Of a DNA stretch of 41,867 nucleotides, positions 1 to 41,867 are shown one piece after another. Under the pieces are notes generated by a model. The model had not been told where the DNA came from and made no database searches. It worked only from the letters and a program-made list of their open reading frames with translations. Source of the stretch: a virus (Duplodnaviria; Caudoviricetes); the IMG/VR virus record IMGVR_UViG_3300049170_000017, positions 1-41,867 of that record; one strand, 5' to 3'. Within the stretch, counting starts at the first letter, position 1. Each line of letters begins with the position of its first letter. A program made the position numbers and the translations under genes.

Positions 1-37
1 AATGTGCGGAGGGTTCAGTTCGTCCCAGACCGTCCCA

Positions 38-55
38 CGACTGCATAACTATGCA
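38..55. repeat. Left-end palindrome TGCATA-AC-TATGCA, putative packaging (cos-flanking) site
   Basis: CGACTGCATAACTATGCA; same core as the right-end palindrome at 41811-41834. Confidence 0.55.
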
Positions 56-97
56 CCGCGCAAGGCGGTGCTGACCACCGTTGACCGCGCAAGGCGG
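53..97 (+). promoter_or_regulatory. Tandem GCAAG-loop hairpins upstream of terS
   Basis: GCACCGC-GCAAG-GCGGTGC (53-71) and CCGC-GCAAG-GCGG (85-97). Confidence 0.6.
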
Positions 98-115
98 CCG
101 GAGGAGTGATCGAAC

Positions 116-589
116 ATGGCTCGAGGAGGAGCGCGTAACCGTTCTGGCCCGCCGGCTGACCCTAGTTCTGGCAGGTCCGACCGTCGAGGTTTCAAGCTCA
201 CTGCCCTGCCGGCTGAGGGTTATGACGGTCCGGTCCCTAACTTTCCCCTGCCGTCACCGTCTGACCGTGAGGTCGAGTTGTGGGGGCAGGCGTGGCGCAC
301 GCCGCAGGCTTGCGCGTGGTCGATGCCGTCGGAGTCCTGGCGCGCCCGCACGGTCGCGCTGTGGGTGCGGCTATCTGCCCGTTGTGAGGACCCTGAGGCG
401 CCCGCGTCCCTGCTCGCACAGCTGCACCGTTTCGCCGACCAGATCGGCATGACGACCGCAGGCTTGGCTGAGATGGGTTGGAAGGTCGCTGTCGACCAGG
501 TCGCTGCGAAGCGGGCCGACGTCGAGGATGATCCTCCGGCCCGTTCGTCGTCTCGTGACCGGCTCAAGGTTGCGGGCAGTGGCGGATGA
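116..589 (+). CDS. terS: Terminase small subunit
   Basis: First gene, GGAGGAG RBS; N-terminal RGGARNRSGP motif and LWxxxWRTPQAxAW typical of actinophage TerS. Confidence 0.85.
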   Translation: MARGGARNRSGPPADPSSGRSDRRGFKLTALPAEGYDGPVPNFPLPSPSDREVELWGQAWRTPQACAWSMPSESWRARTVALWVRLSARCEDPEAPASLLAQLHRFADQIGMTTAGLAEMGWKVAVDQVAAKRADVEDDPPARSSSRDRLKVAGSGG

Positions 590-2201
590 CGCGCTCGCGC
601 TCGACTTCGACCCGCTGCACACGCTCGGATTTCTGGTCACTGACTGGGTGGAGCAGCACTGCAAGGTGCCCGGCGGCGTCTACGAGGGCGAGCCGCTGAC
701 GTTCAACGGTTGGCAGCTCTACTGCACCGCCAACCATTACCGGATCACTCCGGACGCCGTACCGGACCCGCGGCGGCTGGTTGTCCCGTTCCACTACCGC
801 CGTTCGGTGGTCGTCGGGCCGCAGAAGTGCGGTAAGTCGCCCTGGGGTGCCGGGATGCTGCTCGCTGAGGGTGTCGGACCAACACTGTTCGCCGGGTGGG
901 CCAAAGGCGGCGAGGTGTACCGCTGTGAGGAGCACGGCTGCGGTTGCGGCTGGGAGTACCCCTACCAGCCTGGCGAGGCGATGGGCGCGGTACGGCGCAA
1001 ATCACTGTTGGGCCTCCTGGCTTACGCGGAGTCGCAGACGAACAACGTCTACGAGCCGTTGCAGACGATGATTCACTCCGGCCCGCTGGCCGAGTTCGTC
1101 CATGTCCGTGAGGGCTTCATCCGCTTGCCGAACCGCGGCAAGATCGTCCCGCTGTCGTCCGCTGCACGGTCGAAGCTGGGTCAGCCGCTCACGGGCGGCC
1201 TGGCGGACGAGTCGGGCCTTTACACGTCGTCCAACCGGGTGCTTGACACCTGGCAGACGATGCGGCGCGGTATCGCTGCCATGCAGGGTCGCACGATCGA
1301 GCTCACGAACCCGTGGGACCCGATGGAGAACAGTGCGGCGCAGCAGGCGTTCGAGTCGCGGCGGCGTGACATCTTCCGCTACTACCGCAAGCCGCCGGCG
1401 GATCTGTCCTATGGCAATAAGCGGGAGCGGCACAAGATCCACCTGTATGTCTATGCCGATTCTCCGTGGGTGGAGCCGACGTCAATTGACGCCGAGGCTG
1501 CCGAGCTCGTGGAGACGGACCCGACGCAGGCGGAGCGGTTCTTCGGTAACCGTCTGGTGCAGGGCCTCGGCTCGTATATGCCGGAGCCGTTGTGGGACGA
1601 CACGATCGCTCCTGAGCCTTCTACGGATCGTCGGGTGTGCATCGGCTTCGACGGGTCCCGTTCGGGCGACTGGACGGCACTGCGGGTCGAGACTTCCGAC
1701 GGCTACAGGTTCACGCCCACCTACGGACCTGATGACCGGCCGACGTTCTGGAACCCGGACGAGTGGGGCGGTCGCATTCCGCGTGGTGAGGTGAAGGCTG
1801 CGGTCGCGGAGCTGTTCGACCGCTACGACGTGGCTCGCATGTACGTCGACCCGAGGCACTGGGAGACGCAGGCAGACGAGTGGGCGCTGGAGCATGGCGA
1901 GGACGTCGTGGCGCAGTGGCCCACTAACCAGATCTCGCGCATGTACGGCGCTCTCGTGCGGTTCCTCGAGGACACGGCCGAGAGGTCGACTACCCACTCT
2001 GACGACCCGACGGCTAAGGCGCACGCGCTCGCTGCCCGGAAGATCGCCAAGTCGGGCGACCGCTACATCATCGGCAAACCGGCCGAGCACCAGAAGATCG
2101 ACATTCTCATGGCCGACATCCTCGCGCATGAGGCCGCTGCTGATATGCGCGCCGAGGGCTGGCTGACCCCTGTTGACAACCGTGTCGTTGTGTTCCGTTA
2201 G
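579..2201 (+). CDS. terL: Terminase large subunit
   Basis: Walker A GPQKCGKS, Walker B GLADESG, nuclease motif IGFDGSRSGDWT; GTG at 579 overlapping terS preferred to 528. Confidence 0.93.
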   Translation: MADDALALDFDPLHTLGFLVTDWVEQHCKVPGGVYEGEPLTFNGWQLYCTANHYRITPDAVPDPRRLVVPFHYRRSVVVGPQKCGKSPWGAGMLLAEGVGPTLFAGWAKGGEVYRCEEHGCGCGWEYPYQPGEAMGAVRRKSLLGLLAYAESQTNNVYEPLQTMIHSGPLAEFVHVREGFIRLPNRGKIVPLSSAARSKLGQPLTGGLADESGLYTSSNRVLDTWQTMRRGIAAMQGRTIELTNPWDPMENSAAQQAFESRRRDIFRYYRKPPADLSYGNKRERHKIHLYVYADSPWVEPTSIDAEAAELVETDPTQAERFFGNRLVQGLGSYMPEPLWDDTIAPEPSTDRRVCIGFDGSRSGDWTALRVETSDGYRFTPTYGPDDRPTFWNPDEWGGRIPRGEVKAAVAELFDRYDVARMYVDPRHWETQADEWALEHGEDVVAQWPTNQISRMYGALVRFLEDTAERSTTHSDDPTAKAHALAARKIAKSGDRYIIGKPAEHQKIDILMADILAHEAAADMRAEGWLTPVDNRVVVFR

Positions 2202-2212
2202 GAGGCTGGCCT

Positions 2213-3601
2213 GTGGCTGTTGCACCGCTGACCTCCGATGAGCTATCCCTGTTTCAGAGGCTTGAGACGCAGCTGACGTCCGCGCAGCACATCTTCGACC
2301 TGTGCGACGCCTACTACGACGGGGCGCAACGGCTCGAGCAGTTGGGCCTGGCGATCCCGCCGGAGCTGCAGCGGTTCACGGTCATCGTGAACTGGCCGCG
2401 GGTGGTCGTGGATGCGACCGCTGACCGGCTCGACGTCAAGGGTTTCCGCCTGCCTGGTGTTGACATCGGCGACGAGGAGCTGCTGCGGGTCTGGCGTGCG
2501 TCGCACATGGACGAGCAGGACCAGATGGCGAAGCTCGACTATCTCATCTATGGCCGCACGTACAAGTGTGTCGGCCCGAATGAGGCTGACGAGCGGTCGC
2601 CGCTCATCACGGTGGAGTCGCCCAGGTCGATCATCACGGACAGGGACTCTCGCACGGGTCGCGTGACGGCTGCTCTGCGGTTGTATGACGAGGTCAACGG
2701 GCGCAACACCAAGGGCACCCTGTACCTGCCAGACGAGACGATCTACCTTGACTCTGCGGACGGGCCGTGGAACGTCGCCGACCGTGACGAGCACGGCCTG
2801 GGTGTGGTCCCGGTGGTGCCGACGTTCCGCCGCCGGCGCACCCGCATCCCTGTGCACCGCACCTTGCAGGGTGTCTCGGCGATGGCTGATGTCATCCCGG
2901 TGACCGACGCCGCAGCACGGAACATCACGAACGCGCAGGTTGCGCAGGAGACGCACGCCGTCCCCGCTCGCGGCGTCCTCGGTGCCACCAAGGGCGACTT
3001 CGTCGACCAGACCGGCAAGCCACTCCCGCAGTGGGAGGCCTACTTCGGCTCCGTGTGGGCGCTGGGCAACCCGAACGCTAAGACGTTCCAGTTCGACTCC
3101 TCGGACATGGTCAACTTCGAGCGGATGATGGACCTGTACGCCCGGCTCGCGTCGGGTGTCTCGGCCCTTCCGCCCAACTACTTCGGCCTCGCCGCAGATG
3201 ACGCGGCGTCGGCTGACGCGATCCGGTCGCGGGAGGCCCGGCACGTCAAGGTCGCCGAGCGTGACCAGGTGGCCCTCGGTACCGGGGACGCGGAGACGCT
3301 GCGGATCGCCGCACGGATCCGCGACGGCGCCTGGGACGACAGCCTCGTGGGCCTGGAGACGTTGTGGTACGACGCTGGTACGCCGACGACCGCCCAGCGC
3401 GCCGATGCCGTGGTGAAGATGCACACGGCAACGGATGGCAACGGTGTCCCCCTGCTGCCCGCGGAGGCGGCCTATGAGGAGCTGGGTTACTCGCCTACGA
3501 AGATCAAGCGCCTCATGGAGATGCGCCGTCGTGAGATGGCGAACCCGTACCTGACTGCACAGGCTGATGGCCAGCGTCCAGCCGCTGCCCCAGTCGGCTA
3601 G
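2213..3601 (+). CDS. Portal protein (SPP1 gp6-like)
   Basis: 462 aa after terL; YYDG and VNWPRVVVD motifs; AGGAGG RBS. Confidence 0.92.
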   Translation: MAVAPLTSDELSLFQRLETQLTSAQHIFDLCDAYYDGAQRLEQLGLAIPPELQRFTVIVNWPRVVVDATADRLDVKGFRLPGVDIGDEELLRVWRASHMDEQDQMAKLDYLIYGRTYKCVGPNEADERSPLITVESPRSIITDRDSRTGRVTAALRLYDEVNGRNTKGTLYLPDETIYLDSADGPWNVADRDEHGLGVVPVVPTFRRRRTRIPVHRTLQGVSAMADVIPVTDAAARNITNAQVAQETHAVPARGVLGATKGDFVDQTGKPLPQWEAYFGSVWALGNPNAKTFQFDSSDMVNFERMMDLYARLASGVSALPPNYFGLAADDAASADAIRSREARHVKVAERDQVALGTGDAETLRIAARIRDGAWDDSLVGLETLWYDAGTPTTAQRADAVVKMHTATDGNGVPLLPAEAAYEELGYSPTKIKRLMEMRRREMANPYLTAQADGQRPAAAPVG

Positions 3602-4631
3602 CCGCTACCACGCGGCGCAGCGGCTGGAGATCGCGGCTGCCCTGTTCGAGATCCGTCGCCTATGGCGTCGGGTCAAGCCGACCGACCTGGACGGCTCGTG
3701 GCGCACGGCGGCCCCGCTCATCACGGCGGTCCTCCTGACGGCTCAGGAGCGCGTCTCGGTCCCCGTGGGCGGCTACGTGTCCGACGTGCTGTCAGAGACG
3801 GGCCAGGGACGTGCAGACGCCCCTTGGGCGACTCCGCTGCGCGCCCCGCTGGTCGGAACCGCGCCTGATGGTCAACCGCTCGGGGCGTGGCTTGCCACGA
3901 CACCTGTGACGGCACGGACCATGCTCGCTCGTGGTGCCGCACCCGCCACAGCGCACAAGGCCGCCGGCTCCTGGCTCAACCTCACCGCGTCGACCGTCCT
4001 GTCGGATACGGCACGGCAGACCGAGGCGCTGCACACCGGCGTCCGACCCGTGAGCGGCTACGTGCGGATGCTAAACCCGCCCTCCTGCTCCCGCTGCGCC
4101 GTCCTGGCTGGCAAGTGGTACCGCAAGAACCAGGGTTTCTTGCGCCACCCTGGCTGCGACTGTCGGCACATACCGGCCAGCGAGGCGGTCGGCGACGACC
4201 TGCGCCTCGACCCGCAGCTCTACTTCGACTCCCTGCCCACCACGGCCGAGCTGCATGAGCGGTACCCCGGCCGGACCCTGCACGACCTCCGCGCCGAGGG
4301 CATCGTCTCCCAGGAGTCGGTGTTCACCAACGCCGGCGCTCAGGTGATCCGCGAGGGCGCCGACCCACTCCAGGTGGTTAATGCCCGCCGTGGCATGACC
4401 ACCGCGCAGCAGAACCTCCGCGGGTGGACCCCGCAAGGCCGCCTCGCGCCTGTCGACCGCTACGGCCGCCAGGTCTACGAGACGAAGGAGGGCGTCACCG
4501 AGCGCGGGCTGGCTTCTCGCACCCGCACCAAGCGCCGCGGTGAGCGCCTGATGCCCGAGTCCATCTTGCAGATCGCGGAGAACCGCGACGACCTGCAGCG
4601 CCTCCTGCGCCTGCACGGCTACATCCGCTGA
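3567..4631 (+). CDS. MuF-like minor head / capsid maturation protein
   Basis: Between portal and scaffold; CSRC...HPGCDCRH motif. Confidence 0.7.
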   Translation: MASVQPLPQSASRYHAAQRLEIAAALFEIRRLWRRVKPTDLDGSWRTAAPLITAVLLTAQERVSVPVGGYVSDVLSETGQGRADAPWATPLRAPLVGTAPDGQPLGAWLATTPVTARTMLARGAAPATAHKAAGSWLNLTASTVLSDTARQTEALHTGVRPVSGYVRMLNPPSCSRCAVLAGKWYRKNQGFLRHPGCDCRHIPASEAVGDDLRLDPQLYFDSLPTTAELHERYPGRTLHDLRAEGIVSQESVFTNAGAQVIREGADPLQVVNARRGMTTAQQNLRGWTPQGRLAPVDRYGRQVYETKEGVTERGLASRTRTKRRGERLMPESILQIAENRDDLQRLLRLHGYIR

Positions 4632-4635
4632 CCAC

Positions 4636-4672
4636 CCCGGCGCAAGGTCGGGACCGACTCTCGCAAGGAGAG
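4636..4672 (+). promoter_or_regulatory. Tandem GCAAG-loop hairpins, second one overlapping the scaffold RBS
   Basis: CCCGGC-GCAAG-GTCGGG (4636-4652) and CTCTC-GCAAG-GAGAG (4658-4672). Confidence 0.6.
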
Positions 4673-4678
4673 CACCGC

Positions 4679-5281
4679 ATGTCCGCACGCATGACACAGG
4701 CCGTGGCCGAGGCTGCTGCCGAGGCCGACGCTGTCGACGAGCTCATGGCCGACAACCCGGCCCCCAGCACCGACGACACCACCGAGGACGACGACGACAC
4801 CGACGACGCCGACCCGGACGGCTCCGACGAGCTCGGCGACAAGGGCAAGCAGGCCCTCGCCCGCATGAAGGAGAAGCTGCGCGAGGAGCGTCGCAAGCGC
4901 ATCGCCGCCGAGGCCGCGCGTGACGCCACGGACCCCGACGAGACGGCCAGGGCCACCCGTGAGGCAGAGCGCGCCGCGCTCGCCAAGGCTAACGGGCGCA
5001 TCGTCCGCGCAGAGATCAAGGCAGCGGCCAAGGGAGTCCTCCACGACCCCGCCGACGCCTTCACATTCATCGACCCGACCGAGTTCGAGGTCGACGACAA
5101 CGGCGAGGTGGACGCCGACGAGATCGCATCCGCGATCGCCGATCTGGTGACACGCAAGCCGTACCTAGCCGCGCAAGGCGGCCCGAAGGGACCCCGGCCA
5201 GACCGCTCGCAAGGAGCGTCGACCACTGGGACCGCCACGACAGCGCAGCAGTTCGCCGCGCTGGCAGATAACTACCTCTGA
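4679..5281 (+). CDS. Capsid scaffolding protein
   Basis: Acidic N-terminus, LGDKGKQAL coiled coil, KPYLAA, directly upstream of MCP. Confidence 0.85.
   Translation: MSARMTQAVAEAAAEADAVDELMADNPAPSTDDTTEDDDDTDDADPDGSDELGDKGKQALARMKEKLREERRKRIAAEAARDATDPDETARATREAERAALAKANGRIVRAEIKAAAKGVLHDPADAFTFIDPTEFEVDDNGEVDADEIASAIADLVTRKPYLAAQGGPKGPRPDRSQGASTTGTATTAQQFAALADNYL
5168..5218 (+). promoter_or_regulatory. Tandem GCAAG-loop hairpins in the scaffold 3' end, upstream of MCP
   Basis: GCCGC-GCAAG-GCGGC (5168-5182) and CGCTC-GCAAG-GAGCG (5204-5218). Confidence 0.55.
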
Positions 5282-5324
5282 CCCCTTGCCGTAGCGCGGC
5301 AGGGACAACGAAAGGAGGCCGGTC

Positions 5325-6224
5325 ATGGCCGGCATCGACATCAACCGCACTACGGCGGGCGTGAGCCTGCCTCCTGCCGTCGCCGACGAGATCTGGGGCG
5401 CGACCTCGGAGTCCTCGGCCGCTATGCAGCTCGCTGGGCAGATTCCGCTCCCCGGCGCTGGTGTGTCCGTGGACATCATCACGGGCAACGCCGAGGCTGA
5501 GTGGGTGGCTGAGACGGACGAGAAGCCCGTCAGCCGCCCGACGATGGGCAGCAAGCTGATGACGCCCTACACCCTGGCCGTCATCGTGCCCTTCTCCAAC
5601 CAGTTCCGCCGCGACAAGGCCCGTCTGTACCAGGCCCTCGTGAACAAGCTGCCGGAGGCGCTGGCTCTCAAGTTCGACCGCACCGTGTTCGGTGACGTCG
5701 CTGCGCCGGGGTCGAACTTCGACACCCTGCAGGGTGCCGCTGCTGTCGGGATTGCTGGCGACACCTACGCGGGCCTCGTGGCCGCGGACCAGGCTGTCGC
5801 CACTGGCGGTGGCCTGCTCAACGGGTGGGCCGTCTCGCCGCAGGGTCGCGGGCTGCTGCTGGGTGCGGTGGACGGCTTCGGCCGGCCGCTGTTCACGGCT
5901 AGCCCGAACACTGGTGGGTCCGTCTCCCAGCTGCTCGGCCAGCCCGTCTACATGACCCGCGGCGTGTACCTCGCGGACGCGGACGGCGCTGGTACTGGCA
6001 CCGACGCCCAGCTTGGTTTCGCTGGCGACTGGTCGGGCGCGGCGTGGGGTTCGGTCGAGGGCGTGCAGATCGCGTTCTCCGACCAGGCCACTCTGACGGA
6101 TGGTGGCACCACCATCAACCTGTTCCAGCGGAACATGTTTGCGGTGCGCGCTGAGATCGAGGTGGGCTTCCGGGTCCGCGACCTCGACCAGTTCGTCAAG
6201 CTCACCAGCGCCACGCAGGCCTGA
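5325..6224 (+). CDS. Major capsid protein (HK97 fold)
   Basis: AEWVAETDEKP, LAVIVPFS, GRPLF, NLFQRNMFAVRAE; AAAGGAGG RBS. Confidence 0.95.
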   Translation: MAGIDINRTTAGVSLPPAVADEIWGATSESSAAMQLAGQIPLPGAGVSVDIITGNAEAEWVAETDEKPVSRPTMGSKLMTPYTLAVIVPFSNQFRRDKARLYQALVNKLPEALALKFDRTVFGDVAAPGSNFDTLQGAAAVGIAGDTYAGLVAADQAVATGGGLLNGWAVSPQGRGLLLGAVDGFGRPLFTASPNTGGSVSQLLGQPVYMTRGVYLADADGAGTGTDAQLGFAGDWSGAAWGSVEGVQIAFSDQATLTDGGTTINLFQRNMFAVRAEIEVGFRVRDLDQFVKLTSATQA

Positions 6225-6226
6225 GC

Positions 6227-6385
6227 ATGGCGACCTTCAAGGCCCCTTACGGGGTTGGGACGGTGACCGTGCCTGACGACCGGGCCGACAGGTACCGGCA
6301 GGCAGGCTGGGTCGAGGAGAAGCCGGCGCCGAAGCGGCGTTCGGCCACGAAGGATGACAAGGACTCGCCCAAGGGCGAGGGCTGA
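6227..6385 (+). CDS. Small protein, 52 aa (MATFKAPYG...), typical post-capsid gene
   Basis: Fills the MCP-adaptor gap; read from sequence, below ORF-track cutoff. Confidence 0.7.
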   Translation: MATFKAPYGVGTVTVPDDRADRYRQAGWVEEKPAPKRRSATKDDKDSPKGEG

Positions 6386-6406
6386 CCGGACGGAGGTGGG
6401 GCGGTC

Positions 6407-6832
6407 ATGGCTTACGCGACCGTTTCTGACGTGAGCACGCGGCTGGGCCGCCCCATCTCCGACCCCGCTGAGATAGCGCAGGTCGAGGCGTGGATCGGTG
6501 ACGTCGAGGGCATGATCCTCGACCGCATCCCCGACCTCGCCGTCTACATCGCTGAGGGTCGCCCCACGTTGGCGACCGTGGCGGCCGTGGTGGCGAACGC
6601 CGTCATCCGCAAGGTGCGGAACCCTGACGGCAAGGTGCAAGAAGGCGTTGACGACTACAACTACCGACTCAATGAGAACGCCCGCCGTGGCGAGCTGTTC
6701 TTGACCGACGAGGAGTGGGCGCTACTGGCTCCTGTCGGTGGGGTCGGGGCGTTCACTATCCGTCCTTACGGTGCCTTCGCGTACAGCCGTGGCGAGTGGG
6801 TGCACCCCGATGTGTGGGTGCCACTGCCATGA
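6407..6832 (+). CDS. Head-to-tail adaptor
   Basis: MAYATVSDV..RLGR, VRNPDG, LFLTDEEWALL; position. Confidence 0.85.
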   Translation: MAYATVSDVSTRLGRPISDPAEIAQVEAWIGDVEGMILDRIPDLAVYIAEGRPTLATVAAVVANAVIRKVRNPDGKVQEGVDDYNYRLNENARRGELFLTDEEWALLAPVGGVGAFTIRPYGAFAYSRGEWVHPDVWVPLP

Positions 6833-7236
6833 TCCCCTTCTCCGCCGTGCGCGCCGGGCAGCAGATGGCAGAGGCCCTGATGACGTCCACGGGCCGTTTC
6901 ACTCGCAACGATCCCGACGCAGGGCCGGACTGGAACGAGGAGACGGGTAAGTACGTCGACCCGACACTGACCATCTACGAGGGTCCGTGCAAGGTGCAGA
7001 CCTACGAGGCGTTCGAGTCTGAGCCCGACGCTGGCGGGGCGCAGCGGGTGATCCAGCGGTACTACCTGCACGTCCCCGTCTCGGCCGGGCCGTTCCTGCC
7101 TGGTGACCGGGCGGAGATCATCGCCTCCCCGAATCATCTGCTGGTCGGCAACGTCTACACGGTTGCCGGTCCGCATGAGAAGGACTGGCAGACCGCGCAG
7201 CGGCTACTGGCGGACCTGGACGCGGGGCGCTCGTGA
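6829..7236 (+). CDS. Head-to-tail stopper (DUF6093-like)
   Basis: ATGA overlap; AEALMT, IYEGPCKVQ, LHVPV, TAQRL. Confidence 0.75.
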   Translation: MIPFSAVRAGQQMAEALMTSTGRFTRNDPDAGPDWNEETGKYVDPTLTIYEGPCKVQTYEAFESEPDAGGAQRVIQRYYLHVPVSAGPFLPGDRAEIIASPNHLLVGNVYTVAGPHEKDWQTAQRLLADLDAGRS

Positions 7237-7619
7237 GACTCGACCTGTCCGAGCTGGACGCGCTCGCCGCGCAACTCGCGCAGCTGACGAACGACATCAA
7301 CGACCCGGCGTCGTTGCGGTCTGCGGTCCGTGAGGAGGCTGAGGCGATCCGCAAGACGTGGCGCGACGACGCCCGCGTGAAGGCTGGCGCGCACGGCAAG
7401 CACTACCCGGCGTCGATCACCTACGAGACACGCACCACGGGCACCCTGCGGGTCGAGGCTGAGATCGGGCCGGACCCATCCAGGAAGCAGGGTGGCATGA
7501 GCTTCGAGTTCGGCTCGCGTAACCAGCCACCGCACCTGTCCGGTCAGAAGGCCGCGCAGGAGGCTGAGGGTCGGCTCGAGCAGCGCATGAACGACTGGCT
7601 GGACGGGGTGGGGTTGTGA
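7233..7619 (+). CDS. Neck/tail completion protein (HK97 gp10-like)
   Basis: AEIGP...FEFGSRNQPPH; synteny. Confidence 0.7.
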   Translation: MRLDLSELDALAAQLAQLTNDINDPASLRSAVREEAEAIRKTWRDDARVKAGAHGKHYPASITYETRTTGTLRVEAEIGPDPSRKQGGMSFEFGSRNQPPHLSGQKAAQEAEGRLEQRMNDWLDGVGL

Positions 7620-7717
7620 GCGACTGGACGGCTTACGACGAGGGCTGGGGCTTCAACCTCGACTACTACCTCGCCGAGTTGGAGCGCATGGTCGTAGAGG
7701 CGGGTGGCGAGCTGTGA
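7616..7717 (+). CDS. Small acidic protein, 33 aa
   Basis: GTGA overlaps at both ends fill the gap exactly. Confidence 0.55.
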   Translation: MSDWTAYDEGWGFNLDYYLAELERMVVEAGGEL

Positions 7718-8106
7718 GCGTGCGCGACCACTTCGCCGCGATCGAGGCGTTCCTGCACGACCAGGGCGTGACCAACGTGTTCGACGCGGAGGTCGAGGAG
7801 ATCCCGACCGGCGGCTACGTCGTGGTGTACCTGTCCGACCCGCTACGTCAGATGCACCGGATGCCGCGCAGGCACGAGAAGTACCGGTTCGAGCTGATGG
7901 TCCGCTGCGTCGGTCGTGACGCGAGACAGGCGCGGTGGATCTCCGACCGTGTCAACCGGTTGACAGACCATGTTCTGGCGGTGCCCGGTTGGGACTGCCG
8001 CCGGGTGGAGCCGTTGTACGCCGGTCACCCGTCGCGTGATGACGACCTGACCGCGGCTGTGGTGGAGATCGTCTCCGGGTACGGCTACGACGCCTTCGTC
8101 GCGTAG
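7714..8106 (+). CDS. Tail terminator
   Basis: Position before major tail; YVVVY, VRCVG motifs. Confidence 0.7.
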   Translation: MSVRDHFAAIEAFLHDQGVTNVFDAEVEEIPTGGYVVVYLSDPLRQMHRMPRRHEKYRFELMVRCVGRDARQARWISDRVNRLTDHVLAVPGWDCRRVEPLYAGHPSRDDDLTAAVVEIVSGYGYDAFVA

Positions 8107-8279
8107 TCCAAGGAGCGAGCGCGTGCGCGGACCTGGTCGCGCTCGCCCGCAGCGTCCGCCAGGTAGCCGAGTCCCAACGTCAGGAACGCGACCCACAACA
8201 GGGTGCGGACGTCGAGAAACAGGCTGATGACGGTGCACATGAGTGCGAGGACGTAGAGGGCTCTCCCTGCGGCGATCAT
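8085..8279 (-). CDS. Small two-TM membrane protein, 64 aa, antisense in the tail operon
   Basis: MIAAGRALYVLALMCTVISLFLDVRTLLWVAFLTLGLGYL; fills a plus-strand gap; CAAGAT hexamer 6 nt before ATG. Confidence 0.6.
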   Translation of the reverse strand: MIAAGRALYVLALMCTVISLFLDVRTLLWVAFLTLGLGYLADAAGERDQVRARARSLDYATKAS

Positions 8280-8382
8280 CCGCCCATCTTGCCTGACCTG
8301 GCGTGATCTGCGCCACCCCCCATTCCTCCCCGGTGTCATGCCGGGGTGGTCCGTGATCCCCAACGCCCGAGGAGGGCTAATC

Positions 8383-8574
8383 ATGCGCGACCTCGTGCGC
8401 GTCAAGGACCCGGAGACGGGTCACGAGTTCACCGTCACCCGAGCGCGTGCGGAGAAGGCCGGCCTGCGCGTGCTCGACAAGGACGCTGTCGACGCCTTCG
8501 GGACGCCGCTAGCGGCCAAGCACAACATCACCCCCCGGAAGGCCACCAAGGCCGACGACAAGAAGGAGTCCTGA
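8383..8574 (+). CDS. Small protein preceding major tail (VRVKDPETGHEF)
   Basis: GAGGAGG RBS; abuts the major tail gene. Confidence 0.75.
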   Translation: MRDLVRVKDPETGHEFTVTRARAEKAGLRVLDKDAVDAFGTPLAAKHNITPRKATKADDKKES

Positions 8575-8575
8575 C

Positions 8576-9091
8576 GTGGCCCTCAACATTCCCACCGGTG
8601 TCACCAGTAACGGAACCGTTCAGGTTCACTGGGTCCCCACCCTCGCCGACCCGAACAACCCATCCGCTGCCGAGGTCACGGGCGCGTCCGCGCTCGACAT
8701 CTCGTGCTACCTGACCGCAGACGGCCTGTCGCTGTCGGCGGACGAGACGACCACCACGAACCGTCGCCTGTGCTCCAAGCAGGAGTACACCATCGGCGGC
8801 ACGATCACCTGGTCGATCGGTGCGCTTCGTTACGTGTGGGACCCGCAGGGGCTCTACGCGGACACGCACGACGCCTACGACGCGCTCTCGGGCAACCCGA
8901 CCGGCTTCCTCGTGGTCCGTTGGGGCAAGGACGCCGAGACGCCGCTGGCTGCTGGCGACGTTGTCGACGTGTTCTCGGTGACCCTCGGCGAGCAGGTGCC
9001 GCAGACGCCGGAGGCGAACTCTGAGCTGTATGTGACGCAGGTGCCGAAGGTGACCGGGTCGGTGTACCGCGACGTCACTGTCGCTGCCTGA
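8576..9091 (+). CDS. Major tail (tube) protein
   Basis: WVPTLADPNNPS, DISCYLTADG, RLCSKQ, GFLVVRWG; AAGGAG RBS. Confidence 0.9.
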   Translation: MALNIPTGVTSNGTVQVHWVPTLADPNNPSAAEVTGASALDISCYLTADGLSLSADETTTTNRRLCSKQEYTIGGTITWSIGALRYVWDPQGLYADTHDAYDALSGNPTGFLVVRWGKDAETPLAAGDVVDVFSVTLGEQVPQTPEANSELYVTQVPKVTGSVYRDVTVAA

Positions 9092-9103
9092 CCCTCTTGA
9101 TCG

Positions 9104-9143
9104 GCCCCGCCGCACCTACCGGTCCTGGGTGCGGCGGGGCTTT
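9104..9143 (+). terminator. GC-rich hairpin after major tail gene (terminator/attenuator)
   Basis: Perfect 13-bp stem GCCCCGCCGCACC / GGTGCGGCGGGGC, 11-nt loop, followed by TTT. Confidence 0.7.
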
Positions 9144-9180
9144 GCAAGGACCATCCAGGACCGTGGACCGAAGGACTGAC

Positions 9181-9483
9181 ATGCTTTGCTCGACATGCGA
9201 CGCGCAGCGCCGCCTATGCGACCCCGTCAACACCAGCATCGCCGGACGGGACGACGACGGCACGGTGCAGTGTGCCCGTTGCGGCCAGCAGCGCTACCCC
9301 GCCGGACACTTTGACAACGCCGTGAGGCTAGAGATCGGTGACGGTAAGACGCCGCGCCTCCTGGTCAACGGCGTCGACATCGCCCCGAAGATCACCCCCG
9401 ACTGGACCCTTCGTTCGGAGACGACCGAGAACGGCGTCAACACGGCACTGCTGACGGTCACCTTCGAGGTGCTTCTGCCGTGA
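9181..9483 (+). CDS. Hypothetical protein with two CxxC motifs, 100 aa
   Basis: AAGGA RBS, ATG 9181, GTGA overlap with tail chaperone. Confidence 0.65.
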   Translation: MLCSTCDAQRRLCDPVNTSIAGRDDDGTVQCARCGQQRYPAGHFDNAVRLEIGDGKTPRLLVNGVDIAPKITPDWTLRSETTENGVNTALLTVTFEVLLP

Positions 9484-10043
9484 GCGACGACAAGCCTACC
9501 GCGGCTGATCTTGCCGCGTTCGACCTTGAGGCGTGGGCCAACGGGGCCGTCGTCGCCAAGGACACGATCGAGGTGTCCTCCCGCGCCGGCCTCGCCGTGC
9601 AACTGCTCGACCTTGTCAAGCAGCACGAGGACGCCAGCAAGAAGAACACCCGCGCCGCTGCGAAGCGTGCCGAGGTGGAAGCCTTGGCCGAGCAGATCCG
9701 GGAGACAGCCGCCGCGCTCGAGGGTTCGTGGGTGGAGGTCGAGTTCCGTGCCCCGACGCCGTCTGAGCGTCGTGAGGCGTTCAAAGGCTACGACGACGAC
9801 GACGACGAGGGCCGGATCGCTGCCCTGCTGGAGCGTGTCGGTCGCCTGCGTCCGCGCGGCTCGGAAGAGTGGCAGACGTTGCAGGCTGCCGGTTGGCTCC
9901 GCATCTTCGAGGTCATCGGGTCGGGCCAGTTCGACGGGTTGTCGCAGAAGATGGCGACGTTGGCGTTCACGAAGGGTGTGACGCCGGGTTTCTCGCAGCG
10001 TGCCTTGTCCTACCTCGAAACGCGCAGCTCCGCCAAGAGCTGA
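9480..10043 (+). CDS. Tail assembly chaperone (G-like, short form)
   Basis: Upstream of tape measure; slippery site near 3' end. Confidence 0.85.
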   Translation: MSDDKPTAADLAAFDLEAWANGAVVAKDTIEVSSRAGLAVQLLDLVKQHEDASKKNTRAAAKRAEVEALAEQIRETAAALEGSWVEVEFRAPTPSERREAFKGYDDDDDEGRIAALLERVGRLRPRGSEEWQTLQAAGWLRIFEVIGSGQFDGLSQKMATLAFTKGVTPGFSQRALSYLETRSSAKS

Positions 10044-10372
10044 GGACGGCACGCTCCTACGGCCTGACCCTCTCCGCGTTTCGTGCGCTGCCGGACGAGG
10101 ACCGTCTGCTTGCCCTGGGTCTGGACCTGTACGAGTCGGACCTGTGCACCGGTTGTGGGCAGCCGCGCACCTACGCCCACGACGCGGACTCTGAGAAGCA
10201 CTGGCACTCTCCGCCGGCGACCCGTTGCCACGCGTGTACGGCGTTGGAGGCGAACCGGCGCAAGTACGACGAGTCGGGCAGTGCGCGCGCGCTCTACTTC
10301 CACGTCGAGCCTGATGAGGGCCTGACGTATGCGATGGAGCACCCGCTCCCGTACTCCCCTCCCGCTGACTAG
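9480..10372 (+). CDS. Tail assembly chaperone, -1 frameshifted long form (GT-like)
   Basis: G GGT TTC at 9986-9992; -1 frame open to 10372 encoding EDRLLALG..CTGCGQP..RCHAC. Confidence 0.8.
9986..9992 (+). other. Programmed -1 frameshift heptamer GGGTTTC
   Basis: X XXY YYZ in the correct codon register. Confidence 0.8.
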
Positions 10373-10390
10373 CCACGCCCAGGAGGTGTC

Positions 10391-13300
10391 ATGGTCGACC
10401 GCAAAGTGACCGTCACGGCCACGATGGACGCCTCCGGCATGGTGAAGGGCGCCAAGGAGGCCGAGACTGCGGTCGAGCGGGCCGGCAAGGCAGTCAAGAA
10501 GACTGCTGACGACACTGACGGTGCGGCTAAGCAGCAGGAGTCCGCGTTCCGGCGGATGGCGAAGTCGGCTAAGGACAACGAGCAGGCGTGGAGGACGGCC
10601 GGGACGGCGCTGACCGCTTTCGGCACGGTCACTGTTGCCGCGCTGGCTGCGTCGGCGAAGGCTGCTGTCGACTGGGAGTCCGCGTTCGCGGGCGTCCGTA
10701 AGACGGTCGACGACTCCGAGGCCGGTTATGCGGCGCTGTCGGGCGAGCTGCGTGAGATGGCACGGACCCTGCCTGCGGCGCACGCGGAGATCGCCGGTGT
10801 GGCGGAGGCTGCGGGCCAGCTCGGTATCCAGCGTGAGTCGATCGCCGGGTTCACGCGGACGATGATTGACCTGGGTGAGACGACGAACCTGTCCGCCGGT
10901 GAGGCCGCGACGGCGCTTGCCCGGTTCGCCAACATCATGGGCACCAGCCAGGACGAGTTCGACAACATCGGCTCGGCCGTGGTCGACCTCGGTAACAACT
11001 TCGCCACGACTGAGCGTGAGATCGTCGAGATGGGTCTGCGCCTTGCTGGTGCGGGCCGTCAGGCGGGACTCACCGAGGGTGAGGTACTGGGCCTGGCGAC
11101 CGCCCTGTCGTCGGTCGGTATCGAGGCACAGGCCGGTGGTACGGCGTTCTCCCGTGTGCTGATCGAGATGGGTGTCGCGGTCGACACGCAGAGCGACAGC
11201 CTGCGGACCTTCGCCGAGGTGTCAGGCATGGCCGCGTCGCAGTTCTCGACGGCGTGGGAGGAGGACGCGGGGTCTGCGATCGCCGCGTTCGTCGCGGGCC
11301 TGGGTGAGATGGAGTCCAGCGGCCAGTCGATCCAGCCCATCCTCGAGGAACTGGGCATGACCGACATCCGTATCGGTGACGCGCTGCGGCGTGCCTCCGG
11401 TGCGGCTGACCTGTTCACGGGTGCGATGTCGTCGGGTAACGCCGCGTATGCCGAGAACGTCGCCCTGACCAACGAGGCGCAGCAGCGTTACGCCACGACC
11501 GCCGCGCAGCTGCAGGTGTTCAAGAACAACGTGGTCGACGCCTCCGTCAGTCTCGGTGAGGCGTTCCTGCCGGCGCTGCAAGGGCTCGCGTCCTACGGTG
11601 CTGACGCCGCTAAGTGGTTAGGTGCCCTACCGGAGCCGTTGCAGAAGGTTGCCGCGTTCGGTGGCGCCGCTGCAGGGTCGGCAAGTCTCCTTGCAGGTGG
11701 ATTCCTCCTCCTGGCGCCGCGTGCGCTGGAGACGTATACGGCGTTCCAGAAGCTCGGCATCATCACACCGCGGACGACGACGGCTATCCGCAACATGGCG
11801 ACGGTGCTGCGTGGCCCGTGGGGTATCGCCATCGCCGCTGCCGGTATCGCGCTCGGTGCGTGGGTCAACGAGCAGGCGAAGGCTCGCGCGGACGTCGAGG
11901 AACTGACGACCACCCTGGACGAGCAGACCGGGGCGTTGACGGCGAACTCGCGCGAGTGGGCCACCAAGCAGCTCATGGAGTCCGGTGCCCTGGAGGACGC
12001 CCGGCGTCTGGGTGCTCGTGAGGGTCTGCTGACGGACGCGCTCATGGGGCAGGCTGGCGCCCGCGAGGAACTGAACGCGCTTATCGATGAGGCCATCAAC
12101 CTCGGTGGTAAGTACGCGGGTTCGCAGCAGGACACGTTCGGTGTTCACGCGACGAACAAGAAGTCCGCAGAGGATCTGCGCGCCGAGATGGAGCGCCTCG
12201 GCCTCGTCACTACCGAGGCGCAGCGCAGGTGGGAGCTCTACAACTCCGAAGTTGAAGGGGCGCAGGGTCCCGCCGAACGCCTCGCCGTCTACTCCGCACT
12301 GCAGGCGGACGCCTTCGAGGCCAACGCTGGCGCGGTCGAGCGCACCGCTGACGTCATCACCAGGAACTTCATCCCCGCGCAGGAGCGTGCCGTCGCGCTG
12401 GGTGACGAGGCCGCCGAGTCCTACGCCAAGTGGGTTGAGGAACTGTCCGGCCTGGACGCTGGGTTCATCAACACCAGCGAGGCGATGCAGGCGGTCGAGG
12501 AGGAGACGCGGGCGTGGGCTGAGGCGCAGGCCGAGGCGACGGACAACGCGGAGGACTCATGGGAGGACTTCGTCGAGGCGGCGTCGTTCTCCCTCGGCAC
12601 GTTCATCGAGGAGCTGGAGAAGCAGGTCGCGGCCCAGTCCGAGTGGGAAACGAACATGCTCCTGCTCACGGCGCGGCTGTCTGAGTCCGCGTTGAAGATG
12701 CTCGAGGACATGGGTCCGGCGGGGGCGCAGGCTGCCGCGGCTCTGGTGGACGCGACGGATGAGGAGATCACCCGGTTCAACGCCATTGCTGAGCAGCGTG
12801 GCGGTGAGGCTGGTAACGCGTGGGGCCAGGCGTACACGGACGCACTGTCGTCGCCGGTGTTCAAGGCCGCCGTGTCCAAGTACGGGCAGGAGATGGCCGA
12901 GGAGATCGCCCGGCAGGTCGCAGCGGGTGAGCTGACGGTCGCTGAGGCTGTCGAGCAGTACGACCTCACGGCGTACATCAACGTCGAGGCCAACCCGGAG
13001 GCGTACAACCGCAGCATCGACGAGGGCATCCAGCTCGCGGCTGAGGCTGACGCGGTGGTGCCGATCGACGGTGACTCCCGCCCGGCGCAGGACCGGCTGT
13101 CGACGCTGGAGCAGATCGTCCGCGACTCGACCCCGTCCATCACGATTCTCGCCGATGACGCGCTCGCCCAGGGTGTGCGGCTCGGCTTCCAGCAGGACGT
13201 CAACGGCACCTGGGGCACTGTCGGTATCGACGCGAACGCCTGGAACGCCTATTCGGTGCTGCGCGGGTTCCTCAACTCGATCCCCCGGTCGGTGTCGATC

Positions 13301-13696
13301 GGGCTGTCCGCGATCCCGGTCGTGGGTGGCTTCCTCGGTTCACTGCCTGGGTTCATGTCGGGTGGCTACACCGGCGACGGTGACTCGACCCAACTGGCAG
13401 GCGCCGTCCACCAGCAGGAGTTCGTCTCCACGGCTGAGACGACGTCGGACCCGTACAACCGGCAGGCGTTGGAGTTCATGCACTCGGGCAGGTCGATCCG
13501 TGAGTGGACGCCGCCGATGCAGGGCTCCGCTGCTGCCGGTGGTGGTGCATCGACCAGTGGGCAGGACATCGTCGCCGCTGTGGCTGGTGCGCTCGCCGGG
13601 TGGCAGCCGGTGGTCAAGCTCGGTGACCGTGAGGTGTATGGCGTGATGAAGCGGTCCGCGAACAAGTTCGAGCCCAGGACGGGAGCGTCGCGCTGA
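10391..13696 (+). CDS. Tape measure protein
   Basis: 1101 aa, Ala-rich, WESAFAGVRKTVD, LGNNFATTEREI; AGGAGG RBS. Confidence 0.95.
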   Translation: MVDRKVTVTATMDASGMVKGAKEAETAVERAGKAVKKTADDTDGAAKQQESAFRRMAKSAKDNEQAWRTAGTALTAFGTVTVAALAASAKAAVDWESAFAGVRKTVDDSEAGYAALSGELREMARTLPAAHAEIAGVAEAAGQLGIQRESIAGFTRTMIDLGETTNLSAGEAATALARFANIMGTSQDEFDNIGSAVVDLGNNFATTEREIVEMGLRLAGAGRQAGLTEGEVLGLATALSSVGIEAQAGGTAFSRVLIEMGVAVDTQSDSLRTFAEVSGMAASQFSTAWEEDAGSAIAAFVAGLGEMESSGQSIQPILEELGMTDIRIGDALRRASGAADLFTGAMSSGNAAYAENVALTNEAQQRYATTAAQLQVFKNNVVDASVSLGEAFLPALQGLASYGADAAKWLGALPEPLQKVAAFGGAAAGSASLLAGGFLLLAPRALETYTAFQKLGIITPRTTTAIRNMATVLRGPWGIAIAAAGIALGAWVNEQAKARADVEELTTTLDEQTGALTANSREWATKQLMESGALEDARRLGAREGLLTDALMGQAGAREELNALIDEAINLGGKYAGSQQDTFGVHATNKKSAEDLRAEMERLGLVTTEAQRRWELYNSEVEGAQGPAERLAVYSALQADAFEANAGAVERTADVITRNFIPAQERAVALGDEAAESYAKWVEELSGLDAGFINTSEAMQAVEEETRAWAEAQAEATDNAEDSWEDFVEAASFSLGTFIEELEKQVAAQSEWETNMLLLTARLSESALKMLEDMGPAGAQAAAALVDATDEEITRFNAIAEQRGGEAGNAWGQAYTDALSSPVFKAAVSKYGQEMAEEIARQVAAGELTVAEAVEQYDLTAYINVEANPEAYNRSIDEGIQLAAEADAVVPIDGDSRPAQDRLSTLEQIVRDSTPSITILADDALAQGVRLGFQQDVNGTWGTVGIDANAWNAYSVLRGFLNSIPRSVSIGLSAIPVVGGFLGSLPGFMSGGYTGDGDSTQLAGAVHQQEFVSTAETTSDPYNRQALEFMHSGRSIREWTPPMQGSAAAGGGASTSGQDIVAAVAGALAGWQPVVKLGDREVYGVMKRSANKFEPRTGASR

Positions 13697-14532
13697 TGCA
13701 CACCTACCTCGGCCCGTTGGGTGGCATGGTCGCGCTGAAGTGCCCGTCCGGGTTGCGGCCGTCGTCGTCCCGCCCCATGTCGACGTCGGTCACGCTGGGC
13801 GGGGTGTCGAAGGCGCAGATGGGTCCGCGCACGGCCCGCACCTGGGACGTGTCCCTGGACGCCGTGACCCCCGCCGAACTGGCGGGACTGGCGGCGTTGG
13901 TCGAGGGCGAGCTGGGCGTGGGTCCGTTCGCTTTCGTGGACCCGTGGGCGAGGGTGACGAACCTGATGCCGCCGTCGGCGACGATCTTTCCCGAGGGCGG
14001 CCCCAAGACGTGGGGTGGCCCCGCGGTGCCGGGTGGCCCGGTCGACCTGGCCGATGGTGGGCGTGCCCCGTCGTCGCTGCTGTCTGCGGATGGTGCGGCG
14101 GGTATCCTTCCGTACCGGCGCGGACTGGCCGATGGTGTGCCGGTGGTTCCCGGTCAGGTGGTCACGGGTTCGATGTACGTCTCCGGCCCCGGCACGCTCG
14201 ACGTTCGGCTGCAGTTCAGCACGTCCGTGGGTGGCACGTTCACCACGGCCGCGGTCAAGACGGTCACGAACACCGGCCCCGAGCTGGTGCGGGTGGACGT
14301 GACGGCGACCGCGCCGGACGGTGCCGTCGCGGCGGTGGTGCGGCATGCGGGTGCGACCCGCATCGCCCGTCCGGCGATCACGTGGACCCCGACCGTCCTG
14401 GACTGGATGCCCGGCCAGGGTGCACCCCGCGTGGTCGTGCCTGACCTGGCCCATGCCGTCATCCTCGCCATGGGCCACTCCACCGGCGGCAGGTACACGG
14501 CGGCGTCGTTCACCGTGCGAGAGGTGGGCTAA
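13696..14532 (+). CDS. Minor tail protein (distal tail-like)
   Basis: First gene after TMP, TGATG overlap, ends FTVREVG. Confidence 0.75.
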   Translation: MHTYLGPLGGMVALKCPSGLRPSSSRPMSTSVTLGGVSKAQMGPRTARTWDVSLDAVTPAELAGLAALVEGELGVGPFAFVDPWARVTNLMPPSATIFPEGGPKTWGGPAVPGGPVDLADGGRAPSSLLSADGAAGILPYRRGLADGVPVVPGQVVTGSMYVSGPGTLDVRLQFSTSVGGTFTTAAVKTVTNTGPELVRVDVTATAPDGAVAAVVRHAGATRIARPAITWTPTVLDWMPGQGAPRVVVPDLAHAVILAMGHSTGGRYTAASFTVREVG

Positions 14533-16827
14533 GTGCAGACCGTCACCGGCTGGCCCACGTCCACCGACGCCACCACTCCTGCCGCCACGGCCACCGTTGC
14601 CGGGACCACCCGCGACGCTGACGCTGTGTCGGTCACCCGCGAGTTGGCGTCGGCCCTGCCGTCACAGATCCTCGCCGGGGACGGCATCGTCGGTGCGTCG
14701 GGCAGCGTCGACTGGTCGCAGGCCGACGACGTGCAGACCCGTTCCTCCACGCCGTGGGCGCGGGCTGGTGGGTGGCCGCCGCCGCCGGACTCGCCGGTGA
14801 CGGTGACGGCGGGGTATGGGACCGCGCAGGCGCCCCTGCTCGTCGGCAAGGTCGACGACACGTCCGGCTCGTTCGCCGACGGTGACCTGGCCTCGCAGCT
14901 GATCGACCACGTGGACAGGTTCCGGGTGCCGTTCAGCATGGACCCGTTGCTGAACGCGATGCCGTCGGAGACGGACGGGCAGCCGTTGCGGTACAACGGG
15001 CTGCTGTCGTCCTACCTGACCGACCGGGTGGCCCGCCACTGCGGCTACTACGCGACGCCGCCTGCTGATGCGCGCACGGTTATCTCGGCGCCGATGATGG
15101 GGTCGATGTGGCCCGAGCGGGGCAGCCTGGTCGCGGCCGTGTCGAACGCCACAGGGTCGGCGTTTCCGGAGTGGGTGACGACGCCGTGGGGGCGTGCGGT
15201 GAAGGCCGTGGACGCCACCTATGCCCCGTCGACGTCGCACGGGTCGACCCTGCTGGACGACGGGACGGTCGAGCTCACGGTGGTCCTGCCGGCCGCGCCG
15301 TCGGGCACTGTGAACGTGGACGTGTGGTGGGCGCCGGACGGCGGGAACCTGTCTGGCTTCGGACTAGCGGTCACGGACACCACCCTGGCGGTGAACCGTC
15401 TCTCACCGAGCGCCGGGCAGATCGCGTCGGTTGCGCGCGGGGCGGCGCGGGTCGTGACGATGCGGGTGTGGTGGACGGGGTCGGCGTGCCAGGCGGAGAT
15501 ACGCACCGACACGGGCGAGGCGGACCTGTCGGCGCCGATCACCGCACCGGGAACGGTCATGGGCAACCCGATGCACTCGGTCACGATCACCGGGCCGGGC
15601 AGTGTCGGCGCGGTCAAGGTCGGGTTCCCGACCACGGCGTGGGCGGACCTACCCTTCACCCCGACCGCGTTGTTCGATCTATGGCCGACCAGCCTCAACG
15701 GGCTCGTGTGCCTGCCCACGATCAAGGACGTGGCATCGCTCGAGGTGCTGCGTAGCCAGGCCGACGCCGAGTGTGCCGCGATGTGGATCGACGAGCAGGG
15801 CCGGTTCCGGTGGATGGACCGCAACGTCCTGCCCACCCGGCCCACGGTTCGCACGTTGACGTCACAGGATGACCTGCTGGACGTGGAGTGGGTCGACGAC
15901 TCAGCCGGTGTCCGCTCCGTCGTGGAGGTGGAGTACGAGGAGGTCGTGGCGACTCGCCGCTGGCGTCCCACCGTGACGGTCCACCAGGGCCGCGCGGAGA
16001 CGCTGCTCGCGGGCGAGGAGATCGAGGAGGTCATTCACCCGCCCGCCGACGAGGAATGGGTCATGGTGGACGCCGACGCCGAGTACGCGGGCGCGTCGAC
16101 AGGTGGTGACGAACGGTTCAACTACGGGCGCGGATCCTGGGTCGGCGGCTACCACGTCGACTCGGCCGGTGACCCAGTCGTCTGGTTCGCGCCCGACACC
16201 GGCACCGCGTCCCTGACCCAGCTCGACGCCCGCTCGCTCCTGCACTTCCTGCGAGTCGACGCCTTGGCTGCGTCTGGCGGGGCGGTCATCACCGAAACCA
16301 ACCCCGCATCGGCGGGGCTGTGGACCAGGTGGGACGGGCAGGGCCTGCCTCTGATCCGCGCCCGCGCCAAGGCACAGTTCGTCCCCGCGAAGGTCACCGG
16401 CTCCCCGGTCGGCCCGTCGACCGCCGTGTCGATGACCCACGACGCCGGCCGGTTCATCCAGACCGAGGCCTCCGCCCGCGTCCTGGCCGACTGGCTCGCC
16501 GCACAGACGAACATGCCCACCCCCTACCTGCGGAACGTGCACGTCGTCCCTGACGCCCGGCTCGAGCTTGCCGACACGGTCATCATCGACGACACCCACC
16601 GCTCCGGGCTCCGCATCACCGGCATCGTGTTCGGCTACACCATCACCACCACGGGCGGGAGCCAGACGCAGTCCCTGACCGTCCGAGTCAGGTCCGTCGC
16701 GCAACTCAACTCCACCCTGGGCCAGTACGACCTCGTGTGGGCCGACTCCCCGTTGAGCGACCGCGACACCGAGTGGGACGGCGCCAGCCTGTCAACGTTC
16801 GACACCGACCCCCTACGGAGGACCTGA
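14533..16827 (+). CDS. Minor tail protein (hub-like)
   Basis: 764 aa, beta-rich, MWIDEQGRFRWMDR motif, synteny. Confidence 0.75.
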   Translation: MQTVTGWPTSTDATTPAATATVAGTTRDADAVSVTRELASALPSQILAGDGIVGASGSVDWSQADDVQTRSSTPWARAGGWPPPPDSPVTVTAGYGTAQAPLLVGKVDDTSGSFADGDLASQLIDHVDRFRVPFSMDPLLNAMPSETDGQPLRYNGLLSSYLTDRVARHCGYYATPPADARTVISAPMMGSMWPERGSLVAAVSNATGSAFPEWVTTPWGRAVKAVDATYAPSTSHGSTLLDDGTVELTVVLPAAPSGTVNVDVWWAPDGGNLSGFGLAVTDTTLAVNRLSPSAGQIASVARGAARVVTMRVWWTGSACQAEIRTDTGEADLSAPITAPGTVMGNPMHSVTITGPGSVGAVKVGFPTTAWADLPFTPTALFDLWPTSLNGLVCLPTIKDVASLEVLRSQADAECAAMWIDEQGRFRWMDRNVLPTRPTVRTLTSQDDLLDVEWVDDSAGVRSVVEVEYEEVVATRRWRPTVTVHQGRAETLLAGEEIEEVIHPPADEEWVMVDADAEYAGASTGGDERFNYGRGSWVGGYHVDSAGDPVVWFAPDTGTASLTQLDARSLLHFLRVDALAASGGAVITETNPASAGLWTRWDGQGLPLIRARAKAQFVPAKVTGSPVGPSTAVSMTHDAGRFIQTEASARVLADWLAAQTNMPTPYLRNVHVVPDARLELADTVIIDDTHRSGLRITGIVFGYTITTTGGSQTQSLTVRVRSVAQLNSTLGQYDLVWADSPLSDRDTEWDGASLSTFDTDPLRRT

Positions 16828-18401
16828 TGCCGTTCACGGCCCGGAACATCGCCTACCCCGACGGAACGTCGCTACACCCGTCGGCGACGTGGTGGAAGAC
16901 GATGGCCGACTCCGTCGACGTCGCTATCGGTGAGGTCGTGGAGGAGGCCAACTGGGGTGAGGCCGAGCTCGCCGCGGACACCGACCTGAACACCGTCCTC
17001 GACCCCGGCTACTACCCGGTGACGACCACCGCCGTCGCCGAGTCGCTGGTCAACGCCCCCCGTGGCGCGTCCACCTATCCTGGCACCCTAGAGGTCATGC
17101 GGACCCCGAACGGCATCCTGATCCAACGCTTCACCGAGTACGCCTCGGCGCTGCGGGTGTGGGTCCGCTCCACCCAGTCGGTCACCAACAACACGATGAC
17201 GCCCTGGCGTTCGCTGGCGTTCGCTGACGAGGCGTCGGGGGTCTCCTCGGCGGGGCACACGGTGCGGGCGCAGTCGGCCCGCAACCGTCGCGGCGGTGTC
17301 ATCGGCACGGGCGGCAAACCCGTCGTGGCGCTGCGCTTCGACCACGGCTGGGGCAACTTCGGCGACATCGTCCTGCCGCTGCTGCGCCAGCACAACCTGC
17401 CCGCGTCGATCTGCGCCAACCCCCGCAACTGGCACCGCACCGAGAACAACGGCCTGACCGCTGCCGACGTCGAACCGTGGCTGGTCGAGGACGGCGTCGA
17501 GCTGTGGAACCACGGCGCGACGCACAACGACGCCACCGGTCAGGCCGCGATCTACGACGAGATCGTCACCTCCCTGGCCGAGCTGCGGACCCAGTTCCCC
17601 CGTGTGGCGATCGACGGGTGGATGCCGCCCGGTCCTGCTGCGATCAACCCCGAGGTGGGTGTCTACGACGGGTACGGCAACGGCTCCACCGACGCCCAGC
17701 ACGACACCTACGCCGGCCAGATCATCCTGGCGCACCACGGCATGGCCACCGGCTACCGGGCCGGCAACGTGCTGCCGCTGGACGGGCGCCCCACCGTCGG
17801 CGCCCGCCACTACACGTGGGACAGCGCCAGCCTCGCCAACGTCCAGTCGCGGGTGAATGAGGCGATCGACCACCGTGGCGGTGTCATCCTGATGCTGCAC
17901 CCGTCGCTGATCGGTGACACCGGCCCGTCCGCGGCGCTGGTCGCCGACGTCCTGGGGTGGATCGCCGCCCAGCGCGACGCCGGCACCATCGAGGTGATGA
18001 CCGTCGGCGGCCTGCTGCACGCCGACCGCGACGCCACCACCACAACCCTCACCACGGACACGGTAGACGTCGCACCCGCCCGGCACGACCTCCTGCCGGC
18101 TCTGTCAGCGCCGGTCACCCTGGCCGCTGCCGCGTCCACGACGCACAGCGCGACCGCGGACGCCTGGGCCTACGCCCTCGGCGGGGTCCGCCGCATCGAC
18201 GTCGAGCTCGAGACAACCGCCGCCGGCAGCCTGACCGTGGCCGTTGAGGGCGCCGGGACCAAGACCCTGACCATCCCCGCCGCCGGCCGTCATGTCCTCT
18301 CGCGCCACGTCACCATCCCCGCCGACGCCACCCGCTGCCACGTCACCGTCACCCCCTCCGTCGCGGCCACCGTCCACGACGTCTCCGCCCTCGCCGTCTG
18401 A
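16827..18401 (+). CDS. Tail-associated protein with knob-like N-terminal domain and NodB/CE4 polysaccharide deacetylase domain
   Basis: DLNTVLDPGYY..NAP..GTLEV..IQRFT, then VALRFDHG, ELWNHGATH, ILMLHP; ATG overlapping the previous stop. Confidence 0.75.
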   Translation: MPFTARNIAYPDGTSLHPSATWWKTMADSVDVAIGEVVEEANWGEAELAADTDLNTVLDPGYYPVTTTAVAESLVNAPRGASTYPGTLEVMRTPNGILIQRFTEYASALRVWVRSTQSVTNNTMTPWRSLAFADEASGVSSAGHTVRAQSARNRRGGVIGTGGKPVVALRFDHGWGNFGDIVLPLLRQHNLPASICANPRNWHRTENNGLTAADVEPWLVEDGVELWNHGATHNDATGQAAIYDEIVTSLAELRTQFPRVAIDGWMPPGPAAINPEVGVYDGYGNGSTDAQHDTYAGQIILAHHGMATGYRAGNVLPLDGRPTVGARHYTWDSASLANVQSRVNEAIDHRGGVILMLHPSLIGDTGPSAALVADVLGWIAAQRDAGTIEVMTVGGLLHADRDATTTTLTTDTVDVAPARHDLLPALSAPVTLAAAASTTHSATADAWAYALGGVRRIDVELETTAAGSLTVAVEGAGTKTLTIPAAGRHVLSRHVTIPADATRCHVTVTPSVAATVHDVSALAV

Positions 18402-18413
18402 GAGGACGCCTCC

Positions 18414-18815
18414 ATGCAGCCCCTCTACCGCCTCCCGCGCCACCGCGACACCGGATGGCGCTCCATCACACCCGACGCTGGCGTCACCGGCCGCATCCTG
18501 GTCCGCCGGATCGGTGAGCGAATCAGCATTCGCTTGGAGTCTGTGCTTCCCCCGGCCGGTTCTGGTTCGGTGTTCCTGGCGATCCTGCCTGTGGGGTTCC
18601 GCCACGTCGGTGAGCACTACTTCCTCGCCGACGGCCGCTCGGCGACGCTACCCTCCCAGATCGGCATGTACAACGGCAGCAGGGTCGCGTGGATGCAGCT
18701 CATGTCCGGCTCCGCCACGCGCCCCACGGACGCGCTCTATGGCGAGTACACGTGGTGGGCGACCGAGACCTTCCCTGCCGAGCCCTACCCCGGCACCGCA
18801 GCCACACCCGCCTGA
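18414..18815 (+). CDS. Small minor tail protein
   Basis: DTGWR...LVRRIG...ILPVGFR, a common tail-fibre C-terminal-type module. Confidence 0.6.
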   Translation: MQPLYRLPRHRDTGWRSITPDAGVTGRILVRRIGERISIRLESVLPPAGSGSVFLAILPVGFRHVGEHYFLADGRSATLPSQIGMYNGSRVAWMQLMSGSATRPTDALYGEYTWWATETFPAEPYPGTAATPA

Positions 18816-18834
18816 CCCACCGGCGACCACGCAG

Positions 18835-18977
18835 ACCCCCGGACCACCACCGGGGGTTCCGTCATGTCCCGGTCCTGACGGACCCCAGCGCCGACCGTGC
18901 CCCCGCGCCAACGAGGGCACGGCCGACTTCCCACCCCCGACCTTTTCGGCACCTTCGGGGGGTGCCGGTCGCGGGTG
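18835..18977 (+). other. Four consecutive hairpins in the tail-lysis intergenic region
   Basis: Stems at 18835-18857, 18858-18882, 18895-18922 and 18932-18977. Confidence 0.5.
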
Positions 18978-19073
18978 AGCAACGCCACCCTGCCAGAGGC
19001 CAGGACGGCACACCACAGGAGAGCGATCCCCCCGCCGCCAGATACACACAGCCGACCCACACGGGGGAAGCCC

Positions 19074-19406
19074 ATGCCATCAGACCCGACGCCGGCCGAG
19101 ATCATGCTCCGCCTCGAGCACATCACCCAGCAGCTGACGCAGGTCGTGGGCTCCGTCGAACGCCTCTCCTCCCGCATGGAGCAGTCCTACGTCCGCAAGG
19201 ACGTGTACGGCGCCGAGCACCACGCGCTGCGTGCCGACGTGTTCGCCAAGGCCACCGAGATCGAGCGTGACATCAACGAGATCAAGGCTGACCGCAAAGA
19301 CGACGCGAAGTACCGGCGGCAGACGTGGACAGCGATCGGCATGGCGTTCCTTGTGGCACTTATCGGCATCCTCACCTCGATCATGCAGACAGGCGGTTCG
19401 CTATGA
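19074..19406 (+). CDS. Membrane protein: coiled coil with C-terminal TM, 110 aa
   Basis: GGGGGA RBS; C-terminal WTAIGMAFLVALIGILTSIM. Confidence 0.75.
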   Translation: MPSDPTPAEIMLRLEHITQQLTQVVGSVERLSSRMEQSYVRKDVYGAEHHALRADVFAKATEIERDINEIKADRKDDAKYRRQTWTAIGMAFLVALIGILTSIMQTGGSL

Positions 19407-20293
19407 GGAACGACTTCACACGCCGCGTGGCAGCATGGGCGGCGAACCCGCGCACCACGGCCGTCCTGGCGTGGACCGTCGCCATCGTCGGCCTTGTCAC
19501 ACTCCTCCTGCTCGGGATGCGCCTGGCCGCAGGGTCAGACGACCGTGCCGAGCTGAACCAGGCCGTGACCGAGCAGGGCGAGGCGCTGGCTGAGGCGAAC
19601 CGTCGCCTCGAGCTGCTCGGGCAGGCGCCCGTCCCCGAGCCCGTCATGCCTGAGGCTGTGGAGGGTCCGCGCGGTGAGCAGGGTCCGCGCGGTGAGATCG
19701 GGGAGCGTGGCTTCCGCGGCGAGCAGGGCGCCGAGGGTGCGCCGGGCGAACCCGGCCCTTCGGGTGAGCGTGGCCTGACCGGGCCGCGCGGTCCCGCTGG
19801 TGAGCGTGGCCCCGCAGGTGTGGACGGCGCACCCGGCGAGGACGGGGCACCGGGGCCGCAGGGCGAGCCGGGCATCGCAGGTCCGCAGGGTGAGCCCGGT
19901 CCTGCCGGTGCTGACGGCCGCGACGGCATCGACGGTGCCGATGGCAGGGACGGCATCGACGGTGAGGACGGGGCGACCGGACCCCAGGGTGAGCAGGGTC
20001 CAGCCGGGCCAGCTGGCGCCGACTCCACCGTGCCCGGTCCGCCCGGACCTGCTGGTGAGACAGGCCCGGCCGGACCTGCTGGCCCTGCCGGCGAGGACTC
20101 AACCGTGCCAGGGCCACAAGGCCCTGCCGGTGCCGACGGTGCACCCGGACCAGCCGGGCGCGGCATCACGGACGTGGCCTGCGCCGAGGACGGCACGTGG
20201 ATCTTCACCTTCACCGACGGCACCACGCAGGCCGTCGACGGCCCCTGCCGTGTCCTCACCGGCCCACCCATCGACCGAGGCAACGGAGGCTGA
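19403..20293 (+). CDS. Collagen-like membrane protein
   Basis: N-terminal TM, coiled coil, about 53 Gly-X-Y triplets, C-terminal domain with two Cys. Confidence 0.85.
   Translation: MRNDFTRRVAAWAANPRTTAVLAWTVAIVGLVTLLLLGMRLAAGSDDRAELNQAVTEQGEALAEANRRLELLGQAPVPEPVMPEAVEGPRGEQGPRGEIGERGFRGEQGAEGAPGEPGPSGERGLTGPRGPAGERGPAGVDGAPGEDGAPGPQGEPGIAGPQGEPGPAGADGRDGIDGADGRDGIDGEDGATGPQGEQGPAGPAGADSTVPGPPGPAGETGPAGPAGPAGEDSTVPGPQGPAGADGAPGPAGRGITDVACAEDGTWIFTFTDGTTQAVDGPCRVLTGPPIDRGNGG
19664..20164 (+). repeat. Gly-X-Y collagen repeat
   Basis: Runs of 40, 7 and 6 triplets separated by two STVP interruptions. Confidence 0.9.
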
Positions 20294-20296
20294 CCC

Positions 20297-21340
20297 ATGC
20301 CTGACCTCTGGCTCCCCGGCGTCACCCGCCTGGACTGCTCCGCACACGGGCTGCTGCTCGGCAAGGGCGGCAACAACCGCGACGCCTTCCACACGTGGCA
20401 CACGTTCGAGGGCATCAAGCGCCTCAACTACAACTTCTCCGCGATGGCCGGCGCCCGCTACCTCGCGTCCACACTCAAGCTCGCGCACTTCACCTACAAC
20501 CCCGTCCTCGGCGGACTCGTGCAGCTGCTCCCGGCGAACGTGGCCGCCCGCACGCTGCAGGTGAAGGACACCTTCGGTCGCACCGTGGAGACGAACCGCT
20601 ACGGCAAGATCCACATGCAGACCGAAGTGCTCGCCGACGCCACCTACCCGTGGACGCGGGACATGACCCGAGCCGGCCTGGACGACCTCACGCGGCTGAT
20701 GAACTTCCAGCGCGCATGGGGCGTGCCTGACCAGTGGGCGTGGCGCGACGTCGTCCGACCAGCCGCCACCTACGCCGAGGCCAACGCACCCGGCTACCGC
20801 CGCTACCCCGACCGCTCCGGCCACGCCTTCCACTCCAAGTGGCCCGCGAACTCCCACTGGGACCCCGGCGCCATCGTCCCGCCGTGGACGCTCGCGCCGA
20901 CCCCCGACACACCCGCGCCCGACCCGAACAAAGGCTTCGACCTGGAGCACCTGGAACGGGTCGAGTCGCTGCTCGACGTCCTCGGCTACGACGGCGCCGA
21001 CGTCTGGGCGCGGGTTCGCGCCTACCAGCAGGACAACAACCTCACCGCAGACGGGCTCCCCGGCCCACAGACCAGCGCACACCTGGAGGCAACCATGACA
21101 ACCCTGACCGACCGTCTCGACAAGCTCGAGGCCAAGCTCGACGCCGCCCTGGGCCGCGACCCGTGGGCGGGCCGTGTCCCGTTCCAGGAGGGCACGTCGC
21201 TGCACAACACGTTCGGCGAGTCCTTCCGTGCCGGCGCCCTGCTCGGGTACGCCGCACAGCACGCCTACAAGCAGGCCGGCGCCGACCGTGACCAGATCAT
21301 CGCCGAGATCCGCGCCGAGCGCGAGGAGGAGAACGCATGA
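20297..21340 (+). CDS. Endolysin: N-acetylmuramoyl-L-alanine amidase plus PG-binding domain
   Basis: WHTFEG, HSKWPANSHWDPG, VRAYQQDNNLTADGLPGPQT. Confidence 0.85.
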   Translation: MPDLWLPGVTRLDCSAHGLLLGKGGNNRDAFHTWHTFEGIKRLNYNFSAMAGARYLASTLKLAHFTYNPVLGGLVQLLPANVAARTLQVKDTFGRTVETNRYGKIHMQTEVLADATYPWTRDMTRAGLDDLTRLMNFQRAWGVPDQWAWRDVVRPAATYAEANAPGYRRYPDRSGHAFHSKWPANSHWDPGAIVPPWTLAPTPDTPAPDPNKGFDLEHLERVESLLDVLGYDGADVWARVRAYQQDNNLTADGLPGPQTSAHLEATMTTLTDRLDKLEAKLDAALGRDPWAGRVPFQEGTSLHNTFGESFRAGALLGYAAQHAYKQAGADRDQIIAEIRAEREEENA

Positions 21341-21621
21341 GCATCTGGACCGGAGCATTCTGGAAGGCCACGACCGAGCGCGCTATCGCCACCGCCGCAC
21401 AGGTCGCCGTCCTCGTCATCGGCGCCGACATGGCCAACGTCATCGCCGTGGACTGGGCCGAGGTCGGTGGCTTCGCTGCCGGCGGCGCTGTCCTGGCCGT
21501 GCTCAAGGCGCTCGCCGCCGGTGCTGGTGACGGCAACCCCTCGGTCGGTAACCAGGAGACGCTCGCCGGTCGTGGCGCCTACCTTAAAGGCCAGGAGCAC
21601 GACCCCAACCTGCGAGCCTGA
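21337..21621 (+). CDS. Holin (r1t-like)
   Basis: IWTGAFWKATTERAIATAAQ, two hydrophobic helices, follows endolysin. Confidence 0.88.
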   Translation: MSIWTGAFWKATTERAIATAAQVAVLVIGADMANVIAVDWAEVGGFAAGGAVLAVLKALAAGAGDGNPSVGNQETLAGRGAYLKGQEHDPNLRA

Positions 21622-21623
21622 CC

Positions 21624-22004
21624 GTGATCGGTGCCATCATCCTCGCCCACCTCGTCGGCGACTACGTCCTACAGACGCACTGGATGGCGACGGAGAAGGT
21701 CAACCGCTGGTGGCCTGCCATTGCCCACGGCGTGACCTACACGCTGCCGTTCCTACTCATCACCACCTCACCACTGGCGCTGCTGGTGATCGGCGGCACG
21801 CATGTCGTCATCGACCGCTACCGCCTCGCCAAGTACCTCGTATGGGCGAAGAACCAACTCGCGCCGAAGTCACACCGCCCGCGTCACGTCGGCGCGACAG
21901 GTGCCACCGAGGACTCGCCTGCGTGGCTGGCCGTGTGGCTGATGATCATTGCCGACAACACCGCGCACCTAGTCATCAACGTGGCGGCGGTGAACTGGCT
22001 ATGA
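21624..22004 (+). CDS. DUF3307-like membrane protein
   Basis: AHLVGDYVLQT, HVVIDR, ADNTAH conserved His/Asp motifs. Confidence 0.8.
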   Translation: MIGAIILAHLVGDYVLQTHWMATEKVNRWWPAIAHGVTYTLPFLLITTSPLALLVIGGTHVVIDRYRLAKYLVWAKNQLAPKSHRPRHVGATGATEDSPAWLAVWLMIIADNTAHLVINVAAVNWL

Positions 22005-22156
22005 ACACCGACACGCCACTGCAGGGCCACCCGTCCGCGCAGCTAGCCCTGTTCGGCGCCGCCACGGGCTTCGCGGTCATGACGTGGTGGGTGCCGCGCG
22101 TCGCCTGGGGCATCGTCCACGACCGCTGTGGGCAGAGCCACCGGAAGATGAGGTGA
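22001..22156 (+). CDS. Small membrane protein, 51 aa
   Basis: ATGA overlap; one hydrophobic segment. Confidence 0.55.
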   Translation: MNTDTPLQGHPSAQLALFGAATGFAVMTWWVPRVAWGIVHDRCGQSHRKMR

Positions 22157-22160
22157 CCCC

Positions 22161-22190
22161 ATGACCGAACGCACCCTCGACCGGCGCGTC
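22161..22190 (+). pseudogene. Orphaned 5' end (MTERTLDRRV) of the cysteine protease gene
   Basis: GAGGTG RBS; matches TDRRLDRLV in the 22778 protein; ends at the HNH stop codon. Confidence 0.65.
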
Positions 22191-22734
22191 AGATGTGCGT
22201 CCACGCTTTCCTCAGGATGATGTTCCTGACCTGCTCGGGAGAAATCCCGTAACGCTTCGCGAGGACCGGGTAAGAAACACGCCGGGGTACGTAAGCTGCA
22301 CGCATCTCCAAAACCTGAGTATCGGTTAGTTTGGCGTTGCCCGACTCCTCGCCACGCCTAATCAACTGAGGCCGCACTCCCTTCTCTACGCGCTCCGGGA
22401 ACCGGCGGGTCCAGTGCTTATCGCCAACCGTACCCCTGCCCTTCCGTGCCATGTCCTTCATGTTGGCGAAGTTGTCCCCTAAGAACAGGTGGTCCGGACG
22501 TACGCACGGAGGGTTGTCACAATGGTGGCAGACGAACATGCCCTCAGGGATCGGTCCGTGAGTGAACTGCCAAGAGAGTCGGTGGGCCTTGTGCGTTTTG
22601 TAGTTTATGCACATCCGACCGTACCCCTTGGCGTCAATGCTGCCGCGCCATAGCCAACACCCATCATCGGGCCGTTCTACCTGCCGCCAGAAACGCTCTG
22701 CATCAGATTCATCGCCACGCTTTCCCCAGCCCAT
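22189..22734 (-). CDS. HNH homing endonuclease
   Basis: RFW..V...DGCWLWRG, AHRLSW, VCHHCDNPPCVRPDHL, C-terminal HTH; atypical codons; leaderless ATG at 22734 preferred to 22752. Confidence 0.9.
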   Translation of the reverse strand: MGWGKRGDESDAERFWRQVERPDDGCWLWRGSIDAKGYGRMCINYKTHKAHRLSWQFTHGPIPEGMFVCHHCDNPPCVRPDHLFLGDNFANMKDMARKGRGTVGDKHWTRRFPERVEKGVRPQLIRRGEESGNAKLTDTQVLEMRAAYVPRRVSYPVLAKRYGISPEQVRNIILRKAWTHI

Positions 22735-22740
22735 GACGCC

Positions 22741-22746
22741 AGTATA
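22741..22746 (-). promoter_or_regulatory. -10 element TATACT, leaderless promoter of the HNH gene
   Basis: 6 nt upstream of ATG 22734. Confidence 0.55.
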
Positions 22747-22777
22747 CAGCATCTAACTGCATTAAGGAGCGCCCGCG

Positions 22778-23449
22778 ATGACTCACCGACTCAGGGATGG
22801 AACTGCCACCACCGACCGCAGGCTTGACCGATTGGTGGAGCGCGATCCCCGCTCACGCTCCTACGACGTGCGCGGCATCGTCGACCGCACCCAACCCCGC
22901 TCCTACACCTGGCGCGTCGGTGCATGGCTCGACCAAGGCCGCGAAGGCGCCTGCGTCGGCTACGCATGGGCGCACGAGATCGCAGCCCGCCCCAAGGTCC
23001 ACGACGTCACCGCACAGCTGGCGACGACGATCTACCACGAAGCCCGCAAGATCGACCCCTGGCCCGGTGAGAACTACGACGGAACCAGCGTCCTCGCCGG
23101 TGTCAAGGTCGCGCAACGGCTCGGCTACTTCCACGAGTACCGGTGGGCGTTCTCCCTGCAGGACGCGCTCACGGTCGTGTCCCGTCATGGGCCGGCCGTC
23201 ATCGGGGTCAACTGGTACTCAGGCATGTGGGACACCGACGCGAACGGGTACATCCGCCCCACGGGCAGCGTCGTCGGTGGTCACGCGATCGTCCTCAACG
23301 GCGTCAACGTCAAGGGCCGCTACGCCACGCTGCATAACAGCTGGGGCCCGCGTTGGGGCGTCAACGGCTCTGCCCGCATCACGTGGGACGACCTCGGCCG
23401 CCTACTCGACGAACGCGGCGAAGTGTGCGTCCCGGTGGTGCGCCGCTGA
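22778..23449 (+). CDS. Papain-like (C1 family) cysteine peptidase
   Basis: LDQGREGACVG (Gln, Cys), GGHAI (His), HNSWG (Asn); TAAGGAG RBS. Confidence 0.88.
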   Translation: MTHRLRDGTATTDRRLDRLVERDPRSRSYDVRGIVDRTQPRSYTWRVGAWLDQGREGACVGYAWAHEIAARPKVHDVTAQLATTIYHEARKIDPWPGENYDGTSVLAGVKVAQRLGYFHEYRWAFSLQDALTVVSRHGPAVIGVNWYSGMWDTDANGYIRPTGSVVGGHAIVLNGVNVKGRYATLHNSWGPRWGVNGSARITWDDLGRLLDERGEVCVPVVRR

Positions 23450-23635
23450 CCCTTTCCGGCAACTAGCCGGGCATGAATGTCACAGAACGCCGACATCCCG
23501 GAATGTCGCCGAACGACGACAGTTGATAGCACCGCGATATCACGACCTATAAGGCCGGATAAGACAACTCCATAGAGAAACCATCGGCGCTGCCACGCCA
23601 CACGGACGGGCAGCCAGCACGAGGAGAAGCCCCGC

Positions 23636-23920
23636 ATGGGACTCGCCCAAGTCGTAGCCAGCACACCCACCGCACGCCCGAACACAGGACTCCCCTGCTC
23701 CGTCGGCGCACTCATCGACTCCCTCGAGGGCGATGAGCTCGACGCGCTGCTACTGATCCTCTACGGAGACGGACGCCAACGGGGAGGTCGGGGCAGGCCC
23801 GCGAAGGAGGTGCACCGGCTGATCCTGGACGGCGGCTACCACGCCTCCTACCAGCAGATCAACAGGCACCGCGATCCCCGCGAGGGCTCCTGCCGCTGCG
23901 ACCGTGGGCTGCCCGCATGA
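23636..23920 (+). CDS. Small putative Zn-binding/HTH protein
   Basis: GAGGAG RBS; PCSVG...RHR..CRC. Confidence 0.65.
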   Translation: MGLAQVVASTPTARPNTGLPCSVGALIDSLEGDELDALLLILYGDGRQRGGRGRPAKEVHRLILDGGYHASYQQINRHRDPREGSCRCDRGLPA

Positions 23921-24726
23921 GCCTCGCCGAGCTGGTCCGCGCCAGCACCGACGTACGTAATCGCGTACGCCCCACCGCGCTCGACGCCAGTAACGTTCTG
24001 ACGTTCGATATCGAAACCTTCCCAGCCAAGGTCCAGTTCGACACCTACGACCTCAAGCTGCGAAACCCCTACATCCACCACACCAACGTCATCCGGCCAG
24101 GCGGGATGCTCTGCTGGTCCGCGAAGTGGTACCACCAACCCCACTCCGTCATCTACCGCGACGTCCGCCACCCCGACATGCTCACCGACCTATGGAAGCT
24201 GCTCGACCACGCCTCCTACATGGTGACCTACAACGGCGACCGCTTCGACTGGCGCAAGGTCCGCGGCTACTTCGCTCGCGAAGGACTCACCCCACCCCGG
24301 CAGCCCAAGTCGATCGACCTCTACAAGACGGCCGGCACGTTCGGCTTCGAGTCACGCTCACTCGACTATGCCTGCCGCATGTTCGGCATCCGCCGCAAGA
24401 TCGACAACGGCGGCGCCGGCAACTGGCGCGCCTGCCTCGACGGTGACGAGCAGGCATGGAAGCGCATGCGTACCTACTGCGGCGGGGATGTCCGTGCGAC
24501 CGAGGATCTGTTCGACGCCATGCGACCGTGGATCACCAACCACCCCATCATGGGCTACCCCGGCGACGACAAGACCCGCTGTCCCCGGTGCCTGTCCACC
24601 GACGTGAAGGACGTCGGCGCGGTGCAGGCCCAGGTCATCCGCTACCGGCAGTACCGCTGCATGGAGTGCACCGGCCTGTTCCGTACCACGATGCACTCGC
24701 GCGCCGGACAGGTGAAGGCGTTGTAG
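23917..24726 (+). CDS. RNase H-fold 3'-5' exonuclease (RNase_H_2/DnaQ-like) with C-terminal Zn ribbon
   Basis: FDIET, YNGDRFD, YCGGDV, CPRC..CMEC. Confidence 0.85.
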   Translation: MSLAELVRASTDVRNRVRPTALDASNVLTFDIETFPAKVQFDTYDLKLRNPYIHHTNVIRPGGMLCWSAKWYHQPHSVIYRDVRHPDMLTDLWKLLDHASYMVTYNGDRFDWRKVRGYFAREGLTPPRQPKSIDLYKTAGTFGFESRSLDYACRMFGIRRKIDNGGAGNWRACLDGDEQAWKRMRTYCGGDVRATEDLFDAMRPWITNHPIMGYPGDDKTRCPRCLSTDVKDVGAVQAQVIRYRQYRCMECTGLFRTTMHSRAGQVKAL

Positions 24727-24753
24727 CGATCGGTGTACCTGTTTGTTGCACTC

Positions 24754-24791
24754 GCCCCCCGCGTCATGCTCCGGCATGGCGCGGGGGCTTT
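24754..24791 (+). terminator. Rho-independent terminator
   Basis: Long stem CCCCCGCGTCATGC-TCCG-GCATGGCGCGGGGG followed by CTTT. Confidence 0.75.
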
Positions 24792-24822
24792 CGTCGTTTC
24801 GGAAACCCCTCTTGTATAGGTG

Positions 24823-24858
24823 TTGACACCCCCTCTAGATGCCTGTATAGTTCTATAC
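24823..24858 (+). promoter_or_regulatory. SigA-type leaderless promoter with palindromic operator
   Basis: TTGACA-17-TATAGT-7-ATG; TGTATAG-TT-CTATACA (24844-24859) covers the -10. Confidence 0.85.
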
Positions 24859-25095
24859 ATGAACACAGCAACCACCACCGCCCCCACCTTCGCCGAGGCC
24901 ATGACCGCCTCCCGCTTCTTCGCCCGCAACATCGAGGCCATCAAGATCAGCCTCGCCCCCGCGGATTACATCTGGAACGCACGCGGCCAGCAGCTCGCCG
25001 AGGCAAGCGTGCGCCAGGCGCTCCGCCTCCAGATGATCCCCGCCACCCGCGCCAACGTCACCGCCGCTCTCGCCTACGTCGCCGAGGGCAAGTGA
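24859..25095 (+). CDS. Hypothetical protein, 78 aa
   Basis: ATG at the predicted transcription start; phage-typical codons. Confidence 0.75.
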   Translation: MNTATTTAPTFAEAMTASRFFARNIEAIKISLAPADYIWNARGQQLAEASVRQALRLQMIPATRANVTAALAYVAEGK

Positions 25096-25298
25096 TGAGC
25101 GACTACACGGAGCGCCTGACCACCGCGGGCAAACGTCACGCCAGCGACAAAGCACGCCTAGCACGCTCCCGCGACGACCTCGCCGACCTCGTTCAGCTCG
25201 CGGTCCGTAACGGCATGAGCGAGGTGGAGGCAGCCCGTCATGCCGGCGTCACCCGCATGACTGTTCGTGCGTGGCTCGGGAAGGACAAGCGCATGTAG
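25095..25298 (+). CDS. HTH DNA-binding protein, 67 aa
   Basis: GMSEVEAARHAGVTRMTVRAWLG; TGATG coupling. Confidence 0.85.
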   Translation: MSDYTERLTTAGKRHASDKARLARSRDDLADLVQLAVRNGMSEVEAARHAGVTRMTVRAWLGKDKRM

Positions 25299-25313
25299 GC
25301 GTCCACCCCGCAC

Positions 25314-25351
25314 CCCCCGCTCGACTCCTCGGAGTTGGGCGGGGGCCTTTT
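25314..25351 (+). terminator. Rho-independent terminator
   Basis: CCCCCGCTCGACTC / GAGTTGGGCGGGGG stem followed by CCTTTT. Confidence 0.75.
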
Positions 25352-25366
25352 GCGTTGCCCAAACCG

Positions 25367-25600
25367 GATTTGCGAACGATTTGCGAATAGCGACCTCACT
25401 GCTCACCTGTCCAGCACCTCACAAAACGGCATCCTTGCAGGTCATCCCATGGAGCTGGCGAGGAGATTCGAACTCCCAACCGCCTGTTTACAAGACAGGT
25501 AAAGGGGTACGCTGGGGGTGGGTACTGTGCCCCTGACCAGCGGGTTTACGTGTCGTGTCCAGACTTGTCCTGACACCACATGACTGACAAGATTTGCGAA
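25367..25600 (+). repeat. Putative integrase arm-type sites GATTTGCGAA x3
   Basis: Exact copies at 25367-25376, 25378-25387 and 25591-25600 flanking the core. Confidence 0.7.
25450..25499 (-). other. attP: attP common core: 3' half of tRNA-Thr(UGU)
   Basis: Reverse strand reads CCTGT-CTTGTAA-ACAGG anticodon arm, GGGAG-TTCGAAT-CTCCT T arm, CGCCAGC-T-CCA end; adjacent to integrase. Confidence 0.9.
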
Positions 25601-25616
25601 ACGGGAAGGGACAGGT

Positions 25617-26891
25617 ATGGGACGGCGACAGTACGGCACCGGGTCGGTCTACCAGCGCCACGACGCCACATGCCCACCTGTTAAACAAACAGGTGGCGAC
25701 CGTCCTGAGCACGACTGCCAGGGCCGGTGGATGGGCGTCATTCAGGCCGGATGGACCCCCCGCGGCACCCGGCGCACCATCTCCGTCAGTGGCGCCACCG
25801 AGAAGGAAGTCAGGGCCAAGCTCAATAAGAAGCGGCGTGAGCTCGACGCAGCCGGAGGACCAGCCAAGGCCGTCAGCGGACGCGCCACCGTCAAGACCTG
25901 GGCTGAGCAGTGGTTGCAGATCCACGAGCGCAAGGTGCGACCCAAGGCGTTCGTCACTGACGCCGGCGCTGTCCGCCGCTGGATCATCCCCACCATCGGG
26001 CACAAACGGCTCGGCTCCCTGACCCGCACCGACGTCCGCGCGCTGCACAAGGCCGTCACCGACGCCGGCCGATCGACCACCACGGCCCGGCAGGCACACT
26101 TCGTCCTCATGGGGATGCTCAAGGCCGCCGCCGACGAGGGCAACGCACAGATCTCCACCGAGGTCACCACCACCCCCGCACCCGCACGCGCAGCCAACGA
26201 CCGCGACGCCATCCCCCTGCTCGACGCGATCCGCCTGCGCGACCTCGCCCGCACCCGACCAGACGCCGCACGGTGGGAACTGGCCCTGCACTACGGGATG
26301 CGGCAGGGCGAGGCGCTGGGCCTCACCTGGGACGCGCTCGACCTGTCCCGCCCCGGTGCGCCACTGACGATCGAGTGGCAGCTGCAGCAGCTCCCCTACG
26401 CCGACCGCGCCGCGGGCACCTTCCGTGTCCCCGATGGGTACGAGGCGCGGCACCTGGCCGGCTCCTACCACCTCGTGCGGCCCAAGTCCAAGACCGGCTA
26501 CCGCGTCGTGCCGATCATCGCGGACCTGCGCGACCACCTCCTGCGCTGGCGTGACGAGCACGCCGTCGACAACCCCTGGGGCCTCGTCTGGACCGGCACC
26601 GACACCCGCAAGGGACGCGACAAGGTACTACCGAGGCGCCCGGCCGTCGACCGGGCCGACTGGATCGCCCTGCAGGACGAGGCTGGTGTGCGCCACCCGT
26701 CAGGACGGCACTACGTACTGCACGAAGCGAGGCACACCGCGGCCACGCTCCTGATGATGGAGGGTGTCGACGCGCAGGTCATCTCGGCCATCCTCGGCCA
26801 CACCATCCAGGCATCCAAGACCTACAAGCACGTCTCCACCGCGCTCGCGGCCGAGGCGCTGGGACGCTCGGCGCGACGCCTCGAGGGCTAG
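25617..26891 (+). CDS. int: Tyrosine integrase
   Basis: GTGSVYQR N-terminus, GMRQGE, PKS, HEARH, LGH, TY catalytic residues. Confidence 0.95.
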   Translation: MGRRQYGTGSVYQRHDATCPPVKQTGGDRPEHDCQGRWMGVIQAGWTPRGTRRTISVSGATEKEVRAKLNKKRRELDAAGGPAKAVSGRATVKTWAEQWLQIHERKVRPKAFVTDAGAVRRWIIPTIGHKRLGSLTRTDVRALHKAVTDAGRSTTTARQAHFVLMGMLKAAADEGNAQISTEVTTTPAPARAANDRDAIPLLDAIRLRDLARTRPDAARWELALHYGMRQGEALGLTWDALDLSRPGAPLTIEWQLQQLPYADRAAGTFRVPDGYEARHLAGSYHLVRPKSKTGYRVVPIIADLRDHLLRWRDEHAVDNPWGLVWTGTDTRKGRDKVLPRRPAVDRADWIALQDEAGVRHPSGRHYVLHEARHTAATLLMMEGVDAQVISAILGHTIQASKTYKHVSTALAAEALGRSARRLEG

Positions 26892-27103
26892 GACGCGCGG
26901 CGTTCGACCTGTTTCACTCCCCCGATGTACATCCAGCGCGTCTGTGCGTAGTTCGTGACCGTGCGCGTCAGTGCATCCAGCAGCACGCCGGGCGGGGCCG
27001 AGAGATCGACCTGGAGCACGACCTCCCCATCCCCCTCGCAGATGAGCACGTGCCGCCCACGTGGCATCACTTCCGAGCCGTCGACGAACCTCACGACATC
27101 CAC
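26888..27103 (-). CDS. Hypothetical protein, 71 aa
   Basis: GAGG RBS before GTG; stop overlaps the int stop; downstream of repressor. Confidence 0.6.
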   Translation of the reverse strand: MDVVRFVDGSEVMPRGRHVLICEGDGEVVLQVDLSAPPGVLLDALTRTVTNYAQTRWMYIGGVKQVERRAS

Positions 27104-27182
27104 CCTCAGCCTCCCGAGTCAGGGCCACCCGACAACACCGCCGGGCGGTCACCCTCACCATAGGTCGGGCCGGTGACACCTA

Positions 27183-27623
27183 CTAGGTCCGCGAGCCCCT
27201 CTTTACCTTCCCTTGACGTTGCGGCGCGACGGCCTCCCTCGGCGCCTCCGCCGGCACGCTGATCGCCATGCCGTAGTCCGGGTCCAGCTCTGCCTCTGTC
27301 TCTTGTGCGCGGGCCGTGCCCGCCTGGGTATTGGGGGCGGCGTCTCGTCCATCGCCACCACTCCTCTCGTGTCTGCCTCGCTCGAATCTGCGGGCGATCT
27401 CCGCCAGCAGCTGCGCGTCAGAGACGGACGACAGCGGCACGGCCGGCTGGCCGAACCACTCTGGGAACTCGCGGCGCAACAACCGCTCGGCGGCTTCCGG
27501 GAGTCGGTCTGCCCGCTCCCAGTTGCCGACCGAGCGCAGGGTGCGCCCTAGTCGGTTCCCTAGTTCCTGCTGCGTCATACCCGCTGCCTCGCGGGCCTCT
27601 CGCAGCTCGTCTCCTCTGAGCAT
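27183..27623 (-). CDS. Immunity repressor (XRE HTH)
   Basis: LREAREAAGMTQQELGNRLGRTLRSVGNWE; divergent from Cro; ATG 27623 has a GAGAGG RBS. Confidence 0.85.
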   Translation of the reverse strand: MLRGDELREAREAAGMTQQELGNRLGRTLRSVGNWERADRLPEAAERLLRREFPEWFGQPAVPLSSVSDAQLLAEIARRFERGRHERSGGDGRDAAPNTQAGTARAQETEAELDPDYGMAISVPAEAPREAVAPQRQGKVKRGSRT

Positions 27624-27639
27624 GTGGACAGCCTCTCTG

Positions 27640-27789
27640 GGCAACTACAGGAAAAGCAAACAGGGTCAAGCGTCCAGCGTAGGGGCAACAGTAGGAAAAC
27701 CAAGGATGTGATTCACCCACATCGGTGCAGGTCAGAGCCGTTTTCACATCGTTTCCCTTCTCTGCTTGACATCGTTTCCTCTTGTTGCC
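27640..27789. promoter_or_regulatory. Putative operators GGCAAC-N3-AGGAAA x3
   Basis: 27640-27654 (+), 27684-27698 (+), 27775-27789 (-). Confidence 0.7.
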
Positions 27790-27801
27790 TATGCTGTCCG
27801 T
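27766..27801 (+). promoter_or_regulatory. Early rightward leaderless promoter
   Basis: TTGACA-18-TATGCT-6-ATG. Confidence 0.8.
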
Positions 27802-28056
27802 ATGAGCCAAGCAACCACCCCCACCGACCACAAGCGCGTGGTCCACGGTCCGGCAGTCAGGGCGATCCGGGAGGCGCTGGGCTTCAAGCACGGTGACTTC
27901 GCCATCCGCTGCGACATCTCCCCCTCCTACCTGACCAACATCGAGAAGGGCATCAAGCAGCCGGCGCCAGACGTCGCCGTCCGCTTCGCCACGCAGCTCG
28001 GCGTCCCCCTGGCTGCCATCACCTACTCCCTCCCATCCGGGGTGAAGGCGGCATGA
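27802..28056 (+). CDS. Cro-like HTH protein
   Basis: VRAIREALG...ISPSYLTNIEKG; first gene of the early operon. Confidence 0.85.
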   Translation: MSQATTPTDHKRVVHGPAVRAIREALGFKHGDFAIRCDISPSYLTNIEKGIKQPAPDVAVRFATQLGVPLAAITYSLPSGVKAA

Positions 28057-28262
28057 GCGCACCAGCCGCAGCCCCGATCGCCTACAGCGTCCGCGACGCG
28101 GCCGCCGCCATCGGCGTCTCCGAGCGCACCATCGACCGCGCCGTCAAGGCCACCGACAAGGACGCGCCCATCCCGCCGCTGCGCTCCCGGATGCTCGGCC
28201 GCAAACGCCTCATCGACTCCACGGACCTCCTCGAGTGGTTCCGCGGGCTGCCGGAGGGCTGA
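28053..28262 (+). CDS. Excisionase-like HTH protein
   Basis: AYSVRDAAAAIGVSERTI...GRKRLI...LLEW. Confidence 0.75.
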   Translation: MSAPAAAPIAYSVRDAAAAIGVSERTIDRAVKATDKDAPIPPLRSRMLGRKRLIDSTDLLEWFRGLPEG

Positions 28263-28265
28263 GGC

Positions 28266-28805
28266 ATGACGATCTGGAAGCCGATCCCCGGCCGAGAAGG
28301 CACCCACGAGGCGAGCGACGACGGACAGATTCGCAGCCTGCCGCGCTACTCGGTTCAGGGTAGGTGGTGCGAGGGTCGTGTCCTCACTCAAGGTCTTCTT
28401 CCTAACGGCTACCCCGTCGTGTCGCTCTACACGAGCGGTGTAGGTGTGCGCCGGCACACCGTCCACTCCCTCGTCGCCTCTGCCTTCCATGGGCCACGGC
28501 CTTTCGAAGGCGCCCAGGTCCGCCACCTCAACGGCGATAAGACGGACAACCGCGCGGAGAACCTGCGCTGGGGCACTGCGCGAGAGAACATGCTTGACCG
28601 GATCGAGCACGGCAACGACCCGAACGTCAACAAGACTCACTGCACGCAGGGGCACCCCTACGAGGGCGACAACATCATGTGGGTCGGCCCCGAGCGGACC
28701 CGTCGTGCTTGCGCTGAGTGCAACCGGATTCGCGCTCGCCGCAACCAGCCCCGCCGCAAGGCGCGGCGCCGTGAGCTGCGTGCAATGGGACTCAAGGCGT
28801 CATGA
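28266..28805 (+). CDS. NUMOD4-HNH endonuclease
   Basis: IWKPIPG..HEASDDGQIRS, VHSLVA.AF, RHLNGDKTDNRAENL, THCTQGH. Confidence 0.9.
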   Translation: MTIWKPIPGREGTHEASDDGQIRSLPRYSVQGRWCEGRVLTQGLLPNGYPVVSLYTSGVGVRRHTVHSLVASAFHGPRPFEGAQVRHLNGDKTDNRAENLRWGTARENMLDRIEHGNDPNVNKTHCTQGHPYEGDNIMWVGPERTRRACAECNRIRARRNQPRRKARRRELRAMGLKAS

Positions 28806-29038
28806 CTGCCACGCCAGCCGTATTCGCACCCAAGGGCCGCAACCTCGTCCCCGAGGGGTTCGTAGGCCCGGTGATGGTCACCACGCCCACGGGCCGCGTG
28901 AAGGTCCGCTGGTGCACGGCGTCCGGTCGCCTGTTCCGCGACTCGCACCACGTCGAGGGCAAGGGCCGGCACGTGTCGTGCTACGCGACGCACTGCCTCG
29001 TCGTGCCCGTCCAGCTCGTGACGGGGGTGCTGACGTGA
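28802..29038 (+). CDS. Hypothetical protein
   Basis: ATGA overlap in early operon. Confidence 0.65.
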   Translation: MTATPAVFAPKGRNLVPEGFVGPVMVTTPTGRVKVRWCTASGRLFRDSHHVEGKGRHVSCYATHCLVVPVQLVTGVLT

Positions 29039-29235
29039 AGCGCCTCAACCACGTCCGCAAGGTCGGCGCGGCGAACATGCTCTGCGGCCGACCCAGCAAC
29101 GGTGAGCCTGAGAAGGGTCGCCCCGTCTGCCCCGAGTGCGTCGACGCGCTCATGGTCCTCGCCAGCCGCAGCACCGGCACCTACGTGTGGCGCTCCGACG
29201 ACAACCCGCGACCGCACGCGGCGTTCGCCTCTTAG
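29035..29235 (+). CDS. Hypothetical protein (LCG...CPEC, possible Zn binding)
   Basis: GTGA overlap. Confidence 0.6.
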   Translation: MKRLNHVRKVGAANMLCGRPSNGEPEKGRPVCPECVDALMVLASRSTGTYVWRSDDNPRPHAAFAS

Positions 29236-29358
29236 CCGCGGCCACCTCCCGGTGCTCGGTATGAGCCCGCACCGGGAGGGCCGCATCCAACACAAGCCGG
29301 AGCCCCGGCCATCCGTCAAGACAGACCAGGGCTCCAACTCACTGAAGGAGATCCTACC

Positions 29359-29505
29359 GTGAAGCACCGTTCCCCCGTCCCCGCGCCAGCCCTGCCGTGT
29401 AGCCCCGGCAGGCACCGTCGCCCGACACTGCTGGACCGTCTGCGCGCCGCGACCATGCATGCCCGTGACGTCGCCCGCGAGCTCGGGTCGGAGGTGCCGC
29501 GATGA
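29359..29505 (+). CDS. Hypothetical protein, 48 aa
   Basis: AAGGAG RBS; ATGA overlap with next gene. Confidence 0.55.
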   Translation: MKHRSPVPAPALPCSPGRHRRPTLLDRLRAATMHARDVARELGSEVPR

Positions 29506-29624
29506 GCCTCGACGTCCTGTGCGGCGTGGTCGGTGGCGTCATCTTCCTCGCCGCGGCCGCCCCGTTCGCCCGGTTCTACGACACGGTGCGTGAGCGGCCC
29601 GAGTCGCAGGGGTGGGGCAAGTGA
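29502..29624 (+). CDS. Small membrane protein, 40 aa
   Basis: GGAGG RBS, hydrophobic N-terminus, overlaps at both ends. Confidence 0.6.
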   Translation: MSLDVLCGVVGGVIFLAAAAPFARFYDTVRERPESQGWGK

Positions 29625-30034
29625 GCACTGCGACCCAGACCAAGACCTACGGCTGCACCCGCTGTGGTCGGCACACGACAAAGCCGACCGACTGGGCTAT
29701 CCGTGGCGGAGATGTCGTTGTCCAAGGCATCCACCTCGGCACCTGCAAGACCTGCCTCGTCGGCGGCGAGATCTCCGACGAGTGCGGCGGCAAGTGCGAC
29801 GGCAAGTACCACGTCAGCCACGGCACCTACTACCTCGCTGAGCAGCGTGACGCCGGGGGGTTCAAGTGGGAGCACGGCTGGTCCTGCTGGGACGAGAAGT
29901 GCGTCGAGGGCTGGGAGCCCGACGACGACGGCGACATGTGCGAGTGCCCCCACTGTGAGGGCGAGCACGTCCAGGTGCGCCACGTCGTCATCACCGACGG
30001 CGAGCGTGTCAAGGAAGGCAGGGCGTACCGATGA
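29621..30034 (+). CDS. Cys-rich hypothetical protein
   Basis: GTGA overlap; several CxxC-type pairs. Confidence 0.7.
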   Translation: MSTATQTKTYGCTRCGRHTTKPTDWAIRGGDVVVQGIHLGTCKTCLVGGEISDECGGKCDGKYHVSHGTYYLAEQRDAGGFKWEHGWSCWDEKCVEGWEPDDDGDMCECPHCEGEHVQVRHVVITDGERVKEGRAYR

Positions 30035-30342
30035 CCACCGCCACCGTCACCACGTCGTGCGGCACCTGCTGGCAGCCCGCGACGGTCCTGCTCGCCACCG
30101 TGCAGCACTACCCCGACGGGTCCAACTTCGTCGGCACACCCCGGCCCATGTGCGGCCCGTGCGCCCTCGACACCGCCGCGTCGATCGGCACCAGCACCGC
30201 CTACGACTACCGGCTGCCCTACGCAACCGCCGTGCAGCTCACACCACTCACCCCAGTCCGTCTCGGCACCGGCAAGACCTGCCCACCGTGGTGCCGCTAC
30301 GAACCGGGCCACCACACACCACACGACCGGATCGGAGCCTGA
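30031..30342 (+). CDS. Hypothetical protein (CxxC motifs)
   Basis: ATGA overlap. Confidence 0.65.
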   Translation: MTTATVTTSCGTCWQPATVLLATVQHYPDGSNFVGTPRPMCGPCALDTAASIGTSTAYDYRLPYATAVQLTPLTPVRLGTGKTCPPWCRYEPGHHTPHDRIGA

Positions 30343-30343
30343 C

Positions 30344-30454
30344 ATGACCGACTGCACCGTGTACAGACACACAGACGGCGCGACATGCACCCGCGAGGCC
30401 GGACACGAACCACTGGCAGACGGCCGCAACCACGTGTTCGGCGGCGGCCGATGA
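30344..30454 (+). CDS. Hypothetical protein, 36 aa
   Basis: GGAG RBS; fills gap; ATGA overlap. Confidence 0.5.
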   Translation: MTDCTVYRHTDGATCTREAGHEPLADGRNHVFGGGR

Positions 30455-30645
30455 GCGCCGAGTACGTCCGCCGCTACTACGGCGTGGACTACAAGCGGGG
30501 TGACCGCGTCACGGTCGACGGCAAGCCCGGCACGATCGTGTCCTTCCCCGAGCAGTACCTCGGCGTGCGGTTCGACGCCTACCCGCGACTCGTCATGCGC
30601 GCCCACCCGACATGGCGTGTCGAGCGGATCGGTGGCAAGCCATGA
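30451..30645 (+). CDS. Hypothetical protein (YVRRYYGV...HPTW)
   Basis: ATGA overlaps; motif familiar from small phage proteins. Confidence 0.75.
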   Translation: MSAEYVRRYYGVDYKRGDRVTVDGKPGTIVSFPEQYLGVRFDAYPRLVMRAHPTWRVERIGGKP

Positions 30646-30920
30646 CCCTCTACGCGGCCACCGCCACCGCGGGCCTCGGCATCCTCGCCCTGCTCACCAT
30701 CCTCCTGGCCATCCCCGTCGCCTGGTCGCTCGTCCACGTCACCCGCTGGGCGCTCGACCACGTCCACGGCTGGGTCCTGTCCTCCATCGTCGCGCCACAC
30801 ACGCATGACGAACCGGCGTCGACGCTGGACGAACTCGACTGGATCGCACAGTGGGAGGCGTCGCGCACACCCGAGGCCACCGCCGAGCGCATGGCGGCAC
30901 GGGTCGGGGGAAGCCGATGA
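30642..30920 (+). CDS. Membrane protein
   Basis: N-terminal TM; ATGA overlaps. Confidence 0.65.
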   Translation: MTLYAATATAGLGILALLTILLAIPVAWSLVHVTRWALDHVHGWVLSSIVAPHTHDEPASTLDELDWIAQWEASRTPEATAERMAARVGGSR

Positions 30921-31255
30921 CGTGGCGCACCTCGGCCGCCTGCATCGGCCTGGACCCGTTGTTCCACGGCCCCGACCACGAGTCGGCAGGCGACCGCAAG
31001 ACACGCGAGGCCAAGGCCATCGACATCTGCCACACCTGCCCAGTCCGCGACGCCTGCCTCCGCGACGCCATCGACACCCGCGACGTCTACGGCGTTCGAG
31101 GCGGCCTCACCCCCGACCAGCTCGACGCCCTCGTGAAGGTCAAGCGCCGACGCAAGACCGCACCACCACCGCCACCAGCGCGTGTCGGCAGCGGCGGAGG
31201 ACGAGCCGAGCACCACCACCCACCAGCAGTCATCAAAGGAGTAAAGCTCGCATGA
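30917..31255 (+). CDS. whiB: WhiB family transcription factor
   Basis: WRTSAAC..CHTCPVRDAC..GVRGG. Confidence 0.9.
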   Translation: MTWRTSAACIGLDPLFHGPDHESAGDRKTREAKAIDICHTCPVRDACLRDAIDTRDVYGVRGGLTPDQLDALVKVKRRRKTAPPPPPARVGSGGGRAEHHHPPAVIKGVKLA

Positions 31256-32163
31256 GCGAAACGCTAGGAACCGCCGTACTACTGGGGTCCGCCCCCGACA
31301 ACTCCCCTGAGTGGGACGCCATGCGCGCCGGCCGCCTCGGGGGCTCCGAGATTGCCGCAGTCGTCGGCCTCTCCAAGTGGGAGTCCCGCTTCTCCCTGTG
31401 GCACCGCAAGCGCGGCGAGATCGGCAAGCAAGAGGTCAACTCACAGATGACCGTCGGCACCTACGTGGAGGCCGCGACGCTCGCCTGGTGGGCCGACCAG
31501 CACCCCGAGCTGACCCGGTCCAACGTCAAGGGCACCTGGGCACACAAGGACCGCCCGTGGCAGATCGCCAACCTCGACGAATGGGCGGCCGGCAAGACGA
31601 AACGGGACGCCTGCATCATCGAGGCCAAGTTCCAGATCTACGACGACGAATGGGGCGACGGGGGAACCGACGAGATCCCGCCCTACTACCGCTGCCAGGT
31701 GCTCTGGTACCTCGACGTCACCGGCTTCCGGCGGGCGTTCGTCCCGGTCCTATTCGGCGGGTCCGGTCGCTTCGCCGAGTACGTCGTCACCGCCAGCAAG
31801 GACGAGCAGGAGTACCTGCGCACCGAGGGCCGCAAGTTCCTCGACGACGTGGAGAACGACGTCCGCCCCGACCTCGACGCACACACCGCCACCTACACCA
31901 CCGTGCGCCAGATGCATCCCGAGATCGATGGCGAGACGGTCACGACCCACGCCCACATCCGTGACGCCTGGCAGGCGGCCAAGGCCGCAGTCGAGGCAGC
32001 CAAGACCGAGGAGCGACGCGCCACCACTGCACTTCTCGACCAGATGGGCGAAGCCAAGTTCGCCGAGTGCGACGACGTCACCTACGCCCGCCGCCAGCCC
32101 AACGGCCACGGAGGCGTGTCCCTGTACCCCGTAAAGCCCAAGAAAGAGAAGGCCATCGCATGA
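31252..32163 (+). CDS. YqaJ/RecE-like exonuclease
   Basis: W..MR..RLGGSEIAAVVG, ANLD, IIEAK, YRCQVLWY. Confidence 0.9.
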   Translation: MSETLGTAVLLGSAPDNSPEWDAMRAGRLGGSEIAAVVGLSKWESRFSLWHRKRGEIGKQEVNSQMTVGTYVEAATLAWWADQHPELTRSNVKGTWAHKDRPWQIANLDEWAAGKTKRDACIIEAKFQIYDDEWGDGGTDEIPPYYRCQVLWYLDVTGFRRAFVPVLFGGSGRFAEYVVTASKDEQEYLRTEGRKFLDDVENDVRPDLDAHTATYTTVRQMHPEIDGETVTTHAHIRDAWQAAKAAVEAAKTEERRATTALLDQMGEAKFAECDDVTYARRQPNGHGGVSLYPVKPKKEKAIA

Positions 32164-32990
32164 GCACCATCCAGAACGCCGTCGCCACCCAGCAGCAGAA
32201 CAGCCCCGCCAGCATGGTCGAGCAGTACCGGGGCGAGTTCGCCCAGGTGCTCCCCTCCCACATCAAGCCCGAGACGTGGGTGCGTGTCGCCGTCGGCTCC
32301 CTGCGCTCCGACCCGAAGCTGCGCGAGGCCGCCGGCAACGACGTCGGCGCACTCATGGGCGCGCTCATGGAGGCCGCCCGCAAGGGCCTCGAGCCGGGCA
32401 CCGAGGAGTTCTACCTCGTGCCCCGTAAGCAGAAGGGCGTCCTGAAGGTCCAGGGCATCGAGGGCTACCGCGGCATCATCGAGCGGATGTACCGGGCCGG
32501 TGCGATCGCGTCGGTCATCGTCGAGGTCGTCCGCGAGGGCGACAAGTTCCAGTACGTCCCCGGCAAGGACGAGCGGCCCGTGCACGAGGTCGACTGGTTC
32601 GGCGACGACCGCGGCAAGCTCAAGGGCGTCTACGCCTACGCCGTGATGAAGGACGGTGCCACGTCCAAGGTGGTCGTCCTCAACCGGGCACAGGTCATGG
32701 AGGCCAAGGCGAAGTCTGACGGTGCGGGCTCGCAGTACAGCCCGTGGAACACCAGCGAGGAGTCCATGTGGCTCAAGACCGCAGCCCGTCGCCTGGAGAA
32801 GTGGGTACCCACTTCCGCCGAGTACATCCGTGAGCAGATGCGCGCCGCCCGCGACGTGCTGTCCGAGCCGGTCGGCACCACCACCCTGCCGCCGCAGGAC
32901 GAGCCCGCGCACGACCCGCAGACCGGCGAGGTCGTCGAGGGCGAGGTCATGGACGAGAGCAACCCATGGGGACAGGAGCAGCAGGCATGA
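32160..32990 (+). CDS. recT: RecT-like ssDNA annealing protein
   Basis: GLEPG..EFYLVP, GYRG, SPW..MWLKT; follows exonuclease. Confidence 0.92.
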   Translation: MSTIQNAVATQQQNSPASMVEQYRGEFAQVLPSHIKPETWVRVAVGSLRSDPKLREAAGNDVGALMGALMEAARKGLEPGTEEFYLVPRKQKGVLKVQGIEGYRGIIERMYRAGAIASVIVEVVREGDKFQYVPGKDERPVHEVDWFGDDRGKLKGVYAYAVMKDGATSKVVVLNRAQVMEAKAKSDGAGSQYSPWNTSEESMWLKTAARRLEKWVPTSAEYIREQMRAARDVLSEPVGTTTLPPQDEPAHDPQTGEVVEGEVMDESNPWGQEQQA

Positions 32991-33217
32991 ACGCCACCAT
33001 CACCGACGAGCAGGTGGCCGACCTCGAAGCACTGTTCGACCGCAAAGGGTCACCCGTCGACAAGCGTGTCGCGTTCGCAGCCTGGGCCACCAAACGCCCC
33101 TTCGAGTCCCTGGCCGAGCTCACGAACGACGAGATGCAGACCGTCGCCGCAGCACTCGCACAGAAGGCAGACGTCGACCCGTTCGTGGCCGCCGACCCTG
33201 AGACGGGGGAAGTGTGA
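32987..33217 (+). CDS. Hypothetical protein
   Basis: AGGAG RBS; ATGA overlap. Confidence 0.7.
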   Translation: MNATITDEQVADLEALFDRKGSPVDKRVAFAAWATKRPFESLAELTNDEMQTVAAALAQKADVDPFVAADPETGEV

Positions 33218-33486
33218 TGAGCGTCAATCGACTCCGGAACGTCAACATCGACGAGAGCCAAGCGATGCCGCTCGGTGAGCGTGGTGAGCGCAACGCCACT
33301 GCCTATCAAGTCGCGTCCGACCTCTACGTGCAGATGGTCCTCGACATGGCATCGGCCAGGAAGTCGACCGGACGCTCCCCCTACGTCGACCTTCCTGACG
33401 GCGAGCAGCAGCACCGCCACATCCTCCAGATCGCCGAGTTTCTGACCTGCGAGCCTCCTACCGCGCCCGAGGCCGAGCAGCGATGA
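33214..33486 (+). CDS. Hypothetical protein
   Basis: GTGA overlap. Confidence 0.65.
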   Translation: MMSVNRLRNVNIDESQAMPLGERGERNATAYQVASDLYVQMVLDMASARKSTGRSPYVDLPDGEQQHRHILQIAEFLTCEPPTAPEAEQR

Positions 33487-33713
33487 ACCCCAACTACTCC
33501 GACGCCTACGACCCAGACCCATCCCTCGACGACCGCCCCACCCGCGCCGAAGCCGAAGCCGACAACACTCCGTCAAACGGCCTACCCTGCGGCTCCTGCG
33601 GTGCGACCCTGGAGGACTGCGGCCCACCCGGATGCTGCACCCCCTGCACCGACGCCGCGAGCGTGGCCGGGGTTGGTTGGCGGCACCACAACCCCGTCTG
33701 GTGGACACGATGA
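33483..33713 (+). CDS. Hypothetical Cys-containing protein
   Basis: ATGA overlaps. Confidence 0.6.
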   Translation: MNPNYSDAYDPDPSLDDRPTRAEAEADNTPSNGLPCGSCGATLEDCGPPGCCTPCTDAASVAGVGWRHHNPVWWTR

Positions 33714-34054
33714 CCGCCGTCCCCGAGGGCTACAAGCCCCTCCTCATCGACCTCCTCGCACGCGGCGGTGTCATGCCCGACTTCACCGACGGGTACTGCA
33801 CCGACCCCGCACACGTCGCAGACCTCGGCCGCGGCAACCCCGACCCGTGGTTCCCAGGCATTAAGTCGCAAGAGAACGTCGACCACGCCCGCGAAGTGTG
33901 CGCCGGCTGCCCGCTGCTCGAGGACGGGTCATGCCTGGAGTACGCGCTCGCGGTCAAGCCCGAGCACGGCATTTGGGCGGCGACGACGCCGGGGATGAGG
34001 CGGCAGATCCTGCGGAAGCGGCGCACGAGGCAGCGGAAGGCAGAGTCCGCATGA
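33710..34054 (+). CDS. whiB: Second WhiB family protein
   Basis: YC...PDPWFP..CAGCPL...CLEYAL..HGIWAA. Confidence 0.85.
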   Translation: MTAVPEGYKPLLIDLLARGGVMPDFTDGYCTDPAHVADLGRGNPDPWFPGIKSQENVDHAREVCAGCPLLEDGSCLEYALAVKPEHGIWAATTPGMRRQILRKRRTRQRKAESA

Positions 34055-34785
34055 CGATCTACTACGCCGACGATCAAGTCACGCTGCATCACGGCGACTG
34101 CATTGAGGTCATGTCCGACCTGCCAGACGAGTCCGTGGGCACCGTCCTGACTGATCCGCCGTATTCGTCCGGTGGACGCCGCGAGAACTCACGCAGCCTC
34201 CGCAAGTCCATGAACCGCTCGCTCGAGGACGACGAGTGGATACGCGGCGACGCCATGAGCACCAATGGCTTCGTCTATCTGCTCCGCATGTGCGGCATCC
34301 AGTGGAGGCGTGTGCTCGTCCCTGGCGGACATGTCCTGTCGTTCATCGACTGGCGCATGGCAGGGGCACTCTCCGCCGCACTGGAGACTGCCGACCTTCG
34401 CCAACACCCCATCGTTGTGTGGGACAAGGACCGCCTCGGCATGGGCGCGATCTTCCGTAACCAGCACGAGTTCATCGTGCACATGAGTGCGGGTAACCCC
34501 ATCGCACCCCAGCGCCGCGACGTGCCCAATGTGCTCCGATTCCCACCCGTCCGTCACGGCGATCACCCCACGGAGAAGCCGGGCATCCTGCTCGAAACCC
34601 TTCTGTCCGTCGTGGCCGCCCCTGGTCTGCCCGTGCTGGACCCGTTCGCCGGTAGCGGCTCGACGCTCTACGCCGCCCGCGCACTAGGACACAAGGCCAT
34701 CGGCGTCGAGGCCGACGAACGCTATTGCGAGGTCATCGCCAAGCGGTTGTCAGCCGGCGTCCTCGACTTCGGAGCACTCGCATGA
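34051..34785 (+). CDS. DNA methyltransferase (N6-A/N4-C, beta class), orphan
   Basis: TDPPY precedes HPTEKP and LDPFAGSGST. Confidence 0.92.
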   Translation: MTIYYADDQVTLHHGDCIEVMSDLPDESVGTVLTDPPYSSGGRRENSRSLRKSMNRSLEDDEWIRGDAMSTNGFVYLLRMCGIQWRRVLVPGGHVLSFIDWRMAGALSAALETADLRQHPIVVWDKDRLGMGAIFRNQHEFIVHMSAGNPIAPQRRDVPNVLRFPPVRHGDHPTEKPGILLETLLSVVAAPGLPVLDPFAGSGSTLYAARALGHKAIGVEADERYCEVIAKRLSAGVLDFGALA

Positions 34786-34872
34786 GCGCCACCCGCACGC
34801 GCCCGCCCGTCGACTACGACGCACTCATCGAAGACGTCCAGTGGATGCTCGACACCCGCGAACACCCCAGCA
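34782..34872 (+). pseudogene. Probable truncated gene 5' end (MSATRTRPPVDYDALIEDVQWMLDTREHP), in frame with the downstream HNH
   Basis: GGAG RBS and ATGA overlap; coding-like until a promoter/leader segment begins. Confidence 0.45.
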
Positions 34873-34903
34873 CGCATATTTCCGCAGGTCAGGGGGCGTG
34901 TGC

Positions 34904-34991
34904 TGATAGAATCAGAAGCGCCCCCGCGGGTGCTGGAAACACTCCGCGAGGGCTGACCCGCTCATCTGGTACTAGCAGAGAGGGGCTAGGC
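34904..34991 (+). promoter_or_regulatory. Extended -10 promoter and two-hairpin leader of the HNH gene
   Basis: TG-A-TAGAAT at 34904-34912; hairpins at 34920-34953 and 34957-34985. Confidence 0.65.
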
Positions 34992-35447
34992 ATGAAGCCT
35001 ACCCACATTCCCCCCGTGGGCACCACGCGACGAACGCCTTACAAGACCGAAACGCGCCCCGAACACCCCCTTGCAATGGGCACCGGTCGTGTGCGAACCC
35101 ACCGCGCCGTGCTCTACGACACGATCGGGCCAGGTTCGCACCCATGCCACTGGTGCGGCCAGCGACTCGACTGGTTCTCAAACCCACGCATCCAGGCCGA
35201 CCACCTCGACGGCGATACGTGGAACAACGACCCTGCCAACCTCGTCCCCGCGTGCATTGGATGCAACGGGTCGCGCCCCAACTGGCAGGCGACAGAGTGT
35301 CCTCAGGGACACCCATTTGACGATGAGAACACCTACGTGCCCCCCGCCACGGCGGGGCTACTCCGCCCCCATCGCCAGTGTCGCGAGTGTAGGCGGAATC
35401 ACGTCCGGCGCCAACGGGCTCGACGCCGGGAGCGGGAGGCGAGCTGA
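34992..35447 (+). CDS. HNH endonuclease with C-terminal Zn domain
   Basis: HPLA..GRVRTHR, CHWCG, ADHLDGDTWNNDPANLVPACIGCN, ECPQGH. Confidence 0.88.
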   Translation: MKPTHIPPVGTTRRTPYKTETRPEHPLAMGTGRVRTHRAVLYDTIGPGSHPCHWCGQRLDWFSNPRIQADHLDGDTWNNDPANLVPACIGCNGSRPNWQATECPQGHPFDDENTYVPPATAGLLRPHRQCRECRRNHVRRQRARRREREAS

Positions 35448-35449
35448 TT

Positions 35450-35854
35450 ATGGCACTCCCCTGGGTCCGGCTGGACTCCAACATCGCCAGCCACGACAAG
35501 ATGCTCGCACTCCTGGCCGACCCCAGCACCTCTCGCTGGCAGGCCGCAGCGTCCTACATGTTCGCCCTCGGCTGGTGCGGCGCCCACGGAACGGACGGCC
35601 GGGTGCCAACCCAGGCCCTACTTTTCATCCACGGCAGCCAGAAAACTGCCCGGCTACTCGTGAAATACCGGCTGTGGAAGGAGGTTCCGGGCGGGTTTGA
35701 GGTCGTCAACTACGCCTCAAGGCAGCAGACAAACGCCATTACTGAGGCCACGAAAGCAGCCCAGTCGGCAGGTGCTCGGAAGGCCAACTGCAAGAGGCAC
35801 CACGGGGATACCTGCTGGCGGGGCGACCGCTGCTCACGTTCGGAGGCGTCGTGA
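35450..35854 (+). CDS. Putative replication initiator (winged-helix)
   Basis: LPWVRLD..HDK, TDG, LW, NY..RQ pattern of actinophage replication proteins; followed by iterons. Confidence 0.7.
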   Translation: MALPWVRLDSNIASHDKMLALLADPSTSRWQAAASYMFALGWCGAHGTDGRVPTQALLFIHGSQKTARLLVKYRLWKEVPGGFEVVNYASRQQTNAITEATKAAQSAGARKANCKRHHGDTCWRGDRCSRSEAS

Positions 35855-35857
35855 TTT

Positions 35858-35937
35858 CTCAGTCCACCGAGTCAGTAGACCGACCCAATCGACTGAGCCA
35901 GTCGACCCGCTCCTACGGACGTACGGACGTACGGACT
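35858..35937 (+). repeat. Iteron-like repeats, putative replication origin
   Basis: Four 13-bp units (consensus NNCAGTCGACCGA) at 35858-35909, then TACGGACG x3 (last imperfect) at 35914-35937. Confidence 0.65.
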
Positions 35938-36033
35938 GACGTAGATGTCACTCACCCTGCGAGAACTAGTGCGCCTTACGTAACGCGCACGCGCGCATAC
36001 GGATTTTCAGCGATTGACGAGGAGTCGAGAAAC

Positions 36034-36300
36034 GTGACCATGCCGCAAGGCGTCTCCGCCGCAGACTGGGCGCGCATGTCCTGGCACCAACGCGCTCGCT
36101 ACACCAAGCGCGCAACCCCGACGCCGCAGCCGCCCATGCGGGCCACCCCCACCCCCCGGATGCCACCCACGCCACTACCGCCTGACGTCCGTGCAGCGAT
36201 GCGACGCACCATCGCCGCACTCCACCAAGAACTCCTCGAGCACGACCGCCACCTAGCCGCCCTGCGCCGCGAAAAAGCAGCGCTCAAGCGCGTCGCCTGA
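36034..36300 (+). CDS. Hypothetical protein with C-terminal coiled coil
   Basis: GAGGAG RBS before GTG 36034. Confidence 0.6.
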   Translation: MTMPQGVSAADWARMSWHQRARYTKRATPTPQPPMRATPTPRMPPTPLPPDVRAAMRRTIAALHQELLEHDRHLAALRREKAALKRVA

Positions 36301-36310
36301 AAGGACCACC

Positions 36311-36763
36311 ATGCCCAACAACGTCACCATCACCGGCCGACTCGGAGACGACGTCGAGCTCCGATTCACGCCGCAGGGGAAGGCCGTCGCGAACCTCCGC
36401 GTTGCCGACACCCCCCGCCGCCTCAACCAGCAGACGAACCAGTGGGAGGACGCCGGCGAGACGCTCTGGATCAACGTGTCCATCTGGGAGGCTAAGGCCG
36501 AAGCGATCGCCGCTGCCGCGCACAAAGGCGACCTCGTCACCGTCGTCGGCACGCTCGTCTCCCGGTCGTGGGACGCGCAGGACGGAACGAAGCGCACCGT
36601 CATCGAGGTCAAGGCATCCGAGATCGCCGTCGTGCCCAGGGCCAGTCGGCAGGGAGGCCAGCAGGCACAGCAGCGCCAGCAGCAGCCTGCACAGGGCGGC
36701 TGGAACCAGGACACGGGCGCAGGTGGCTGGGGTCAGCCCGCAACGCAGGAGCCGCCGTTCTGA
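36311..36763 (+). CDS. ssb: Single-stranded DNA-binding protein
   Basis: ITGRLGDDVELRFTPQGKAVANLRVA; C-terminal EPPF. Confidence 0.95.
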   Translation: MPNNVTITGRLGDDVELRFTPQGKAVANLRVADTPRRLNQQTNQWEDAGETLWINVSIWEAKAEAIAAAAHKGDLVTVVGTLVSRSWDAQDGTKRTVIEVKASEIAVVPRASRQGGQQAQQRQQQPAQGGWNQDTGAGGWGQPATQEPPF

Positions 36764-37026
36764 TGGGCATGTTCGACAGCCTCTACGACGACCAAGGCAA
36801 CGAGTGGCAGACCAAGGCGTATGGCTGCAACCTCTCCCGCTTCCAGATCGGGGACAAGGTTCCCGCGCTCCCTGTCGCCTATCAGGTGCGGGTGCTCGGT
36901 GGCCCCGGCGCAGGGCTCCAGTCCTCATGGGCCACCATCCGCGATGGTCGGGTGTCCGAGGTGCCTGCGAAGCGGGACAAGTCGCTGCCTGCCGTCGACT
37001 ACTTCGGCAACGTGGAGGAGCCGTGA
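36763..37026 (+). CDS. Hypothetical protein (MGMFD...QTK)
   Basis: TGATG coupling to ssb. Confidence 0.7.
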   Translation: MGMFDSLYDDQGNEWQTKAYGCNLSRFQIGDKVPALPVAYQVRVLGGPGAGLQSSWATIRDGRVSEVPAKRDKSLPAVDYFGNVEEP

Positions 37027-37415
37027 ACGTCACGATCGAGGGCACGCGGTGGGCAAATTTGAATGGAAGCCGCGGCAACCACCACGCCCACCAGGCGCTC
37101 ATGGACGCATGGAAGCACCGTGCCGTCCTGGCGATCCGCGCCCGACTGGTGGCGATGCGCGGGACACCCGGCCCGAAGATCTACACGCAGCCCGTCCAGA
37201 TCACCGCGACCGTTCGCCGCACCCGCAACGGCAAGGCCGACGCCCACAACGTCACGCCGTCGATCAAAGCCTGCATCGACGCCCTCGTGTCCACAGGCGT
37301 CATCGAGGACGACCACGACGGCATCGTGCGCCGCCTCGTCATCCAGGCCGGCCCCAAAGCGGCCGTGCCAACCATCGAGCTCCGCGTGGAGCCAGCCGAG
37401 GGAGTCCAGCCATGA
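37023..37415 (+). CDS. rusA: RusA-like Holliday junction resolvase
   Basis: DAHN..PSIKACIDAL..GVIEDD. Confidence 0.8.
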   Translation: MNVTIEGTRWANLNGSRGNHHAHQALMDAWKHRAVLAIRARLVAMRGTPGPKIYTQPVQITATVRRTRNGKADAHNVTPSIKACIDALVSTGVIEDDHDGIVRRLVIQAGPKAAVPTIELRVEPAEGVQP

Positions 37416-37864
37416 CCAACCTCTACTACACCCCCGAGGATGCTGAGCGTGCCGGGTTCGTGGCCCGCCATGACGTCGAGTACCGGGGTCGTGTGCGGTC
37501 CCAGGGTGAGGCGTTGGCGTCGCGTCAGTGGCAGTGCGCGTACGACGCTGATGCAGGACGGGACTGCACCTGCGACGCAGCGCCCGTGGAGATCGGCGGG
37601 GCGCAGCACCGAGTCGGATGTGGCGAGGACGACGGTCCCATCATCGGCGACCGCTACCCCGAGGACACCGACGACTATGTGCCGACACGATCCGCCACCG
37701 ACGGCATGTTCGTCGCCCCCGACGCCGACGGTCGCCCGACGATCTGGCACGAGCCGGAGCCCGGCCACCACGCGCCCACCGCCGTCCTGGCCCAGCCGCC
37801 GTCCACGGCGCCGATGCGTCTGCTGTGGGACCTGGCGACCGCGTTCCTGCCGGAGCGTGCGTGA
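37412..37864 (+). CDS. Hypothetical protein
   Basis: GGGAG RBS; ATGA overlap. Confidence 0.65.
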   Translation: MTNLYYTPEDAERAGFVARHDVEYRGRVRSQGEALASRQWQCAYDADAGRDCTCDAAPVEIGGAQHRVGCGEDDGPIIGDRYPEDTDDYVPTRSATDGMFVAPDADGRPTIWHEPEPGHHAPTAVLAQPPSTAPMRLLWDLATAFLPERA

Positions 37865-38331
37865 TGAGCGTGGAGTGGTCACAGGAGGCGCGAGAGGCCG
37901 CAGAGGATGCCACGCGGCGGGACGTGCATCGCCTGGCGCTCGGTCCATCCCCGGAGGATGGCACCGACGAGGATGGCTATGTCCTTCGCATCGCCGACCG
38001 CGTCCTCGCCGCCATGGCCCCGCACGTCGAGTCCGCTCTCGCTGAGGAGCAGGCGCGTGCCCTCGCCGCGAAGGTCGCCGCCGACGGGTACCGGCAACGC
38101 GCCGAACGTGCCGAGGCGGAGCGTGACCGGGCAGCCGCATGGTCGCGCACCGTCGTGGCGATCTTCCGCAGGCACCTGAGCCGCGTCCGCACCGAGCGCA
38201 ACGCACTGCGCGAACAGCTGGCCGCCGTCGAGGCGCTGGCGGAGGCGGGCGACTGGCCCATCGCCGTGTTCATGCTCCTCGCTGCCGTCTCGGCCATGCA
38301 CGACGACGGGAAGCGGAAGGACAAGCCATGA
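37864..38331 (+). CDS. Hypothetical coiled-coil protein
   Basis: TGATG overlap. Confidence 0.65.
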   Translation: MSVEWSQEAREAAEDATRRDVHRLALGPSPEDGTDEDGYVLRIADRVLAAMAPHVESALAEEQARALAAKVAADGYRQRAERAEAERDRAAAWSRTVVAIFRRHLSRVRTERNALREQLAAVEALAEAGDWPIAVFMLLAAVSAMHDDGKRKDKP

Positions 38332-38450
38332 GCGACCACCCCGACGGCCCTTGCCACGTCCGCGACTGCCACGACCCTCGGCACGGCCCCAGCATGGCCC
38401 GCGAACCACGAGACGTTCCCAACCCCGACGTGAGGTGCGAGATCCGATGA
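38328..38450 (+). CDS. Hypothetical protein, 40 aa
   Basis: AAGGA RBS; ATGA overlaps at both ends. Confidence 0.5.
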   Translation: MSDHPDGPCHVRDCHDPRHGPSMAREPRDVPNPDVRCEIR

Positions 38451-38725
38451 CACCCTGCCCCCACTGCAAGATGACGTTCCGCCACGGCGAGCGTTACGCC
38501 TGCTGCTCCGGCTGTGGTCGCGCGTTCGTCGGACAGTCCGCGTTCGACGCTCACCAGACCGTCACGGAGAACGGCCTTGTGTGCGCCGATCCCGCGTCAA
38601 GGGTCCGCCAGGACGGCTCCCCCATGTTCGAGGCCGCAGCGCAGAGACCCAAAGCTGAATCGGGGGTGTTCTGGACGCTCGCGCCACGACCAGGACAGCG
38701 CAACCCATGGGCGGAGGCATCGTGA
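38447..38725 (+). CDS. FDxH-type zinc-binding protein
   Basis: CPHC...CSGC..F....AFDAH. Confidence 0.75.
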   Translation: MTPCPHCKMTFRHGERYACCSGCGRAFVGQSAFDAHQTVTENGLVCADPASRVRQDGSPMFEAAAQRPKAESGVFWTLAPRPGQRNPWAEAS

Positions 38726-38898
38726 GCACCACCACGACCCTCTACCGACTGCGGGTCCGTGACGACGCAGACGGCTACTACCGCAACCAGCGCGGCAAGC
38801 GGATGGGCCGCCCGTTCGACACCCGCGACGAGGCCGAGGACGTGCGCCGGCACATGCCCAACGGTGCCGAGTTCGAGGTCGTGGAGGTGGAGGAATGA
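38722..38898 (+). CDS. Hypothetical protein
   Basis: GGAGG RBS; GTGA overlap. Confidence 0.65.
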   Translation: MSTTTTLYRLRVRDDADGYYRNQRGKRMGRPFDTRDEAEDVRRHMPNGAEFEVVEVEE

Positions 38899-39095
38899 GC
38901 GAGCGCACCGGATGGTTCGCAGACGTCTACAACGAATGCGCCAGTGACCCGACACCGCCGGAACTCGTTGGGAAGTGGCAGCCCGTGCTGCAGATCGGGG
39001 GCGCGTGCCTACCTCTCGACGTCTGGTTCGACAGCGCGGAGGCGTGCGAGGACTTCATCGCCACCGAGGTCATCGGACAGGGGATGTTGCCATGA
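38895..39095 (+). CDS. Hypothetical protein
   Basis: ATGA overlaps. Confidence 0.65.
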   Translation: MSERTGWFADVYNECASDPTPPELVGKWQPVLQIGGACLPLDVWFDSAEACEDFIATEVIGQGMLP

Positions 39096-39391
39096 GCGCC
39101 CGCCACTGGCTCGCCGGCCTCACCGAATGTCTCGCCCTCGTCGTCGACCACCTCGGCCAAGGACTGTCCGCCCTCGCCGAACACCTCGACCCCAGACCCG
39201 CATGGTGCGACCACACCCTGGCCGACGGGTCACGCCACCTCTACCCGTTGGCCGACGCCATCCCCCACGAACCCACCGACGGCTGCGCGTGCGGCCCCAC
39301 CGTGAAGCTCGACCACGACGAAGGCGACACATGGGTGTACCGCCACCACCCGCTGACACAGCCCGACGACCTACCACGGGAGACGACGTGA
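39092..39391 (+). CDS. Hypothetical His/Cys-containing protein (CACGP)
   Basis: ATGA overlap. Confidence 0.65.
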   Translation: MSARHWLAGLTECLALVVDHLGQGLSALAEHLDPRPAWCDHTLADGSRHLYPLADAIPHEPTDGCACGPTVKLDHDEGDTWVYRHHPLTQPDDLPRETT

Positions 39392-40026
39392 ACGACGACC
39401 TCGACATCTGCCCAGGGCGATGCAACCGCGCCTGGGAAGCCGCCGAACGCCGCGAACACGAAACCGGCGAACCACACCAACTCCACCCCGTCCCCGGCCA
39501 ACCCATCTGGTGCCACGACTGCCGCGACCAGATCCAAGAAGCCCTCGAAGAACTACCACGGGAGGTCGCGGCCGTCCCATCATCCGGGCGTCTCAACACC
39601 CCCGCCACCGAACTAGGCCGACTCTCCCGCGCTGACGTCCACGCCTCACCATCGCCCGCGTTCGACTTCCACGACGAGTACCGGGCATGGGTACGCACCA
39701 ACGTCCGAGCGACCGCGCAGCGGCTCGGCCACAACTCCACCGGGCAAGGTATCGGCTACCTCATCTCCAACCTCTCCAACATCCTGTCCCAGGACCCCGA
39801 AGGCATCGACTTCGGCATGGCCGCCTTCACCTGGCGGCGTCGCGTTACCAACGCAGCAGGCGGCCCCCCGCTCGTCCACCGCATCCCCGGCACCTGCCCC
39901 CACTGCGACCGTCGCGGTCTGCTCCGACGCTCAGACGGCGACGACATCGTCAAGTGCCATGCCTGCGGCTCCTGTTGGGACATCGACCACTGGCGTCACC
40001 TCGTCCGCGCGGTCCTCGCCTCATGA
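39388..40026 (+). CDS. Zn-ribbon protein of the late-regulator locus
   Basis: CPGRC, CHDC, CPHC, CHAC; precedes HTH gene. Confidence 0.7.
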   Translation: MNDDLDICPGRCNRAWEAAERREHETGEPHQLHPVPGQPIWCHDCRDQIQEALEELPREVAAVPSSGRLNTPATELGRLSRADVHASPSPAFDFHDEYRAWVRTNVRATAQRLGHNSTGQGIGYLISNLSNILSQDPEGIDFGMAAFTWRRRVTNAAGGPPLVHRIPGTCPHCDRRGLLRRSDGDDIVKCHACGSCWDIDHWRHLVRAVLAS

Positions 40027-40292
40027 GACACCTTGCCGAGCACGAGCTGGCCGCGGCCGACCCGATCGACCTCGTCACCATTCGCGAGGCCGCACGCCTC
40101 GTCGGGGTGCAGCCCGCCACTGTCCGCAAGTGGGTTCACGACGGCCGCCTGGGGTGCGTCGTCGTCCAGATGCGGCAGCACGTCCTCCTCCCCCATGCCG
40201 CCGAGGTCGAGCTGGAAACACGCCGCTCGACACGCGGAAGGCCGAGGGATGACAACGGTGTAACTCATGGGGTAGTATGTCGGCAGCAGTGA
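40023..40292 (+). CDS. MerR-like HTH protein, possible late-gene activator
   Basis: VTIREAARLVGVQPATVRKWVHDGRL. Confidence 0.8.
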   Translation: MRHLAEHELAAADPIDLVTIREAARLVGVQPATVRKWVHDGRLGCVVVQMRQHVLLPHAAEVELETRRSTRGRPRDDNGVTHGVVCRQQ

Positions 40293-40368
40293 CGACCCGT
40301 CCCCAAAAACAGATGTCCCCGCGAGGTTGCAGCCTCCGGGGACGTGGCCGGCGAACTAGGAGCCGACA
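40273..40368 (+). promoter_or_regulatory. -10 element and two-hairpin leader of the GIY-YIG gene
   Basis: TAGTAT at 40273-40278; hairpin 40315-40343; RBS-containing hairpin 40349-40365. Confidence 0.55.
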
Positions 40369-41076
40369 GTGACGAAGCGTAGCAGCCTGAGCGCAGAGAA
40401 GCGCCACAAGTTCTTCGCCCACAACGCGTGCATGTCGCATCTCGTGCTCTACGGCGGCAACCTATGTCCCGGCTACCGCGAGCACGGCATGAAGATCTGC
40501 ATCGACTGCGCGGTCGAGATAGCAAAGACGGTCCCCGACAGTCGGCGTCCCCAGCACAGCAGGGACAGCGACGTCCGCCTCGCCCGCAAGATGGAGAACA
40601 TCGAACGCGGGCGGGCCAACCGCCTGCAAGCGGAAGTCAATGCACTCCGCCAAGAGATCTCCATCCTCAACGACCTCACCCCTACCGAGCGCAAGCGACG
40701 CGCCAAGGGCACCACCACGGACGGCACCGTTTACGCGCTGCTGTCGGGGTACAACGTCAAGGTCGGGTGGACCGGACGCGACCTGCAAGACAGGCTCCGT
40801 GAGTACCCGCCCTCCACTCAGGTGCTCGTCCACTTCCCCGGCAAGCGAGGCGACGAGACGCGCATCAAGCGCAAGTTCGCCCACCTCCGCACTCACGGCG
40901 ACGAGTGGTTCCCCTACGCACCACAGGTCACCGAGTGGGTAGACCAGATGGTCCGCGAGCACGGAGCACCAGACCCAGCCGTCACCTGCGGCCCAGCGAA
41001 GTACGCGGTGCCGCGGCCGCACTCCACTGCGAAGCCACAGCCCAAGGGCAAGTTCGGGCCACGGCACGTCGCTTAA
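40369..41076 (+). CDS. GIY-YIG (T5orf172/MUG113-like) nuclease-domain protein
   Basis: GTVYAL..VKVGWT..LQDRL..E..F..LR..GDEWF. Confidence 0.8.
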   Translation: MTKRSSLSAEKRHKFFAHNACMSHLVLYGGNLCPGYREHGMKICIDCAVEIAKTVPDSRRPQHSRDSDVRLARKMENIERGRANRLQAEVNALRQEISILNDLTPTERKRRAKGTTTDGTVYALLSGYNVKVGWTGRDLQDRLREYPPSTQVLVHFPGKRGDETRIKRKFAHLRTHGDEWFPYAPQVTEWVDQMVREHGAPDPAVTCGPAKYAVPRPHSTAKPQPKGKFGPRHVA

Positions 41077-41179
41077 CAACTTCCCGCCGAGCGATCCACA
41101 CATCACGCAAGGACCTCGCACGTGAGGCCCACCTGACGCCCCAGGTTCGTGAGCGGGAGGCAACCACCGGGAGGCAAGC

Positions 41180-41359
41180 ATGGTCGACATCGTCGTCTGT
41201 GACGCCTCCTGCCCTGCTGCCGCGCTCGTCATCGTGCTCTGCCCCGAGGGCGTGCATGAGCTGACCCTCTGCGGCCACCACGCGGACCAGGCTGCACCCC
41301 GTCTCGCCCGTGAGGGGTGGCAGGTCATGGTCGACGAGAGGGTGCCGGCGGGGGCGTGA
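41180..41359 (+). CDS. Small Cys/His protein, 59 aa (CD..C...LCGHH)
   Basis: GGGAGG RBS; read from sequence. Confidence 0.7.
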   Translation: MVDIVVCDASCPAAALVIVLCPEGVHELTLCGHHADQAAPRLAREGWQVMVDERVPAGA

Positions 41360-41498
41360 GGCGCAACCCCTGGACGAACGTGGCACCCGAGCAACTGCCC
41401 GCGCACGTGTGCCCGACCTGCCTCATGGAGTGGCCCGTGGATGGAATGCCGCACGCGGGATGCCCACCGTGGCACGTACCGACCAGGAGGGGCAGGCT

Positions 41499-41822
41499 AT
41501 GGCGCGCAGGTGCCTCGACTGCCCCGCCCTCGGAGACTGGACCCGCGGACGCTGCCCCACCCACGACCGGGCACGGGACCGGGCACGTGGCACCCGGCAG
41601 GCACGAGGGTACGACGCCACCCACGACCGTCTCCGCGCTCGCTACCAAGAGCGCATGAACGCCGGCGAGCTGTTCACCTGCTGGCGGCCCGAGTGCGGCA
41701 AGCCCATCGACCCGACGCGTTGGCATCTCGGACACGACGACAACGACCGATCGAAGTATCGCGGCCCCGAGTGCGTCGCGTGCAACACCGCGACAGCTTC
41801 GCGGCGAACTTCGACTGCATAA
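41499..41822 (+). CDS. Terminal HNH endonuclease (terminase-associated type)
   Basis: RCPTH, RGY, CWRPEC, WHLGH, CVACN; last gene; AGGAGG RBS. Confidence 0.85.
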   Translation: MARRCLDCPALGDWTRGRCPTHDRARDRARGTRQARGYDATHDRLRARYQERMNAGELFTCWRPECGKPIDPTRWHLGHDDNDRSKYRGPECVACNTATASRRTSTA

Positions 41823-41834
41823 GTATGCAGTCGA
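41811..41834. repeat. Right-end palindrome TCGACTGCATA-AG-TATGCAGTCGA
   Basis: Perfect 11-bp inverted repeat; core shared with 38-55. Confidence 0.65.
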
Positions 41835-41867
41835 GGCCCAGGGGGTAACCCCAAACCGGAACAACGC

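Follow-up and report, generated by a model that had tools for sequence, protein, structure and literature searches.

Paired GNRA-like RNA hairpins before the small terminase and scaffold genes of a tailed phage: candidate translational operators for the scaffolding protein

Comparative analysis supports the presence of a conserved, covarying RNA-level control element in the leaders of the small terminase gene (terS) and the head scaffolding protein gene of a tailed phage. Judging from sequence, these twin hairpins, whose pentaloops consist of GNRA plus one base, are probably translational operators that would be bound by free scaffold protein and would block the scaffold and terS starts. Binding of the mRNA hairpins by the scaffold appears likely because the hairpins are conserved and a loop letter changes together with the scaffold. 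The whole stretch of 41,867 nt (the window) was analyzed. The original prediction had described six C-GCAAG-G hairpins, and a sequence check located all of them where predicted, with loops starting at 60, 89, 4642, 4663, 5173 and 5209 and stems of 7, 4, 6, 5, 5 and 5 pairs, respectively; the 6-pair stem (loop at 4642) includes one G-U pair. The features are as follows.

53..71, + strand: terS leader hairpin 1, 7-bp stem, GCAAG loop at 60-64; kept near -53 in relatives
85..97, + strand: terS leader hairpin 2, 4-bp stem, loop at 89-93; ends 3 nt 5' of the Shine-Dalgarno
100..106, + strand: terS Shine-Dalgarno GGAGGAG, outside the stem, assigned from sequence
116..589, + strand: small terminase gene terS; PHROG 226, labelled minor tail, with AGM1 and Kromp homologues annotated as terminase small subunit
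4636..4652, + strand: scaffold leader hairpin 1, 6-bp stem, 4 nt 3' of the MuF/protease stop
4658..4672, + strand: scaffold leader hairpin 2, its 3' arm being the Shine-Dalgarno
4679..5281, + strand: head scaffolding protein gene, GP20/PF06810-type C-domain, PHROG 4708 (E=2e-38); putative reader
4823..4930, + strand: codons of a predicted basic helix, scaffold residues 49-84
4868-4870, + strand: K64 codon, the position covarying with loop base 3
5168..5182, + strand: internal hairpin 1, within the scaffold ORF; encodes Ala-Gln-Gly with CAA as the Gln codon
5204..5218, + strand: internal hairpin 2, within the scaffold ORF; encodes Ser-Gln-Gly with CAA as the Gln codon
5325..6224, + strand: major capsid protein gene, putative sink for scaffold; own start without a GNRAN hairpin

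A scan of both strands of the window found only these six C-GCAAN-G hairpins with at least four Watson-Crick pairs. The codon-shuffle comparison proposed with the original prediction came out in its favor: 500 codon-resampled genomes, built on an approximate, script-made gene set, held a mean of 0.15 such hairpins and a maximum of 2. Under the same null the chance of one site inside the scaffold gene was 0.008, and two occurred in 0/500. Folding z-scores were unremarkable (-1.16, -0.51 and -0.06), and the folding probability of the window's terS hairpins was 0.68/0.59 or 0.02/0.003, varying with the stretch folded; the median of relatives was 0.96/0.87.

Positional conservation was assessed in 61 de-duplicated loci found by protein. 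Hairpins with GNRAN loops occurred in 54/61 terS leaders and 56/61 scaffold leaders, compared with 4/61, 4/61, 3/61 and 3.2/61 at control sites. Both leaders carry them in the cultured phages Kromp and AGM1, while the terS pair is optional, being missing in 7/61 loci and also in Dubu and phiSASD1. Hairpins are not confined to one scaffold type: phages whose scaffold is of the other type, provisionally thought to do without, have G-loop versions. Pairing was retained far above shuffled expectation at pair 3 of terS hairpin 1 (52/54 versus 27.3) and pair 2 of scaffold hairpin 1 (53/53 versus 26.6), in hairpins chosen by loop word and position alone and against shuffles that ignore relatedness. 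G-U outnumbered A-C in the terS hairpins (53:7 and 18:6), and the excess was weak in the scaffold hairpins (25:17 and 7:7). Among 116 G-starting pentaloops of terS leaders the fourth base was A in 100, and the fifth was T in 51, G in 35, C in 29 and A in 1. In two-hairpin terS leaders the hairpin 2 loop lay between -31 and -22 relative to the start in 50/50 cases. Conservation and stem covariation thus support RNA-level control at the terS and scaffold leaders, as originally proposed.

The two leaders present the ribosome-binding site differently. Burial of the scaffold Shine-Dalgarno was confirmed: AGGAGAG (4666-4672) lies within the 3' arm of the hairpin at 4658-4672, its last five bases having a predicted pairing probability of about 0.99, and in 35/45 scaffold leaders the Shine-Dalgarno starts inside stem 2. 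In terS leaders it does so in only 2/50 and instead adjoins the stem. When the hairpins were forced, predicted access to the terS Shine-Dalgarno became easier in 19 and harder in 16 of 50 leaders, with no net shift. Because the Shine-Dalgarno sits beside the stem and its access is unshifted by forced hairpins, the direction of control at terS is a guess.

The internal pair behaves otherwise. GCAAN hairpins were found inside 49/56 GP20-type scaffold genes, using all three reading frames (51, 15 and 2 hairpins). As first noticed in the window, where both internal sites use CAA and the scaffold's remaining four Gln codons are CAG (CAA 5 versus CAG 74 over six head genes), Gln codons were CAA in 39/45 cases at internal hairpins and 57/342 elsewhere. 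The pair had been taken to mark the capsid start, but GNRAN hairpins after the scaffold stop occurred in 3/61 loci against a background of 3.2. It lies 152 and 116 nt 5' of the capsid ATG, and the distance of internal copies to the scaffold stop varies widely. The pair does not mark the capsid start, and the operator reading does not account for it. The hairpins always come in pairs in the window, whereas internal copies in relatives are often single; with the internal pair also far from the capsid ATG, both 'marking capsid' and 'always pairs' are only loosely true. A further stem lies 3' of the scaffold stop at 5284-5304.

The scaffold gene is 4.5 kb from the terS leader, and its product was nevertheless the best predictor of the terS loop. 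Nearest-neighbor prediction was correct in 53/53 cases for scaffold, 51/52 for portal and 41/44 for capsid, and poorer for TerS (33/53), TerL (33/53), HNH (18/26) and MuF (9/24); the last four were rejected as readers on this basis. Of the binders originally listed (scaffold, TerS or a late regulator), scaffold thus fared best and TerS poorly. At a single position in the scaffold basic helix (K64 in the window), Lys accompanies GCAA loops and Arg accompanies GCGA loops. Helix type MK or ER and terS loop GCAA or GCGA gave counts of 13/0/0/32 (p=1.4e-11), and on the TerL tree both traits change 11 times, with 7/7 independent pairs agreeing (p=0.016). The terS loop equalled the scaffold-leader loop in 46/47 loci with pure classes at both. 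Across 56/56 unbiased rows the Lys/Arg residue of the N-terminal helix tracks the loop, although a single locus (L459) separates the residue from C-domain type: it combines Arg with the C-domain type of the window and has G in every leader loop. The combinations M-K, F-K, I-K, E-K and T-K all occur with A at loop base 3, and three prophages found later with a scaffold profile keep the Lys/Arg rule at both leaders. The last 95 scaffold residues predict the terS loop in 53/53 cases, versus 48/50 for the helix alone. Scaffolds of a different helix family had loops with A in 5, mixed in 4, G in 1 and none in 2 (GP20-type), or mixed in 2, G in 1 and none in 1 (other type), and two loci (L237 and L279) combine G in the terS loops with A in the scaffold loop. 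A sequence scan for the G-loop version of the Shine-Dalgarno hairpin gave 4 matches, 0 of them 5' of a scaffold gene, and was uninformative.

Scaffold residues 51-82 are predicted to be helical, with 11 K+R and also 7 D+E. PF06810 was matched at E<=0.001 by 60/86 aligned scaffold homologues, and the window protein alone gave no match; the other Pfam hits among the 86 were three single chance-level matches. A structure search with the scaffold model returned nothing at E<=0.001, and scanning viral contigs with the single scaffold protein gave no match. A look through sequencing runs listed no RNA holder.

The scaffold would probably contact the operators through its basic N-terminal helix, Lys at position 64 reading A at loop base 3 and Arg reading G. 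Bound scaffold would likely stop ribosome loading at the scaffold and small-terminase starts. With capsid protein plentiful, scaffold would be pulled into procapsids, vacating the operators so that scaffold and terminase could be made; a scaffold surplus, whether capsid is short or scaffold is released during packaging, would shut down synthesis of both, so that terminase would track procapsid supply. Coupling to terS would extend this to TerL, since the probable TerL start overlaps the end of terS.

Several other readings share parts of this evidence. The scaffold might read the hairpins to localize or activate rather than repress, either because the mRNA is a platform keeping scaffold close to where TerS, scaffold and capsid are made, or because bound scaffold shields the capsid message from 5' decay. 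All the evidence coupling loop to scaffold fits this, as do the unburied terS Shine-Dalgarno and the internal copies, which are selected in three frames and lie a long way from start codons; the repression geometry of 35/45 scaffold leaders and the varying distance of internal copies to the scaffold stop speak against it, and we regard it as unlikely. That portal, alone or in complex with scaffold, is the reader seems distinctly unlikely. Portal predicts the loop almost as closely (51/52), with 4 changes of the terS loop on the portal tree versus 15 when shuffled, but GCAA phages fall into one scaffold clade (SH-aLRT 99) and two separate portal groups, of which one sits within GCGA phages, and the portal start, with hairpins in 4/61 loci, is at control level. 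Co-inheritance of portal and scaffold is moreover expected from their protein contact, described for P22 (PMC5529062). A system without a protein reader, in which stable GNRA-like caps hold translation at fixed rates or are docking elements for RNA receptors, would suit a loop of GNRA plus one base and a hairpin 2 that alone would reduce scaffold initiation; it is very unlikely, since it leaves unaccounted for both the switching, on 11 branches, of terS loop base 3 together with a gene at 4.5 kb distance and the 46/47 match between the loops of the two leaders.

The original prediction also raised boxB-type antitermination, and boxB/N-like or put-like signals that a phage or host factor reads on the late transcript would account for paired pentaloop hairpins, including a pair close to the genome's left end, and for the unexplained stem at 5284-5304. 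The lambda boxB loop is GAARA. In lambda, P22 and phi21, N peptides bind the boxB hairpins, the P22 boxB being GACAA (PMC12550061); the likeness lies in a GNRA-like pentaloop on a short stem and in phage-specific loops matched to a cognate basic peptide, but the extra base is predicted here after the A (GNRA-B) and lies inside the GNRA in boxB. The preference for A at the fourth (100/116) and not the fifth (1/116) loop base is unlike P22 boxB, positions 1-6500 of the window hold no match to the boxA consensus, and no terminator-like site was found on the + strand there by a scan that can miss actinobacterial terminators. The tie to start codons points to translation rather than antitermination, which we consider highly improbable and the sequence leaves unsupported. 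Least probable of all are DNA-level sites close to the genome end, whether for packaging or as palindromic operators; the first pair does lie less than 100 bases from the left end, but the arms vary with pairing kept, the coding strand tolerates G-U, and the same motif recurs 4.5 kb further in, where its spacing follows a start codon.

Scaffold-operator repression has partial precedents. The original prediction knew of no described family, and the motif indeed has no Rfam match: the window gave none at gathering thresholds, positions 1-6500 gave none at E<=10, and single-family searches with GP20-a/b were likewise negative. GP20-a/b leader RNAs and six further candidate RNAs have, however, been described 5' of GP20-family scaffold genes (Fremin et al. 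2023, PMC10690425, as far as available), with named hosts Firmicutes or unassigned; that text, in the part available, assigns the GP20 gene no known function and suggests neither a reader nor a copy at terS or in the coding region. The likeness is a structured leader directly 5' of a GP20-family (PF06810) gene and concerns the scaffold pair only. GP20-b also has two hairpins, with the letters GCRAC in the second loop, but its loops are 10 and 8 nt versus 5 nt in the window. The GP20-b model (RF03003) works, as it matches the scaffold leader of one relative (L060) at 48.2 bits; GP20-a (RF02991) matched nowhere, including 121 sampled genomes. No description of the motif was found in the literature searched, which was mostly non-subscription; the Weinberg 2017 supplement or the PMC10690425 structure files may hold a candidate.

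The analogy with P22 scaffold autoregulation gained support, scaffold fitting best as the binder. Wyckoff and Casjens 1985 is reportedly the reference for translational autoregulation of P22 gp8. In the absence of coat protein, surplus gp8 reduces its own production, with the N-terminus implicated (PMC5529062; 10.1101/2022.12.13.520362), the same logic as proposed here; the available parts of these accounts give no hairpin operator, terminase control or loop code. By Pfam scan P22 gp8 belongs to a different scaffold family, PF06810 being the sole Pfam family found in more than one of our 86 members. P22 autoregulation and orphan RNAs before GP20 genes are thus known, and in the literature examined, partly in excerpt, we found nothing joining them to a defined operator.

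More tentatively, scaffolds may be sequence-specific RNA-binding regulators of a head-assembly regulon, with a one-residue code and family-specific loops. It is conceivable, though we lean somewhat against the combination, that free scaffold senses procapsid supply and gates itself and terminase through twin GNRA-B hairpins, and that every scaffold N-terminal segment family has its own hairpin loop. If true, this would provide a reader for GP20-a/b and other orphan scaffold-leader RNAs and a concrete operator for P22-type autoregulation; terS control would connect DNA packaging to the supply of procapsids in a new way. Since the element combines a short RNA site with a candidate reader, a putative specificity residue and naturally swapped variants, the question is directly testable in the cultured phages Kromp and AGM1, and orthogonal hairpin-helix pairs could serve as translational switches for actinobacteria.

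Two other RNA-binding systems bear comparison. MS2 coat protein binds a hairpin holding the ribosome-binding site, and this operator is also a packaging signal. The candidate arrangement described here likewise places a structural protein on such a hairpin, but MS2 is an RNA phage with a single operator and an unrelated protein and loop. CsrA/RsmA recognizes ANGGA in a loop; such sites were rejected, AAGGA occurring in only 2/6 window hairpins and loop base 5 varying among relatives.

The window record (41.9 kb, 68% G+C) begins with terS, followed by terL, portal, MuF/protease, scaffold and capsid genes, and its head genes look like those of actinobacterial phages, e.g. Dubu, phiSASD1, AGM1 and Kromp.

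116-589, terS
4679-5281, scaffold gene
5325-6224, capsid gene
last gene of the window, HNH gene

The sole PHROG match of 116-589 is phrog_226, whose label 'minor tail protein' also appears in RefSeq for Dubu, Isolde and Persistence; the gene's position and other annotations indicate the small terminase.

All six C-GCAAG-G hairpins of the original prediction are present (loop starts 60 and 89 in the terS leader, 4642 and 4663 in the scaffold leader, 5173 and 5209 inside the scaffold gene). Neither strand of the window has any other C-GCAAN-G hairpin with at least four Watson-Crick pairs; 500 codon-resampled genomes averaged 0.15 such hairpins and never had more than 2. The proposed burial of the scaffold Shine-Dalgarno sequence (SD) was confirmed, as it forms the 3' arm of hairpin 4658-4672, and so was the use of CAA, found at both internal sites and 5 times, vs 74 for CAG, in the six head genes. 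Folding energy by itself is ordinary (z -1.16, -0.51, -0.06), and how well the window's terS hairpins fold depends on the stretch folded (0.68/0.59 or 0.02/0.003).

The hairpins are a real, widespread actinophage RNA element. Relatives were gathered via capsid and TerL proteins, a search blind to hairpins; 115 protein-found loci gave 74 with both terS leader and scaffold, and 61 once near-identical TerL were removed (individual loci are cited below by L-numbers). GNRAN-loop hairpins occur in 54/61 terS leaders and 56/61 scaffold leaders, compared with 4 portal leaders, 4 terL leaders and 3 sites after the scaffold stop among the same loci, and 3.2 in random portal windows. The loops are spaced by 20-30 nt in terS leaders and by 20-32 nt in scaffold leaders, and the SD starts inside stem 2 in 35/45 scaffold leaders vs 2/50 terS leaders. 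With hairpins picked solely by loop word and position, compensatory changes keep stems paired (52/54 vs 27.3 and 53/53 vs 26.6 in shuffles, which ignore relatedness). The terS pair is optional, being absent in 7/61 loci and also in Dubu and phiSASD1. Exact copies of the SD hairpin turned up in 119 viral loci; at high G+C most of these are scaffold leaders whose partner hairpin lies 20-33 nt upstream, and lower-G+C matches are unrelated. Among loci such as L094, L115, L123, L126 and L130, the same 15-mer hairpin lies in one fixed context on small contigs (33-37% G+C) with no scaffold gene downstream; this is an unrelated element.

The loop has the general form G-N-R-A-B (A at base 4 in 100/116, at base 5 in 1/116) and falls into classes, which agree between terS and scaffold leaders in 46/47 loci pure at both (3 mixed loci and 11 missing one omitted). 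GCAA loops accompany scaffold helices ending A-L-x-x-M-K, and GCGA loops those ending A-L-x-x-E-R (13/0/0/32, p=1.4e-11, in a table leaving out 16/61 loci). On the TerL tree, helix ending and loop class each change 11 times, and independent pairs agree 7/7 (p=0.016); the window's nearest TerL relatives (83-85% identical) have GCGA. The terS loop is predicted by the nearest neighbour in scaffold (53/53), portal (51/52) and capsid (41/44), and more poorly in TerS (33/53), TerL (33/53), HNH (18/26) and MuF (9/24). Together, these comparisons make a strong case that the scaffold may be the reader of the hairpins, i.e. the protein that binds them.

The covarying residue in the window scaffold is K64, inside a predicted helix (residues 49-84). 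A loops accompany M-K, F-K, I-K, E-K and T-K alike, and unbiased rows give Lys/A 16 and Arg/G 40 with zero exceptions, although helix type and C-domain type (GP20/PF06810-like vs other) are in nearly complete linkage and one locus, L459, discriminates residue from C-domain type. L459 uncouples them, combining a C-domain of window type with I-R in the helix and G loops in both leaders; the further TerL-selected loci comprise other-type/G 8, GP20-type/A 2, GP20-type/G 1 (L459) and none 4. Of 401 genomes searched with a scaffold profile, 8 matched, and three of these had this helix and a readable leader, all obeying the Lys/A-Arg/G rule at both leaders; one other was ended by a contig edge, and the four weakest were without such a helix. 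Against a simple code stand the slightly better loop prediction by the C-terminal 95 residues (53/53 vs 48/50 for the helix), a second scaffold helix family with mixed loops, and L237/L279, whose leaders disagree with each other.

Other loop classes, GAGAN and GGGAT, accompany other scaffold N-terminal segments (L217, L274, L296 (Nyceirae), L295, L298 (Isolde, Persistence)). The same design recurs in L024, L026, L027, L031 and L070, where GCAC-loop twin hairpins precede scaffolds with another N-terminal helix family. A third scaffold N-terminal family occurs in low-G+C phages (several of L035-L061), whose scaffold leaders have in common a hairpin CTCGTGCC...AAAACGAG and, after it, ACTC...GGAG across the SD; Rfam gave no match in those of these leaders scanned.

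The structure of the element, its placement, the SD burial at scaffold and the genetic coupling to scaffold are observed features, from which we propose that free scaffold would bind the hairpins and block initiation, that its uptake into procapsids would lift the block, and that terminase synthesis would thereby track procapsid supply. The proposal is weakest on the sign of control at terS: the SD there adjoins the stem, and forcing the hairpins left predicted SD access unchanged. In a less probable reading, the hairpins would be a platform or activator bound by scaffold.

A rival reader is portal, which predicts the terS loop nearly as well; GCAA phages form a single scaffold clade, yet two portal groups, and the loop changes on each protein's own tree number 2 for scaffold, 4 for portal, 6 for capsid and 13 each for TerS and TerL (13-15 shuffled). 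Tuning without a protein, antitermination and action as DNA sites are less likely rivals. The first would not account for a terS loop that switches with a gene 4.5 kb away. Against DNA sites stand the changing arms that stay paired and the acceptance of G-U on the coding strand; G-U exceeds A-C in terS hairpins (53:7 and 18:6) and barely does so in scaffold hairpins (25:17 and 7:7).

A GCAAN hairpin lies in the final 230 nt of 49/56 GP20-type scaffolds vs 1/100 other scaffolds. These internal hairpins use all three reading frames (51, 15, 2), and the codon for Gln following the PYL motif is CAA in 39/45, vs 57/342 elsewhere, so that selection is on the nucleic acid. The idea that the internal pair (5168-5182 and 5204-5218) marks capsid held only loosely: the distance to the stop is variable and the hairpins are often single, which speaks against the internal copies as gates of capsid initiation. 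They might add binding sites or shield the capsid mRNA; both ideas are guesses. A 9-bp stem without a U tract lies at 5284-5304, directly 3' of the scaffold stop and upstream of the capsid SD.

P22 scaffold is autoregulated (PMC5529062, 10.1101/2022.12.13.520362), a logic that the proposed system would share, though in a different protein family, and GP20-a/b and six further candidates (PMC10690425) occupy the same location as the scaffold-leader pair. The window matches neither Rfam model, GP20-a or GP20-b; GP20-b, which matched at L060, has two leader hairpins whose loops are larger. Likeness to boxB (PMC12550061) is limited to a GNRA-like pentaloop, and both the loop bases and the lack of a boxA match in 1-6500 count against boxB. 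Nothing further came from the main text of PMC5737381, passages of PMC6316719 or the reference list of PMC2115188, and no description of the motif was found in literature coverage that excludes most subscription journals and some supplements.

Near both genome ends lies a DNA palindrome, TGCATAA-C/G-TATGCA (42-55 and 41811-41834, the right copy with 11-bp arms), possibly a terminase or regulator site, which precedes terS in just 2/61 loci. Close to the left end, GGAGGGTTCA (8-17) may belong to the packaging site or a late promoter; 36/61 relatives have GGTTCA upstream of terS.
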